Part shown: piece after piece, positions 1 through 64,000 of the stretch
How the letters are laid out: each line of letters starts with the position of its first letter
Numbering within the stretch: the stretch's first letter is position 1
Source of the DNA: Candidatus Thorarchaeota archaeon
GTDB lineage: Archaea > Asgardarchaeota > Thorarchaeia > Thorarchaeales > Thorarchaeaceae
DNA length: 64,000 nucleotides
NCBI GenBank assembly: GCA_020348985.1
Contig: CP070761.1
Coordinates: forward strand, 2,891,006-2,955,005
Reading direction: 5' to 3'
Position numbers and translations under genes: made by a program
Notes under the pieces: model-generated
Seen by the model: the letters and a program-made list of their open reading frames with translations, nothing else
Told to the model about the DNA's origin: nothing
Database searches by the model: none

Positions 1-517
1 TGATGTATCGCATCTCCCAAGAAAACGAGATTGGGATAATACCCATGAGGAACGAGCTCGCGATTGAGTATCCCCACTCGTCCTCGGTGTCTATTGCAGT
101 CGCTTCTTCGCTCCATGTAAGATTCATGTTCTCTGAAATGAAATCCCAATCGCCTGCTGGCATAACCATCATCGGCATGTCTTCCATAATGACTTCCGAA
201 TCGTTGAACCTCAAAAGTGTGCAATTAGCAGAGGGCATTTGCCTCGAATCATCAATTTGGGCCGGAATCTCACCTAGATGATCAACTCTAGCTATCACCC
301 GTTGCCCCTCCTCAACATCTGTCAAGAAAGGAGCGTAGCCACCGATATACTCCTGAAAGCTCGGATCCATTGTCTTTCTAAGCACCAAGTAGTGTATCTC
401 ATCTCCAATCTCGACCCCCCACTCAAGACTATGATTCGACTGCGACAACGCCAATCTCGACGTACTGGTTACAAGAACAAGAGATATGATTGCCAAGGAG
501 ACTATTCGCCGCATCAT
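1..517 (-). CDS. Secreted/membrane hypothetical protein (partial, runs off window start)
   Basis: Open minus-strand frame, translated by hand and absent from the ORF track: MMRRIVSLAIISLVLVTSTSRLALSQSNHSLEWGVEIGDEIHY... Signal-peptide-like N-terminus and no stop before position 1. Confidence 0.8.
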   Translation of the reverse strand, partial: MMRRIVSLAIISLVLVTSTSRLALSQSNHSLEWGVEIGDEIHYLVLRKTMDPSFQEYIGGYAPFLTDVEEGQRVIARVDHLGEIPAQIDDSRQMPSANCTLLRFNDSEVIMEDMPMMVMPAGDWDFISENMNLTWSEEATAIDTEDEWGYSIASSFLMGIIPISFSWEMRYI

Positions 518-620
518 CGGTCCTGGATAGAGTAGTTGGATGTCTTTAGAGTTTTGGCGAAGTCCAACACGTGTTGGGTCCGGCACATCAATGTTTTTCT
601 TAATCGATTTGTCTTCTCGT

Positions 621-1781
621 ATGAGTTCGATGGCCTCGACAGAAGACACCCTCAGTGCAGTCGAAAAGCATCTAGAGACTCATCCTGATGATGCAGCTGC
701 ATGGAACGTACGAGGAGTGCTTCTAGCAAACATGGAGTCTTTCGGTGAAGCATTGCGGTGTTTCGACAGATCCATCAGATTGGAATCAACGAGGCCCGAA
801 GCACATTTGAATCGAGGACGTGTCCTCCTCTCTCTAGGCGATGACAAGGCCATCGAGGCACTGAAGTCGTTTGATAGGGCCATGGAGCTGAAGCCGGGGG
901 ATCTCGACGTTCTGCGTGACAAGGCTCGTGCCCTTCGCATTCTTGGTCGTAGCAGAGAGGAACTTATGTGCTATGTGGCAATTGTCAAGATCTCTGCTGA
1001 CGAATGGCCAATCTGGCTTCGCATGGGCAATATATACCTAGAGTCGGGTCAGTTCGATCGGGCTCTCAAGCACTATGATCGTGCTCTCGCAATTGATGAG
1101 AAACTTGTTCCGGCATTGGTTCATAGAGCAGTTGCACTGTCAATGCTCAAAAGATGGAAGGACGCAATCAAGTCGGCAGAAGCGGCAACCAAGCTCTCGC
1201 CCGAGGACATTGAGACATGGAGGATTCTTGCTGATGCTAATCTGCGCGCTGGGAAATATAAGTCAGCAAAGAAAGCGTTGAAGAAGGCATCAGAGTTGGA
1301 TCCTGAGGATGCGGCTGTGGAACTGACACTTGGGATGGTTGAATACAAAGATGGCCGTCCGAAGGATGCAATCCGTCACTTCAAAAGAGCCCTGATTCGT
1401 AGAAAGAACTATCCTGCAGCCTGGCGGAACCTGGCAATGACCCACATGGAATTGGAAGAGTGGGATGAAGCCAGGATAGCGTGGGAGAAGCTAGTTTCCG
1501 TCGTCAAAGATGATCCAATGGTTTTCGATGCCCAAGCCACTACATACGCTAGACTAGATGACTTCTGTAGCGCGGCAGACGCATGGGAGTCGGCTCGCAA
1601 GCTGTACAAGAAGAAGGGCGATGCGGTAGAAGCTCAGCGAGTGACAAACCTCGGGCGTGCTGCAAGAATCAATTGCTCAAGGCAGAAGAAGGCAGCAAGA
1701 GCCCAACGAGAACACGACAAGGCAAAGCGCACATTCGACGACCGATTCGAATTACGTCGCAAGAAGAAAGACGACCAGTGA
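621..1781 (+). CDS. Tetratricopeptide repeat protein
   Basis: About 10 TPR-like units (AAAWNVRGVLL...A...F..., WLRMGNIYLESG.F..AL..Y) and a basic C-terminal tail. ATG 621 preferred over the track start at 540. Confidence 0.9.
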   Translation: MSSMASTEDTLSAVEKHLETHPDDAAAWNVRGVLLANMESFGEALRCFDRSIRLESTRPEAHLNRGRVLLSLGDDKAIEALKSFDRAMELKPGDLDVLRDKARALRILGRSREELMCYVAIVKISADEWPIWLRMGNIYLESGQFDRALKHYDRALAIDEKLVPALVHRAVALSMLKRWKDAIKSAEAATKLSPEDIETWRILADANLRAGKYKSAKKALKKASELDPEDAAVELTLGMVEYKDGRPKDAIRHFKRALIRRKNYPAAWRNLAMTHMELEEWDEARIAWEKLVSVVKDDPMVFDAQATTYARLDDFCSAADAWESARKLYKKKGDAVEAQRVTNLGRAARINCSRQKKAARAQREHDKAKRTFDDRFELRRKKKDDQ

Positions 1782-1960
1782 TATCCACAAAGGACCTATT
1801 GACGTTATGAAAGCAAGTTTTTAATTGAGTATGATACCAATTTGTAAAGACCAGAGATACGTGGTAGACTCTCAAGCACAGCTCCCCTTTTGCACGCCCT
1901 TTTCTTCCTATATTACACAAAACCGCAATCCTCAAACACAATCGATTCAGCCTGTCGAAT

Positions 1961-2851
1961 ATGCCGGACTCAGATGACAGGCCTGTAAGATATGCGACCC
2001 GTGATTCAGATGGGTTCTTCGAGCCCCCATTCCCTGTAGATCCGGTGGCCCTAACCAAGCAGACCAGAAAAACGGTTTGCATGAAGAAGGATCGTGTCGT
2101 TTATAGGAAGTATACAAAGTTCTATGCAGTCGGTGTTTACGGTGGCATTGCCACCGCATATTCTGTAGGCTGCAATCTCCGCTGCGTCTTCTGCTGGGTG
2201 GACTGGTCACGAGACTGGCCTGAAGAATATGGTGAATTCTACTCGCCTTCCCAAGTCTACTCCAATCTCCGCAATATTATGAAAGTCCAGGCTTTGAGGA
2301 GAGCACGTGTCAGCGGTGCTGAACCAACGCTATGTCCTGACCATCTCTGTGGCATTCTTGCTCTCGTTAATCAGGACGCCAATGAATTCGACTTATTCGT
2401 GATAGAGACCAATGGTGTGGTCTTGGCTACAGAACCCGACCTGGCCTCTCGTCTTGCGCAGTACGCATCTCGAAGAGACAGGGAAACTGTTGGACACGTT
2501 CGGCTTTCAATCAGGGGCGGGCAGCGTGATGCATTCGAGGAGAAGACAGGTTGCGCCAAGGAATTCCTAGACCTGCCTTTTGTGGCCGTGGAGAGGCTCT
2601 GGGATGCGGGAGTATCCTTCCATGTGGCGGTAGTTGTTGACTCGAGATTCACCTCCGAGCAAGAGAAAGAGGCGACATATTCGCGTCTTGCAGAGATTGA
2701 CCCATCTATTCTTAGAAACGTGGAGGAGGAGACCCTTGACCCATATCCCCATGCCCTTGTACGTTTGAGAGCTGTGGGCAGGGAAGACATTGTGGGGAAG
2801 GAGATATCGGGAAGGGAACGAAGTGTACTGCGGAAAAGGCCCCGCGAGTGA
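1961..2851 (+). CDS. Radical SAM protein, uncharacterised archaeal family
   Basis: CxxxCxxC (GCNLRCVFCW), SGAEPT and IETNG motifs. Confidence 0.85.
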   Translation: MPDSDDRPVRYATRDSDGFFEPPFPVDPVALTKQTRKTVCMKKDRVVYRKYTKFYAVGVYGGIATAYSVGCNLRCVFCWVDWSRDWPEEYGEFYSPSQVYSNLRNIMKVQALRRARVSGAEPTLCPDHLCGILALVNQDANEFDLFVIETNGVVLATEPDLASRLAQYASRRDRETVGHVRLSIRGGQRDAFEEKTGCAKEFLDLPFVAVERLWDAGVSFHVAVVVDSRFTSEQEKEATYSRLAEIDPSILRNVEEETLDPYPHALVRLRAVGREDIVGKEISGRERSVLRKRPRE

Positions 2852-2853
2852 GC

Positions 2854-3198
2854 CTAGATCGTCCAAAGTAAGCCGCCATGACTATCCAATGTTTCGTCTG
2901 CAAACTCGTTTGCTTTCTCCGCAGCTTCGTACTGTCCCATCTTCGAGAACAAGTCGCCCATCTTTTGCCACTCCTCAGGTCTTTCCGATCTCATTTTCGT
3001 TACTTGTGCTACAGCCTCATAGGCTCTGAATGGACCTCCATACTTCGTCACGACCTGACCATAATACACCCAGCCGTCATAGTTGTCGTTCTTCAGTGAA
3101 AGGGCGTAGCTAGTGTGTTAAAGAATGATGGTTGGTAGGATAAACGGAAGGATTGCTGGAAAGGCGCCGAGAAAGATGAATGGCACAAGATACAGCAT
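2854..3198 (-). pseudogene. Possible disrupted TM+TPR gene (in-frame TAA at 3118-3120)
   Basis: One frame reads MLYLVPFIFLGAFPAILPFILPTIIL*HTSYALSLKNDNYDGWVYYGQV...EEWQKMGDLFSKMGQYEAAEKA, i.e. a hydrophobic helix, a stop, then TPR-like sequence. Confidence 0.5.
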
Positions 3199-3292
3199 TG
3201 TGAGACATCCTTTGTCTTTCTTCTATTAAACGTCCCCCAGTTGAACAGCTACACTGTGTTTTCAAGGCCTAAGACTTCGCTTCTTGTTGCAC

Positions 3293-4099
3293 TCAGGGCT
3301 CATCGAAGATGAGAGACTCGATTAGATGCTCAATAGAGAATCTCCCCTCAGTCATTTCCATATACCATGGCGCTTCAAAGCTAAAGTGACTCACGATTTC
3401 ATCTATTGTCCTTCCTTTATCGTGCAAAGCCTTGGACTCTCTTCGGACATCTTTTAGGAAGTCGATGCGAGTCTGAATGTAGTCTTGGGGGTCCACTACA
3501 GGGCCTCTATGAGCATCGAAGAGAACCTCAAGATTCAGGTCTAGAATCTTCTCCATTGTGGATACTATTTGAACCACATTCTCACAATCCATTGCAATCC
3601 TTTTTCTGCTTGGCAATGGGACCGCGTCGGAAGAGAAGAGCCAACCTCGGTCCTTTTCATAGAAGCCAACCATTAGATCCGGACTATGACCAGGAAGTGT
3701 GATTACCTCGAACGTCATGTCGCCGACAGAAAAGTCGTCAGGCATAACCTCGATTTTTGAAACTGGGGGAATTGAACCCCAAACGTAGGCAAAAAACTCG
3801 TTCTTCTCGGGTGGGTCTTTCAGAATCGGAATCTGGTTCTCGCGAGCGAAGATCGTTGCCTGCTGTGAAAGCAGTGCACATGTCCCGACATGATCTTCGT
3901 GAGTATGCGTCACGTAGACCCTGTCAACCCCAACTTCTCGTGCATACGCCCACAGTTCTTCTTTTGCATTTCCACATCCCGCATCGATCAGAGTCTTGTC
4001 AATCAAGTACGAATAAACCCACATTATGGCATTTCCAGCCATCTCTGTTGCTGTCTTCACACAAGTGACTTTGTCGTCGAATGCCTCAATTTCAAACAT
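3293..4099 (-). CDS. MBL-fold metallo-hydrolase
   Basis: THTHEDH, PGHS, SSDA and AHRG motifs. Confidence 0.9.
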   Translation of the reverse strand: MFEIEAFDDKVTCVKTATEMAGNAIMWVYSYLIDKTLIDAGCGNAKEELWAYAREVGVDRVYVTHTHEDHVGTCALLSQQATIFARENQIPILKDPPEKNEFFAYVWGSIPPVSKIEVMPDDFSVGDMTFEVITLPGHSPDLMVGFYEKDRGWLFSSDAVPLPSRKRIAMDCENVVQIVSTMEKILDLNLEVLFDAHRGPVVDPQDYIQTRIDFLKDVRRESKALHDKGRTIDEIVSHFSFEAPWYMEMTEGRFSIEHLIESLIFDEP

Positions 4100-4163
4100 T
4101 GCAGGCCACCAAGTCAGTACACCCTAATTGGCTTCTTCGGTTCGGCAGTACCAAGCAGGTCAT

Positions 4164-5294
4164 TTATGCGGCCTGGCCTCGATCTACGAGCACGGGCGGA
4201 GCGAATTTCCTCAAACGCCTCAGTCCCACGACCTTCTCTCGTCTTCCCATCTTGGCATCGTTAACGACGGTTTCCATGAACTGGATGGCTTCATCATACT
4301 CCTTTCTTGGGACCGGGAATGGCACTCCATCCTTGCCACCGAAGGCGAATGTCATTCTTACAGGGTCGGCCCATGAAGGGGCGGAGCCATAGATCATCTC
4401 AGCAATCAAAGATAGTCCCCTGATTGTCGCGGGTCCTATGCCGTCAAGGAACAGTAGGTCCTCGTATTTTGACGGGTCAAGGTCATAGGCTCTACGAACT
4501 GCATTCCAGTCCATTCTTGTTGGAACGACCTTGTATGACGGAAGTTGAATCATAGACGAATCGCCTTCAATCCAAGGAATCAAAGTATTACTACCATACG
4601 ATTTGATGTCCTCGAAGTGTCTTCTTATCCTAAGGGGGCCGTCTCCGATAACGTCCAGTGTTGTCTTCCTACAATCCTCCGAGTCCCTAGATGTGAGATC
4701 GAGAGTTGAGCGTTTGACCTCTTTCGAGATTATTCCTGAATGAGGTTCCTCGATGAAGCTTCTAACATCCTCTGAAATCCAATGGTATCTTCGGGCATCG
4801 GTTGTCTTAGTGTCCATTCCCTGCTGAACGACTGCCCAATTTTCGTCAGAATCGACAAAGAAGACATGCTGGTAGAGTTGGTATCCATCCTGCACGGCAG
4901 CATTGTCAACTTTCGCCACGGCTTTGCTGACCTCACCAAGGGCGGCCCCATCCAGTCCGAAGTCCTCCAACGCCCTAAGCTTCTCGGGGACTCTTAGTGA
5001 GGCAAGACCCTTGCCGCCGGTAGCTACGATCCCATGTCTTTCGAAAGTCAAGACCGACCTGAGAACACCACACGTCACCGTTGTCGAACCAGAGCTGTCC
5101 CAATCATATCCAAGAACATTCGAAAGCGCCTGGAACCAAACGGGATCTGAGAGCCGTCCCAAAAGCTCCTGTGTGCCATATTCTTCTGTTACGAGCTCGC
5201 ACAGAGCGCCTGCCATCGGCATCATTCGTTTGACGAGCCAATGAGGTGCTTTCCCTGGATGTAGCTTTAGGTCAGCAACACCTGCCCGTTTCAC
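4164..5294 (-). CDS. DUF763 family protein
   Basis: DLKLH.GKAP.WL, DWDSSGSTT, AVQDGYQLY, ARRYHW and GGKDGVPFPV motifs. Confidence 0.85.
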   Translation of the reverse strand: MKRAGVADLKLHPGKAPHWLVKRMMPMAGALCELVTEEYGTQELLGRLSDPVWFQALSNVLGYDWDSSGSTTVTCGVLRSVLTFERHGIVATGGKGLASLRVPEKLRALEDFGLDGAALGEVSKAVAKVDNAAVQDGYQLYQHVFFVDSDENWAVVQQGMDTKTTDARRYHWISEDVRSFIEEPHSGIISKEVKRSTLDLTSRDSEDCRKTTLDVIGDGPLRIRRHFEDIKSYGSNTLIPWIEGDSSMIQLPSYKVVPTRMDWNAVRRAYDLDPSKYEDLLFLDGIGPATIRGLSLIAEMIYGSAPSWADPVRMTFAFGGKDGVPFPVPRKEYDEAIQFMETVVNDAKMGRREKVVGLRRLRKFAPPVLVDRGQAA

Positions 5295-5329
5295 GATTCC
5301 ACACGCTCGCTCGTTGTGACTCTTCTAAT

Positions 5330-5668
5330 CTAAACAAGGGAAGCGTGAATCTTCTGAAGCCTCTTCAGATTCGCTTCACCTGAGCTGTGCACCTTGTCAC
5401 ATGGAAAATCGCCACAATGCGCGCAAGTCTCAACTCCACGCTCACTACCACAACTACGCAAAGGACAATCTGCACACCACTTGAAGTGAGGCCCGTCCGG
5501 CGAAGTGCAGTATGTACAATTCACGTCGTCGACGGACACTGGGAATTCTGGGCTGTTCCACTTGTCAACAGTCTGCTCTCGAATTGAGTTGTCATCTGTC
5601 TCCAAAGCAATGCGAGCCGGGCATTCGGCACAATCAAGTCCACAATATGCAATCAACTTGGCTGACAT
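5330..5668 (-). CDS. DUF3795 Cys-rich protein
   Basis: IAYCGLDCAECP...C..C...C..CP.R.C...CAHC.DFPC pattern. Confidence 0.85.
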   Translation of the reverse strand: MSAKLIAYCGLDCAECPARIALETDDNSIREQTVDKWNSPEFPVSVDDVNCTYCTSPDGPHFKWCADCPLRSCGSERGVETCAHCGDFPCDKVHSSGEANLKRLQKIHASLV

Positions 5669-5722
5669 GGCATACTAGTGTGTATTTGAAATCTATAAAA
5701 GCTGAACAGATAGCCGAAAGTA

Positions 5723-6412
5723 CTACTTGGGCAACCTTTTGCTTCCTTCTCTTATTGCGATCTTCGCCATCCTGTCTTTATGTATGCGGATGAATATTCT
5801 GACTAACTCTGGTTCGCGATAACTTAGCTCCCTGAGAACCCATCCCACTGCCTTGGCTATGAAAAACTCATGGTCATCAAGATGAGGAAGAAGTGATTCG
5901 AGAATCATGTCATTGTACTCTGGCTTGTGATACCTCTTCTTTCCTAATTGCACATACGGCACAATCGTTGCTCTTCTACGCCAGAAATTCTCGCTCTTTC
6001 GCCAATCCTCGAAGAGATCTTGAACAGCTCTGTCTCGCATAATCAGATTTCCGAGACACACTATGCAGAGGGGGTCGATAATTGACCAAGTGTCTGCATC
6101 GTCAATCCACCTCGTAATCAGCTCCAATGCGGAACTAATGTCTCCCTCCCGTGTGTAACGTTCCATTACCTCTATGGCTGCAAGGCGATAGTCGAAGACC
6201 TCATTCTTCCATAGCTTCTTCATTAGCGGAATCAGTGCATCTGTCTCAACTGACCGAATATGCTTGCGAGTGACCTTGCGTGCCTCAGTCACAGATACAC
6301 CGAGAAAACGCAGATTTGAGGTTTTCATGTAGCTAGCAACCATCTTTCCCTTCTCAAGGTCTGCGCGGCTGCCTAGGTCGTCGATGATTGCGGACGCCGT
6401 ATCCGAGCTCAT
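5723..6412 (-). CDS. DNA alkylation repair protein (AlkD-like, HEAT repeats)
   Basis: YMK...FLGV, W..ID, W..SENFW.RR and FFIAKAVGWVLRE motifs. Confidence 0.85.
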   Translation of the reverse strand: MSSDTASAIIDDLGSRADLEKGKMVASYMKTSNLRFLGVSVTEARKVTRKHIRSVETDALIPLMKKLWKNEVFDYRLAAIEVMERYTREGDISSALELITRWIDDADTWSIIDPLCIVCLGNLIMRDRAVQDLFEDWRKSENFWRRRATIVPYVQLGKKRYHKPEYNDMILESLLPHLDDHEFFIAKAVGWVLRELSYREPELVRIFIRIHKDRMAKIAIREGSKRLPK

Positions 6413-6533
6413 TGGGCTTTTCCACTTCCGTTGAGTTATGAATCCTTCTCAAACTGCTTGCCAAGCAAGCCTTTTATTGAAAACCAAAGAAGAGTATCCA
6501 GTTGATGTTTCTGGATGAACTCTCAATTCAGAA

Positions 6534-7079
6534 GTGGTAGTTATGTCTGAGATTGCCGAATGGAAAGAAGCAGTTGGATACGACGTGTTCCTAGCAAATG
6601 CACGTGAAAATGTTGAGCTAATGAAGGCTCGGTTCAATGACGTCATGTTGAACGAGACAGAAGAGGAGCTTCTCATGAGCATCAAGAATGAGATCAAGAT
6701 ACTTGTAATCGGCACAGACAGATGCAACGACACGGCAGGAAACCTACCAGTACTTGCAAGAATGGTCTCCATCTCGCCAAAGGTTGAGCTACGCATTCTT
6801 GATAGCGATAGCAATTCGAGGCTGCATCAAGAGTTCAGCGTCAACGGCAAGAGGAAGACGCCCGTTGTGCTATTCCTCAGCAATGAACTCAAGGAATTAT
6901 GCAGATGGATAGAGCGACCCAATGCCGCCTATAAGATAATGAACGAGAATGACCTTTCACTTGAGGACAGACGAAAGAAGCTCAAACGGCTCTACAGCGA
7001 CCCTGAGATTCTTCGGCAGAGTCTGGGAGAGTTGCTTGATCTTCTCTATCGAGCGGACCTTCTCCTAGGACGAAGATGA
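6534..7079 (+). CDS. Thioredoxin-like protein (single-Cys CxD type)
   Basis: ILVIGTDRCNDT...LPVL, NGKRKTP and WIERP motifs. The start may be ATG 6543. Confidence 0.75.
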   Translation: MVVMSEIAEWKEAVGYDVFLANARENVELMKARFNDVMLNETEEELLMSIKNEIKILVIGTDRCNDTAGNLPVLARMVSISPKVELRILDSDSNSRLHQEFSVNGKRKTPVVLFLSNELKELCRWIERPNAAYKIMNENDLSLEDRRKKLKRLYSDPEILRQSLGELLDLLYRADLLLGRR

Positions 7080-7957
7080 GAATGACAGACCGCACCAGGG
7101 GTGATTCTGAGGGATCAGACAGAGTCAAGCGTATGATTGAGACTTACGCCGCTCGATACGACGATCCTTTCTGGAATGCTCTTACAGAGCTCATAGAAAC
7201 AACGCCAAGGAACCGAATCGTGGACTTTGGTTGTGGCCCTGGGTTGTTTTTGATCGATGCAGCCTGGAAGTATAGAGCAAAGTGGGTTTACGGTTTTGAT
7301 TCGAGTCCCGAGATGCTTGGCCGGGCAAACGAATTCTTGAGTGAAAGGCTCAAGGACTGCAAATACGAAGTGGAAGGCCTAGATGTCAATGTAGCTCCGA
7401 TCCCACTGCCTGACAAGAGCATAGACCTTGCCTTCTCAGGCTTCTTTCTTCACGAACTCTCGAATCCAAGAGATCATGTGTCGCAGGTATACAAAGTCTT
7501 GAGCGACGCTGGAGTCTATGCGATCTATGATTTCATCTCCGGAAATGAAGAGTCATTCGTAGAGCGAATGATTGCCACAGGTTGGAGCGAGGAGCGGGCT
7601 CGTGACAGATACCCTTCAATGTGTAAACACTCGCTTGAAGACATAGAATCACTCCTGAAGTCTTCAGGATTTCAGATTATCAAGTCAAACCGAATCGAAG
7701 ATATCCGGGCAATCGTTGTCGGCGCGAAACAGGCTGGTCCAGGTACTGAAAGATCAAACACCTCGATGCGCCATCGGTCTCCTTGGGCCTACGACGACTC
7801 GGATATCAGATGTCCCCGATGTACGAGTCACAAGATCATCAGGTGCCATGATAGATGGGCGACTTCAAGAGGAGTCCAGATGTTTGAATGCACTACATGT
7901 GGAAAGAGGTTTGTTGATAGGGGATACGACGATTATCTTCCGACGTTTATTCGATAG
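7076..7957 (+). CDS. Class I SAM-dependent methyltransferase with C-terminal Zn-ribbon
   Basis: VDFGCGPG, FDSSPEML and LHEL motifs, with C-terminal CPRC...CTTC. Confidence 0.85.
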   Translation: MRMTDRTRGDSEGSDRVKRMIETYAARYDDPFWNALTELIETTPRNRIVDFGCGPGLFLIDAAWKYRAKWVYGFDSSPEMLGRANEFLSERLKDCKYEVEGLDVNVAPIPLPDKSIDLAFSGFFLHELSNPRDHVSQVYKVLSDAGVYAIYDFISGNEESFVERMIATGWSEERARDRYPSMCKHSLEDIESLLKSSGFQIIKSNRIEDIRAIVVGAKQAGPGTERSNTSMRHRSPWAYDDSDIRCPRCTSHKIIRCHDRWATSRGVQMFECTTCGKRFVDRGYDDYLPTFIR

Positions 7958-8020
7958 ATAGTAGTTCTTATTGGCACGTAGTGTAAAGAGAATTAGAAGC
8001 AGGCGAGCGATGTGGCATCG

Positions 8021-9136
8021 ATGTCTCAGGTCATCAAGTACCCCTTTTCAAGAGATGCACGAGAGGCATCAAGAAAACTCGCGAACGATATCAGGAGTCT
8101 GACTTCACTTCTAGAAGATCCTGGCAATGAGTATATCATAGAAGAAGCGGAGTATCGGGTGCTTGCAGCGCTAGATCAGGAAGAAGTGCCCCTCAAAAAC
8201 ATCTCTGATCAAAAGGAGGTCCTAGTCTATCCAACATCTAGAATCATCGTTGAAAAGATCGGAGCCCCGAGGCTTCGTGAATATCAAGCAGAGGCCGAAT
8301 CGAAGGCTGTCAACAAGCATCTTGCCGGCGAGAGCAACGAGTTTTTGATGGGGCTTGCCGAGTCTTCATTTGAGTGGAAAACAGAGTCCACTGGCACGAT
8401 TTCTGAAAGGGCCAGGCTTCCAGCCGCCATAAGACGCTTCGATTTCAGAATGCGGTATGAGGACTATCTCGAGGTGGCCCCGGACTTCCATGCTTCTGAA
8501 TGGAAGCTAGTCAATCGTGCTATCAGCTCGGGCTGGGTTCTAATAACAAAATCAGAGCTTGCCCGATTGATGTCTGGCAAGTTCAAGCAGATAATCATTG
8601 ACAGTCGTCTTGAGGTGCCAACCCTACCTGCAAGGCTTACTGAGGCGGTCCAGAGAATCGAGAGTGAAGTGAGCACGAAGATCAAGAAGACAGAGCCGAT
8701 CAAATTCACTACGAAGGTGACCTCAGCATTCCCTCCTTGCATCGCTCAGATGCACAACGACTCCATACAAGGAAAGAATCTGCCCCATGAGGCCCGATTC
8801 GCACTTGCAGCTTTCTTGCTCAGAATCGGAATGAGTGAAGAGGAGGTACTGGGTGTTTTCAGACCGGCCCCAGACTTCGCTCGTGGTCTGGCAGACTACC
8901 AAGTTCGTCACATTGCTTCAAAGGAGGGCGGCCAAGGCTACAACCCGCCAGGATGCAGAAAGATGCAGATCAATGGCATCTGCCCAGTTGAGATAGGAGA
9001 GGTATTTGATCCACTCTGTGAGTATGTCCTACATCCGCTGAATTTCTACGAAACAAGGGTCTGGGAGATTTCAAAGAACATAGTTAATCGGTCTTGGTAT
9101 GCGGCAAAGAAGAAGAGAAGACAGAAGTTCCGATGA
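8021..9136 (+). CDS. priL: DNA primase large subunit
   Basis: KYPF N-terminus, WKLVNR...GWV, and an Fe-S domain FPPC..., H.ARF, Y.PPGC..M...C...C...HPL. Confidence 0.92.
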   Translation: MSQVIKYPFSRDAREASRKLANDIRSLTSLLEDPGNEYIIEEAEYRVLAALDQEEVPLKNISDQKEVLVYPTSRIIVEKIGAPRLREYQAEAESKAVNKHLAGESNEFLMGLAESSFEWKTESTGTISERARLPAAIRRFDFRMRYEDYLEVAPDFHASEWKLVNRAISSGWVLITKSELARLMSGKFKQIIIDSRLEVPTLPARLTEAVQRIESEVSTKIKKTEPIKFTTKVTSAFPPCIAQMHNDSIQGKNLPHEARFALAAFLLRIGMSEEEVLGVFRPAPDFARGLADYQVRHIASKEGGQGYNPPGCRKMQINGICPVEIGEVFDPLCEYVLHPLNFYETRVWEISKNIVNRSWYAAKKKRRQKFR

Positions 9137-9142
9137 CCATCA

Positions 9143-9979
9143 TCATCCTCGATAGGTCTTACGAGTATAGTAGTACAGATATTCCTGGGCATAGCCTGCG
9201 TACTTTCCGAAGTAGCTTCTGGCAGCCTTGGATTTCTTTTGGTAGGATTTCCCGCTCTCGGTGAAAATCCCATAATGCTTCTGGATGACTCTTTCAATCC
9301 AAACATCAATTGGGAACGCTTCCAGATGTCCGAGCGAGAACAAGCAAACACAGTCAGCCACCTTGTCTCCAACACCATGAAGTGTCTTTAGTGACTCGTG
9401 AGCTGTATCGTAGTCCATCTGTCTGAGTTCATCCTCAGTTATCTGCCCGTCTACTATTGATTTGGTGGAGCGGACTATGAAGTTTGCTCGCCATGCAAGG
9501 TCTAGACTCTCCAATTCTGAGACTGTGGCTCTCGAAAGCGGTTCGGGCAAAGGCATTCCATAGAAGGTCTTCCCCCGGAATTCGTATTTGGGTCCCCATC
9601 TTTCCCTGATGCCCTGAGTCATTCTCTTTATAGATGGAATATTATTTCGCGTGGAACACAGAAATGATACCAAGCATGGGAAGAAGGGGTCACTTACAAT
9701 TCTGAGACCGGGGGCAAAGTTAATGCTTATCCTCATTAGCCCGTCCTTGGCGATATCATCCTTGATTTCACCAACAGGATCATCGAAACGAATCAGTTCG
9801 CCGATATCAACATTCCCTGACGCAGACTCGTAATGCAGGTATTCGTCCTTCTGTTCAACATAGACGATATCACCAAAATCTGCGTTGATATAGCCATCTC
9901 CCTCTCTTACCCAACAGAATGTCTGCCCACATTCCATTGTGTCCATGAGGTTGAAGTCGCTTACTCGTATTCTATTCAT
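9143..9979 (-). CDS. ogg1: 8-oxoguanine DNA glycosylase, OGG1 type
   Basis: ECGQTFCW N-domain, S.RNNI..I, HhH LHGVGDKVADC, FPIDVW and YAGYAQEYLY. Confidence 0.88.
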   Translation of the reverse strand: MNRIRVSDFNLMDTMECGQTFCWVREGDGYINADFGDIVYVEQKDEYLHYESASGNVDIGELIRFDDPVGEIKDDIAKDGLMRISINFAPGLRIVSDPFFPCLVSFLCSTRNNIPSIKRMTQGIRERWGPKYEFRGKTFYGMPLPEPLSRATVSELESLDLAWRANFIVRSTKSIVDGQITEDELRQMDYDTAHESLKTLHGVGDKVADCVCLFSLGHLEAFPIDVWIERVIQKHYGIFTESGKSYQKKSKAARSYFGKYAGYAQEYLYYYTRKTYRG

Positions 9980-10023
9980 CAGACTACTCGACCCGGCCGT
10001 GAGAGAAGAACATTGCGCTATGG

Positions 10024-12030
10024 TCACTTGGCCTTCGAGTAGACTGCAAACTTCATGAAACTGAAGATGAGGAGCAAAAGCAGTATCGTCACTAACAGCA
10101 CGGGGGCGACAATGTCAATCCAGTGCACTTGCGGATCCCAATCAATGCCATCTGGAAGCCAATCAGCATCTGTGTCTGAGCTTATTGGAGACATACAGAA
10201 CTCGATTTCATACGCATCCGACCAACCGTCCTGGTCCGTGTCTGTCGACAGCGGATTGAGCTGGTTGAGAATCTCAAAGAAGTCACCGAGACCATCGCCA
10301 TCGGAGTCTGGCGACAATGGATTGAGTCCCGCTTCGATTTCAAACCCGTCCTCAAGGTTGTCGGAGTCAGTATCTGCACTCAGAGGATTTGTTCCGTAAG
10401 ACATCACTTCAAGGAAGTCACTTACGCCATCCGAGTCCGTATCTTGATTGGTAGGATCGGTTCCCAAGTCTCCTTCCAGGCCATCACTGAGACCGTCGAG
10501 ATCAGAGTCGTTATGAAGAAGACTTGATCCCCATTGGTACTCGATCGAGTCCGATGCACCATCTCCATCAGAATCTCCTTCATTGGGGTCCGTGCCAATT
10601 GAAATCTCGAAGTCATCAGCGAGACCATCACGGTCGGAGTCGCGTGAGTATAGGTTCGTCCCAATCAGAAGCTCAGTTGTATCAGGAATCGTATCTCCGT
10701 CACAGTCATTGACATAAGTTACCCTCAACTCGAAGACTGTGGCGTTGGGGCCCAGACTTGAGACATCTACTCTGTAACTGCCTAACTTCGCTGTAAGATA
10801 TTTCATCACTATTTCATGGTCAGCCTCTATTCTCTGATAGACTGTACTATTCGATGTGACATCTATGATAGAAGCCCTCAATGTGGCGTTGCCACTCCAA
10901 GTCACTGTTGCATTCACAAACCCCATGTATGTAAGTATGATATCTTGACTGGTGGTATTGCCAGTTTCCAAGCTGTTCCTCGCGTAGAAGGTTGGGGCCT
11001 CGCCCGCACCCAAGAGGCCAACATATGCAACAGCACAAGCTACTGAGGCAGCAAGGTCCTCGGCCTTTGCATAGCTGTATTGAGGATTATCCCAAGTATC
11101 GTCCTCTGTTCCACTGAAGAAATCATAGTAGTGCCCTTGAGAAATATGGAATGCAGGTCTTCCAACCTGCCACATCTCGTAGGCGGTCGAATGCTCGGCG
11201 ACCTCAAGATCAATCACTTCCTGTATCAGACCCGCACCATAATTACTCGAGAGTCCCATCATCATATCTGGGAACCACTGCCCATCTTGGTACAGCTCGA
11301 ATTCCGGTGAACTCCGAAGAGAGATTAGTTTCCCATAAGTGATGTCGGCTCTGTGGAAGAGTATACGATCAAATGAGAGCGTGGTAATTGTTTCGATGTC
11401 ATTGTCCTCGAACCAACCAGCAAGCGCTCTGGCCCCTGGATTGTAATCAAGATTGACATGAGCACCATTGATGAGAATGAAGTATACATCACATGAGAAT
11501 GAATAGTTGTTGAGAACTCTTGCTATCTCAAGAACGACTGCTGTGCTTGCGGCCGCGTCGTTTGCTCCCGTGTACCACCCTGAGTCAATCATCCCAGTAA
11601 TAGCAATCGCTGGAGCCGGACTCGGAAGTGTTCCACGTTTAATGGCAACTAGACTTCCGTAATCAGTGATGTTTTCAAACTGCAAGGCACCATCAGTCTT
11701 GTCTTGTAATGTCTGATTTGCCCAATCCCACGCAGCGGTCAGATTGTCGGACGGTGACATATCAGCGAAATTCCAGGTTCTCCGTGGATAGGTCTCTGAA
11801 AGGGTCCTTGTGAGGTTCCCTATTTCATATCGCGATACAGAGTCCCACAGGTCATCCCAAAGAGCTGTTACGTTGAGCCCAGACTGTGACGAAGGCGAGA
11901 AAGAGGCATCTGAAGGAACCGCCGAACGTAACTCTTGCAGACTAACAGTTGAAGTGGGTACTAGAAGGCCGATAAGCAATATTGCTGACACTGCAAACAA
12001 TGGAAGTCTCTTGGCAGTGATTCGACTCAC
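10024..12030 (-). CDS. Membrane-anchored M28-peptidase-like (degenerate) protein with TSP3-like Ca-binding repeats
   Basis: Signal peptide, M28-like GANDAAASTAVVLEIARVL, nine DxDxDG repeats and a C-terminal TM helix. Confidence 0.8.
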   Translation of the reverse strand: MSRITAKRLPLFAVSAILLIGLLVPTSTVSLQELRSAVPSDASFSPSSQSGLNVTALWDDLWDSVSRYEIGNLTRTLSETYPRRTWNFADMSPSDNLTAAWDWANQTLQDKTDGALQFENITDYGSLVAIKRGTLPSPAPAIAITGMIDSGWYTGANDAAASTAVVLEIARVLNNYSFSCDVYFILINGAHVNLDYNPGARALAGWFEDNDIETITTLSFDRILFHRADITYGKLISLRSSPEFELYQDGQWFPDMMMGLSSNYGAGLIQEVIDLEVAEHSTAYEMWQVGRPAFHISQGHYYDFFSGTEDDTWDNPQYSYAKAEDLAASVACAVAYVGLLGAGEAPTFYARNSLETGNTTSQDIILTYMGFVNATVTWSGNATLRASIIDVTSNSTVYQRIEADHEIVMKYLTAKLGSYRVDVSSLGPNATVFELRVTYVNDCDGDTIPDTTELLIGTNLYSRDSDRDGLADDFEISIGTDPNEGDSDGDGASDSIEYQWGSSLLHNDSDLDGLSDGLEGDLGTDPTNQDTDSDGVSDFLEVMSYGTNPLSADTDSDNLEDGFEIEAGLNPLSPDSDGDGLGDFFEILNQLNPLSTDTDQDGWSDAYEIEFCMSPISSDTDADWLPDGIDWDPQVHWIDIVAPVLLVTILLLLLIFSFMKFAVYSKAK
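10130..10707 (-). repeat. Nine ~22-aa D(S/T)DxDGLxDxxExxxGTxP repeats
   Basis: Counted in the translation from DCDGDTIPD to DTDADWLPD. Confidence 0.9.
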
Positions 12031-14036
12031 ATCAAATCACTCCTGTAGTAGGCTCGCCACTTGACGAAAAGCCAGATGACCAACAAGACTCCTGATGCTC
12101 CCAAGCCAACAACAGGTATCATGTACATCCAATGCTCCCGTGGTGCAACGTCTTCACCATCCGGAATACCATCTGAGTCAGAGTCAACGTCGAATGGTAG
12201 TAGGTTGTTCTCGATCTCGTACAGGTCATCCAACCCATCACCGTCAGTGTCGTTGACTAGTGCATTTAGCCCGTTGAGAATCTCGAACAAATCACTCAAG
12301 CCATCCCCATCGGTGTCAGTATTATTCGGATTCGTACCCAGTGTCACTTCGTAAATGTCAAGGAGACCATCGCCATCCGTGTCATTTGAAAGCGGATTGG
12401 TACCCAGGATCAATTCCTCTGGGTCTAGCAAGCCATCGTTATCTGAATCAGAACTGGTGGGGTCCATTCCAAGACTGATTTCAGTTCCGTCTCCAACACC
12501 GTCATTGTCTGAATCTTCAATCAGTGGGTCCGATCCCCATAGAATCTCAACTCCATCCCAGGCACCATCATCATCAGAATCGGGATCAATCGGACTCGTA
12601 CCGAGAGTGATTTCATCTGCGTCATCAAGGTAATCCATATCGGAATCGGCTGAAAGACTATCAGTGCCGTGAACGAACTCCTCCCAGTCGTCGAGTGTGT
12701 CTTGATCGAAGTCCTGCCAGTGTTGGAATGAGACCGTTCCAGAAACGCTCACATTGTCCAAGTTTACAACAAGGATTGTGAACATGCCAGGAGTAGTCAC
12801 TAGGTGACTGAGTGCTATTCTTGTCGCAGTCTCTGTAGAATCGTTGACTAATGCTCCGAGTGGCGAGAAGAGGTTCACATTGATTAGGACATCAGAAACC
12901 AAGTCAACAGTCACATTGACAATGGAATTGCCTGTAAGAGGCACAGACCATGTGATGTTCTCTCCTGGATTCATAGAGCCGGAAACGCTGAAGGATGGGA
13001 CCTCACCATTGCCAACCTGACCAAGAAACGCAGCCACACATGAAGCCACTCCGACCGCCTCTCGCACCTTGTCATATTCCCAATCCGGGACATCCCAATA
13101 GTCCTCATCGCTTCCCGTCCAGGGGTCAAAATATGATTGAGTGAATGATATGCCGGGGATGCCCCTTATCGATGCCTCATATGCCCCTGACATCGTCCAC
13201 AAATCACCCGGCTGATCGACGGCGAAGATACGAGACTGGCCGGAAGCTTGAGAAGACCACTGGGACAAGTCTCGTATGAACTCGTGACTATCATATGGTG
13301 CTTCTTCATGCCCAGTAGACAATACCACTGCATCTCCGTAATCTTCGTTGTTTTCGTACAACATTGTCGAGAACCAGAATAGCGCAGAGGGTACTACTTG
13401 CTGGGCGGCCATACTGTCTAGGAGCGCTTCAATTGCCAAGTTGCCGGGAACGAGAAGGTATCCTCTGTATCTCTCGGTAATTGTGTTGACCAGAACAAAG
13501 TAGACATCATTCGTCAGGTTGAGAGGATGGAGTATTCGCGCTGCCTCGAGAACTGCAGCCACAGAACCTCCAAAGTAATTTGCGCCTGGTGCCCATCTGC
13601 TGGATACTGTTCCGACTAGGAGAATAGGCGATCTGTAGGACTGAGTGCCGTTCTTGACTGCAACTAAAGTTTGGTACTCCGAGTGAAAGCGGAAGTAGGT
13701 CTCGCCAGATGTGTAGCCCAGAATCGTGTTATTGACGTAATCCCACGCTCTTACAAGTGCATTAGTCGGGAAGTTTTGCTCTGGGATCCAGACCCTCATC
13801 GGGTAGTCTTCTGAAAGGACTCTTACAATCTGCCGGATATTGTCCGTGTTAATACTAGAAAACAGGCTATCCCATGTTGCCTCTGGAGAGAATGTGGAGC
13901 TTGGAAGTGCAGTGGCATTGGAGACTGACTGGGTCTCGTGTGCCGAAGCTTCACGGACAGGTCCTGCACTATTAACAGGTACACACGCTGCTAGCAGGCA
14001 AACGAGCACAATGCACCTGACAAGACCCTGTCTCAT
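12027..14036 (-). CDS. Paralogous membrane-anchored M28-like (degenerate) TSP3-repeat protein
   Basis: Same architecture and nearly the same length (669 vs 668 aa), with GANYFGGSVAAVLEAARIL. Overlaps the downstream paralog by 4 nt. Confidence 0.8.
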   Translation of the reverse strand: MRQGLVRCIVLVCLLAACVPVNSAGPVREASAHETQSVSNATALPSSTFSPEATWDSLFSSINTDNIRQIVRVLSEDYPMRVWIPEQNFPTNALVRAWDYVNNTILGYTSGETYFRFHSEYQTLVAVKNGTQSYRSPILLVGTVSSRWAPGANYFGGSVAAVLEAARILHPLNLTNDVYFVLVNTITERYRGYLLVPGNLAIEALLDSMAAQQVVPSALFWFSTMLYENNEDYGDAVVLSTGHEEAPYDSHEFIRDLSQWSSQASGQSRIFAVDQPGDLWTMSGAYEASIRGIPGISFTQSYFDPWTGSDEDYWDVPDWEYDKVREAVGVASCVAAFLGQVGNGEVPSFSVSGSMNPGENITWSVPLTGNSIVNVTVDLVSDVLINVNLFSPLGALVNDSTETATRIALSHLVTTPGMFTILVVNLDNVSVSGTVSFQHWQDFDQDTLDDWEEFVHGTDSLSADSDMDYLDDADEITLGTSPIDPDSDDDGAWDGVEILWGSDPLIEDSDNDGVGDGTEISLGMDPTSSDSDNDGLLDPEELILGTNPLSNDTDGDGLLDIYEVTLGTNPNNTDTDGDGLSDLFEILNGLNALVNDTDGDGLDDLYEIENNLLPFDVDSDSDGIPDGEDVAPREHWMYMIPVVGLGASGVLLVIWLFVKWRAYYRSDLM
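12140..12713 (-). repeat. Nine 22-aa DxDxDG Ca-binding repeats
   Basis: Counted from DFDQDTLDD to DSDSDGIPD. Confidence 0.9.
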
Positions 14037-14109
14037 AGGGCCAAGAACACTCTTGCGCTTCAGTTATAGTTTGCCTTGTACGCCAAAAAAGTAGTCTCTG
14101 AAGAAGATC

Positions 14110-14607
14110 TCAGTCAGATTCGACCAGCTTGGAAACCGTTACAGCATCCTTCTCAACAATACTTGCAATCTGGTCGATTTCATCCGACATTAGAATCGGG
14201 GCCGGAGGATTGCGAAGAACCACTCCCCCTTCCCACTGGACAATCGCTCTAACGTTCTTTGGGATGTCTCCAAGACTGGCATTTCCGATGCACCACAGTT
14301 TTGGAAGGTCAGTCTGTTTCATTCCTTCAACGAGTATGAAATCCACATCCAGTTGTCTGGCAAGGGTTTCCAGCTGAAGTCTCCTGCTATGCTGAATGAT
14401 TGTACTGTTGGGTCCCAACAATATCGCAGGATCAGCCCCAGCATTTGCATGTTTCCAAGTGTCTGTTCCTGACTTTGGCGAAACGTCCTCATTCGCGCTC
14501 TTAATTGTGGCCACCTTATGCCCTCGTTCTATCAGGACTGGCACCAAGCGTTCAATGAGAGTGGTCTTGCCAGTGGATGAATAACCCGAAATCAGAAATA
14601 TGCGCAT
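14110..14607 (-). CDS. mobB: Molybdopterin-guanine dinucleotide biosynthesis protein B
   Basis: GYSSTGKTT, VATIK, GTDT.KH..AGA and DFILVEGMK motifs. Confidence 0.85.
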   Translation of the reverse strand: MRIFLISGYSSTGKTTLIERLVPVLIERGHKVATIKSANEDVSPKSGTDTWKHANAGADPAILLGPNSTIIQHSRRLQLETLARQLDVDFILVEGMKQTDLPKLWCIGNASLGDIPKNVRAIVQWEGGVVLRNPPAPILMSDEIDQIASIVEKDAVTVSKLVESD

Positions 14608-14678
14608 CACGGTTTCTTGCTCCAGTAGGAACCTTAAAAATCGGTTGTTGGTCGATTCCGATTCTCGGAGACTCCACC

Positions 14679-15458
14679 TTGAATAGTGATGATGATATAG
14701 CGGTTACATGCATTGACGTTTTCAGAGAGTTCGAAGACGGAACACGCATTATCAAGGTGTTGCGCGGAACTAACCTTACAGTCCGCAAGGGCGAGTTCAT
14801 CGCGATTGTGGGCGCGTCAGGAAGTGGGAAGACTACACTTCTCAATCTCATTGGCGGACTTGACACGCCTACTGACGGAACAATAATCGTTGACGGCATC
14901 AATTTGTCTGAATTGAACGATGACCAGATGTCGGAGATGCGTCGTCACAAAGTTGGTGTTCTGTTCCAGGACCAACATCTGCTACCAATCTTCACTGCAA
15001 TTGAGAATGTGCAAGTGCCTATGCTTCTTGATGAAATTCGCGCCGAGAAACGATACACTAGGTCTATGAAGCTTCTTGAAGACGTAGGTATCGACCACAG
15101 AGCCCATCATATGCCCCATGAACTCTCAGGCGGCATGCGCTCACGCGTGGCTCTTGCACGCGCACTGGCGAATGATCCTGCTGTGCTCCTTTGTGACGAA
15201 CCTACAGGAGATCTTGACCACAAGACAGGCGGCGAAATCATCCAACTGATGCGAGACTTGGCCAAGAAAGAGAATAGGGCTGTCTTGGTGGTGACGCATG
15301 ACCCGGAAGTCGCAAGGATGGCGGACAAAATCTTGCTTCTTCGCGATGGCATACTAGTGGAAGAACTGGTTACTGCATTCTTCAGGCGAAGCGGAGTGGA
15401 CGTTGAAACAAGGCGACCTGAAGACAGTCGTGGCGGGGATTTTGCCGCAGAGGGGTGA
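14679..15458 (+). CDS. ABC transporter ATP-binding protein (LolD/MacB type)
   Basis: GASGSGKTT, LSGGM, LCDEPTGDLD and VTHD motifs. TTG 14679 chosen to avoid overlap with mobB. Confidence 0.92.
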   Translation: MNSDDDIAVTCIDVFREFEDGTRIIKVLRGTNLTVRKGEFIAIVGASGSGKTTLLNLIGGLDTPTDGTIIVDGINLSELNDDQMSEMRRHKVGVLFQDQHLLPIFTAIENVQVPMLLDEIRAEKRYTRSMKLLEDVGIDHRAHHMPHELSGGMRSRVALARALANDPAVLLCDEPTGDLDHKTGGEIIQLMRDLAKKENRAVLVVTHDPEVARMADKILLLRDGILVEELVTAFFRRSGVDVETRRPEDSRGGDFAAEG

Positions 15459-15462
15459 AACA

Positions 15463-18354
15463 TTGACGCGGCGAAATGGGGGGAATCCTAGAATCGCCAA
15501 AGGTAGCCGTCTCTATGCATTTTCCTACGCACTGAGTTCTATGAAGTCTCATCCTTTCAGGGCTCTCAGTCTTGCACTGACTCTCAGCCTTGGCGTTTCG
15601 TTAATAGGCTCAGTCCTGATTTGGGCTGACACTGGCGTATCTGAGAGTGTGGACAATTACTTTGACACTAATGCGTTTCAGATGCTTGTGTCAAACCCGG
15701 CGGGAAGTACTCACCAAGTGGACTTGGCCCAATCATACGCATTGTCTAGCAACTTGGTTGAACGCGTATACAGAGTCAACTCCACGGTCGGACTTGTGTC
15801 CGGAACGCAATTACCTGACTCCACACAATACGGTCTCGACGAACCTATCTACACAGAAGATATGAAGGATTGCGAGGTAATCTTTGTCAACAATGATTTT
15901 CTAGATTACATCGCTCCTGAATTTGAATATGAGGGAGAGTTTCGATTATCTGAAGGCGAGGTTTTGGTCTCCTCCCAGTTCGTCATCTATTACCATCAGG
16001 TTTTTGACTTGGCAATCACAGTCAACTCAACCATCGATATTGAGCTGCTGACGCGTAGGCCCCAAGACATTGTGGGATATATTGGGAACATGAATCGTCA
16101 AAGCATTACATCACTGAGAGTCGTTGGGATCTATGATGTCGGTCCATACGGGTCTCTTCTTCAGACAGGATTTCCTTCTCGAATGAGATCAAACTACGAT
16201 TATCTCAACTACGACACTGCAGTCCTAGGAATACTGGACAGTGTTATGATCTTGTCAGAAGGCCTTGACCTACAAGATCTACCTGAAGTGGGTTTCTTTG
16301 GAGCAAGAACTTTCATCCGCGCCTCTGGTGAAGCTCTCATCGCGGCAGGGGTTGACAACATCGCCAGTAACCTTCTAACACTCAAGGCTCGCCTTGATGA
16401 ACAATATAGCGTCACTGTAGATGGTCTGTCTGAAATCTTGACTCTTCAGGATCTCGTTGATACCTATGCTAGCACAATGCCATTGGCTCTTCTCAATCTA
16501 CCAGTCTTCATCATAGCGCTATTCCTCTCTGTCTTTGCCGCCGACACGTTTATGGCCGCGAGAACAGTAGAAGTCAGCGCACTGCGCTCTAAGGGTGCTA
16601 GCTCCACTCAAGTGTACGGTATTTTTCTCTCAGAATCTGCCCTCATGGCATCCTTCAGTTTCATCATTGGAATAGTTCTCAGCGTTCTCTTTGCCCCCCT
16701 TATTCCATCTGCCATTTCATTCATGACCTTTGACTTGGAGATATACTCGTTCTTTCTCGAAAGGACGGTGCTCAAGATGGAAACGATAGTCTACAGCTTT
16801 CTGATCTGTATTCTTCCGCCTCTTCTCTTCATTCTCAACTCAGCGAGGAAGGCCGCAAACGCTGAGATTAGTTCAATTATGATGGAGACGTCCGAGACAC
16901 CCCCGACAGGTGGGGAGGCTCACGGATTCACTCTGGGGGCATCGGCTGTACTACTCTCAATGACTGTCGGTAGTGTAATCTTTCTCCCGAACGACCCCTT
17001 TGTTATGATTCTGGAGCTCATCTTTGGCACTGCCGCATGGTTCTTCCTTGCCTACAATGGGTCTCGATTCTCTCGAGTGGGCTTTGCAAGATTGACAGCC
17101 AAGCTCTCCTTCGTGCTCGGTGAGAAGAATCTTGTTGCAGCAGGGAATCTAAGAATGCGACGGGGTCGAATCGTCCCACTTATGGTTGTCCTAGCACTCA
17201 CTCTGTCATCAACGATTACATTCACAGTTCAAGCAGAGAGCTATCAATCAGATCTAGAGGCCGAGGTCAAGTACGCCTTGGGTGCCGACTTGCGAGTCGG
17301 CACTACTGGGCAGCCTTTCTCATTCAATGACACACTGGAGGCGTATCCCGGAGTGAACAGGGCCGTCCCCGTTCTCAGAACTTGGGGTCAGGTCGGAAAT
17401 GAGCGGATAACATTGGTAGCAACAGATGCAGTTGAGTATTCATTGATTGGGAATTTCCATGAGTCAAGCTTTTTCGGCGAATCTCCAAGCATTGTACTCT
17501 CAAGACTGGCGGCTGTGCCTAACGGCATAATTCTGAGTGCATATCATGCAGAAAGGTGGAATAAGACAATCGGAGACACATTGGGTCTAGATGCTGGTGG
17601 ACGTATTTCAACTGTTCAAGGAGATTTCGTTATCACAGGACTCGTATTCAGCGCTCCAGGGTTCGGATATGCAGCAGCCGCTGATATTCCTTCGGCAAGA
17701 CTTGGTGCGGGATTTGGGTTCCAATCAGCTTATTCTGGGTTTGCCATCACAAACCTGGGCTTTATGTCTCTCTTGACAGACAGGAGCAGTACTGACACCT
17801 TCCTAGCAGATATGGTTTGTGTAACAGATCAGGAGTTTCTACTTCGTGCATTGAGCGATCTGCCTGGAGTAACAGCGACCACCCCAGAACACTTCGATCT
17901 GAGAGGCTTCTCATTTGGGACCGCACTATTCCTGAGCACCATAGAAGGTCTGTTTTCGATTGGATTCGCTATGTCTTTGATATTGAGCTTGTTTGCGCTT
18001 ACCCTCTTTCTCGGCTCTATAGTTAGGGAACGCCGACGGGACTATGCCATACTTCGTGCGGTAGGTGGCTCAAGACAGCAAGTAGTGAACATGGTTCTCT
18101 CAGAGTTCACCGGAATTGTATTTGCCTCATTGACCCTCAGCCTTGTGTTAGGCACCATTTTCGGCTTCGTGATGAGCACCGTAGTCTTCTCTCTGAGTCC
18201 ATTTGCAAGAACTCTGCAGGCGGCGATAACTTTCCCGATTGGGTTCTTGACTGGGGTACTGCTTATTGAAGTCCTTGCCATGATAATGGGGGCATACTTG
18301 CCTGCACGTGAGGCATCAAAAACGGATCCCGCAATAGTATTGAGGAACCTGTGA
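15463..18354 (+). CDS. FtsX/MacB-type ABC permease (two FtsX modules)
   Basis: RTVEVSALRSKGAS and ERRRDYAILRAVGGS motifs, two large extracytoplasmic loops, ends DPAIVLRNL. TTG start with GGGGTGA upstream. Confidence 0.88.
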   Translation: MTRRNGGNPRIAKGSRLYAFSYALSSMKSHPFRALSLALTLSLGVSLIGSVLIWADTGVSESVDNYFDTNAFQMLVSNPAGSTHQVDLAQSYALSSNLVERVYRVNSTVGLVSGTQLPDSTQYGLDEPIYTEDMKDCEVIFVNNDFLDYIAPEFEYEGEFRLSEGEVLVSSQFVIYYHQVFDLAITVNSTIDIELLTRRPQDIVGYIGNMNRQSITSLRVVGIYDVGPYGSLLQTGFPSRMRSNYDYLNYDTAVLGILDSVMILSEGLDLQDLPEVGFFGARTFIRASGEALIAAGVDNIASNLLTLKARLDEQYSVTVDGLSEILTLQDLVDTYASTMPLALLNLPVFIIALFLSVFAADTFMAARTVEVSALRSKGASSTQVYGIFLSESALMASFSFIIGIVLSVLFAPLIPSAISFMTFDLEIYSFFLERTVLKMETIVYSFLICILPPLLFILNSARKAANAEISSIMMETSETPPTGGEAHGFTLGASAVLLSMTVGSVIFLPNDPFVMILELIFGTAAWFFLAYNGSRFSRVGFARLTAKLSFVLGEKNLVAAGNLRMRRGRIVPLMVVLALTLSSTITFTVQAESYQSDLEAEVKYALGADLRVGTTGQPFSFNDTLEAYPGVNRAVPVLRTWGQVGNERITLVATDAVEYSLIGNFHESSFFGESPSIVLSRLAAVPNGIILSAYHAERWNKTIGDTLGLDAGGRISTVQGDFVITGLVFSAPGFGYAAAADIPSARLGAGFGFQSAYSGFAITNLGFMSLLTDRSSTDTFLADMVCVTDQEFLLRALSDLPGVTATTPEHFDLRGFSFGTALFLSTIEGLFSIGFAMSLILSLFALTLFLGSIVRERRRDYAILRAVGGSRQQVVNMVLSEFTGIVFASLTLSLVLGTIFGFVMSTVVFSLSPFARTLQAAITFPIGFLTGVLLIEVLAMIMGAYLPAREASKTDPAIVLRNL

Positions 18355-18366
18355 GGAAACAACGCC

Positions 18367-21270
18367 ATGGAAAAGACAAAGCCAAAGACTCCCAAAGGCA
18401 GCTCTAGATGGGCGTTATTCTATGCAGTTAGTTCCTTGAGAAACTATCCGCTGCGCAACATGGGTATAGCTTTGATCCTCGCCATCGGAGTTGCTCTGCC
18501 AACCACCGTCTTTGCATGGTCCAACACAGGAATCGAGATTGCTATCGGGGACTACTTCTCAGAAAACGCGTATCAGATGAGATTTCAGCGACAATCATCT
18601 GCACTCTACTCGCGAGCCGAACAGGAAGCCTTGGTTGCCTCGGTAAATAATCATCCATACATAGATTTCGTCCATCAGGTGCCCTCAACCATCTGTATTC
18701 TGAGCGGGGACGGTCTCCCTACGTGGTCAAGCTATGACATGAGAGGACTGAACTACCTGTTGGGGATAAAGGATGCCAGGGTCATCTTGGTCAATGATAA
18801 CATTCTCGGCAATTGGACCCAAGAATTCACCTATAGAGGGAACTTCTCTCTCAAATCTGGCCAAGTCCTTGTATCCGCGGGATTCGTCGAATATACACGG
18901 GAAGTCCACGGCATGGCCATCGACTTGGGTTCAGAAATCAACATAGATGTCATAACACATGCCCAAAGATCTGGGGGGCCAGAGTCTAGATCCTTCTTGA
19001 GTCCTGTTACCGTTGGCAATCTCAGTGTTGCAGGAGTGTACCAAATAGATGATCTAAGCAATCAGATAGGTAATGCCCTTCCCTCAACTAGTAGATACAA
19101 TTGGGATCCACTCGGCAGTATGTCATCTGTTCTGGGAATAGACGATTCGATTATGATTCTTGGAAGTGAAGTAGATCAGGAAATACTGACTGAGATTGCT
19201 GACTCGGGGTATTTCAAGTCTGCACTTCTTGTCAGAGCCTCACAAGTCGGCTTGATTCAGGCAGGAGTTGAACGTATTGGCGACAGTCTATTGACGTTCA
19301 AGACGCAAACAGAAGAGCAGTTCGTGAATTTTAATATCATTGGGATTGATGAGATACAGAGACTTGATTCGTACGTGCAAACTTACTTGGGCAGCCAAAT
19401 CCTAACAGTTGTCGCACTTCCTGTTCTCATAATGAGCCTCATGCTGACTGTCTTTACTTCGGAGACATCCATCTCTCGTCGAAAGGGGGAGATAAGCGCG
19501 TTGAGGTCTAAGGGGGCTTCTTTCAACCAGGTGTTTTCCACCTTCATGTGGGAATCTATCCTGCTCGGTGTTCTCGGATTTCTTATGGGCATTGGTCTTT
19601 CATTATTGATGGCACCATTGATTGGTTCAACCGTTGGTCTCTTCTCATTTGATTTGGCCTTGTTTGTGCTCTTCTTCACAAACCTTTCATTTCCTCCGCT
19701 GGCACTAGTCATAGCGGCGACTATTGCAATGTATCTCCCTGCCGCCTATCTTCTCCACGTGTCCCGGAGGATTGATGTGACAGAGGTGGGGCAGCCAACC
19801 TCTGGTCTGCCGTCTGAAGGCGCTGAGATGACCGGAATTTGGCGTTATGCTCTTGGACTTGGTGTGATTTTGTCAATCCTTGCGGCAATGCCGACGCTTG
19901 TATACCCATCAGGTCCAATTGCTGTTGCTGAGGTACTAGGAGCCTCGTTGCTCCTATTCGCTGCTTCATACCTGGGCTCTCGTACGATGCGCCTGGTCAC
20001 TGCAAGACTGTCAGGTGAAACCACTTTTCTGCTTGGTGAGAAGAGTCTTTATCTAAGTCAGAGCCTTAGAAAGAGGAAGGGCCAATTCATCCCGCTTCTC
20101 GTCATTCTAACCTTGACGATGACAACAACGACCATGATGGTAATTCAGTCTTCGAGCTTCGAATCCACTATGAATAACGAGCTGCGGTATTCAATTGGAG
20201 CCGACATGAGAGTTGAAGTTGATGGATTTCCCCTTGACTTCGAACGTACTCTCCTCAGCTATCCCGGAGTCCTGAATGTCACTCCCGTGATCGAAACATG
20301 GGCGCAGGTGGGGCTAGAGAGCTTCTTCTTTGAAGGGATCAATCCTCTGGAGTATCTCGACATAGGAAAATTCTCTCCTGATAGCTTTGTTGGTGGCAAT
20401 CCTGAGACGGTTCTTACGGCTTTGGCCAACAGAAGCAACGGAGTTGTCATCAGCGAATACTACTCAGAGCTTTGGAATCGAACCGTAGGTGATGAGGTGA
20501 ACATCTTCTATGGTACAGTGAACGGGTCCAGACTTGGGATCTTTGAGGTTGCAGGCATAGTAAGAAGTGGGCCCGGTTTTGGCGTTGCATCAACCCAGGA
20601 TCTACCCTCCGCAACGTTTGCATCACAATTCGGATTCCAAGTCGGAAGAGGTGGCTTCGGACTTGTAAACCTAGACTATATCGCTGAATTTGGCTACTTG
20701 GAAACGGCGGACCTCTTTCTAGTTGACACTGTTGAGTTTGCCGACCTGGATAGTGTCATTGAGGATCTTGAAGAACTACCGGGAGTCGACGTCTTCACAC
20801 CTGACACATTCGATATCGCATCTGAATCCGTTTCAATCCAACTATTCCTGTCTGGAATTCAGGGACTAACTTTGATTACATTCATGTTATGTTTGGCAAT
20901 GGGGCTTTCAGCAATTGCACTCTTTTTGGGCTCAGCTGTCCTTGAACGAGAGCCAGAGTACGCAATCTTCAGGGCAATAGGCGGCACGAAGAGACAGGTG
21001 ATAATGATGGTCTTTGGAGAATTTGCTGGGATTGTTGTTGCAGCTATTGGCATCAGCTTCATTCTAGGAATTGTCTTCGGATACTCAATGAGCATACTTG
21101 CTTTCGGGATATCACCCTTCTCACCGGTCTTGGCTGAGATACTTGCCCTACCTCTTTCGGTGATGCTGGGCATATTGGGCTTGGAAGGTGCCTTCCTGCT
21201 GGCTAGCTGTTACTTGCCAGCCTCCCGCGCCGGCTCTGTGAACCCTGCATCGGCTTTGAGGAATCTGTGA
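18367..21270 (+). CDS. FtsX/MacB-type ABC permease, paralog
   Basis: RKGEISALRSKGAS and EREPEYAIFRAIGG motifs, ends NPASALRNL. Confidence 0.88.
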   Translation: MEKTKPKTPKGSSRWALFYAVSSLRNYPLRNMGIALILAIGVALPTTVFAWSNTGIEIAIGDYFSENAYQMRFQRQSSALYSRAEQEALVASVNNHPYIDFVHQVPSTICILSGDGLPTWSSYDMRGLNYLLGIKDARVILVNDNILGNWTQEFTYRGNFSLKSGQVLVSAGFVEYTREVHGMAIDLGSEINIDVITHAQRSGGPESRSFLSPVTVGNLSVAGVYQIDDLSNQIGNALPSTSRYNWDPLGSMSSVLGIDDSIMILGSEVDQEILTEIADSGYFKSALLVRASQVGLIQAGVERIGDSLLTFKTQTEEQFVNFNIIGIDEIQRLDSYVQTYLGSQILTVVALPVLIMSLMLTVFTSETSISRRKGEISALRSKGASFNQVFSTFMWESILLGVLGFLMGIGLSLLMAPLIGSTVGLFSFDLALFVLFFTNLSFPPLALVIAATIAMYLPAAYLLHVSRRIDVTEVGQPTSGLPSEGAEMTGIWRYALGLGVILSILAAMPTLVYPSGPIAVAEVLGASLLLFAASYLGSRTMRLVTARLSGETTFLLGEKSLYLSQSLRKRKGQFIPLLVILTLTMTTTTMMVIQSSSFESTMNNELRYSIGADMRVEVDGFPLDFERTLLSYPGVLNVTPVIETWAQVGLESFFFEGINPLEYLDIGKFSPDSFVGGNPETVLTALANRSNGVVISEYYSELWNRTVGDEVNIFYGTVNGSRLGIFEVAGIVRSGPGFGVASTQDLPSATFASQFGFQVGRGGFGLVNLDYIAEFGYLETADLFLVDTVEFADLDSVIEDLEELPGVDVFTPDTFDIASESVSIQLFLSGIQGLTLITFMLCLAMGLSAIALFLGSAVLEREPEYAIFRAIGGTKRQVIMMVFGEFAGIVVAAIGISFILGIVFGYSMSILAFGISPFSPVLAEILALPLSVMLGILGLEGAFLLASCYLPASRAGSVNPASALRNL

Positions 21271-21342
21271 GGTTGAGCCCATGATTTTGCGCACCCCGAT
21301 AACCTTTTCAAAAACAAGAATCGAACGGAGACTGTGTTCACA

Positions 21343-22362
21343 ATGGTGACTTACTCAACTGAACAGCTGGATCTTTTCGGAGACTACCCTGATGATGTCG
21401 TGATTAGTTGCGAGAATGTGTACAAGATATACAAAACCCACGAGCTCGAGGTCGTCGCTCTGAGCGGAGTGTCCCTACAGATTCTTGAGGGAAAAATCAT
21501 GTGCGTTGTAGGTCCGAGTGGTTCGGGTAAGACTACACTCACCAATATCATAGGTGGTATAACAAAGGCCACAGTCGGTAAGGTCTACTGGGCCAACCTG
21601 CGGTCCGATATCACGAAGATAGGCGAAAGGGTCCTTACTGAAGCCCGTCGCAATTTCATCGGATTTGTCTTCCAAATCAACAACCTCCTTCCACACCTTA
21701 ATGCTTGGCAGAATATTGAGCTTGCAGCACGCATAGCTGGCGTTCCGAAGAGCGTTCGACAGGACCGAGTAGACCGTCTCATCAAACTCGTCGGTCTCGA
21801 GGAGAGAAGACACAACAAAGCCACAACACTCAGTGGGGGCGAGCGTTCTCGTGTTGCCATTGCAAGCGCACTCGTCAACCTCATTGAAACAGAAGGCAAG
21901 GGTCTTGTCTTGTGTGACGAGCCCACTGGAGACCTCGACCCAGAGACTGCAGAGAGAATACTAGATCTCTTCCAAGAGCTCAACGAGACCTTGGGCACCT
22001 CCTTCTTCATTGTCACACACAGTCAACAGGTGGCCTCGAAAGCCGATGTTACTGTTGAGATCAGGGATGGAATCATCTCAGGGTTCCATCAAGCTGGAAT
22101 AGACCTTGACACTTTGGATGACACAAGAGTTGTCAAGCTTGACAACAACTATCGTCTTCCAATGCCCACAGATTTGTTAGAGGCAGCAGGCAATCCCACT
22201 CAATTCAGAATCAGCTTTGAAGATGGGAGATTCATACTCGTGCCTCAGCTTGAGGACGTGGTTGACACCATGAGGATTCAACGGACTCGCACCTGCAGAG
22301 TCTGTGGAAACGAGATTCCTCAAGGCAAGTTCATCTGCCCGAACTGTGGAAGTACCATCTAA
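21343..22362 (+). CDS. ABC ATPase with C-terminal AbrB-like and Zn-ribbon domains
   Basis: GPSGSGKTT, LSGGE and LCDEPTGDLD, then VKLDNNYRLPMP...FRISFEDGRFILVP and CRVC...CPNCG. Confidence 0.88.
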   Translation: MVTYSTEQLDLFGDYPDDVVISCENVYKIYKTHELEVVALSGVSLQILEGKIMCVVGPSGSGKTTLTNIIGGITKATVGKVYWANLRSDITKIGERVLTEARRNFIGFVFQINNLLPHLNAWQNIELAARIAGVPKSVRQDRVDRLIKLVGLEERRHNKATTLSGGERSRVAIASALVNLIETEGKGLVLCDEPTGDLDPETAERILDLFQELNETLGTSFFIVTHSQQVASKADVTVEIRDGIISGFHQAGIDLDTLDDTRVVKLDNNYRLPMPTDLLEAAGNPTQFRISFEDGRFILVPQLEDVVDTMRIQRTRTCRVCGNEIPQGKFICPNCGSTI

Positions 22363-22366
22363 CGGA

Positions 22367-22828
22367 TTAGTCTGTTTCAAGCGGCTCTGGCGAATCTTTG
22401 CGGCCGAACAGTGCTACCAGCTCTTCAATGGCTCTTAGGTTGCCCATGAGATTGCGAATTCGTCGTCTCAATCGCACCAACACCTTCACCTTGTGTGGCT
22501 CTAAGTCCTTGGTGATGAACTTGGCCAGTTCGATACCGCCCTGGTCAAAATCAGTTAGAACTAAGACTTCTCCATTTTTGCCTGCTTGCTCAGCAATCTC
22601 GTCGATAAGCTCAGGTCTTGCTCGCCCCGCCTGTGTTTTGATTATACGTCCCTTTACCCCAAGTTTCCGAAGGACTCTCTCGTCACGAATACCCTCCACA
22701 ACAATGACGAGATTCTCGTAACGGGAATCAACACTGGTGAGAATCTCGACAAGCGCCCGCTCATTCTTCCGAAGAGGTCTATCACTTGGCAATACCAAAT
22801 TTTCCACAGCCTGCCGCTGCCCAGTCAT
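22367..22828 (-). CDS. Small Toprim-domain protein (RNase M5-like)
   Basis: VIVVEG.RD and VLTDFD..G motifs. Confidence 0.85.
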   Translation of the reverse strand: MTGQRQAVENLVLPSDRPLRKNERALVEILTSVDSRYENLVIVVEGIRDERVLRKLGVKGRIIKTQAGRARPELIDEIAEQAGKNGEVLVLTDFDQGGIELAKFITKDLEPHKVKVLVRLRRRIRNLMGNLRAIEELVALFGRKDSPEPLETD

Positions 22829-23895
22829 TAAGGGACAATGGCTACCTTCATGGTTTCTCCTTTGCTCATTTTCTCCAAGGCCTCCACGATTTTTTCGAGA
22901 GGCATTTGATCGGAAATTAAGATATCCGGATTGATATCGCCCGCTATGATGAGTCTAATTGCCTGCTCGACATTCCTTGGAGAAAGATGGAAGACACCCT
23001 TGACTGTCAATTGTCCATAGTGGAATCTCACTGTGTCAAGCTCGAATTTCGTTCCTGACGCTGCTCCACCGAACAGGACTGTTGTTCCTGCGTCTCTCGT
23101 CATCTCTACAGCTTGTTCCCAAGTTGCAGGGAGTCCAACAGCCTCAATGACAACATCTGCTCCATAACCCTCTGTTTCATCCCTGACACGTTGGATGGGG
23201 TCTTCTGCCACTGGATTAATCACCGTGTCCGCTCCCGATTTCTTCGCCATTTCTCTGCGGAACTCAGCCAAGTCAGACGCTATCACAGTAGATGCTCCAT
23301 TCTTTCTTGCAAGCATAATTAGCATTTGACCGATGGGGCCTGCACCGATTACAACCACGGAATCGCCTGGTCTGATGTTTGATTCCTCGATCCCATGCAC
23401 AACGCATGCGAGGGGTTCTGTCAGCGCAGCTGTCTGGAATTTTAGGTCGTCAGGAATCCTATGTGTATTCCACTTGACAATCCTTTCGGGCACTCGAATG
23501 TATTCTGCGAATGCGCCATTGACGAAGCTCTCTTTCAGCTCTGGGCAGAGATTGTGACTCCCTCGTTTGCAGAAGAAACATAATCCACAAGGTGCGGAGT
23601 TTGTAGCAACGATTCGCATACCTGGCTCGAGTCCTTCTACTCCTTCTCCAACCTCCTCCACTGTACCAGCGTACTCGTGTCCGAAGAGTGCCGGAGTCTC
23701 TCTAAGCAGAATCGGGTGGCCTCGCTTGAAGGTCTTGACATCCGTCCCACATGTCAGAGCAGACCCAATCTTGACCAGGATGTCGCCAGCTCCAATCTCA
23801 GGAACCTCGGTCTCTTCGTACCGAACATCACCAACTCCGTGAAACATCGCTGCTTTCATTCGACGAGGCATCCATTCATTCCCGATGCGGGTCAT
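22828..23895 (-). CDS. Zn-dependent dehydrogenase (MDR, sorbitol/threonine DH-like)
   Basis: CGTD, GHE, structural-Zn CGLCFFC...C and GAGPIG motifs. Confidence 0.9.
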   Translation of the reverse strand: MTRIGNEWMPRRMKAAMFHGVGDVRYEETEVPEIGAGDILVKIGSALTCGTDVKTFKRGHPILLRETPALFGHEYAGTVEEVGEGVEGLEPGMRIVATNSAPCGLCFFCKRGSHNLCPELKESFVNGAFAEYIRVPERIVKWNTHRIPDDLKFQTAALTEPLACVVHGIEESNIRPGDSVVVIGAGPIGQMLIMLARKNGASTVIASDLAEFRREMAKKSGADTVINPVAEDPIQRVRDETEGYGADVVIEAVGLPATWEQAVEMTRDAGTTVLFGGAASGTKFELDTVRFHYGQLTVKGVFHLSPRNVEQAIRLIIAGDINPDILISDQMPLEKIVEALEKMSKGETMKVAIVP

Positions 23896-23991
23896 TCATG
23901 CCTCGTTTAAATGGATTATGACACACCCTCACTCATGTCCGACCACAAGGCTTAATCCCTGACCGTTTCCGGGGGCGCGTGGGAACACACA

Positions 23992-24444
23992 ATGAGAATT
24001 CGAGCTCGTTATCCGGAGAGCGGAGAGTACTTCGCCGAATCTGATTGGGATGGACAGACTGGAGGGACTGCAATCACAAAATCGGGTGAAAGTTTCGCAT
24101 TTGACACACCCAAGATATACGGCGGGCGTGGAAAGGGAGTGTGTCCAGACGAGCTCTTTGTTTCAGCAGTACTAGGGTGCCTCACCAATACGTTTCTCGA
24201 TTTTCAAAGGCGTTTCGAGATGCAGCTTCGCTCAATTCATCTTGAAGCAAAAGCAAGTACACTATTTGACAATGAGGGCTACACAATAACTCAGATTCGC
24301 GTGTCGGGTGATGTTGTAGTGGGCAAAGATGAGCTAGACGTGGGAGAGCGCTGTGTCAAACTTATGAAGAACTACTGTCATCTCACACGTTCAATTCGAG
24401 ACTGTATTCCACTCGAATACAACATTAATGTTAGAGAAGAATGA
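23992..24444 (+). CDS. OsmC family protein
   Basis: P..YGG.G..CPDELF.SA..GC and a second Cys in YCHLTRSI. Confidence 0.85.
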   Translation: MRIRARYPESGEYFAESDWDGQTGGTAITKSGESFAFDTPKIYGGRGKGVCPDELFVSAVLGCLTNTFLDFQRRFEMQLRSIHLEAKASTLFDNEGYTITQIRVSGDVVVGKDELDVGERCVKLMKNYCHLTRSIRDCIPLEYNINVREE

Positions 24445-24453
24445 GTATTGGAG

Positions 24454-24972
24454 TCACTCATTGTTCAACTCAATCGACGACATCAATTCACGCACAGTAT
24501 CCATGAACTTCAGTATGTTGTCCCAATAACCTCCTTGGAAATAGACGCTGTCACAGTCTTCGCACAACCAGAATTCATTGTACGAATCGAAGGTCTGGTC
24601 GAACACAAGACCTCTGATTCTTTCTTTGTCTGTCTCAGCGAATTCAACAAGCTCGCCGTTACATTTCGAACACCGAGCCCGTGATGGGATGACTATAGGC
24701 GTTATGTCATATTGCTTGAACACCCTCGCAACTTCCTCTGCTACACCTCCTCTCACGAGCATGCCTCTGACAGAGGAATCTTTGGTTCTGCGGAAGAGAT
24801 CAAGATCTGAAGTCAGCAGAACACGGTTCTCGTTAGCCGCGATTTCCAATAACTCATCGTCATGAATGTCCGTGTCATAGAGAGCGTCATATCCGACAAG
24901 ACGCAACCATGCAGCAAGTCTTCCTAGCATTGCATCTACTATGAACTTGAAATCTTGCTGTCTGTTTTCCAT
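24454..24972 (-). CDS. Mut7-C RNase (PIN-like + Zn-ribbon)
   Basis: FIVDAMLGRLAAWLRLVGYD, RVLLTSD, RCSKCNG and C..C..VYF.G motifs. Confidence 0.9.
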   Translation of the reverse strand: MENRQQDFKFIVDAMLGRLAAWLRLVGYDALYDTDIHDDELLEIAANENRVLLTSDLDLFRRTKDSSVRGMLVRGGVAEEVARVFKQYDITPIVIPSRARCSKCNGELVEFAETDKERIRGLVFDQTFDSYNEFWLCEDCDSVYFQGGYWDNILKFMDTVRELMSSIELNNE

Positions 24973-25833
24973 TTACGCGTGCTCCTTGAGGTATTCGTTA
25001 CCTGCCATTTCTCTGAGATTGTCAATCACTGTGACTGGAACTGTGACACTTCCCATGGAGACTCCGATGTCATCGCCATGGAAGTCGGTGCCTCCCGATT
25101 CTATTAGCCCTAAGCCCGAAATGGCATCTCGTAGAACCGACATTGTGCCCACGACTGGTAGGATTGAGTACTCATAGTGAATCTCGACTCCAAGAAGCCC
25201 ATTGTCAAGGAGTTCAGCGAATAGGCCTCTCAAGTCGCTCACTTCGATAGTAAGAGGATGTGCAACCACTGGGACCGCTCCAACATCCCTCAGGACCTTC
25301 ACGGCTTCAACGGTATCCATTCGTTCCTTTCTTACATAAGCTGGCTTGCCCTTCAGAAGCCACTCCTCGAAGGCCTCATTGAAGTCCTTCGCAATTCCCT
25401 TCATGACTAGAAGTCGCGCCAGATGAGGTCTCCCTGGGCTAGTCACTCCTTTGAGGGCTTGATTTACATCATCGTCAGTAATGTCAAAGCCAAGCTTGCG
25501 TAGTCTCTCTATCATCTTCGGAAATCTAGTCTTTCTGGCCTTTTCCAGCTCTAGCAGTCTCTTCCTAAACCTCGGTGCGTCATATGGGACAAAGTATCCG
25601 AGAATGTGTACCTCCTGATCATCATATTCTGTGCTTATCTCAATTCCCGGAACACGTATGACTTCGCTAGTTGGTTCTGCACTCATGAATTCATGAATGC
25701 CATCCACGGTATCATGATCAGTGAGAGCTATGCCCCCAAGGCCTATTTCGGCAGCTTTTGAAACAAGCTCGGCGGGAGACATGATGCCGTCAGAGTAGGA
25801 TGAGTGAACATGCAGATCAGCAAGGGCTTTCAC
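24973..25833 (-). CDS. PHP-domain phosphoesterase (YciV/TrpH-like)
   Basis: DLHVHS..SDG, LTDHDT, GRPH, AHP and GGTDFHG motifs. Confidence 0.9.
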   Translation of the reverse strand: MKALADLHVHSSYSDGIMSPAELVSKAAEIGLGGIALTDHDTVDGIHEFMSAEPTSEVIRVPGIEISTEYDDQEVHILGYFVPYDAPRFRKRLLELEKARKTRFPKMIERLRKLGFDITDDDVNQALKGVTSPGRPHLARLLVMKGIAKDFNEAFEEWLLKGKPAYVRKERMDTVEAVKVLRDVGAVPVVAHPLTIEVSDLRGLFAELLDNGLLGVEIHYEYSILPVVGTMSVLRDAISGLGLIESGGTDFHGDDIGVSMGSVTVPVTVIDNLREMAGNEYLKEHA

Positions 25834-26233
25834 CGTTTCTCGCCTCCCTTACAAGAGTCTCAACCAGACTTCGTACCTTGTGGCAGACCTTTCTGATTTC
25901 ATCCCGAGATATGGTCGAGCGCGATGGGCAATCGGCATCAACGACACATTTGCGTTTCTTCATGTCGTAGACGATGGGATAGAACCTGCATCCGTCGGGC
26001 CGTGTCTCATAGATTCGACACGTCTGATTACTAGGGTCATAGAAGTAGCACAATCCGTCTACATTTCGGAGCTCACAGAAACCGTCCTCAGTTCGTTGCA
26101 GGAAATCCTCACGACTGTACCCTTCCACCTCTATTCGATCAATGTCCTTCCTGGTCAAGGTCATCTCTGTATCTGTGCAACATAACATGACAGAGCTACA
26201 GCTGCCATCATGATTACATTGGAAGGGTGCCAA
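25817..26233 (-). CDS. YkgJ-family Zn/Fe-chelating Cys-rich protein
   Basis: C...C....CC, C.FYD....CRIYE.RP.GCR.YP motifs. Confidence 0.85.
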   Translation of the reverse strand: MAPFQCNHDGSCSSVMLCCTDTEMTLTRKDIDRIEVEGYSREDFLQRTEDGFCELRNVDGLCYFYDPSNQTCRIYETRPDGCRFYPIVYDMKKRKCVVDADCPSRSTISRDEIRKVCHKVRSLVETLVREARNGESPC

Positions 26234-26405
26234 AATGATGATTCTCCGTTTGCTGTTGAACTAGAGTCGAGTCCGTTTGTCTTGAGTGCTGAATATAGAG
26301 TGGTCAGATTGCGGTTTAGCGGGTCATCACGCTGATTGGACGTTCACCATCCCTGCTTATTCATCATCCCAATGGGGGGTGCGTTTCCAAGGCATAAGAA
26401 TGATG

Positions 26406-26720
26406 CTATCTTTCTTTTCTAGAAATGCGTCTGACCAAGGAGCCGCCATCAACTTTCTCAGTGGCTGTCTTGGCAAGGTTGCTTGGGTCGCGTCTGACTA
26501 GTGCTTTTCCTGTAATTCTCTGGTATGCGCTAGCCCGAACTGAGTATAGGTATTCCATAAGATCGGTGGGCTGCTGTACTGCCCCCATTCGTAATCGACT
26601 TCTCCAATTGAGTAAATGGATCATGCGCTCAATTATCTTCATTAGCTTTCTTTCCAACTCTGTCTTCTTCTTATCGAAGAAAAGGTTTTCCAAGAGGGAG
26701 TTTAGGAATCCTACAGCCAA
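26406..26720 (-). CDS. Hypothetical basic protein
   Basis: Fills the gap before ABCE1 and has plausible helical composition, but no recognisable motif. Confidence 0.45.
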   Translation of the reverse strand: MAVGFLNSLLENLFFDKKKTELERKLMKIIERMIHLLNWRSRLRMGAVQQPTDLMEYLYSVRASAYQRITGKALVRRDPSNLAKTATEKVDGGSLVRRISRKER

Positions 26721-26780
26721 AGCGCTAAATACCCCTCACAGTGAAATTGGACAATCTCGCTAGAAGGTGTTGATCTAACA

Positions 26781-28601
26781 GTGCGAATCGCCATATTGGA
26801 CAAGGACCGATGCAGACCGAAAGACTGCTCCCATGAATGTCAGAGGTTCTGTCCAAGGGTCAGAACCGGTGATGAGACCGTCGTCTTCTTTGACGGTCCG
26901 GACAAACCACCGACGATAGTAGAGGCACTGTGCTCAGGAGAGGCGATTTGCGTAAAGAAGTGTCCTTACCATGTCATAAGCATCGTCAATCTTCCTGAGG
27001 AATTGGAGAAGGACACGAGCCACCGATACAGTGTCAATGGATTCAAGCTCTTTAGATTGCCAATCCCCAAGGAAGGAAGAGTTATTGGTTTGATCGGCCC
27101 TAATGGTGTCGGGAAGACCACAGCTCTGAGAATTCTGGCAGGAGAACTGAAGCCCAACCTGGGTCGTATTGAGGATTCACCAGAGTGGGACGAAGTAATT
27201 CGTGAGTTTCGAGGGTCTGAGCTCCAGCCGTTCTTTGAGAAAATTCAGGCGGGGGACCTTGTCCCTGTTCACAAGCCACAGACGATAATAGATCTTCCAA
27301 AGGTGAAGGCACTTGCAGACAGGCCCATCAGCGAGCTCCTTGAGTCAGCCAATTCGTCTGGACGCCTGAGTGAGCTAAAGGAGGATATGGGGCTCGATGA
27401 GATATGGGATCGACAGGTACAGCATCTGAGTGGTGGTGAACTACAGAGAGTTGCGATCACAGCAGCTATCGTCAGGGACGGCGAAATCTACTTCTTTGAC
27501 GAGCCAACCGCCTACCTCGATGTCCGTGAAAGACTCCGTGTTGGAAGAGCAATTCGGAAGCTTTCCGAGATGGGCAAGACAGTGGTCGTTGTAGAGCATG
27601 ATCTGTCCATTCTTGATTATGTGTCAGACTTAGTGTGCATTCTCTATGGAGACCCCGGAGTCTATGGAATCGTCTCACATCCTCATGGCACTCGCGTTGG
27701 TGTGAATATCTTCCTAGACGGTTACATTCCAGACGAGAATATGCGATTTCGAGAAGCAAGCATTTCGTTTAAGGGAATCACTGGCGAGGATGAAGAATTC
27801 GTGGGTGCAGAGACCCTTCTGGAATACGGAGACATGAAGAAGAAGTTCGAAGACTTCACATTGGACGTCCGTGGTGGCAAGGTCTCCAAAGGACAGATAG
27901 TTGGTATACTTGGGCCTAACGGAATTGGTAAGACAACATTCGTCAAGATGCTGGCTGGACTTTTGGAGCCTGATGAAGGAGAAGCGCCAAAAGAAACCAA
28001 GGCTGGGTTTGAGCTTCGTGTCAGCTACAAACCGCAGTACATCACAGCAGACTATCCAGGTAGTGTAAGAATGTTCCTTCGTGAGGCTGGGGGCAAAACA
28101 ATTGATTCAGCAGATTTCCAGACGTCCGTCATCAGAAAGCTCGAGCTCGAGAATCTGATGGAACATCCAGTGCCAGAATTGAGCGGTGGAGAGCTGCAGA
28201 GAACTGCAATTGCTGGTTGCTTGGCTAGAGAGGCAGACATCTACCTCTTCGATGAACCATCGGCTTTCCTTGACGTTGAACAGAGACTCGCCAGTTCGAG
28301 AGCAATACGACGTTCTGTTCAGACTGGAATGAAGACGGCTTTCATAGTTGAACACTCAATTCTAATGGCAGACTACCTGAGTGACAGCATGGTGGTGTTT
28401 GGAGGAGTTCCCGGGAAGCGTGGCCAGGCATCAACAGTCACGACTTTGAAGACTGGGATGAATGCCTTTCTTAGGCAAATGAAGGTGACATTCCGAAGGG
28501 ATCCTCAAACGGGTCGGCCGAGAGTGAACAAGCAGGGATCTCAGTTAGACACTCAGCAAAAAGCAAGTGGCGACTACTACTATGTGGGCGCCGGCAAGTG
28601 A
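26781..28601 (+). CDS. abcE1: Ribosome recycling ATPase ABCE1/Rli1
   Basis: N-terminal Fe-S domain, HRY..NGFKLFRLP, two NBDs (GPNGVGKT, GPNGIGKT, two LSGGELQR) and TFRRDP.TGRPRVNK. Confidence 0.97.
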   Translation: MRIAILDKDRCRPKDCSHECQRFCPRVRTGDETVVFFDGPDKPPTIVEALCSGEAICVKKCPYHVISIVNLPEELEKDTSHRYSVNGFKLFRLPIPKEGRVIGLIGPNGVGKTTALRILAGELKPNLGRIEDSPEWDEVIREFRGSELQPFFEKIQAGDLVPVHKPQTIIDLPKVKALADRPISELLESANSSGRLSELKEDMGLDEIWDRQVQHLSGGELQRVAITAAIVRDGEIYFFDEPTAYLDVRERLRVGRAIRKLSEMGKTVVVVEHDLSILDYVSDLVCILYGDPGVYGIVSHPHGTRVGVNIFLDGYIPDENMRFREASISFKGITGEDEEFVGAETLLEYGDMKKKFEDFTLDVRGGKVSKGQIVGILGPNGIGKTTFVKMLAGLLEPDEGEAPKETKAGFELRVSYKPQYITADYPGSVRMFLREAGGKTIDSADFQTSVIRKLELENLMEHPVPELSGGELQRTAIAGCLAREADIYLFDEPSAFLDVEQRLASSRAIRRSVQTGMKTAFIVEHSILMADYLSDSMVVFGGVPGKRGQASTVTTLKTGMNAFLRQMKVTFRRDPQTGRPRVNKQGSQLDTQQKASGDYYYVGAGK

Positions 28602-28609
28602 TTTCTTGC

Positions 28610-29440
28610 CTATTTCAGCGAGCGCGACCAGTACCTTTTCTTGCTTGCACTCTTTTCCTCATCCATTTCTGCAAGAATTCGAACTGCTTCATTGCCGCAG
28701 TCGATGACATCATCTTCTCCTTTTACTTCAAACTCGTTCTTCACTCTGTTGGCATAGACCGCGCAGACTGCACCGGACCTGAAGCCGTATATGTTTGCCA
28801 GCGTGAACAGGGTCGCAGCCTCCATTTCGAAGTTCGCAACATTTGCACGTTGCAGGTCGTCAATCAAAGATTCGCTCATTGATTGAGTATAGCCCCCAAA
28901 ACCCGGTCTAGATTGACCAAGATAGAATGAATCTGTGGAAGCAGTAACACCGAGATGATAGTTGAATCCAAGATTCTCAGCAGCCTCAACCATCGCCAAG
29001 ACTACCTCATAATGAGCAGAAGCTGGATACTCGGGGCGAACATACTGCTTGCTTGTACCCTCCAGCCGCACTCCGCCGGTAGAGATTATCAAATCGCCAA
29101 TCTCGATGTCAGGCTTCAGAGTTGCACATGACCCAATCCTAACAAAGGTTCGTACCCCTACATTGGCCAATTCCTCAATTGCGATGGCAGTTCCTGGCCC
29201 TCCAATACCTGTGGAGCAAGCAGAGACAGGAACGCCCTTGAATGTCCCCGTGTGAGTCACATACTGGCGATGAACCGCCACCTCGCGGAATTCATCCCAT
29301 CTGGAGCTCATCTTTGTCACTCGTTGAGGGTCTCCTGGCAGTAGAACGGAAGCTGCGACATCGCCTTCCTTCACTTCTATGTGATACTGCTTCCTGTCGG
29401 TGGTTACAGGTTTGTCTGCCGGTATAATGTCCCTACTCAT
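28610..29440 (-). CDS. udp: Uridine phosphorylase
   Basis: QYHI, LPGDP.R, STGIGGP, DSFY.GQ.R and NFEMEAA motifs. Confidence 0.9.
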   Translation of the reverse strand: MSRDIIPADKPVTTDRKQYHIEVKEGDVAASVLLPGDPQRVTKMSSRWDEFREVAVHRQYVTHTGTFKGVPVSACSTGIGGPGTAIAIEELANVGVRTFVRIGSCATLKPDIEIGDLIISTGGVRLEGTSKQYVRPEYPASAHYEVVLAMVEAAENLGFNYHLGVTASTDSFYLGQSRPGFGGYTQSMSESLIDDLQRANVANFEMEAATLFTLANIYGFRSGAVCAVYANRVKNEFEVKGEDDVIDCGNEAVRILAEMDEEKSASKKRYWSRSLK

Positions 29441-29642
29441 TCAACTCACACACCTTTTTGCGAATGACATGCCGGGCTATTTCCGTTTCGGCCAAGCGTT
29501 ACTATTATATGGTTGTAGAATACTAACGATATCGCTGAGGACGCCACAGAACGAAACACCTATATCACACCCGTTTCGGGTTGCGCCCTCGGGGAAGGAA
29601 TCGGAGAAACCCGCACATAGACAAGAATGGAGCAAGACAACA

Positions 29643-30791
29643 ATGGTGGAGACCACTATCACTGCAATCAAGGCTGACATTGGCTCTCTGGCAGGCCACG
29701 TAGTTGTGCCTGATTTCATACTTGAGATAGCGAGGAAGTCCTTGAAAGAAGCGGTTGAAAAGAAGATAATCAATGACTTCTACGTGACCCACGCAGGTGA
29801 TGACCTCGAGCTTATTATGACCCATAGCAAAGGCGAAGACAACGAGGACGTTCACAAGCTTGCTTGGGACACTTTCATGAAGGGCACTGAAAAAGCACGA
29901 GAATTGAAGATCTACGCTGCAGGACAAGATATCCTTTCGGATACGTTCAGTGGCAACGTCAAAGGTATGGGTCCTGGATCTGCAGAAATGACAATCGAAG
30001 AGAGAAAGTCCGAGCCAATTGGCATATTCTGTGCAGATAAGACTGAGCCTGGTTGTTTCAATCTGCCGTTGTTCAGGATGTATGCAGATCCGTTCAACAC
30101 TGCAGGACTCATTATTGACCCGAATCTTCACGATGGTTTCAGATTCGTCGTTCAGGATATCAAGAAAGAAGTGCCCTGCTTCATAGAGATGAAGTGTCCA
30201 GAGGAGATGTATGACCTTCTCGCTCTTATCGGAAGCACTGGCACATACACCATCAGGAAGGTCTACCGAGCTGACGGCTTGATCACCGCAGCAGTTAGCA
30301 CAGATAAGCTCCACAAAATCGCAGGCAAGTACGTCGGAAAAGATGATCCAGTTGCGATAGTCCGGGCACATTCTGGACTTCCTGCAATGGGAGAAGTACT
30401 TGAAGCATTTTCTTTGCCGCACTTGGTCTCGGGCTGGATGCGTGGTTCTCACGCCGGGCCACTTATGCCGGTGGGACTCAAAGATTCTAGGTGCACAAGA
30501 TTCGATGGGCCTCCTCGAGTAATCGGTCTCGGTTTCCAGGTCAGCAATGGCAGGCTAATCGGTCCAATTGACATGTTCGAAGATGTTGCCTTCGACATCA
30601 GTCGACAAAGAGCAATGGAAATTGCTGATTATCTCAGAAGGCACGGGCCTTTCATGCCTCACAGGCTGCACGACATGGACATGGAATACACAACCCTGCC
30701 TGGTGTACTCACAAAGTGTGAAGCCCGGTTTGTCGAAGAAGAACCTTCCTCGGAAGGTAAAGCAAGAGACACATCAGAATCTGCGGAATAG
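29643..30791 (+). CDS. fbp: Fructose-1,6-bisphosphate aldolase/phosphatase (class V)
   Basis: IKADIGS..GH, GDD, DKTEPG, YVGKDDP, GWMRGSH and MEYT motifs. True start is ATG 29643. Confidence 0.96.
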   Translation: MVETTITAIKADIGSLAGHVVVPDFILEIARKSLKEAVEKKIINDFYVTHAGDDLELIMTHSKGEDNEDVHKLAWDTFMKGTEKARELKIYAAGQDILSDTFSGNVKGMGPGSAEMTIEERKSEPIGIFCADKTEPGCFNLPLFRMYADPFNTAGLIIDPNLHDGFRFVVQDIKKEVPCFIEMKCPEEMYDLLALIGSTGTYTIRKVYRADGLITAAVSTDKLHKIAGKYVGKDDPVAIVRAHSGLPAMGEVLEAFSLPHLVSGWMRGSHAGPLMPVGLKDSRCTRFDGPPRVIGLGFQVSNGRLIGPIDMFEDVAFDISRQRAMEIADYLRRHGPFMPHRLHDMDMEYTTLPGVLTKCEARFVEEEPSSEGKARDTSESAE

Positions 30792-30813
30792 CAGTGTCAA
30801 AATCTCGTAATAA

Positions 30814-30845
30814 TGGCCCTGCTCGGAGAGCAACCGAGAGGGCTA
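30814..30845. terminator. Hairpin between convergent fbp and parvulin genes
   Basis: TGGCCCT-G-CTCGG-AGAGCAA-CCGAG-AGGGCTA inverted repeat. Confidence 0.45.
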
Positions 30846-30905
30846 CTCCACCCACCTCACTCTGTTTATGAATGCCGCGCCAGGAGCTAGCGCACATCTG
30901 ACCAA

Positions 30906-31205
30906 CTAACCAGTTCGCTTGATGACATGATATCCAAACTGTGTCTTTACAGGGTCCACTGTCATAGCACCGATATTGAGACCAAACACAGCTCTTTCGA
31001 ACTCCTTGACCATCTGTCCTCTTCCAAAATAGCCAAGGTCTCCACCCTTCTTGGCTGACGAGCAGGTGCTGAACTGTCGTGCCATTTCGTTGAAGTCGGC
31101 CCCTTCAGCGATTCTTCTAATAATCTCTTGTGCGAGGCTGTGTTTCTCGACCAAGATGTGACTGGCCCTTATTTTGCCAGCTTTTGCTTTCTTCTTCTTT
31201 GCCAT
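30906..31205 (-). CDS. Parvulin-type peptidyl-prolyl isomerase
   Basis: RASHILV, S.CSS...GGDLGYF..GQMV.EFE and KTQFGYHVIK motifs. Start at MAKKKK. Confidence 0.93.
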   Translation of the reverse strand: MAKKKKAKAGKIRASHILVEKHSLAQEIIRRIAEGADFNEMARQFSTCSSAKKGGDLGYFGRGQMVKEFERAVFGLNIGAMTVDPVKTQFGYHVIKRTG

Positions 31206-31363
31206 CGAGATCACCAAGACTTCGACACTTTGTTGTCTGAGGAGTAGTCTCATACTCACCCTTTCATAAACCCTCTCAAATGTGTCCGCCTACTCTTAAC
31301 CTTCCTGGGCGCACATAACAGAGAGTTTAATCGCAGAAACGAGATACTGGCAGTCACCCGAGG

Positions 31364-32413
31364 ATGAACGCAATGAAGGTTACGCTTTTTGAGGAGCACG
31401 GCGGTCCCGACGTACTTCAGTATACAGAGTATCCAAAACCCGAAGTCGGGCCTAAACAAGTTCTTGTAGAGATTAAGGCGGTGGCGTTGAATCATCTCGA
31501 TTTGTTTGTAAGAAGTGGGATTCCGGGGCTGAAGCTTCCACTGCCACATATACTTGGTAGCGATATCTCAGGAGTCATCGCGGAAGCTGGAGAAGATGTC
31601 CCTCAGCATCTCGAAGTCGGGCAGAAGGTCGTAATTGACCCTGGGATTTCGTGTAGGGTGTGTGAGTTTTGTGTTGCTGGTGAAGAGTCTCTGTGTCCAA
31701 CCTACGGGATTCTTGGCGAGCATTCCAAGGGTGGATATGCAGAGTATATCGCCATCGACTCGGATAGTGTGATATCGATTCCCGATACAGCAAACGTTGA
31801 TTTCATCCAGGCAGCGGCGGTCCCATTGACATTCATGACTGCTTGGCGGCTGATGGTAACAAAGGCAAGGGTACGACCTGGGGATGATGTGCTGATAATC
31901 GGCATAGGGGGCGGGGTGGCCGTGGCCGCACTCCAAATCGCAAAACTAGCTGGAGCGAGAACAATCGTCACAAGTTCTTCTGATGTGAAGCTGGAGAAGG
32001 CTCGTCAGCTGGGCGCCGATATCGGAATCAACCACAGCGATACGCCGGAGTACCATAGAGAAGTCTACTCGCTGACAGGTAAGAGGGGTGTTGACATTGT
32101 TGTCGACTCGGTAGGGGAGGCAACATGGAGCAAAAGTCTACGAAGTCTCAGAAAGGGCGGCCGGCTTGTTACGCCAGGTGCAACATCCGGACCTAATGCA
32201 GTCACGAACGTGAATCTCGTTTTCTGGAAACAACTCGAGATACTTGGATCAACAATGGGGAGTCGCTCAGAGCTAAGAGAAGTACTCAAGTTGGTATGGG
32301 ACTGCAAGTTACATCCTGTAGTTGACAGTGTCTATCCTCTCTCAAAAGCTAAAGAAGCCCATGAATTTCTCGAAAAGGGTGGTCAGTTCGGAAAACTGGT
32401 TCTAAGACCATGA
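31364..32413 (+). CDS. Zn-binding MDR oxidoreductase (quinone/enoyl reductase-like)
   Basis: NHLD, GSD, C..C..C.......C, GIGGGVA and QFGKLVL motifs. Confidence 0.88.
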   Translation: MNAMKVTLFEEHGGPDVLQYTEYPKPEVGPKQVLVEIKAVALNHLDLFVRSGIPGLKLPLPHILGSDISGVIAEAGEDVPQHLEVGQKVVIDPGISCRVCEFCVAGEESLCPTYGILGEHSKGGYAEYIAIDSDSVISIPDTANVDFIQAAAVPLTFMTAWRLMVTKARVRPGDDVLIIGIGGGVAVAALQIAKLAGARTIVTSSSDVKLEKARQLGADIGINHSDTPEYHREVYSLTGKRGVDIVVDSVGEATWSKSLRSLRKGGRLVTPGATSGPNAVTNVNLVFWKQLEILGSTMGSRSELREVLKLVWDCKLHPVVDSVYPLSKAKEAHEFLEKGGQFGKLVLRP

Positions 32414-32515
32414 AAATCTCTCTCAATTAGTACATTAGGGCCAATAATACCCAGAATACCATCCAGAAATGACACCGATTCATTAGGAGATTGGCTATCA
32501 TCTTTCTTGGTAAGA

Positions 32516-32746
32516 ATGAAAGTAGTCACGATATGCATTCCAGAATCCTACATAGAAGGACTTGACAGACTCATCGATCAAAGCAAGTACCCCAACCGTT
32601 CAGAGATTATCCGGATTGCAATTCGTGATCTCTTGGTGGATGAGCTCTGGGGGCAACGTAAGAAGGAAGATGATGTCCCATTGATTCTGCAGCTTGAGCG
32701 GCTGACAAACCCGCCGCATGCCACATTGGATATTGACACACACTAG
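32516..32746 (+). CDS. Ribbon-helix-helix (CopG/NikR-N) regulator
   Basis: MKVVTICIP...LDRLI...YPNRSEIIRIAIRDLL. Confidence 0.88.
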   Translation: MKVVTICIPESYIEGLDRLIDQSKYPNRSEIIRIAIRDLLVDELWGQRKKEDDVPLILQLERLTNPPHATLDIDTH

Positions 32747-32864
32747 TAGAGTGTGTGGGAGCTACGTTTTTTAGTTGTGATACCGAAACTCTTGTGGGAC
32801 TGTGTGCGGCGGATTCTACTCGTCGTGTTCCAGCCCTATTCAGCAGTGCCAGAGGTAGCAAGTA

Positions 32865-33449
32865 ATGTCATTAAGAAGACTGTTTGGTCGCAAGAAGAAG
32901 GACGAAGATGAAAAGAAAGAATCAACCGAAGTAAAACAGGCTGAAGTAGCACCTGCTGAACCGGAGGAAACAGTTTCAGAAGAGCCCATGGAAGCACCTG
33001 CAGGTCTTGTTGAAGAGGCCCCGACTGAAGAGATTACGACGCCTCCTGGGGCTGCTATACCTTATCATGATTCACTGAAGGATCGTCTGATGTTCTTTTT
33101 CAGCGGTGAGAGCGGCGCTGGTGTTGAGGCACCAGATGAGTTCATGATCGAATTCATGGCAATGGGAGAACGTTTCCACATTGTGAAGAGACCAATGGGT
33201 GGGGTGGAACTGGGGACGGGATCCATCAGTGATGAAGATGCCTTCGTCCGGGTCGGTCAAGAACTCATACAAGACTTGCTGTCGGCGGCATCCTTCGAGC
33301 AGTTCTCAGAAATCTTCATTCAATACTACAGAAACCCTGGTCCTGGGAAATTCATCAAGATAGAGCTCCGAAAAGCCATGTTCGACCTCAATAGAAGGGG
33401 ATATGCTCGAGTTCCCATCCTTAAGTTACTAACTGGTCAGGCGAGATAG
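32865..33449 (+). CDS. Hypothetical protein: amphipathic N-terminus, acidic linker, SCP2-like C-domain
   Basis: MSLRRLFGRKKK, then an E/P-rich linker and a globular alpha/beta C-terminus. Confidence 0.7.
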   Translation: MSLRRLFGRKKKDEDEKKESTEVKQAEVAPAEPEETVSEEPMEAPAGLVEEAPTEEITTPPGAAIPYHDSLKDRLMFFFSGESGAGVEAPDEFMIEFMAMGERFHIVKRPMGGVELGTGSISDEDAFVRVGQELIQDLLSAASFEQFSEIFIQYYRNPGPGKFIKIELRKAMFDLNRRGYARVPILKLLTGQAR

Positions 33450-33527
33450 CATAGGTACTTATTAGCGAGCCAATAAGCAACCGGTTGGCTGAAAGATCGT
33501 TAGAGCGTTTCAGCAGGATGACAAGAC

Positions 33528-34208
33528 ATGGTGAGTATTCCATTACCGGTCATTGCTGTAAATTTCAAAACCTATCCACAAGCAACAGGTGCAAAGGCAG
33601 TTCTGCTAGCCAAGGCTTGTGAGAAGGCCTCGGAAGAGTTCGGGGTCTCCGCAGTTGTTGCACCCCAAGTATCCGATTTGTACAGAGTGAGTCAGGAGGT
33701 CAATATCCCTGTGTTCTCTCAGCATATGGATCCCGGTGACCCCGGAAGGTTCACGGGTCACGTGCTCGGAGAAACTCTTCTCGAATCAGGATGTTCGGGT
33801 ACTCTTCTCAATCATTCGGAGAACAGGATGCAGCTGGCCGACATTGAAGCCTCGGTAAGAAAAGCTGAGAAGCTCGATCTCTACACAATCGTGTGCACCA
33901 ACAATCCGCAAGTGAGTGTGGCAGCGGCATCAATTGGCCCTTCTGCAGTAGCAGTAGAGCCACCAGAGCTAATTGGTACTGGGATCTCCGTATCCCAAGC
34001 CCAACCTGAGGTCATCTCTGGCACTGTTGAGAAGATAAGGGCAGTGAATCCAGATGTTGTGATTTTATGCGGTGCTGGAATCAGTAATGGCGATGATGTC
34101 CTTGCAGCATCCAAGCTGGGATCGCAAGGAGTCCTTCTGGCATCAGCCGTGGCCAAATCGGACAAGCCCGAAGAGGTTCTCGCGGACCTAATGAGACCTC
34201 TAGCTTAG
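33528..34208 (+). CDS. tpiA: Triosephosphate isomerase (archaeal type)
   Basis: VNFKTY, NHSE, AVEPPELIGTG and GAGI motifs. Confidence 0.96.
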   Translation: MVSIPLPVIAVNFKTYPQATGAKAVLLAKACEKASEEFGVSAVVAPQVSDLYRVSQEVNIPVFSQHMDPGDPGRFTGHVLGETLLESGCSGTLLNHSENRMQLADIEASVRKAEKLDLYTIVCTNNPQVSVAAASIGPSAVAVEPPELIGTGISVSQAQPEVISGTVEKIRAVNPDVVILCGAGISNGDDVLAASKLGSQGVLLASAVAKSDKPEEVLADLMRPLA

Positions 34209-34267
34209 TGGCCCCTTCCACATTCTTTTTACTTGAACTCAATTGGCTTTGAATCCGGGCGATAATC

Positions 34268-35158
34268 TTGAAGGTCACACTCTATTGTGCACACTGTCTT
34301 CTTGAAAGAGCAGTGAATCAGGTGAAGCTTGCCACGGATGATGAGAATACTCGGCTGGAAGTTACAACCGTGATGCTTCAGTTTCTAGCTGACAACTTCA
34401 ATGACGAATCTGTTCCGAGCCACATAGGAACAGACAGAGATCTGATAGTGCAGGAGATGACCGGAAAGGACCCTTATGCAGAACTCAAGCAAATTTCGAA
34501 TCAGATGGCATTGAGCATCTTACCCGAGCTCAAGGCACTGGTTGATGAAGCTCCCAATGAAGATGACAGATTCCGAAGGGCGGCTTTGATTGCTGCCGCG
34601 GCAAATGCAATAGAGTTCGATGTCTCAGGTCGTGAATTCAGTCTAGATGATCTAAGAGCCATTCTTGAAAGTGTCGAGTCAGACCTAGTCATCGATCAAG
34701 TCAGTGAATTCATGAATCTCTGTCGAAGTGTTGACGAAGTGACATATCTCATGGACAACTCTGGAGAGATTGTCCTGGATATGATTCTCATTGGTGAGCT
34801 AAGACGCATAGGTCCTAGAGTGGTTGCTGTGGTTAAGGGGGGTCCCGTCCTCAATGATGCTACAATGATCGACGCAGAAGAAGTCGGTCTCATGGAGTGT
34901 GCAGACGAAGTTCGCCATACAGGTGCGTCCGCGATTGGTGTGAATCTGGAACGTGTTTCTGGTGAATTCAAGGAGTTGTTCCAGAAATCCCAACTGATTG
35001 TTGCCAAAGGTATGGGAAATTACGAATCTCTTACAGAGCTAGAACCAACAGCTCCGGTAGTCCATATCCTTAGGACAAAGTGTTCTCCCGTGGCTGACCA
35101 CATCGGTGTCGCTCGTGACAAGAATGTGATCTTGATTCGCTACCCTAAGAGTGGCTAG
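34268..35158 (+). CDS. DUF89/ARMT1-like damage-control phosphatase
   Basis: N-terminal C..C, DPY, DNSGE, NDAT and KGMGNYESL motifs. Confidence 0.9.
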   Translation: MKVTLYCAHCLLERAVNQVKLATDDENTRLEVTTVMLQFLADNFNDESVPSHIGTDRDLIVQEMTGKDPYAELKQISNQMALSILPELKALVDEAPNEDDRFRRAALIAAAANAIEFDVSGREFSLDDLRAILESVESDLVIDQVSEFMNLCRSVDEVTYLMDNSGEIVLDMILIGELRRIGPRVVAVVKGGPVLNDATMIDAEEVGLMECADEVRHTGASAIGVNLERVSGEFKELFQKSQLIVAKGMGNYESLTELEPTAPVVHILRTKCSPVADHIGVARDKNVILIRYPKSG

Positions 35159-35175
35159 ACGAACCACATAGTACC

Positions 35176-35991
35176 CTATCTTCGAGTGAGTGACCTAGTA
35201 TATGAGAGACTCTTGTAGAACTCAACCTTCAGTTCTGGAAACTCCAGGCTCATCTGATGTCTTAGTCTCTCCATTCCTGGGTCCTCTGTGACAAACGGTC
35301 CCAGTTCAAGTGTGCTGATGCCTTCTTCATGAGCCATCATCCTGACATCAGGGGCCAGTTCTCCGGTCACAATCGTTCCGACATCTTCACTCTTAGCGGA
35401 GATTATTTCTGAGATGTCGATATAGCTCCCCGGAAAAATCAAAATTGACTGGACTTCATCATCCAAATCGCCCGAAAAAGTAACAGATTCCATTCCAAGC
35501 TTATCCGCCACAAAGTCTGAGAATCTTGAGTGATTCATCACATCGCTCGGACCGCATACTCTCCCTGCAGGAACGACATCTGTCAAATCCCCAGTGACAA
35601 CAAAATCACGTAGCCTCTTCAGACCAAGCAAATCGCATAGAGCATCGGCCATTCCATCTTTTACTCCAACCCAACCGCTCCCGAGAACATATGACGAGAT
35701 GTAGTTCTTTGAAAGCAATCTAATCCTTTTCAGGTCGAGACCAGTGATTCTGTCCACAATGAATGGGAACAATGGTCGAAAAGTAATGACAAGATTGGCC
35801 TTCTCTTGAGTTGCCTTGGTCACTGCTGCACCCGAAAGATAAGTTGTAATTACTACTCTGCTAATTGTGGTGTTTATCATGTCACTATCTGACTGGGGAC
35901 CTATCTCTACACGAGAATCGTGTCCCCGTATAGTGTAGTCCCTCGGAGCTATTCCTCTTAGATACTTCACGATTTCAAGAAGCGTGGTCAT
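35176..35991 (-). CDS. Nif3-like protein (metal ligands degenerate)
   Basis: Nif3 layout (AP.., A..EKANLVIT, GRV, PGS, VTGE, TEDPGM..L), but the usual HH and GH ligand sites read FR and GP. Confidence 0.75.
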   Translation of the reverse strand: MTTLLEIVKYLRGIAPRDYTIRGHDSRVEIGPQSDSDMINTTISRVVITTYLSGAAVTKATQEKANLVITFRPLFPFIVDRITGLDLKRIRLLSKNYISSYVLGSGWVGVKDGMADALCDLLGLKRLRDFVVTGDLTDVVPAGRVCGPSDVMNHSRFSDFVADKLGMESVTFSGDLDDEVQSILIFPGSYIDISEIISAKSEDVGTIVTGELAPDVRMMAHEEGISTLELGPFVTEDPGMERLRHQMSLEFPELKVEFYKSLSYTRSLTRR

Positions 35992-36101
35992 TGAAAGTCC
36001 CGTCCGTTCCCGAGCTCCCAGTGTGAGTAATGAGATCACTCAGAAAACCCACACACGAATCGAACTCTTCAGTCTTGTCCCTTCTAACCTATCTCCCAAT
36101 T

Positions 36102-38570
36102 CTATCTCGTACGGACCCGGAATAGTAGTACGATTACAACTACGGCAGCAATGACGCCACCAAGGATGAATTCCATTCCAATACCAGGGGTTGCTTCATC
36201 AGGCTCTACCTGATAGATTCCGTAGTTGATATCGTAAGTGTAACCAAAAGTGTCGACAACCGTGATTTGAATCAGAAGTGAAGTTTCGCCTGGGAAGGGG
36301 CCTATCTCAAGTCCATATCCATTCCCATAGTTCTCCATCGGAGCTGTTTGAGCATCTCCGCCTTCAACCACATACTCCAATGTGACAGAGGAGATGAACC
36401 TGTAGTCTCCTGGGTTTCTCAGGAGCAGAATCGTGATGGCATGTCCTCCCTCAACGAGCTCTTCTGAAACCTGGACGGAGGGGACGAAACCGTATGCTTC
36501 TACCATAATCGGTTTCGGCTTGTATGTCGTGTTGTAGTCTCTTACGTATAGCCCTATTCGAGCATAGCCATAGTCACCAACATCGTAGCCGAAGCCGACT
36601 ATTTCGGTGGATTGAGGTCCAATTTCCACCAACATTGACGGTAAGTCGAACGTGACCGCGTCTGCTATGACTGGAGTGACATTTACGCTAAGGCCTACGT
36701 CGAGATTGTTGGTGAATGTAATTGAAAAGGATCTGTTAGAATGAGGTTCCTCCAAACCGAAACTCTCGCCTAGCGGGCTCACTTCGATTCCAAGGATCAC
36801 ATCAGATACTGCGTCATTTGCCAGCTTAATTGCCCTTGTTGGATTCCAGTGTTCGAGGGAGCTTTCAGCATCAGCAAGGTAGAGTCTCGCAACACCAACA
36901 TCCTCGCCTGACAGCTCAAGTGCATCAAGCTGTGCTTCTGCATCGACAACGACCGTCTCCGCTTCATCCCATGTTTCCATGAATCTATCAACCCAGACTT
37001 TTTGGCCAAAGACTAGGCCATTGAATTTGTCGAGAATAACCGTCCTTCTATTCAAGAGCGCATCAACAATATCATCCACGGACAGCGTTCCATTGGGACC
37101 TGTTGGGTCTCGCACGAACAAGACATTGAGAATTCCGTCCAGATTCCTTGAGCCATGCGTATCACACGATGCTATGAACGGTGCGTGGTAGGCCGCTTCG
37201 CCTATTCCATGAATATAGCCCCTGTTGTTGACCTCGACCCCTTCGTACCCGATTGTTTCAAGCTGGTTGTAAGGCTCGGCGTGTTTTGGTGAAAGTGTTG
37301 GATGACTTAGGAAGACAACTCCTCCCTGGGCATGAATGCCATCAACGGCTTCCTGAACACTTGTAGTGAATATGTTCTCAGTCATCGGGAAGCCAACCAT
37401 GTGCGGTGTCCGGGATATCTCTGCTCCAATTCCGATGAGAACATCAAGATTGTATAGATCCCGAAGTGCCTTCACTTGGATTCCGCCGACAATTCCGTTC
37501 TGAGCAGGAGTCTCATACGAATGGTCTGTAACAATGAAGTAGTCCAGCTTGACTTCTAATGCTCGAAGCATTTGCTCCCAAGGAGTAGCAGTACCGTCAC
37601 TTACAGTCGTATGTTCATGAATAACACCACTGAAAATCTCATACTCCTCTATCTCTGTGCTGTTAATCTCCGGTCCACTACCAACTTCGATGATTGCTAG
37701 CTCAGGAGGATCAACTTCCCTTGGATTGTTTCCAACCAGCCAATCTATGACGTTTAGAGAGAACTGAAAGTGATCGTTCTCACCTACCTGCCCAGTTGCG
37801 GTAGTGCCCGGCTCATTTCGTCTATATTGCGAGAATGGTCCCGAAGAACCTACAGCCACAACCCTGCCAGAGCCGCTCTCTGAATATGCGACGAAGTCCT
37901 TTTCGTCTGACATGACAACAGATACTGCTGGACTTGTTACTTCCAGTGAACAACCGTATATGTCATCATTTGACGCATGAAGAGACTGGACGCTATAGGT
38001 CAGGTGATGGTCTTCTATCTCGTCAGCAGTACGTAGGCTCCACGTCATGACTCTGTCGAGGTTGAATGAAATCCCGTAAGTCTCCGAAACCGCATTCAAG
38101 TAGTCGGGCGTGTATATCCATCCAAGAGTTGTATAGTCAACTCCTACTAGCAAAAGGCTTCCACCGGCATCAACGAAGTCGTGAATTGCTGTTATTTCTC
38201 CTGCAGTGAGTGCCTCCTGAGGGAAGAACAAACACAGAACATCGTAGTCATTGAGAATGCCGGAGTCCAAGGAAGAACCCCAATTCATTGACACATTGTG
38301 ACCGTACTCTCTGAGAACCCAACCGAACATCGAGGCATTACCAGGAACCCAGATCTCTGATGTGGGTCCTGCATGTGACTCGTCAACAAGGATTCTAGCG
38401 CTTTCGAATGTCTGAGATGTCTCGTTCACATGAACAGGAGATGACACAGTTGTCGAATTGTCAAAGGCCGGTAGGGCCGGTGTCACAATCGGCAGTAGAA
38501 GGACAATCAAGATCAAAAGGCGACTAGAAAGACGAGTCACTTTAATCGAGACGAAGCGGGACCTTGTCAC
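36102..38570 (-). CDS. Secreted, membrane-anchored GIFT/DUF4350 + PHP-domain protein
   Basis: Signal peptide; ILVDESH, YDVL...P...EI.AI.DFV.AGGSLLL; PHP motifs HEHT..SDG, TDH, SHP, DTH; C-terminal TM helix. Confidence 0.8.
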   Translation of the reverse strand: MTRSRFVSIKVTRLSSRLLILIVLLLPIVTPALPAFDNSTTVSSPVHVNETSQTFESARILVDESHAGPTSEIWVPGNASMFGWVLREYGHNVSMNWGSSLDSGILNDYDVLCLFFPQEALTAGEITAIHDFVDAGGSLLLVGVDYTTLGWIYTPDYLNAVSETYGISFNLDRVMTWSLRTADEIEDHHLTYSVQSLHASNDDIYGCSLEVTSPAVSVVMSDEKDFVAYSESGSGRVVAVGSSGPFSQYRRNEPGTTATGQVGENDHFQFSLNVIDWLVGNNPREVDPPELAIIEVGSGPEINSTEIEEYEIFSGVIHEHTTVSDGTATPWEQMLRALEVKLDYFIVTDHSYETPAQNGIVGGIQVKALRDLYNLDVLIGIGAEISRTPHMVGFPMTENIFTTSVQEAVDGIHAQGGVVFLSHPTLSPKHAEPYNQLETIGYEGVEVNNRGYIHGIGEAAYHAPFIASCDTHGSRNLDGILNVLFVRDPTGPNGTLSVDDIVDALLNRRTVILDKFNGLVFGQKVWVDRFMETWDEAETVVVDAEAQLDALELSGEDVGVARLYLADAESSLEHWNPTRAIKLANDAVSDVILGIEVSPLGESFGLEEPHSNRSFSITFTNNLDVGLSVNVTPVIADAVTFDLPSMLVEIGPQSTEIVGFGYDVGDYGYARIGLYVRDYNTTYKPKPIMVEAYGFVPSVQVSEELVEGGHAITILLLRNPGDYRFISSVTLEYVVEGGDAQTAPMENYGNGYGLEIGPFPGETSLLIQITVVDTFGYTYDINYGIYQVEPDEATPGIGMEFILGGVIAAVVVIVLLFRVRTR

Positions 38571-38673
38571 TATTAAGGCTTACATTTGAGGAGTGGACAG
38601 CCTTGCAGCGTGTTGGCCGCTGATATGACTCCGTCCAACGAATCCTATGGTTAGTTTGGTCCGTCCTTCTGAG

Positions 38674-38967
38674 CTATTCTTCAATGTCTTCGTCATAGCT
38701 GTATAGTTCGTCAATGTCGTCTAGGATTTCGGAGTCAACTTCCTCTATTACTTCAAGCTCTGGTGCTTTCTTTTCCTTCTTCTTCTTCTCTCTCTTGGGC
38801 TCCTTTTCGGCTACTTCTAGGCTCTCTCCGCGCTTTCTCATCTGGGCCCAAAATCGACGCCTTGCTTTCTGGTGTTTTCTGACGCGTCGGAGATCTGTCT
38901 GCTGAGGATTCTGGACTCTCATCAGACGTCTGCGATCTCTTTCGAGAGCTCTACCCTTCTTCGCCAT
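38674..38967 (-). CDS. Small charged hypothetical protein (basic N-half, acidic C-tail)
   Basis: R/K-rich first ~65 aa and D/E-rich last ~30 aa, occupying the intergenic space. Confidence 0.7.
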   Translation of the reverse strand: MAKKGRALERDRRRLMRVQNPQQTDLRRVRKHQKARRRFWAQMRKRGESLEVAEKEPKREKKKKEKKAPELEVIEEVDSEILDDIDELYSYDEDIEE

Positions 38968-39109
38968 GAAATATCACGTCGCGAGGTTTTCTCGGGCAGC
39001 AACCTCCAGCTCGTTTTATAACTGTGTCGGGTGTAACGCATTCCAGATGGTCGGAGTTTACTCTTCGAATCCTTTGTCAGGAATCTGACACAATTCGATG
39101 TGAAGCGTG

Positions 39110-39631
39110 ATGAGTCGGACATCAGGCAGCCGGGAGGTTAGTATTCGTCTACGTCTTGAACCCTCCCTGCTGGAACGAATTGATAGACTGGTTGGCAAGA
39201 ACGGGAGACAGCACTTCATCAAAGACGCTATTCTCTGGAGACTGGAACAGGACCTCCCGCCAATTGTGTTGGAGCTTGTGGATGATGTTGAGGAACTGAA
39301 GAAGAGAGTTGATCATCTTGAATCATCGCAATCAGCCAGTGTATACATGGAAGACATGAGTGCCACCGTCAAAGAGAAGGTTTGCAGAGACGATTTTGAT
39401 CGGAGGATGTTGGCATACTTCCTTCAGCACAGTGGTGCAACATCACCAGAACTCGCGAAAGCACTAGCAGGCAGCTCTGATAAGCGAAGGACAATCCATG
39501 ACCGCATTGTGAAACTCAACGAAAGGGCAGTTCAACTTCTAGGAGTTCCTATTCTAGCACACGAGAAAGGGATTATTGACGGAAAACGGGGTGCATGGTG
39601 GATTATCAACACAGATCGTATGTTGGCCTGA
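39110..39631 (+). CDS. RHH + coiled-coil + winged-HTH DNA-binding protein
   Basis: VSIRLRLEPSLLERIDRLVG...RQHFIKDAI, then LVDDVEELKKRVDHLE, then DRRMLAYF...ATSPELAKAL...GAWWI. Confidence 0.7.
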   Translation: MSRTSGSREVSIRLRLEPSLLERIDRLVGKNGRQHFIKDAILWRLEQDLPPIVLELVDDVEELKKRVDHLESSQSASVYMEDMSATVKEKVCRDDFDRRMLAYFLQHSGATSPELAKALAGSSDKRRTIHDRIVKLNERAVQLLGVPILAHEKGIIDGKRGAWWIINTDRMLA

Positions 39632-39651
39632 ATGCAACTCTAGAGCAAATC

Positions 39652-39657
39652 TTTAAG
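39652..39657 (+). promoter_or_regulatory. Putative TATA box of tRNA-Arg(CCG)
   Basis: TTTAAG 27 nt upstream of the tRNA 5' end. Confidence 0.5.
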
Positions 39658-39678
39658 GAAATCCATCAAAGGGCCGAT

Positions 39679-39756
39679 GGGGCCGTAGTCTAGCATGGAT
39701 AAGGCACCAGCCTCCGGAGTTGGTCATCCCCGGTTCGAATCCGGGCGGTCCCGCCA
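39679..39756 (+). tRNA. tRNA-Arg(CCG)
   Basis: Acceptor stem GGGGCCG/CGGTCCC, anticodon arm CCAGC-CTCCGGA-GTTGG, GTTCGAATC T-loop, encoded CCA, no intron. Confidence 0.96.
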
Positions 39757-39843
39757 TTGAATTCTAGTACTTCATGCGATGCCGGTTTCTCTCGGACTTT
39801 AAAAGACTGCAACAGAACACCCTCCTGAATCGGGGTTTACTGA

Positions 39844-40083
39844 ATGAGCACTACTAGAGAGGCAACTGCCTCCGAAGAGAGAATTGTTGAGAGATTCCGA
39901 AGATATCTCAATGGACCAGTGGGCAAGACTGTCCTTGACAATTTGGATGAAGGGGAGAGCTTTATACTTCAAACCTCTGAGCACACTTTGAGAATCACGA
40001 AGTCTCGTGGCAAGGCGATTGTCAGTCTTGTTGACAGTCGATTCAGCAAGAAACCATCCAGATGGACGCTTCCCACGGCATAG
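39844..40083 (+). CDS. Small hypothetical protein between the two tRNA-Arg genes
   Basis: 79-aa ATG ORF with plausible alpha/beta pattern. Confidence 0.6.
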   Translation: MSTTREATASEERIVERFRRYLNGPVGKTVLDNLDEGESFILQTSEHTLRITKSRGKAIVSLVDSRFSKKPSRWTLPTA

Positions 40084-40130
40084 AACGATATCTGAATTGC
40101 ATAACATTTCTTCTGCATCAGCGAAGAGTC

Positions 40131-40136
40131 TATAAG
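40131..40136 (+). promoter_or_regulatory. Putative TATA box of tRNA-Arg(GCG)
   Basis: TATAAG 29 nt upstream of the tRNA. Confidence 0.5.
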
Positions 40137-40159
40137 TTGACCACAGCCAACCGCTGAAC

Positions 40160-40237
40160 GGGGCCGTAGTCTAGCATGGATAAGGCGCCAGCCTGCGGAG
40201 TTGGATATCCCCGGTTCGAATCCGGGCGGTCCCGCCA
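40160..40237 (+). tRNA. tRNA-Arg(GCG)
   Basis: Same cloverleaf with anticodon loop CTGCGGA and encoded CCA. Confidence 0.96.
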
Positions 40238-40255
40238 TCGCTTCTTTTGCTCAGT

Positions 40256-40789
40256 CTACGTGGTCCTCTGCCACTGTTTCAGCTTTTGAAAGACGTGGGC
40301 GATTGTATCCGCCCTTATTGACTGTTTTTCTACTTCTTCCCTGGAAAGTTCTCTCATCTGGGTCGCCGGCGCCCCCGAGTTGAGACTTCTGGGGGGGATT
40401 ACCACGTTTGCAGGGACAATAGAACCTGGGGCAAGCATGACTCCCTCCCCCAGCGTTGCACCGTCGAACAGAACACAGCCTTCGCCTATGTTTGCAGTGT
40501 CGCCGACATAGACCCCGTGAACTACAGAGGCGGTTCCAATCACAGTCTGAGTTCCGATGATTGTTGGATTGTCCTCAGTATGAGCATGAATAACAACACT
40601 ATCTTGTATACACGAACTCTCCCCAATCCTCACAGACGCGTGGTCGCCACGGATCACCGCGCCAGGCCAAACGCTAGCCTTGGGTCCTATTTCAACATCT
40701 CCGACAACTGTCGCTTGAAGGCTCACGAAGGCCTCAGAGTCAATCTTGGGGGTCTTTCCGCCAAACTCCAGGATCGGCACATCTTCCAC
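40256..40789 (-). CDS. Gamma-carbonic-anhydrase-like hexapeptide-repeat protein
   Basis: A.VVGDV.IG..ASVWPGAVIRGD, IQD.VVIH and G.PA..MREL motifs. Confidence 0.88.
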   Translation of the reverse strand: MEDVPILEFGGKTPKIDSEAFVSLQATVVGDVEIGPKASVWPGAVIRGDHASVRIGESSCIQDSVVIHAHTEDNPTIIGTQTVIGTASVVHGVYVGDTANIGEGCVLFDGATLGEGVMLAPGSIVPANVVIPPRSLNSGAPATQMRELSREEVEKQSIRADTIAHVFQKLKQWQRTT

Positions 40790-40898
40790 CTAGAGAAGAT
40801 GCAGGGGCGGTTGTCTATAAGCATATTGAAAATGTATACATCAGAATCGATGTACCCAAAGAAATAGGTTGGGTCCCCGACCACGAGGACCTCTTGAA

Positions 40899-41267
40899 TC
40901 ATGTTGCCTCAGCCAATAGCTGTTCCGCAATGTCTTCATAGACTTCGGGCGGTCTCACACCAACTAGCTTGTCGATGTGTTTTCCAGATCCGTCGTCAAA
41001 GATCACCTGCTCACCATCTTTGTAGAATATGACACTGGGCACTCCACGAATCTTGTGTGCGAAGCTGAACTCCTGATTCTGATCCACATCAATCTTCACA
41101 ACGCGTAGTCCTTTGTCTCTGTACTTTTCGTCGATTGCTTCGAGAATAGGAGCCAAGGTCTTGCATGGTCCACACCATAGTGCGTGACAGTCCACGAAGA
41201 CAACCTTGTTCTCGCCCAATATTGTGTCTAGCTGGTCAGCCATGATCTCATCTACCATTGTCGCCAT
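40899..41267 (-). CDS. trxA: Thioredoxin
   Basis: WCGPC, KIDVD and GVP motifs. Confidence 0.92.
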   Translation of the reverse strand: MATMVDEIMADQLDTILGENKVVFVDCHALWCGPCKTLAPILEAIDEKYRDKGLRVVKIDVDQNQEFSFAHKIRGVPSVIFYKDGEQVIFDDGSGKHIDKLVGVRPPEVYEDIAEQLLAEAT

Positions 41268-41401
41268 CTCTATCAACTCGCATTAATACGTAGTCTTATT
41301 CTTTTCCTAGAAGGAGTCGGTTGTGCGAGAAACCTTCACAACCGCATTTAACCGTTTGGTTATGTAGGTCTCCAAAGTTTGATAAGACGCAGCCAATCGA
41401 T

Positions 41402-44098
41402 GTGACTGCCTTGCCGGTCTTACATTGCCCCAAGTGTGGTACGACACTAGACATTCGAAGGACAAAGTTACTCGTGCCGCGCGACTACTTGGAGACTCCG
41501 AAAGGTGGTAATGTATGGTCTGTATCTTGCAGGACCTGCGCGGTTGAACTGCTAGTTGATGCATCAACAAAAGATCTGTTTGACGCGTATGATGCATACT
41601 CCAAAGCTCTGGACTCAGGCGCACTGGATTCTAGGTATGACGGCCCTGCACCAGCTCCATTGGAACCATTAGACGCTGCTTCTCCCGATTCTCGAACCAT
41701 AGACAGATGGGCGCGGCCTAAGAGCGCTGTCCGTCAAACAAAGGAAGAGATTGAGAAGCTCATCAGGCTCGGGGGACTGACAACAGAAGAAGTCCCCTTC
41801 TCAGTGCTCTCCTTGTTGAATGAATCTGAAGAACGACTTGTTCACTACCGTCATTTGCCGCCTACGGATGCGCTCTATGGCAGCAAACTTCCAGACCTGA
41901 AACTTCCTACAAAACTCAAGGAACACCTCATTTCAAAGGGTGTCGAACAGCTTTATGCCTTTCAGAATGAGGCGTTTGATAGGATTGGAGCTGGTCATAA
42001 CGCGGTTGTTGTAGCTCCTACCGCCCAGGGAAAAACCGAGGCATTCATTCTTCCGTTGATTCGGAACTTGCTAATAACAATTCAAGATTCATTTAGGAGC
42101 CCAGGAATACGTGCTTTGCTCATCTACCCAACCAAAGCTCTGGCAAGAGACCAGTTCGAAAAGATAAAGCAGATGTGCAAGGCGTCTGGTCTGACAGCCG
42201 CGCTCTTTGATGGAGATGTCTCTCAATCGCAGCGGCGAAGAATCTACGAGAGACCTCCTGACCTTCTTCTGACAAACCCAGATGTCCTTCATTACCATCT
42301 TGGATGGGAGGGGTCACAGCTTGTTCCATTACTGAGCACGGTGAGACATGTTGTTATTGACGAGATTCACCTTTACACAGGTTCGCTTGGTGCCAATGTG
42401 TACTATATCCTGAAGCGACTTGGACTGGAAACAGACGAGCCGTTCCAAATGATTGGGGCTTCTGCTACAATAGCTAATCCAAGAGAACACACTGAACAAC
42501 TATTCGATTCGTCAGTGGAACTCATAGAGTCGCAGACCGCCAAACGTGGTCCGATTCACTTCATGATGTACTATCCTGAGCGAAGCAGTAAGTACAGTAT
42601 GATTGTCAACTTAGTTCGAAGGTTGAACGAGCAGGGCTTTCGAACACTCGTATTCGGGAACACTCATTCAGAGGCAGAGCTACTTAACAGAATCTTGGGG
42701 CGAATCGGAGTAAGCTCAAAGGTTCACAGGGGAGGTCTCTCGAAGTCGTATCGAAGCAAGGTGGAAGAGGAGTTCAAGTCTGGGCGGTTACCAGTTCTTG
42801 TCTCTACGCCCACTCTCGAGCTCGGGATTGACATTGGTCACCTTGATTGTGTAGTTAGCATGATTGTATCAGTCACTCGCCTTACACAACGTATCGGACG
42901 TGCCGGCAGAAAAGGCCAAGAAAGCGTTGCGATTCTAGCGCTTAGGGACAATGACCCAATATCAACATTCTACAGGTTTCAACCCGAGAAGTACTTCACC
43001 GATATTGATTCCGCGTACGTCGAACCCGGCAACGAGATTGTGGCCCGATATCAGCTCATAGCGGCAGCGATGAGTGGAAAAATGAATACAGCAGACTTCC
43101 CATATCAGCTCAAAGTCATAAAGAACCTGCAAGAGGAAGGATTGGTGCAGATTCTTGATGATGGCCAGGTACGAGTCGTGGATATGGATAGGGCAAGAAA
43201 GGAATGGCGGGGCTACAACATTCGGGGGATTGGAGACACTGTTGAGATTCGTCTTGGTAACAAGCTCATAGGAGACAGGTCAATGCCCATGGCGGCGCAA
43301 GAGCTCCATCCGGGAGCCCTCTATCTCCATGGCGGAGAGACCTACATGTCTGTACAATATGACTATAGACAGGGTTTTGGTAGAGCGAAGGTGGTCAAGA
43401 ATCCTGACTCCAATGAGCACACTCGTCCAATGTACTACTCCTCCCCGAGGATTGTAGAGGTCCTCGAACGCCATAAGATCCTTGGTATGAAAACAATCTA
43501 CTGTACACTAGAAATGACTCAAGTTGTTCATGGCTATACAAAGGTACAGACCTATCCAAGGCAGGTCCTTGGACAGTTTGATCTGAGCCCCGATTTGGTG
43601 TATAAGTATCTGACAAGAGGATTCGCCTTTGCCGCTCCGTCGCCAAGTAAATCGACTATCGACGAGGGGCTAGAGATTATTGAACGTCAGAATGCTGATC
43701 CCGCCTGGCTCGTTGGAGGTGCTTTTCACGCGTTGGAGCATGTTGTCATAGAGTCAAGCGGAATGTTGACTGGCGGAAGCACCCGAGAGATTGGAGGTGT
43801 GTCAATGGGTGACTCCGGGATTATCTTTGTGCATGATGGGTCTCCAGGAGGTAGCGGTGCATCAAGACTTCTTTACAAGAGACTGGATGAGGCCTTTAGA
43901 CGAGTGGAAGCAATTCTTGCTAATTGTGAATGCGAGGCCATCGACGGGTGTCCGTTATGCACATATTCGTATCAATGTGGGAACAACAATTCACCTCTAT
44001 TCAAGAATGGAGCCTTGGACAGTGTTAGGCAGATTCTTGAGCGTTCAGAAACTGACGTGGACACAGAAGGGTACATTGGATATCAGCCAATGGTATGA
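41402..44098 (+). CDS. SF2 helicase with DUF1998 (MrfA/Hrq1/SftH-like) and N-terminal Zn-ribbon
   Basis: APTAQGKT, YPTKALARDQ, DEIH, LELGIDIG, QRIGRAGR and C-terminal HALEH...CEC...GCPLC. Start is uncertain. Confidence 0.92.
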   Translation: MTALPVLHCPKCGTTLDIRRTKLLVPRDYLETPKGGNVWSVSCRTCAVELLVDASTKDLFDAYDAYSKALDSGALDSRYDGPAPAPLEPLDAASPDSRTIDRWARPKSAVRQTKEEIEKLIRLGGLTTEEVPFSVLSLLNESEERLVHYRHLPPTDALYGSKLPDLKLPTKLKEHLISKGVEQLYAFQNEAFDRIGAGHNAVVVAPTAQGKTEAFILPLIRNLLITIQDSFRSPGIRALLIYPTKALARDQFEKIKQMCKASGLTAALFDGDVSQSQRRRIYERPPDLLLTNPDVLHYHLGWEGSQLVPLLSTVRHVVIDEIHLYTGSLGANVYYILKRLGLETDEPFQMIGASATIANPREHTEQLFDSSVELIESQTAKRGPIHFMMYYPERSSKYSMIVNLVRRLNEQGFRTLVFGNTHSEAELLNRILGRIGVSSKVHRGGLSKSYRSKVEEEFKSGRLPVLVSTPTLELGIDIGHLDCVVSMIVSVTRLTQRIGRAGRKGQESVAILALRDNDPISTFYRFQPEKYFTDIDSAYVEPGNEIVARYQLIAAAMSGKMNTADFPYQLKVIKNLQEEGLVQILDDGQVRVVDMDRARKEWRGYNIRGIGDTVEIRLGNKLIGDRSMPMAAQELHPGALYLHGGETYMSVQYDYRQGFGRAKVVKNPDSNEHTRPMYYSSPRIVEVLERHKILGMKTIYCTLEMTQVVHGYTKVQTYPRQVLGQFDLSPDLVYKYLTRGFAFAAPSPSKSTIDEGLEIIERQNADPAWLVGGAFHALEHVVIESSGMLTGGSTREIGGVSMGDSGIIFVHDGSPGGSGASRLLYKRLDEAFRRVEAILANCECEAIDGCPLCTYSYQCGNNNSPLFKNGALDSVRQILERSETDVDTEGYIGYQPMV

Positions 44099-44099
44099 G

Positions 44100-46058
44100 A
44101 TGAGGTCATCAAAGATGTCGATCTTCCGGATTGAGAGAGGTCATGACGGTCCTGCTAGGATTGGCCGCTTAACACTTGATGAACTCGAAACGAGCACTCC
44201 GTCTCTTGCCGGGCCCCCGCAGGAAGAAAGCCATTGGCTCACCTATTCCGTATACGAGAGATCATCATCCAGTGATTCTGCTGCATCTATGATTGCACTC
44301 CCAACAATCTTTGCATCTCATGATGAAACAGACACCCTCACCCATAAGAGCAGTTTAGTACTCTTGCCTTCAATCCCAGGGTCCTCGTCGCTAGGGCAAG
44401 AAATGGCTGAACTACTGCTGTCTTGGCAATTGGGTTTTCTCAGGGAACGTCCTAAGTCCGTCCCACCACAGCACTGTGTTGTCAGAATTCCGGTTGGAAT
44501 CGATACCGTTCTTCTGAAAGAGTATCTCTCACAGTTTTCTGAACTTGGGGTCCGTTCTGCTTCTTTCTTGTTGAATAGTGAGCTTGGTAGTGATGACTTT
44601 AGCTCAGTGAAGTTGAGATCCGCTATCCCGCGAAACTGGCTTGCAATAGCTTTGGGGCGGATTGATCCACATTTGCTCCCCCTACTGATCTACCTGGGCT
44701 TTGATGTGATTGACATTGGTCGAGCTTTCTCGGCTGCTGCGAAGAACGTTCGGCTCTGGCAGGTGACAAATGAGAAAGTGCTTGAAGTAGACCATCAAAG
44801 ATTCTGTTCGTGTCGCCACTGTATATCCATAGACGACTTTGGAGAAACCGCACGTGATAACCGACTCGAGACTCTGACGGGCCACAACATCGACATGTAT
44901 AGGCAAGTGATGTCTGAGAGCATAAGCAAAATGCATGATGGACAACTGCGATGGCTTGTCGAATCCCGTACACATGCATCACCTTCGATGACATCATTAC
45001 TACGAAGAATCGACAGGGAAATCTACGAATTCCTAGAGGAGTTCACGCCAACAATTGGGCAGGGTGTTCTTCCTCTCATAGGTCCTGAATCATATCACTC
45101 CCCAATTGTCAGAAGGTTCAGGGAAAGGCTTGTAGAAAGATATGCTCCTCCCCCCCACAAGAGAATCGTGCTACTGCTTCCGTGCTCGGCACGGAAACCA
45201 TACTCAGATTCGAAGTCCCATCGACGTTTTAGCAGAGCAATTGAAAACGGAATCGGGCGGAGTGAGTCTTCAATTGCAGAGACTATCATCACGTCTCCAT
45301 TAGGGATAATTCCTCGGGAATTGGAGCGCGTGTATCCCATCGCACAGTATGACATTCCAGTGTCTGGCGACTGGGATACCGAGGAGACCTCAATCGCAGT
45401 TGACGCTCTCGTGAAACATCTTGCGAAGTTCAGCGATGAGGCTGTTGTCTTGGCTCATGTATCTGGAGGTTATCAGACCATAGTCAACGAGGCCGAATCA
45501 CGAATCAAACAGAGCATTATCTATACATCCTCGGGCCACTCGACAGGAAGTCGCTCTTCATTGGAATCTCTCACGGAGGTTCTTCAGGATCTGAAGTCTA
45601 AACTAGAAATCAGAGCAACAGAACAGAAACGACTTCAAGACACACTACGGTCAACCGCCGATTTCCAGTTTGGAAAAGGGACCGGGAGTCTGCTCATACC
45701 AGATAGTGCACATCTCAAGGGGAAGCTATACCATATGGTAACATGCCAAGTTGAAGAAGTGCAGACGTGCAGTTTCATTGGATCTTCAGGCGCGCTCTCT
45801 CTCACAATGGACGGTGGTGAGAGAATTGCGCCTCTAGACCGGTACGTGGTTCGGTTTGAGGGGGCTGAGATCAAAGGCGGGTCGATTTTTGCTGTGGGTG
45901 TCAATGAGGCCGACCCTGTTATTCGACCAGGAGATGAAGTAGTCGTGGTGGGCAAGGACAACACTGTCATGGCGGTAGGCAAAAGCGAGATGTCTGGTCC
46001 AGAGATGTGTGAGTTTGAGAAGGGTCGTGCAGTCAGCATTCGTCACAAGAGGAAGTGA
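44100..46058 (+). CDS. arcS: Archaeosine synthase subunit alpha (ArcS)
   Basis: DGPARIG N-terminus, LLPCSARKPYS.SKSH, TSPLGIIPRELE..YP...YDIPV.G.W and a C-terminal PUA domain. Confidence 0.92.
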   Translation: MRSSKMSIFRIERGHDGPARIGRLTLDELETSTPSLAGPPQEESHWLTYSVYERSSSSDSAASMIALPTIFASHDETDTLTHKSSLVLLPSIPGSSSLGQEMAELLLSWQLGFLRERPKSVPPQHCVVRIPVGIDTVLLKEYLSQFSELGVRSASFLLNSELGSDDFSSVKLRSAIPRNWLAIALGRIDPHLLPLLIYLGFDVIDIGRAFSAAAKNVRLWQVTNEKVLEVDHQRFCSCRHCISIDDFGETARDNRLETLTGHNIDMYRQVMSESISKMHDGQLRWLVESRTHASPSMTSLLRRIDREIYEFLEEFTPTIGQGVLPLIGPESYHSPIVRRFRERLVERYAPPPHKRIVLLLPCSARKPYSDSKSHRRFSRAIENGIGRSESSIAETIITSPLGIIPRELERVYPIAQYDIPVSGDWDTEETSIAVDALVKHLAKFSDEAVVLAHVSGGYQTIVNEAESRIKQSIIYTSSGHSTGSRSSLESLTEVLQDLKSKLEIRATEQKRLQDTLRSTADFQFGKGTGSLLIPDSAHLKGKLYHMVTCQVEEVQTCSFIGSSGALSLTMDGGERIAPLDRYVVRFEGAEIKGGSIFAVGVNEADPVIRPGDEVVVVGKDNTVMAVGKSEMSGPEMCEFEKGRAVSIRHKRK

Positions 46059-47164
46059 GAGCTTTGGAAGATACTCTAGAACGAATTCAGTCGGTCATCA
46101 TAAGCGCAAGTACAAAAGCTCGGGGCTCCTCGATTGCCTTCAGGCGCCAGAGGAATCCAACAAGGCCCGCAGCAAGCTGGATCACAACCTCGCGAATAGG
46201 CAACAGCACTGGAAAGGCGCTCTCGGTGGTCTTCTCGACAATTGGTTGTTCTCATGCAAGAGGAGAGAGTGGTGGTTGTACAATGTGCAGCTACTTACTC
46301 GATGGTACGAGCGTACCTCCATCAGCAGCAGAACTTGTCGAGCAATTCGCGGCTGCGATGTCGAAGCTTGATGATGAAGAGGCGCCACTGTCAGTTAAGC
46401 TATATACTAGCGGAAGTTTCTTGGATTCTGAAGAATTTCCTTCGGAGGCAATGAAATCTGTGCTTGAAACAATCGCTCAAGATCCGCGAATAACCCAGGT
46501 TGTGGTAGAGTCAAGACCTGACTACGTCACCGAGTCCAACGTCAGTCTTTTGCGTTCAATACTTGGTTACCGACATATCGAGATCGGTATAGGCTTGGAG
46601 AGCATGAATGAAAGAGTCCGTATGCTCTGCGTAAACAAGGGGTTCTCCTCAGATGACTTTGAGCAGGCGCTTCTGACCGCGAAGCAACAGAACATTGGTG
46701 TGAGAGCATATGTCCTGATTAAACCTCCATTCATGACAGAGCGGGATGCAATACTCGACTCAGTTCTTACTGTAAGGCAGAGCGCAGCTTTGTGGGCTTC
46801 CACAGTATCAGTTAACCCTGTCAACATACAGAGACATACCTTGGTAGAGCAGCTCTGGACAGATGGACTATACAGACCTCCGTGGCTCTGGACGGTGGTA
46901 GAAGTCCTGAAGAGAGGGCACTCAGAGATTCCTCAAGAGACGAACTTGGTCTGCGATCCTGTAGCTGCCGGAAAGGCACGCGGAGCTCACAATTGTGGTA
47001 GATGTGACCAAGCTGTTATCAGAGCAATTCGGGATTTCTCTTTGGATCAAGACCCCAAATCACTTGAAGGTCTGGACTGTGAGTGCAAGACTGACTGGGA
47101 GCACGTCCTTGCGCATGAGGATGTTTCTCTCTATGTCCACTCGGATAGACACGAAGGTAGATGA
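46055..47164 (+). CDS. raSEA: Archaeosine biosynthesis radical SAM protein RaSEA
   Basis: GC........GGCTMC, YTSGSFLD, ESRP, KPPF, YRPPWLW and RGAHNCG.C. Overlaps the arcS stop. Confidence 0.92.
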   Translation: MRALEDTLERIQSVIISASTKARGSSIAFRRQRNPTRPAASWITTSRIGNSTGKALSVVFSTIGCSHARGESGGCTMCSYLLDGTSVPPSAAELVEQFAAAMSKLDDEEAPLSVKLYTSGSFLDSEEFPSEAMKSVLETIAQDPRITQVVVESRPDYVTESNVSLLRSILGYRHIEIGIGLESMNERVRMLCVNKGFSSDDFEQALLTAKQQNIGVRAYVLIKPPFMTERDAILDSVLTVRQSAALWASTVSVNPVNIQRHTLVEQLWTDGLYRPPWLWTVVEVLKRGHSEIPQETNLVCDPVAAGKARGAHNCGRCDQAVIRAIRDFSLDQDPKSLEGLDCECKTDWEHVLAHEDVSLYVHSDRHEGR

Positions 47165-47212
47165 GAAAGGGTTTTAGGAATCGGGATAGCTGTGTTTCCG
47201 AGGTTATGGATT

Positions 47213-47572
47213 ATGACTGATTACATAACCAAGGTGAGCTTCTGGTTTAGCAGTGAGGGCGCATCACCCGCTGATGTCATAAGGCGACTCCTGGACATGG
47301 GGTTCACACCGGTGAGGGGTGCGTACGATTTCATCTACCATCATGAATCAAAGGAAGGTATGTCTGATTCTGACCTGAGTAGTGCAATTCTGGAGGTTTC
47401 CGATGCGCTACATGCAGCGCTTTCCGGTTTCAAAGTATTCTACACCATGGCGACACATCCTGCAGACGAACTGGCTGATTATGTTCCACTCGCCGATATC
47501 GATGCCGAGCTTGAGGCAACAAGAGCAGAGCTCAGGGCTTTTGAGGACGATTCGTTTAGTGATGAAGAATAA
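47213..47572 (+). CDS. Conserved-looking archaeal hypothetical protein
   Basis: FSSEGASP..V...L...GF.PV.G.YDF.Y pattern with an acidic tail. Confidence 0.7.
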   Translation: MTDYITKVSFWFSSEGASPADVIRRLLDMGFTPVRGAYDFIYHHESKEGMSDSDLSSAILEVSDALHAALSGFKVFYTMATHPADELADYVPLADIDAELEATRAELRAFEDDSFSDEE

Positions 47573-47574
47573 GA

Positions 47575-47602
47575 TAGGAATGGGGGAACTCCCCCATCCC
47601 TA
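47575..47602. terminator. Hairpin between convergent genes
   Basis: TAGG..TGGGGG-AACT-CCCCCA..CCTA inverted repeat directly after a stop codon. Confidence 0.5.
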
Positions 47603-47623
47603 GTGGGAGATTGTGGGTGAATA

Positions 47624-49408
47624 TCAATCAGAGATCACTTCTGGCTCTCGACGTTCATACTCGCCTTCGCCGCGAACTGTGACTCTGATCTTCTTCTTAT
47701 CTTCGGGATTCATTCGTTCGAAGATCCAACCTAGATTCGTGCCGCCATCAGCTGCAGCCTGAGAGGGTTCGAGGTCCTCAGGTTCAACAGACACAAATTC
47801 GAAGTCTTCAGGTATCCAGTCAGTGACACGGACATTCTCTACAGTTACCTCGCCTTTGTTCTCAATGACGAGCTGAACGATGTACTCTCCGGTTTCAGAT
47901 CCCTTGTTGATTCCTTTCTTGGCCGAGATGCGCCTCTTCTTGTAGACTACGCCTATCTTGTGGCCATCTTCGTCACTGGCTATCTCAGCTTCAAGACCTG
48001 GCGGATATGTATTTGCCAAGCAACGGATGGGCGACGGATATTCCTTCTCCGGCCGGCTCTTCCAGGTCATGATAGAGTAGTTGATTCTCATGGTCTCGTC
48101 AGGTTCTAATTCCCCTACCGAGTCTTTGAGGTTTGATAACTTAACTGAAAGTGTGTGTGGAGAGTCTGGGTCTTGATCGTCTGGATCGATTGCTATCTCC
48201 ATTTCTCCATCATACTTGTCTCCTCTCACAAAGACCTCTACATACTCGCTTGTTGGAGGCATAATATCGTCAGGAAGGTTGTCAAGAACCTGAACTTCAT
48301 TCAATTTGGCGGAACCGGCATTCGTTACTTCGATTGTTACCTCAACAGGAGTCTTGTCGAAGCTGGCAACCTTGGGAGGGTCAAACGTCTTGCTATATTC
48401 TATCCTATATACCGGCACAAGCTGAGGCGTCTTGTCTATGGTGCCAAGTACCCTTTTGGTGACAACGTTGGTCGGCGTATAGATGATCTCTTGGGTACAC
48501 TTTGGCGGAGACTTGCTTGTGACTTCGAATGAGCTTCTCCACTCATCATTGGGAGCAAGCTCCACAGCCGGCGCTTCATCTATCATCTTCTCCTTATCGC
48601 CGCCGTCTTCGGGTTCTAAGTAAACCTCTGCCTTATCCAGTCTTACCACAAGATCTGACTCGTTGCTGCACTCAAGTGTGCACTCCCAGCTGTTGGGCTC
48701 AGTCTCTGCAGACTCAATCCCAGCCAAGAATTCTGTTAGGGCTGTCATGTCAGGAGCAAGAACCGACCTAGTCTGTTCTTCTCCTCGATAGGTCACAACC
48801 ATTTCGCCTGCGCCCTTGGCATCAACATCTTTGACTCGCCCGCTGGCCTTGATTACTACTGTCGACTCCTCCTGGGGGTAGATTACGAAATCCTTCCATA
48901 CTACAACGCCTGTGCCTTCGTCAAACTCTGCTGTACCTGATGTCACTTCATCAATGGTGATTTCTGTGAGCTCCGATGGGATCGTCTTGTTAAGGACTAT
49001 GTTGTCTATCTGCCCATCTGTTTCATTTTTCAGAGTGATTGTCATCTTCACAGGGTTGTCTTTTCCAAAGGCATATGCCCAGTGAGGTTCTTCGGTTTTC
49101 ACTTCTTCACATGTGTCAAAGACCTCTGTCAGTGTCAATATCGGTGCCTTTGCCGAAACATCGTACGTGGTGTCCCATCTTCCTCCTGCATCGACTTCGC
49201 CAGCAGGAATCGTCTCTTCACCAATGTTTGTTCTATCTCGCGTGTCGCCCAGGAGCACTCGTACGTTCCAGATTCGACTCTTCTCAGACACGTTTTTGAC
49301 ACTTAAGACGCCTGACACCTCGATTTCAGAGAGACCCGAATGCTCATCAAGCTGAGCCTTCTCCGTTTCTTCTATGTCTATTACGACCGTCTTGTGTTCA
49401 CTCAACAC
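47624..49408 (-). CDS. Cytoplasmic all-beta protein: MHD-like N-terminus plus Ig-like (DUF11-like) domains
   Basis: 594-aa acidic protein with no signal peptide or TM and repeated I.V.N.G....N.V.V.D.LP motifs. See findings. Confidence 0.75.
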   Translation of the reverse strand: MLSEHKTVVIDIEETEKAQLDEHSGLSEIEVSGVLSVKNVSEKSRIWNVRVLLGDTRDRTNIGEETIPAGEVDAGGRWDTTYDVSAKAPILTLTEVFDTCEEVKTEEPHWAYAFGKDNPVKMTITLKNETDGQIDNIVLNKTIPSELTEITIDEVTSGTAEFDEGTGVVVWKDFVIYPQEESTVVIKASGRVKDVDAKGAGEMVVTYRGEEQTRSVLAPDMTALTEFLAGIESAETEPNSWECTLECSNESDLVVRLDKAEVYLEPEDGGDKEKMIDEAPAVELAPNDEWRSSFEVTSKSPPKCTQEIIYTPTNVVTKRVLGTIDKTPQLVPVYRIEYSKTFDPPKVASFDKTPVEVTIEVTNAGSAKLNEVQVLDNLPDDIMPPTSEYVEVFVRGDKYDGEMEIAIDPDDQDPDSPHTLSVKLSNLKDSVGELEPDETMRINYSIMTWKSRPEKEYPSPIRCLANTYPPGLEAEIASDEDGHKIGVVYKKRRISAKKGINKGSETGEYIVQLVIENKGEVTVENVRVTDWIPEDFEFVSVEPEDLEPSQAAADGGTNLGWIFERMNPEDKKKIRVTVRGEGEYERREPEVISD

Positions 49409-49481
49409 GGTTCACCCGCATGTCTTCCTATTCATCTCCCACAGTCTCATTCTGGTCTCTGAGTGACATATCCTTCGGGAT

Positions 49482-50180
49482 TCAGGACAGCTCATGTTTG
49501 AATTCGTTCCCAGCCGCCCACTGAACTTCTAGTACTTGACCTTCCTTCATCACAAGCGGCATAGTGTTTCGTGCGAACTGATCAATATACTTACAGAACT
49601 TCTTTGGCTGGTCGTCGTCGGTCCATCTCATAGGAATCCCTATCTGAGGTCCGACGTCTATACAAAGACTAACTGCGTCCTTTACTGGGAACACTCCGTC
49701 ACCTCCGACTGGGGCAATGACGATGTTTGCCTCAAGTGCTCCAAATGGGCCCCTCACCATCGAATCGCCGATGTAAGAGACCTTCATCTTTCCGATTTCT
49801 ATATGCAGGCCTAAGTTTTCAGACTTCTTGCCTGACTCTGGATCTTCTCTCTGCAAAGAGAATGGAGTTATCTTCAGGCCTGGTATCTCGTAGGGTGCTT
49901 CGTTCTTCAAGACGTGAAGAAGCCAAGGCTTAGCACCCTGCTCCTTCACTTTCTCGACAGCAAGTTCGTTTCCTAGAAACCATGCCTTGGCATTTGCGGC
50001 AATCGTAGTAGCATTCCCGACTGCATCGTCGTGGTCATTAGTGGCAACGATGACTCGGATATCATAATCATCGGGCACCACTGTATCTCCATCCCAGATT
50101 CCAGGATTGAGTAGAACTGATGTTTCATCAGACTGTAGTGCGAACGATGTCTTTCCGAAGTACGTTACCCTAAGCAACAA
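49482..50180 (-). CDS. MBL-fold protein (UPF0173-like, degenerate metal motif)
   Basis: VTYFG..SF.L, ATNDHDDAVG, YIGDS, PVGG and IPMRW motifs. Confidence 0.8.
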   Translation of the reverse strand: MLLRVTYFGKTSFALQSDETSVLLNPGIWDGDTVVPDDYDIRVIVATNDHDDAVGNATTIAANAKAWFLGNELAVEKVKEQGAKPWLLHVLKNEAPYEIPGLKITPFSLQREDPESGKKSENLGLHIEIGKMKVSYIGDSMVRGPFGALEANIVIAPVGGDGVFPVKDAVSLCIDVGPQIGIPMRWTDDDQPKKFCKYIDQFARNTMPLVMKEGQVLEVQWAAGNEFKHELS

Positions 50181-50352
50181 ATCACATCCCGTATTCCCGT
50201 CCGGTCACCCAACGGCCAGAATGCTCGTGGACAATGAACCGATGCTGAAGTGTCTTATAAACAAATTCGGCATTTCTCTCTATAACCTCGCCTATTCTCT
50301 CATTTTAAGTACTGCTTCCAAGGGTGGGCACACCTCGCCTCCTCTGAACACG

Positions 50353-50387
50353 TACGAATGCTATCTCTCTTCTTACGAGTGCTATCT
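50353..50387. repeat. Direct repeat TACGA(A/G)TGCTATCT x2, 21-bp period
   Basis: Copies start at 50353 and 50374 and are 13/14 identical. They lie in the divergent intergenic region upstream of nurA. Confidence 0.7.
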
Positions 50388-50413
50388 TTTTATGACTCAA
50401 TCAAGACGAGGTC

Positions 50414-51757
50414 ATGAGAGTAATCCATCACAACGAAAAATCACAGTTGGCGAGGGTTCGTATGCTCGAGAAGATTCTCACTGATAGGTTCAGGAAGCTT
50501 GTTAGAGCAGTTCTTACCGACGTAAGGAATCAACAAGATCTCAGAGACGAGAAGGAGTTTGCAAAGGATGAAGAAAGAATAAAGAACGAGCTCCTTGACG
50601 ATATTGTTCCCTGCCCTGCCAATGAAGTGCTTGATGAGGACTTCACAGTAGCTGCCGTAGATGGGTCCGGAACCGAGAACTTTGGTATTCTGGACGATGT
50701 TCGTCTGCATCTAGTGAGCACATCTGTTGTAGTACTGCAAAGCAACACGCGTAGGGGCACTCTGTTTGAGCCAATGGATCGCGCCCAACTGGAGTCTGAG
50801 CTGAATCAGGAGCAGCCACATCTTGACATGCATTGGCATTCCGGAGTACGGAATGATGCGAGAGACAAGCTGGCAGCATCGCTTTCCGACATCTACCCTA
50901 ACAAGTCAGTGACAGACCTCATTGTGCACTTCTTCCAAGACTATCTAGGCCCACATGTATCCAGCTTCTCAGACATCGACTCTACTGATTACGCCAAGCA
51001 CAAGTCCAAGCTAGAGTCGATTCAGGGGCTCATTTCTCGAGCAGGCTTTCTGACAAATACAGCTGTTCACGATGAGCTTAGAAGGGTGTCTGAGTACGCA
51101 GCAGCCCGCACTGTACTGATAAGTGAAATACGACCGAAGTATATTCTGCTAGACGGTGCACTGAGTGTGTTCATGCATTTTGTACTAAAGTATCCTTCAA
51201 TGCCTAGCGGATTCATGTTGAGAGAGCTGTGCAGCCTTTCTCGAGAGCGCAACGTGATTCTGTGCGCAGTAAGCAAGAATCACACTATTCCTTTTGCCCA
51301 TCGAATAGCCAAAATGGCTGAAGAGAAGTTTGGGACTGGTTCGAAGTGGTTCTGCCTTCTACCCTCTCAGAAGGATCCCGGTGGAGGACTTCATATCTAT
51401 AGTGACAGAACATACATCCCGCCTCGTTTGGCTGTTCCTTATCTCTTCAGCTTCAGTGAAGACAATCGCCCGTCCAGAATCGACTTCGATCGAGTGTGGT
51501 GGAAAAAGAACATCTTCGTGCGCGATGATCCGGCGAAAACCCGCGAAAAAGAAAAGGCGCTGTTCCAAGAGATAGAATTCATGTCCCGGGATGCACGATG
51601 GTATGGATACCCCGTTGCTCTTGCCTTGGCACACGAAGAATGCAAGCTCAGCTACGAAGATCTTAGAATGGCCAGGGAAGTCTTTGCAGATGTACTTCAT
51701 GAGCTTGGCGCAGACGTAAGACGATCAACGCCAATGAGAGAGGATTATGGACTATGA
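50414..51757 (+). CDS. nurA: NurA nuclease
   Basis: AAVDGS, ILLDGAL, AVSK and GYPVALALAHE motifs, in an operon with herA. The start may be ATG 50462. Confidence 0.88.
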   Translation: MRVIHHNEKSQLARVRMLEKILTDRFRKLVRAVLTDVRNQQDLRDEKEFAKDEERIKNELLDDIVPCPANEVLDEDFTVAAVDGSGTENFGILDDVRLHLVSTSVVVLQSNTRRGTLFEPMDRAQLESELNQEQPHLDMHWHSGVRNDARDKLAASLSDIYPNKSVTDLIVHFFQDYLGPHVSSFSDIDSTDYAKHKSKLESIQGLISRAGFLTNTAVHDELRRVSEYAAARTVLISEIRPKYILLDGALSVFMHFVLKYPSMPSGFMLRELCSLSRERNVILCAVSKNHTIPFAHRIAKMAEEKFGTGSKWFCLLPSQKDPGGGLHIYSDRTYIPPRLAVPYLFSFSEDNRPSRIDFDRVWWKKNIFVRDDPAKTREKEKALFQEIEFMSRDARWYGYPVALALAHEECKLSYEDLRMAREVFADVLHELGADVRRSTPMREDYGL

Positions 51758-51778
51758 TACGATTGGGAGGTTGATGAA

Positions 51779-53548
51779 TTGAAGCTAGACAAAAACGCCC
51801 TTGGAACGCCATATGGAAGGGTGGGAGTTGGCAACCAGACGAATCTCGAGATAATCGGAAACAACAGCGATGTGAGTGTTGGCGAGATATTCATGATATA
51901 CTCAAGTAGGGATGGGCACGAACGAGTCTTCTTCTTCCGAGTATTAGGTCTCCAGAACTACCTACGACGAGTTGATGATGTCTCAGAGATAGCGGGCACC
52001 CTTATGGTTGAAGGTGAGTCGTATTTATCCGGAATCGAGCGTAACATGCTTCTCTCACTAGACGGGAGAATGCTCGGTTACGCAGAACAGGAACGTGGGA
52101 AATGGGTCTTCAGATCCCCCCGAAGGTTGCCAGACCATCTTGCGTTTGTCTATAGGCCTCTTCCAGGAACATCTGACGAGACCGTAAACCTGATGCTCTC
52201 CTCACAGATTGACGGTGAGGTTTTCGTGGGTGATTTGCAGGTCGGCGAAGCAACACTTGATGTTCCAGTCATGATTCCCGCAGAATTCCTACCAATGCAT
52301 GTGGGCATCTTTGGCTCTACGGGGGCTGGAAAAAGTAATCTCATGATGGTGCTGATCAAATCTTTCATAGATCACAATCTGGGAGCGAGCCAGAGTAAGG
52401 TAGATTCGAAGCCAAGAATGTCGGCATTCTGCATTGACCCCCATGATGAATTTGCCAAAGGCGTTGACGACCACGGAATACAGAGTGTTGTTGATGCCAT
52501 GGACCAACAGACACGAAGCGATGTCATAGGCGACTTCTACTACTTGACCACCCATCTTCGGGCAACACCTCGTGAGGTCAAGAGATATGCTAGAGAAATC
52601 AATGTACTCTGGAATGAAATCCAGCCAAGGGATCTGTACTCTATCATGGAGTTCACCCCTCAAGGCCAGCTCCTCATTGATTCAGTATATTCCCGAGTCC
52701 ATGAAGGCTGGATTGACCATCTTTTGAAGATGGACGAGGACTCTGAAGCAAAAGCTGGAGCTCAGAAAGGCACTCTGCGTGCAGTACAGCGACGTCTTAG
52801 GTTTCTGGAACGGTCCTCCATTTTCAATGATAGTGGCACATCAATTCTGGATGATGTCTTTGAGGCAGCAGAGACCGGTCGGATACTTGTTGTCAACACC
52901 AGCTTGATGAGTGACAGAGAGCAGTTCCTCTTGACAACGGTTGTAGCACGTACATTGTTTGACCTGAGACGAGCGGCCAAGAGCAGCGGGAATCTTGGCG
53001 ACTTTGAACGACAAGGTGAGATGCGTCTACCAAGACCCTTCTTTCAGCGTGTCAAGAACAAGGCACGAGCATACTATGGGAAAGGTGGAACGACCAATCA
53101 GACTGAAATCCGTGATCTCAAGATGCTTCCCGTGATCCAGATTACTGTAGAGGAAGCGCCATCGATATTGAATCCCGAACTCATGCGTGGGAGATCTGTC
53201 TTCAAGGACATCTCTCGTCAAGGTCGCAAGTTCAACATCGGATTGCTGGTCGTGAGTCAGCAGGTGAGCGTGTTGGACAACGTCATCCTCAGTCAGATGA
53301 ACACGGAAATCAACCTTCGACTAGGCAATGAAAAAGAAATCAAAGCCTGCATTGAAAACGCTAGTGTAAACATCGCAGGATTTGAGGGGGAGTTTCGCGT
53401 TATGGCAAGAGGTGAGGCGCTGCTAACGGCTTCGTACAGAGAGCTTCCGCTCCCAGTTAAGATTCCACTGTTTGACACAGTCTTTGAACGGGACAAGAGT
53501 CTATACAAGGCAAAGGGAACGAAGAAGAAGGAAACCCATCATCTTTGA
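51779..53548 (+). CDS. herA: HerA helicase/translocase
   Basis: N-terminal HAS-like barrel, HVGIFGSTGAGKSN, IDPH.E, VEEAP and RQGRKF.IGL..VSQ. Confidence 0.92.
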   Translation: MKLDKNALGTPYGRVGVGNQTNLEIIGNNSDVSVGEIFMIYSSRDGHERVFFFRVLGLQNYLRRVDDVSEIAGTLMVEGESYLSGIERNMLLSLDGRMLGYAEQERGKWVFRSPRRLPDHLAFVYRPLPGTSDETVNLMLSSQIDGEVFVGDLQVGEATLDVPVMIPAEFLPMHVGIFGSTGAGKSNLMMVLIKSFIDHNLGASQSKVDSKPRMSAFCIDPHDEFAKGVDDHGIQSVVDAMDQQTRSDVIGDFYYLTTHLRATPREVKRYAREINVLWNEIQPRDLYSIMEFTPQGQLLIDSVYSRVHEGWIDHLLKMDEDSEAKAGAQKGTLRAVQRRLRFLERSSIFNDSGTSILDDVFEAAETGRILVVNTSLMSDREQFLLTTVVARTLFDLRRAAKSSGNLGDFERQGEMRLPRPFFQRVKNKARAYYGKGGTTNQTEIRDLKMLPVIQITVEEAPSILNPELMRGRSVFKDISRQGRKFNIGLLVVSQQVSVLDNVILSQMNTEINLRLGNEKEIKACIENASVNIAGFEGEFRVMARGEALLTASYRELPLPVKIPLFDTVFERDKSLYKAKGTKKKETHHL

Positions 53549-53552
53549 GTGA

Positions 53553-54869
53553 ATGAATATGACGGTTCGAATTGCTCACATTTCAGACACACACCTCGGA
53601 ACGAGGTTCCGGTCAGGCATCAAACAGAATGTCTGGGCCGAAGAGATGAGAATCCGTCTGCTAGAGAATGACTTCTATGAACGATTCGAAGAAGTGTTCC
53701 AGAGAATCGCCAATGCCGACCCTCCTGTTAAACTGGTCATTCACTCGGGAGACTTGTATGATACGCCGACTCCCAACAACCCAATCCAGCCGCCAGTCGT
53801 TGCACGTGAAGTTGCAATCTCAGTCTTGAACGAGTTCATCGAAAAAACAGGCATTCCCGTTCTTGCCATTGAAGGGAACCATGGTCTCTACAGAACACTG
53901 AAGGTATCATTACTTGACTCGCTTAGCCTAGCTGTAGAGGGTTTAGATGTCTTCACACAGGTTGATCTAATCAACGCGCTTCGAGATGACAAGCCGCTGA
54001 AGAAGAGCTATGATGACCTCGAAGTCTTCTGCTTCCCATTCATAGATCATGCTGTTCTGGAAGCCACTGACAAGCTTGCTGATTTCAATGAATGGATCAC
54101 TACTCAGCAAACGCCTCGAAGTGATGTTCCATCCATTGGTGTTGCACATGGAATGAGTCAGGACAAGTCATTATACTCCGCCATTCTAAGCATGGGATAC
54201 GACTACGTTGCACTTGGGCATGACCACATTCAGCAGAAACAATCTGCAAGAGCGTGGTACTCCGGTTCAATTGAGCGATGGAGGTTCGATGAAGCTAATC
54301 ACAAAAAAGGGTACTTGATCGTTGAAGTTGCGCCTGGAAAGCAGCCTAAGGTTACCCCCACGCTTTTTGAGTTCAGTAGGCCTGTCTTCGATGAAGATAT
54401 CAGTATTGAGCCTGATGACACGGTGGAATCGGTAATCGCAACTGTTGAATCGTGGCTGCAAGACAAGGGTTTGGTCGCTAAGTGGAACCCTGCAACAGCT
54501 GCTCGAGTTCGACTTACGTTCCAAGGAGAGTCCCCTCGATTAAGTGGACTCGATCTGAACAGCGCAATGGAACTATTCAGAGCTGAGGTTCTTCGCGATG
54601 AATCTCGTTACAATGTGGTCCAGCTAGTTTGGCCACCCAAGAGATCAGTCATCGACCATGACTCAGCAGCCTACCCCGAGATTGTGTCCGAGTATCTCAT
54701 CGAAGATCCTGAGCAAGACTTCAGGAGCTATCTGGAATCCGAGGAGCTGCCTGAAGAATATGATTCAGAGAAGCTGATTTCGATAGCTGTAAAGGCACTA
54801 CAGTTTGCGGTCTCAGGAAAGGGAGAGAAGCTCACACCTGAGCTAGTATTTGAGGAGGAGAAGACTTGA
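53553..54869 (+). CDS. mre11: Mre11/SbcD nuclease
   Basis: HISDTHLG, GDLYD, GNH, AHG, YVALGHDH and YSGSIE...F.E motifs. Confidence 0.92.
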   Translation: MNMTVRIAHISDTHLGTRFRSGIKQNVWAEEMRIRLLENDFYERFEEVFQRIANADPPVKLVIHSGDLYDTPTPNNPIQPPVVAREVAISVLNEFIEKTGIPVLAIEGNHGLYRTLKVSLLDSLSLAVEGLDVFTQVDLINALRDDKPLKKSYDDLEVFCFPFIDHAVLEATDKLADFNEWITTQQTPRSDVPSIGVAHGMSQDKSLYSAILSMGYDYVALGHDHIQQKQSARAWYSGSIERWRFDEANHKKGYLIVEVAPGKQPKVTPTLFEFSRPVFDEDISIEPDDTVESVIATVESWLQDKGLVAKWNPATAARVRLTFQGESPRLSGLDLNSAMELFRAEVLRDESRYNVVQLVWPPKRSVIDHDSAAYPEIVSEYLIEDPEQDFRSYLESEELPEEYDSEKLISIAVKALQFAVSGKGEKLTPELVFEEEKT

Positions 54870-56965
54870 GGTTGCTCAGCATCGAGTTAAGGAATTTCAA
54901 ACCTTTCAGACACCTCAGGCTTCCTGAAGACGAAGACGCCGTTCTCCCTGAAGGTCTGATAATAATCAGGGGCGCGAACTCAACTGGCAAGTCTTCTCTG
55001 TTTGATGCAATTCTCTGGTGTCTATGGGGCTCTGATGCTGTTCTAGCCACCAATGACGAACTCGTCAACTTCTCATCCACACATTGTTGGGTAGACCTAG
55101 TGATTGAAGTTGATGGCACGCGATACAGGTTGAAGCGCGAATTCAGTAGGGCGGACGGAATGTCAGTACTACTCTCTGTGGAGAAGGAGAACGGATGGCA
55201 AAGAATCGCTCACAAGATTTCGGACGTTAGTAGCAAGATTCGGGAAATCCTGAACCTTGATTTGAAACAAGCTCTAGACACACTCCTTGTCAGACAGGGC
55301 GAAGTGGCTAGAATAGCAAATGCGAAGCCCACAGAATTGCGCAAGCTTCTGGGCGAAGTCTACAACATAGAACTAGTCAGGCAGATGGGGTCCCAGCTCG
55401 AGAATCTAGAATCAGAGCTTGACATCAAGATTGGTGTCCTCAATGGTCAGTATGTTCCTCCTGGTTACATTGAGGATGAAATCAAACAGATCAGACAAAA
55501 CGTCGAATCGTTTGAAGACTCCCAAAAAGAGATTGAAGGAAGAGTAGCACAACAAGAAGATAATCTGAAGGGTCTTCCAACCGAAGACTCGATTGAGGAG
55601 CTTCTGGAAAATCAACGTGAGATTGACCAAAGGAGGACAACATACGAAGCGACAATGGTTGACAGGGATCAGTTTCTAACGGATGCAGGGGTCGCAGAAG
55701 CAGATGAACGGGTAGTAGCCAAGAAGCTGGATCTCTTGCGCAAAGAGCTTGTTCGAAACAAAGAGGAACATGAGACTACTCTCGCAAACATAAGCAACAT
55801 CGACAAAGAGATTGGAAGCATTTCTGGAACGGAAGATGATCTTCGTAAGAAAATTGAAACCCTCGAAACCGTTGACGTCAAAGGTGACTCTCCTGCAGAG
55901 TGCCCGACTTGTGCAAAACCTCTAACTCTGGAGCATCGTGACGAGATTCTAGTCGAGTATCGTGCAACGATTGCAGAAGGCAAGAGAAAGTCGAAAGAAC
56001 TTGCTGAGGAACGGCGAGAACTTGTTGAGTCGAAAGAGAAGAATGAGACGCGAATCCGTGACATCGAATCCGCGATGGACGCATTGGATAGACTCGCTGC
56101 AAAGCAAAAAGATGTAGTTGACAGAAGGAATGCGCTAGAAGAGTCTGAAGAGAAACTGAAATCGGCTCTCTCCGATCTTGGCATAAAGGACATTGAGAAG
56201 CTCCTTTCTAAGCATTCTGCTCGTACACTATCCGAATTGTATAGTCTCGCAACTCAATTGACCTCCGACCTCGAATCTCTGAATAGGGAGCGCGAATCGA
56301 TTCAGAAGCAAATAGAGACCCAAACACAAACCATAGAGCGGAAGACAAGAGATATTGCAAGGATGAAGGAAATAGCTGCAGAGCGTGATAACCTCAAGTC
56401 CCTTCTCAATCACACAAAACATGTTCGTCTGAAGCTTGTCAGCGGGTTTGTGGCGGACTACGTGGTCCAGAAGAGGTTGATTGGGATCATCAGAGGGGCA
56501 ACTAATCCCTATATTCGATCTTTCACAAACGGCCAATACACCAATATCGACTTTATAGCAAAAGCGGGCAAAGGTCGTGGGGGTGCTGGCTTGGTCCTGG
56601 AGGTTCGTGACGAGCGAGACGTGGCGAAGAAGAAGTCATCACAATTGAGCTTTGGAGATAGGACAGCTATAAGCTTGGGACTCAGACTAGGAATAAGCAA
56701 GACGATGAGCAGTATACGTCCTATGAAGGACAGCCCTGCAATCTCACCAAGAATTCGCTGTGTGATGCTCGATGAACCGTTGGCGGGTTTGGACCAAACT
56801 CGCCGCTCAGAAGTCGTGCGAAGTCTAGTCGATGACCTTTCTTTCAAACAGATATTCCTAATCACTCACACTGATGTTCAAGAATGGCAGGGCGTGTCTA
56901 TGATTGACGTAAGAAGTGAAGGTACTGCCAGTGTGGCAGTACTCAGGGAAGGGTCTGAAGGCTAA
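54866..56965 (+). CDS. rad50: Rad50/SbcC ATPase (short)
   Basis: L.NFK, GANSTGKSS, Q-loop VRQGE, central CPTC hook, LSFGD, LDEP..GLD and ITH motifs. Confidence 0.92.
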   Translation: MRLLSIELRNFKPFRHLRLPEDEDAVLPEGLIIIRGANSTGKSSLFDAILWCLWGSDAVLATNDELVNFSSTHCWVDLVIEVDGTRYRLKREFSRADGMSVLLSVEKENGWQRIAHKISDVSSKIREILNLDLKQALDTLLVRQGEVARIANAKPTELRKLLGEVYNIELVRQMGSQLENLESELDIKIGVLNGQYVPPGYIEDEIKQIRQNVESFEDSQKEIEGRVAQQEDNLKGLPTEDSIEELLENQREIDQRRTTYEATMVDRDQFLTDAGVAEADERVVAKKLDLLRKELVRNKEEHETTLANISNIDKEIGSISGTEDDLRKKIETLETVDVKGDSPAECPTCAKPLTLEHRDEILVEYRATIAEGKRKSKELAEERRELVESKEKNETRIRDIESAMDALDRLAAKQKDVVDRRNALEESEEKLKSALSDLGIKDIEKLLSKHSARTLSELYSLATQLTSDLESLNRERESIQKQIETQTQTIERKTRDIARMKEIAAERDNLKSLLNHTKHVRLKLVSGFVADYVVQKRLIGIIRGATNPYIRSFTNGQYTNIDFIAKAGKGRGGAGLVLEVRDERDVAKKKSSQLSFGDRTAISLGLRLGISKTMSSIRPMKDSPAISPRIRCVMLDEPLAGLDQTRRSEVVRSLVDDLSFKQIFLITHTDVQEWQGVSMIDVRSEGTASVAVLREGSEG

Positions 56966-57020
56966 GACTGATCACTCTCTGAGCAAATGATTAATCAGAT
57001 GGGTTACAGGTTTCTGAAGT

Positions 57021-58565
57021 ATGAGCTGGAAATCCAGAATCCTTAGCCACCTGCCTCTAATTGTGATATTGATTGCAGGTCTAGTGGTTTGGATTCAAGT
57101 CTTTCAGATTGCGGCTGAAGATTATCTTGCAGAGGGTTCTTGGAACAGCATGCATGCATGGCTAGGAGGCGCGGGGCGCGTAGGTGTAGATGTCGGTCAA
57201 TTCGATTTCTTTGGATTGACAATACCATTCCAGTTCGAAGGCTACTCGGACTACAGCTACTTCTACAAGCACTGGGGAAACAACGTCCTGAACGGGCTTC
57301 TTCCATATTCCCCAGAATTTGGTTATCTTGAGATAGATGGGATTGTAAACGAGAACGGTGTATATTTCTTCCCGCCACTGTACGCGATTCTTTGCGCCTT
57401 TGGTGTATTGTTAGAACCAAATATCGGAATAGGAATAATCCTATCTTCATTCGGATTCGTCACAGTCCTCCCTGTTTACGGAATTGCCACGGAACTGTCG
57501 AATAACAGGCGTGTTGGAGAGATAGCGGCTCTAACTTACCTGTTTAACCCCAACGTGTTATACCACGTCACTTTCCTCTGGATGAATACTCCGCCATTCA
57601 TTTTCTTCTTCTTTTCGGGATTCTATATGCTCATCACTGGACGACGTCATGCTGGTACCCTTCTGATTGTGATGGCAGCACTTTTCAAGCAGACCGCATG
57701 GTTTCTTGGCATTCCGCTAGTTGTACATCTGCTCATCCGAAAGAGGAATTCGAACGGTGAGTCATCAGAGAAGAAGAACCTGATTGATTCGCTTGCAAGT
57801 ACTATGGACTTCAAGGCATTTGCGACCAGCGTTGTCGTTGTGTTGATCTTTGGGCTTGCAGTTCTCTTGCCCTTCCTTCTCGCCCAGCCTGATACGATGC
57901 TGTCCTACATGTCACTGGCTGCAGGTGGATTTCCCTTGGAATCGTTCACAGATCCGCCCGGGTATGGAAGTCCCATGAGATTTCAAGTATTGCCTGTTGT
58001 CTTGGGATTCCCCGACGCTGCACAGTTCCTTGACGGCCTTGTCTATTATGGGATTCTTCTGTGGTTCGGTGTTACTCTTCTTGGTGGCTACCTCTTCTTT
58101 GAACCAAAAATGGATACAAACCGTAATCACTACTTTCGGAGACTCTTGTTTGTAACCATGCTAATGATGTTCTGGGTTCACCTCATGGGTCCTCGTGGAG
58201 TCTACAAGTACTACTTCACCCTCTTTGCACCATTCTTCTCCATCTTCTCATCACGCGGCATGGTCGTGGGTCCTGAGGAACGTGTCAAGGCTTCACCCAC
58301 AATGCTGTTCATTCCAGCTCTGTTCAGTTCTTTGATTCTGATTCCTCCTCGTAACATATACTTCGTCTCTGTCATCGCGATATACCTACTGTACATTCTG
58401 GCCTCAGTATCAGGTTGGAGAAGGAAGCCATCTCCTGATGCTCCTCCGGAGCCGAGCGAACTCACTGAGATGTCAGAAACTCCAGACAGCTCGACACCTC
58501 TCGAAGACGTTAATACGCAGACTGTTGTTGACAAAGTGGGTACTGGAGACAACTCAATGAACTGA
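57021..58565 (+). CDS. GT-C polytopic glycosyltransferase (GT87/PIG-M-like)
   Basis: Multiple TM helices, FEGYSDY..FY, G.LPY, FFPPLY, YLFNP, FKQ and PRGVYKYYF motifs. Confidence 0.72.
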   Translation: MSWKSRILSHLPLIVILIAGLVVWIQVFQIAAEDYLAEGSWNSMHAWLGGAGRVGVDVGQFDFFGLTIPFQFEGYSDYSYFYKHWGNNVLNGLLPYSPEFGYLEIDGIVNENGVYFFPPLYAILCAFGVLLEPNIGIGIILSSFGFVTVLPVYGIATELSNNRRVGEIAALTYLFNPNVLYHVTFLWMNTPPFIFFFFSGFYMLITGRRHAGTLLIVMAALFKQTAWFLGIPLVVHLLIRKRNSNGESSEKKNLIDSLASTMDFKAFATSVVVVLIFGLAVLLPFLLAQPDTMLSYMSLAAGGFPLESFTDPPGYGSPMRFQVLPVVLGFPDAAQFLDGLVYYGILLWFGVTLLGGYLFFEPKMDTNRNHYFRRLLFVTMLMMFWVHLMGPRGVYKYYFTLFAPFFSIFSSRGMVVGPEERVKASPTMLFIPALFSSLILIPPRNIYFVSVIAIYLLYILASVSGWRRKPSPDAPPEPSELTEMSETPDSSTPLEDVNTQTVVDKVGTGDNSMN

Positions 58566-58583
58566 AACAAGAGAAGAGTATCT

Positions 58584-60074
58584 ATGTCAGGTCTGCTTTC
58601 TCCCATTCAACGAATATACAGATATGCTAGGACTCATTGGATGCTCATTCTGGTTCTCGTTTTGGCAGCCTTCGTGTGGACGTTGATATTCTCGTTCGCT
58701 GCTGTTGAATTCGTTTCTGGGACTAGACCTTTCAGAGCAGCCTGGAATGGAGAGGCGGATATCATGCTCTTTGGGTACACTTTCGATGTTCATTTCGAGG
58801 GTTTTGCGGACCATGATTTCTACTACGTTACCTGGGGAGAGCAATTCCTATCGGGTTATATTCCTTATACTGACTTGTTCGACAACCTCATTATTGACAC
58901 AGTGGAGTGGTACACTCCCTTCTTCTTTCCGCCTTTGTACGTCTATCTCTGCGCTCTCGGCGTTACTCTTCCATTCGAACCCTCGGGCATAGCCGTTCTG
59001 ATCTGTTCCTTTGGATACTTGACTGCATTACCAATCTACGGTATCGTCACCTATCTTTCAGACCGACGCGACATTGGTGCAGTTTCAGCGGCAACGTATC
59101 TGTTCAATCCCCTGATTCTGTACCATACGGTGATTCAATGGCTTAACCCCGCCCCCTTCGTTTTCTTTGCAATGACATCTCTATACTTGTTGATGAGAGG
59201 CCATCGGTATCTGGGTCTGCTATCTATGGTAACAGCGGCATTGTTCAAGCAGACTGCATTCTTTCTTGCCTTTCCCCTGATCGCCTTTCTAATCAAGCGG
59301 CCGCCTGGCTGGAAGGCCCAGAATGAGGAGTCTAACGGAGGAGACAAGAAGAAGAGAATACTGCCTAGCGATAGAGTAGATCTTTCTGGTTTCTTCAGGA
59401 TGATAGTGGTTGCAGGAATATACGCTGGCATTGTTTCGTTTCCGTACATACTCGATCTGGGAAACTATGCGTTCAATATTTTCCAAAGAGCCGGTTCTAC
59501 ATTCTTGGAGGATTTTGTCACCCCGCCAGCTAACAATGTCCCGATTACCATGGCTGTTCCATTCATTGTCCTGGGTGCTCCAGAATGGTTCTCTCAAGCT
59601 TTGAACGCGTTTTCATTCTATTCCCTAGGTGTTCTGATTGGGATTCTGATATTCTTCACCCTGATGCTTTTTGAAGTGAAGGATGACTCCGATCTGCAAG
59701 GATACTGGCGACGAATAATGTACTTCACCTTACTGCTCATGCTATGGATTCACATCTGGTCGCCAAGGGGAGTCTACAAGTACTACTTTGTGGCTTTAGT
59801 TCCCTTCTTTTCGATACTTTCTGTTTCTTCGATGTGCTCGAAGTCAAAGGAGAAGATTGAATTCTCCTTGTTCATGGTAGTCGTCCCTTTCCTCTTCACC
59901 ATCTTGATCCTATTTCCTCACCGAAACATCTACCTTCTTGGCGTTGTCTTCATACTCCTTGCCTATGTCATTCAGAAGTCAATAGCCAAGGTTCACCACC
60001 GCCTCGGATCGGCATTGGGGGCAGCATTCACTCCATTTCGCACTCGTATCCGGCAGGGCAAGTCCCTTGACTGA
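58584..60074 (+). CDS. GT-C polytopic glycosyltransferase, tandem paralog
   Basis: FEGFADH.FYY, G.IPY, FFPPLY, YLFNP, AALFKQTA and PRGVYKYYF shared with the upstream gene. Confidence 0.72.
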   Translation: MSGLLSPIQRIYRYARTHWMLILVLVLAAFVWTLIFSFAAVEFVSGTRPFRAAWNGEADIMLFGYTFDVHFEGFADHDFYYVTWGEQFLSGYIPYTDLFDNLIIDTVEWYTPFFFPPLYVYLCALGVTLPFEPSGIAVLICSFGYLTALPIYGIVTYLSDRRDIGAVSAATYLFNPLILYHTVIQWLNPAPFVFFAMTSLYLLMRGHRYLGLLSMVTAALFKQTAFFLAFPLIAFLIKRPPGWKAQNEESNGGDKKKRILPSDRVDLSGFFRMIVVAGIYAGIVSFPYILDLGNYAFNIFQRAGSTFLEDFVTPPANNVPITMAVPFIVLGAPEWFSQALNAFSFYSLGVLIGILIFFTLMLFEVKDDSDLQGYWRRIMYFTLLLMLWIHIWSPRGVYKYYFVALVPFFSILSVSSMCSKSKEKIEFSLFMVVVPFLFTILILFPHRNIYLLGVVFILLAYVIQKSIAKVHHRLGSALGAAFTPFRTRIRQGKSLD

Positions 60075-60097
60075 TTCATTGGTACAAAGAAGAGTGG

Positions 60098-61261
60098 CTA
60101 TTCGGATGCCTTCAGGTCTTCCAATTCCTTCTCTTTCTTCTCAAGTTTCTTCTTGAGACTCTCAAGGCGTTTGTCAAGTTTATCCGCTTGCTCTTGATAG
60201 CTTTCCGTGGGCATTGCACCAGAGGAGTGTCTCTGTTCTATGTGTTCTCGGAGCTGTCCAACGGACTTCAGTTCCTTCTTCAATGCCTTCACATCATCCT
60301 TCAATTCGCCTTCTTTCGATTCTTCGTCCGATTGGAACTGCTTTGCTGGTATCATCACCCCAAGCTGACCCTGAGTCTTCTCAGCAAAGTCTTGGAACTG
60401 GTCTCTAAGCTTCTCAATGTTGTCCTCCACACTCGACACATGTTTACTGACCTTTTCAATGTCCTTCTGGAGGTCAAATACTGCATCAACAAGCCTTCGT
60501 AGCGTGGACTCGAACTCCTTCGATACTGATGGCATCGGGGTTTCCTCCTTCTTCTTCTGCTCCTCAGCCACTTTACTCGGTTTTGGCGTGACAACCTGGT
60601 CACCAAGCCATCTGAATGCATTTACAGCGAACGTTTTATTCCCGGGATGCTGAAGACCTCCGCCTCTCCTGAAGATCTCATAGCTGCCTACACACAGGAT
60701 TCTACCTTTACCATGCTCAGCTACCGCAATTACGGGTTGCTTTGGCGGGTCCGCAGTGTCAGAAGTGCAGGCAATCACCGTCGCTTTCTCGGTGACTTTC
60801 AGAGTACAGCCTGAAGGAATCAGAAGCTCTCGGACATCATCAGTTATTGGATGAGCGGTTATATCAGAAATAATCGGCATAGTCGGAAGCCCTGCGTTGT
60901 TCCTTTCATCCTTAATTGCAGTGTTCTCAAATGATATCCCGAAGCCTTCAGAGATCTTGCTCATGTTGTTCATCAGGCCGCGATCCCCTCCAGAGAGTGA
61001 GAGAAGGAAGAGGCCGCCCCCGTTCTCCACAAACCGCTTCAGCGTGTCAACCTCGGGCTGACGTAGCTTGGAGCTATTGGGACAACCAAAGACAAGCACC
61101 TTGCACTCTGCTATCTTCTTTGCCAGTATCATATATTCAGAATAGGGCATGGCCTCAATGTCGTTATCTTTTAGGAGCTGTGCCAACTCAGAGTATGTCG
61201 AGTCCAGCCTTCCACGCTCATTCTGGGTTTGGTCAAAGAAGACTCTCATTCCTGAACTCAT
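60098..61261 (-). CDS. Cytoplasmic GIFT (GldG/IFT52-like) domain + coiled-coil protein
   Basis: VFFDQTQNE, VLVFGCP....L...E...LKRFVENGGGLFLL, FGISF, HPIT, GCTL, GRILCVGS and N..F..NAF.WL, followed by heptad repeats. Confidence 0.78.
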   Translation of the reverse strand: MSSGMRVFFDQTQNERGRLDSTYSELAQLLKDNDIEAMPYSEYMILAKKIAECKVLVFGCPNSSKLRQPEVDTLKRFVENGGGLFLLSLSGGDRGLMNNMSKISEGFGISFENTAIKDERNNAGLPTMPIISDITAHPITDDVRELLIPSGCTLKVTEKATVIACTSDTADPPKQPVIAVAEHGKGRILCVGSYEIFRRGGGLQHPGNKTFAVNAFRWLGDQVVTPKPSKVAEEQKKKEETPMPSVSKEFESTLRRLVDAVFDLQKDIEKVSKHVSSVEDNIEKLRDQFQDFAEKTQGQLGVMIPAKQFQSDEESKEGELKDDVKALKKELKSVGQLREHIEQRHSSGAMPTESYQEQADKLDKRLESLKKKLEKKEKELEDLKASE

Positions 61262-61371
61262 TCAGATCACCGAGTTGTCGACATGCATGAGCAAAGCATG
61301 CGTTAAGAGATTTGTGCAGACTAAGTCATCACTTCGAATCTTTTATCACAATGCAAACCTGCTTTCAGACT

Positions 61372-61803
61372 ATGAGTCAATCCTCAGACTGCATCTTCTG
61401 CAAAATCGTAAAAGGCGAAATACCTGCCTCAGTTGTCTTTGAAGACGAGCACGTGATGGCGTTCATGGACATATTTCCAATTGCGGAAGGACATATACTT
61501 CTCATCCCGAAGGATCACTATACAAACATGCTTGATATCGATCTTGAGTTGTTGCCGCATCTGGCAAGGAGACTGGCTTTGCTAACTCGACAGGTTGACA
61601 AGGCATTCAATGTTGGAGGTGTCATGAACATCGCTGCAAACGGTGCAGGCGCAGGTCAGGAGATACCTCATCTCCACTTCCATGTGATTCCTCGGGGCAG
61701 GGACGCCAACTACGGTTTCCGGTTTCCTCCTGGCTACCGAGAGGAAATGGCTCCGCGAGAAAAGCTCGAATCAATCGCCAAGAAGATCCAAGAAGCTGCA
61801 TAG
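61372..61803 (+). CDS. HIT family hydrolase
   Basis: DCIFCKI, GH.LLIPK.H and HLHFHVIPR motifs. Confidence 0.93.
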   Translation: MSQSSDCIFCKIVKGEIPASVVFEDEHVMAFMDIFPIAEGHILLIPKDHYTNMLDIDLELLPHLARRLALLTRQVDKAFNVGGVMNIAANGAGAGQEIPHLHFHVIPRGRDANYGFRFPPGYREEMAPREKLESIAKKIQEAA

Positions 61804-61836
61804 GCTGCTCGGTTTTGCCCACAGTCGGTTCAAAGA

Positions 61837-62277
61837 CTACTTGGGCAAGTTGAGCAGATTCAATCCAGTAGGGCCATCTATCGCGCGTTTCAGTTCGTCG
61901 TCTAGTTCTGTCAGAAATAGCTCGATTGTAACTGATACTTCACATCCTTGCATCACATGACCGCCAAAGCAGTTTCCTTCCCGGTCCGAAACGACCATGT
62001 GTGCATGTACAGCCACTAATCCGTCTCCCGAAAGGGCCACATTGCCCGTAAGCGATACAACTTCTAGGTTTTTCTCGATGTCATAGCTGAGGTATTCCTT
62101 TGTCTCCATGTCAAAGAAACCCAAGCGTGCCTTGGAAATGGCTCCAATGCCAAAGAACTGGGCCGCTTTGATTTCATTTTCAATGGCAATAGAAGAAATA
62201 GCATCAATTGTGTCTTCACCAGGCAGCAGGCGAGACACTAGGACTCGCCGTGCCTTGGTTGTAATTGTCCGAACCAT
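61837..62277 (-). CDS. PPC/DUF296 domain protein
   Basis: RL.PGED, GIGAI, EVVSLTGNV, HAH and GGH motifs. Confidence 0.9.
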   Translation of the reverse strand: MVRTITTKARRVLVSRLLPGEDTIDAISSIAIENEIKAAQFFGIGAISKARLGFFDMETKEYLSYDIEKNLEVVSLTGNVALSGDGLVAVHAHMVVSDREGNCFGGHVMQGCEVSVTIELFLTELDDELKRAIDGPTGLNLLNLPK

Positions 62278-62383
62278 GTTGCCACTGAAAGCAACCTCTC
62301 TAATGAAGGGCTCGCAGCCACCTTCATTGTGCTTTTGGGAAGCGCTTATCAGGATAGGTCCGCCCACGAATGCTTGAGACATC

Positions 62384-64000
62384 TTGAGCAACGAAAAGGA
62401 TGATAGGGAAGAAGGCCAGTCAAGCCTGGAGGACTTCTTCGCTTCCACAAACGGTCATGATGGAAGGCCTAATGAGACGAATAAGGCGGAAGAATCTAGG
62501 GATTCCCACAAGAAGACATCTGAATCAGATATTACTGCCAAGAACGCTCAAGATGACGGAGAGGAAACAACTGAGGATGAGCTTGACGAAGACGTTGACG
62601 TCGCTCCGATGGACCGTGTAGGAAAGCTCGACACGCCGAAAGATCTTCCTCCATCCTACCTGCTCTCGGTTGATTATGCTGGTCCCGAAAGAAAGGCTAT
62701 CATCCGATTGTACAACCCGGAAAAGAAGAAGATCTACTTTTGGTTTGACAACACAGGGCATAAACCCTTCTGCTATACTGACCTTCCCGTTCAGGCCGCT
62801 GAATCAATAGCTAGGCGCCATCAAGGGTTCATTAGTGCAGAAGAAGTCGAGCTCATCGACCTGTTGAGTGATGAGAAACGGAAAATGACGAAGATTTCTG
62901 CTAGTGATCCCTTGGCTATTGGTGGCGCACCTGGGGCTATCCGTGAGATGCTGAAGGGTGCTTCGGGTCCTGACGGTGTGGAAATCAGCCGCGCCTGGGA
63001 AGCCAATATCCGATACAGAAACTGCTATTCCTATGACCAGGAGATTGCCTCAGGACTTTTGTACAAGATTGAGAACGGAGATCTTCTTTCAGTCATTCCT
63101 GAGATTGACAAGCAAATCATGAAGGAATTCCGGGCCGCCTTTGCTAATGAATCCGAACTGGAGGGGATCATGGAGACCTATTCACCCATGTTCTTCACTG
63201 AGGTGCCTGACATCCGAAGGATTGCGGTTGATATCGAGGTCTATACTCCTGTCAAGAATAGAATTCCTGATGCTGTGACTGCTCCCTATCCAATCACAGC
63301 AATAGGGCTGTGTGACAATGAAGGCTACAACAAGTGTTTCTTGTTGAGGCGGAAAGGTCACCCAGAGGGGAAGAAAGGAAAGGACTATCCTAAAGAGCTT
63401 GAGGTAGTCTTCTTTGACGATGAGAAAGAGATGCTCATAGAGGCATTCAGAATCATCGATGACTATCCGATTGTTTTGTCATTTGTTGGCGATGCTTTTG
63501 ATCTCAACTACCTATATCATCGTGCGCAGAAGATCAATATCGACATGGACAAACACTGTCCTATACGGCTTGGCCGAGATGTTGCATTACTTAGGCGCGG
63601 GATTCATGTTGACCTTTACAGATTCCTCAAGAATCCGTCAATTCGACTCTATGCCCTGTCCGGTGCGTATGAAGGGTACAATCTTGATTCGATAGCTAGG
63701 GGGCTCCTGGACTATGGAAAGCTCGAGCTAAGTGATGACATCTCCTCGTTGCCGTACTATGAGCTTGCACACTATTGCTGGAGAGATGCAAACATCAATC
63801 TCCGAATCACACAATTCGATGACAATTTGCTTCTCAGGCTGATCATACTGCTCATGAGAATCTCGCGCCTATCCATGGAGGATGTCACTCGTCTAGGCAT
63901 ATCTTCGTGGATTCAATCCCTGTTTCGGCAGGAGCATAGGTCTCATAACTACCTTATTCCCCGACAGATTGACATTCAGATTGCCAAGTCGCCAGACGCG
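62384..64000 (+). CDS. polB1: Family B DNA polymerase, PolB1 type (partial, runs off window end)
   Basis: Translated by hand from TTG 62384 and absent from the track: LLSVDY, DNTGHKPF, AWEANIRY, ExoI AVDIEV, HVDLY, ExoIII YCWRDA. Confidence 0.92.
   Translation, partial: MSNEKDDREEGQSSLEDFFASTNGHDGRPNETNKAEESRDSHKKTSESDITAKNAQDDGEETTEDELDEDVDVAPMDRVGKLDTPKDLPPSYLLSVDYAGPERKAIIRLYNPEKKKIYFWFDNTGHKPFCYTDLPVQAAESIARRHQGFISAEEVELIDLLSDEKRKMTKISASDPLAIGGAPGAIREMLKGASGPDGVEISRAWEANIRYRNCYSYDQEIASGLLYKIENGDLLSVIPEIDKQIMKEFRAAFANESELEGIMETYSPMFFTEVPDIRRIAVDIEVYTPVKNRIPDAVTAPYPITAIGLCDNEGYNKCFLLRRKGHPEGKKGKDYPKELEVVFFDDEKEMLIEAFRIIDDYPIVLSFVGDAFDLNYLYHRAQKINIDMDKHCPIRLGRDVALLRRGIHVDLYRFLKNPSIRLYALSGAYEGYNLDSIARGLLDYGKLELSDDISSLPYYELAHYCWRDANINLRITQFDDNLLLRLIILLMRISRLSMEDVTRLGISSWIQSLFRQEHRSHNYLIPRQIDIQIAKSPDA

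Follow-up and report, generated by a model that had tools for sequence, protein, structure and literature searches.

The window, i.e., the whole stretch of 64,000 nucleotides from a Candidatus Thorarchaeota archaeon that was analysed here, carries on its reverse strand an open frame of 594 codons and, 73 bp upstream of it on the same strand, the gene of an MBL-fold protein (Table 1). The larger product is predicted to consist of a module with the fold of the mu-homology domain (MHD), followed by two Ig-like domains. Its database copy (P0002) is 100% identical and has 593 residues, and the N-termini of the orthologues read MSE...; the true start is therefore probably the TTG at 49405 and not the GTG at 49408. 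Database comparison gives more than 200 homologues of constant length, and conservation in the family is strong, with an identity of about 65%. The genome from which the window is taken, a single contig of 3.16 Mb that is 86% complete, carries a single copy of the gene. On one flank of it lie a helicase gene, an ArcS-like gene, a radical-SAM gene and a small ORF, and on the other flank the MBL-fold gene is followed by nurA-herA-mre11-rad50; the neighbours are, overall, genes for tRNA modification and DNA repair.

Table 1. Positions of the genes, domains and motifs in the window (residue numbers refer to the 594-residue frame unless marked MBL)
Feature	Position	Strand	Residues or basis
Gene of soluble acidic protein with MHD and two DUF11 domains, 594 aa (probably 593)	47624..49408	-	open frame and translation
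MHD-like module, two interleaved beta-sandwiches (predicted)	48419..49402	-	aa ~3-330
MHD subdomain B, DUF11-type sandwich	48764..49063	-	aa ~116-215; PF00928 and DUF11 on the same residues
Middle Ig-like (DUF11/pilin-like) domain, predicted MBL docking site	47948..48400	-	aa ~337-487
DKTP motif, core of predicted interface	48347..48358	-	aa 351-354; conservation in lineages with the neighbour
C-terminal DUF11 domain	47627..47941	-	aa ~490-594; best PF01345 stretch aa 509-579, TIGR01451 aa 513-540
MBL-fold gene, 232 aa, degenerate pseudoenzyme by sequence, predicted partner	49482..50180	-	PF13483 (Lactamase_B_3), E 2e-15
Degenerate metal motif N-D-H-D-D-A, replacing HxHxDH	50022..50039	-	MBL aa 48-53; alignment

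The protein has a pI of 4.43, with 122 acidic (D+E) against 64 basic (K+R) residues, and its secondary structure is all-beta when DSSP is applied to the predicted model. In Kyte-Doolittle windows of 19 residues the highest mean is only 0.91, and from this follows that the protein has neither a signal peptide nor a TM segment. A preliminary description had taken the gene product to be an acidic, beta-rich protein of 594 residues without signal peptide or TM segment, with four MHD-like segments in the expected order and with DUF11-like Ig domains after them, and all these observations were borne out. The quoted segments are VVIDIEE (residues 8-14) with KAQLDEHSGLSEIEVSGVLSVK (17-38), GGRWDTTYDV (75-84) with KAPILTLTE (87-95), ITLKN (124-128) with IDNIVLNKTIP (134-144) and SGTAEFDEGTGVVVWKDFVI (157-176), and MVVTYRGEEQTRSVL (203-217). 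The DUF11 profile PF01345 matches the protein in three stretches with 59.9 bits (GA 24.6), and TIGR01451 matches it with 43.6 bits against a threshold of 24.

An AlphaFold2 model of the whole protein, made from a 38-sequence alignment, has a pLDDT of 89.9, and with this model Foldseek retrieves the MHDs of mu3A, mu2 and delta-COP at target-normalised TM scores of 0.55-0.69. Residues 1-335 folded alone give a pLDDT of 90.2, and this shorter model was structurally aligned to all 48,161 PDB cluster representatives, in a comparison which is independent both of Foldseek and of the other domains. The resulting alignment runs collinearly through both subdomains of the MHD and pairs 229 of about 253 residues, and every tandem-Ig protein falls short of the MHDs by 5-6 Z units. 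In the model the two sandwiches are interleaved in the order A-B-A and can be superposed on solved MHDs along the entire domain. What is predicted is accordingly not a row of independent tandem Ig domains devoid of HMM matches, but an interleaved MHD with matches to PF00928 (Adap_comp_sub), and residues from about 3 to 330 almost certainly adopt the MHD fold, as far as these models can be trusted. The MHD-like N-terminus of the preliminary description thus stands, by fold as well as by profiles, while its extent of about 225 residues was set too short: the module is some 95 residues longer than the MHD of mu2, with most of the surplus located after subdomain B.

At the level of sequence, PF00928 matches residues 116-172 on positions 123-180 of its 259 with E 2.2e-5 and 24.4 bits, below the GA of 31.6, and is matched at E<=0.01 by 17 of 38 orthologues. 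In a six-frame search of the organism's own genome with PF00928 there was no match at E<=0.01, the 594-residue protein being sub-threshold in this setting, and the controls were silent too. A profile of the Thorarchaeota N-domain (A2), searched against 1.84 billion representative proteins, finds 205 clusters only. Among the paralogues reached by A2, P0170 (40.9 bits), P0261 (40.7), P0241 (39.7) and P0158 (34.4) lie above the GA of PF00928; the alignment to P0170 covers positions 12-236 and that to P0164 positions 16-235 of the 259, subdomain A included. A broader profile of the archaeal family (A3), built from metagenomic representatives, evidently includes sequences of Thermoplasmatota type (E about 1e-70) and is not restricted to Asgard archaea. 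When A3 is searched against 177,635 distinct PDB sequences, the top 26 matches are all MHD chains, with AP-3 mu as the best (E 1.1e-5), followed by delta-COP (E 1.4e-3) and then by mu1 and mu2, and the delta-COP alignment covers 5-243 of 245, i.e., nearly the full length. Since these alignments take in both subdomains, the similarity is not limited to the Ig-like subdomain B.

The full-length profile made from Thorarchaeota sequences alone (A1) has no match among PDB sequences at E<=10, which means that the sequence link between the protein and the solved MHDs is transitive; phmmer with the paralogue P0170 finds no MHD there either, and of these queries A3 is the only one to reach solved MHDs. 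The sole phmmer match of the whole 594-residue protein in the PDB, a heme oxygenase at E 0.075, is spurious. The N-terminal module is, in all, very likely homologous to the eukaryotic MHDs.

Subdomain B is also matched by DUF11, over residues 118-190 (E 6e-4), so that the DUF11 match overlaps that of PF00928. The overlap is seen more strongly in P0241, where DUF11 (56 bits) and PF00928 (39.7 bits) both match one segment, at about residues 300-410, above their thresholds. Furthermore, hhalign aligns subdomain B with the C-terminal DUF11 domain over 69 columns (probability 74%, E 2.8e-5). From the overlap and the hhalign result it follows that subdomain B is, judged by sequence, a DUF11 domain embedded in the MHD, and that there are three DUF11-type sandwiches per protein. 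One may then ask if the protein is simply a plain string of DUF11/CARDB-type Ig domains, the likeness to MHDs being convergent or generic and the PF00928 matches reflecting the Ig-like subdomain B alone. Such a reading accounts for DUF11 and PF00928 matching the same residues, for the homology between subdomain B and the C-terminal domain, and for the fact that most PF00928 and PDB sequence alignments are restricted to subdomain B, but it is made highly improbable by the collinear structural alignment over the whole MHD, by the distance in Z units to every tandem-Ig protein and by the alignments of P0170, P0164 and delta-COP, which include subdomain A.

As a rule, proteins with DUF11 repeats are exported to the cell surface. 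The present protein is like the DUF11/TIGR01451 repeat proteins (PF01345) in having three sandwiches of this type, but differs from them in having neither signal peptide nor anchor and in that one DUF11 unit is the subdomain B of an MHD. Compared with the mu MHDs of AP-1 to AP-4 (AP-2 mu2 3h85, 9fiw and 1bw8; AP-3 mu3A 4ikn; AP-4 mu4 4mdr), to which the identity is 10-16%, the archaeal protein is without an N-terminal longin domain, and neither sigma nor large-subunit partners were detected. In delta-COP (4o8q, 5fjw) and in the muniscins SGIP1, FCHo and Syp1 (5awr, 3g9h) the MHD is C-terminal and comes after a longin or an F-BAR domain, and its ligands are WxW and DPF motifs, whereas the archaeal MHD is N-terminal; among the AP mu, delta-COP and archaeal MHD proteins compared, two DUF11 Ig domains follow the archaeal MHD only.

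The preliminary description had mentioned reports of remote homologues of adaptor domains in Asgard archaea, and candidates of this kind are listed by Eme et al. 2023 (Nature 618:992; PMC10307638). According to the main text of that paper, each of the four AP/COPI subunits has putative homologues; the authors report all five AP-subunit domains from one Asgard archaeon or another, and SI 4.3.1 with Table S3 contains 44 entries of Asgard Adap_comp_sub (PF00928) proteins as candidate eukaryotic signature proteins (ESPs), where the domain occurs without longin fusion. Several of the entries are from Thorarchaeota, and the listed Jordarchaeia_GBS07 has the same N-terminal signature, ...GVLSVNN.S...RIWN..., as the 594-residue protein. 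From these entries follows that the family was already catalogued. In addition, A2 matches the Jordarchaeales cluster P0125, of 592 residues, with E 3.8e-58 over 1-335, and there can be hardly any doubt that the protein belongs to the Adap_comp_sub family of Eme et al. 2023, with which it also shares the missing longin fusion. The architecture thus belongs to a published family, its novelty being a point on which the preliminary description had asked for a check, and the earlier interpretation as a whole is supported in part: the MHD fold and homology hold. Mention in PMC10307638 is confined to a figure legend and the supplements, in Greek-letter spelling. The main texts of two structure-based Asgard ESP papers (PMC12962969 and 10.64898/2026.10.28.762692) do not mention an MHD. 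The candidates of Eme et al. 2023 are given as a Pfam-level listing, with a 'sparse distribution ... due to the high divergence' and without structure, partner or architecture. To this are added here a fold model of the whole MHD, a distribution that is wide and extends beyond Asgard archaea, the DUF11 nature of subdomain B, the outcome that no coat partners were found, and a predicted pseudo-MBL partner.

When the distribution was followed across Asgard genomes with the A2 profile, matches were obtained in 284 of 400 genomes, in 67 of the 90 high-quality genomes of the phylum and in 76 of the 85 genomes of the organism's own family. In one large family (f22), 125 of 135 genomes have matches; these lie in ORFs of about 700 aa, and 2-5 copies per genome are frequent. 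The domain is thus far from sparse in Asgard archaea and much commoner than the Pfam-based picture implies. It is widespread in Asgard, but Thermoplasmatota carry it too. In the ESM Atlas, a Thermoplasmatota DUF11 cluster reaches a TM score of 0.84 with 321 residues aligned, while eukaryotic AP-2 mu clusters reach lower values, 0.60-0.62. The cluster P0203 is matched by A2 with E 1.8e-15, and a search from a single protein of Marine Group II type placed it in MAGs of Thalassarchaeaceae and of other Thermoplasmatota. One full-length copy was found in about 85 of the 301 sampled genomes on the Thermoplasmatota side, Marine Group II included. The MHD-like family is not specific to Asgard archaea.

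Consider now the possibility that the protein works as a cargo adaptor in archaeal vesicle or membrane trafficking, where the MHD reads sorting motifs in the tails of membrane proteins and the Ig domains are appendage-like. The YxxPhi pocket of mu2 is made up of F174, D176, K203, W421 and R423, and D176 is the Asp that hydrogen-bonds the Tyr of the cargo. In the HMM alignment to mu1, VFLDVIE is aligned with VVIDIEE, and by HMM alignment D176 of mu2 corresponds to D11, which is conserved in at least 90% of the orthologues and is the single pocket residue that is both conserved and placeable by sequence. F174 corresponds to V9, which is V or I in the orthologues, and this residue of the Tyr pocket is therefore replaced. 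A conserved D11 would suit a cargo adaptor, as would the true MHD homology, the strong conservation in the family and the presence of all five AP-subunit domains somewhere in Asgard archaea (Eme et al. 2023, PMC10307638), but the loss of F174 would not, nor would the genomic context.

As for this context, the longin profile PF01217 (Clat_adaptor_s) is absent from the 594-residue protein, in which the MHD begins at residue ~3; in the N-terminal extensions of the 'extension + MHD' paralogues there is no longin match; and a six-frame search of the organism's own 86%-complete genome did not find PF01217 at E<=0.01, with the controls silent too. No sigma subunit was found in the six-frame search of the same genome. 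With PF01602 (Adaptin_N), this genome gives HEAT-like matches only, at 21 bits (50.6 summed), and comparable matches occur in the B. subtilis and methanogen control genomes. Neither the tRNA-modification and DNA-repair neighbours nor the distribution lends support to membership in an AP/COPI-like coat, and nothing else indicates it. Against the cargo-adaptor reading stands also the single-copy occurrence of the full-length domain on the Thermoplasmatota side, since for these organisms, Marine Group II included, there is to our knowledge no description of endomembrane trafficking. Finally, the sole predicted partner is a soluble MBL-like protein. All this taken together, a trafficking role of this kind is improbable.

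This partner emerges from the gene neighbourhood across Asgard archaea, where an upstream MBL-fold gene is conserved in four families (f1, f2, f15 and f16): at 25 of 26 fetched loci it is adjacent and on the same strand, even as the identity between the MBL proteins goes down to 29-33%. At 16 loci of about seven other families (f4, f5, f17-f22), the MBL neighbour is absent while the MHD protein is kept, and the pairing can therefore not be the universal function of the MHD protein. The MBL neighbour matches only Lactamase_B_3 and Lactamase_B_2. In alignment, the orthologues of f15 and f16 retain HxHxDH (e.g., as SHEHKDH) and the later His ligands, whereas in those of Thorarchaeota every His ligand is replaced, with His changed to Arg at the LKHGP and IPMH positions. 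Because all His ligands are lost while the Thorarchaeota protein remains about 60-65% conserved, it is, to judge from its sequence, a catalytically dead pseudoenzyme.

For the Thorarchaeota pair, a complex is predicted with an ipSAE of 0.66 (0.66, 0.67 and 0.63 in the separate runs), compared with 0.00 for the best control. The mark used for ipSAE is reached by 58 of 80 solved complexes and by 2 of 110 mismatched pairs, counts that are only rough and were obtained with own alignments. The runs share at least 84% of their contacts, and the pLDDT of the partner is at least 89. The predicted interface is formed by residues 351-354, 383-389, 412, 445 and 447 of the middle Ig domain and by residues 166-175 and 194-202 of the MBL protein, and the MHD takes no part in it. 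The first of these stretches, DKTP, is near-invariant where the MBL neighbour is kept (with one D-to-N change, at L038), also in families that are only ~34% identical overall, and is conserved in 0 of 15 aligned sequences from lineages without the neighbour. Distant lineages that have the neighbour show an identity of 0.53 over the interface as a whole, against a background of 0.33; where the neighbour is missing, the interface identity is 0.22 and the background 0.28. This contrast, drawn between related, non-independent lineages, gives support rather than proof. On these predictions, the chances that the MHD protein binds its MBL-like neighbour appear evenly balanced.

Such a complex may be given another meaning, namely that of an enzyme with its targeting subunit. 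The MHD-DUF11 protein would then recruit substrates to an MBL hydrolase which is active in f15 and f16, while in Thorarchaeota the enzyme would have decayed and the complex been kept in a regulatory or structural role. The pattern of ligand retention and loss, the gene order kept across four families and the predicted complex itself all conform to this. On the other hand, the MBL subfamily is one without known substrate or activity, many lineages hold the MHD protein without the neighbour, and the complex prediction covers the Thorarchaeota pair alone; an enzyme-targeting role is accordingly unlikely, though less so than a role in trafficking.

The explanation adopted here, which seems reasonably probable on the basis of the models, is that the protein serves as an MHD-homologous interaction platform with the MBL-like neighbour docked on its middle Ig domain. 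It would be a cytoplasmic, acidic, all-beta scaffold of three modules, i.e., the MHD and two DUF11/pilin-like Ig domains, in which subdomain B is a DUF11-type sandwich that would have been inserted into subdomain A, and its mode of action would be to bring proteins together. In Thorarchaeota, the middle Ig domain would dock the MBL-fold protein, devoid of metal ligands, that the conserved upstream gene encodes, and the MHD would be left free for a further partner, which by analogy with eukaryotic MHDs would probably be a short peptide motif. That the archaeal MHD does bind a peptide motif is a tentative suggestion.

In clathrin-adaptor and COPI coats it is the MHD that reads the cargo, and archaeal homologues of this domain therefore bear on the origin of eukaryotic trafficking. 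One may speculate that the eukaryotic MHD descends from an older cytoplasmic scaffold that is widespread in archaea and found in both Asgard archaea and Thermoplasmatota, with a DUF11 domain inserted as subdomain B, and that this scaffold ancestrally docked soluble partners, e.g., an MBL-fold enzyme, rather than sorted membrane cargo. This proposal is conceivable but doubtful; if it is true, the finding of 'Adap_comp_sub' would be no evidence for coats in Asgard archaea. Since the main point was published before (Eme et al. 2023), the present results amount to confirmation rather than discovery in that respect, and their meaning is mainly that of a caution. The family is common and single-copy in many Thermoplasmatota, in the genome studied here it has no detectable coat partner, and the MBL partner predicted here sits on an Ig domain and not on the MHD; from this follows that the case for vesicle coats in Asgard archaea, so far as it is built on this domain, is weakened. 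At the same time, the MHD protein and its MBL-like neighbour make up a concrete two-protein system in which it can be asked what an archaeal MHD binds.

The gene for the MHD-DUF11 protein (MHD, mu-homology domain) lies 73 bp downstream of the gene for an MBL-fold pseudoenzyme, its predicted partner. A TTTATAA box occurs about 70-75 nt upstream of the listed start of the MBL gene, and the 73 bp that separate this gene from the MHD-DUF11 gene contain no obvious box of this kind. From this follows that the MBL and MHD-DUF11 genes may be co-transcribed. Directly 3' of the stop of the MHD-DUF11 gene there is a G/C-rich inverted repeat (GGGATGGGGGAG ... TTCCCCCATTCC), which may form a hairpin at the end of the transcript.

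Among the 26 loci from the four families in which an MBL gene stands upstream of the MHD gene, there is a single case, locus L022 (G368:C1:383000-397000), where the MBL-like gene is absent from this position; instead, the start region overlaps with an oppositely oriented ORF of 294 aa.

Features that surround the MBL and MHD-DUF11 genes, in window coordinates
Feature	Position	Strand	Remark
ArcS-like gene (DUF5591 + TGT_C2 + PUA), then radical-SAM gene	43791-47164	+	The two genes overlap by 4 nt
126-aa ORF	47192-47572	+	Convergent with MHD-DUF11 gene
Inverted repeat	within 47573-47623		
nurA-herA-mre11-rad50 type operon	50414-56965	+	Divergent from MBL gene

The ArcS-like and radical-SAM genes, also kept together in L022 and in another related locus, L021, appear to be the ArcS-RaSEA pair of archaeosine synthesis. 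With its listed start, at 43791, the ArcS-like ORF overlaps the upstream helicase gene, and since its alignment to homologues begins only at residue 109, the real start is probably near 44115. The 126-aa ORF has no Pfam family, and an ORF with 59% identity occupies the same position in L021. The 447-aa first ORF of the nurA-herA-mre11-rad50 type operon has no Pfam match at E<=1e-3, and its counterparts adjoin herA in L021 and a further related locus, L020, with 52-63% identity. Altered motifs in this operon were flagged in the preliminary description.

While Thorarchaeota have one MHD-DUF11 copy of about 594 aa, genomes of the Asgard family f22 (e.g., G175, G162 and G205) often have 2-5 paralogues, with ORFs of about 700-730 aa. 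In other database representatives the MHD is found within proteins of 1,000-1,350 aa, or adjoining TPR repeats (P0245). No N-terminal extension of the MHD paralogues matches a longin domain. In P0162, a 705-aa Asgard-type paralogue, an extension of about 110 aa precedes the MHD, and its residues 22-103 match IMD/I-BAR (PF08397) weakly and below GA (E 0.003, 17.6 bits). In muniscins an F-BAR domain is combined with an MHD in that order, and if the sub-GA match in P0162 is real, its possible BAR-like module followed by the MHD would echo the muniscin arrangement.
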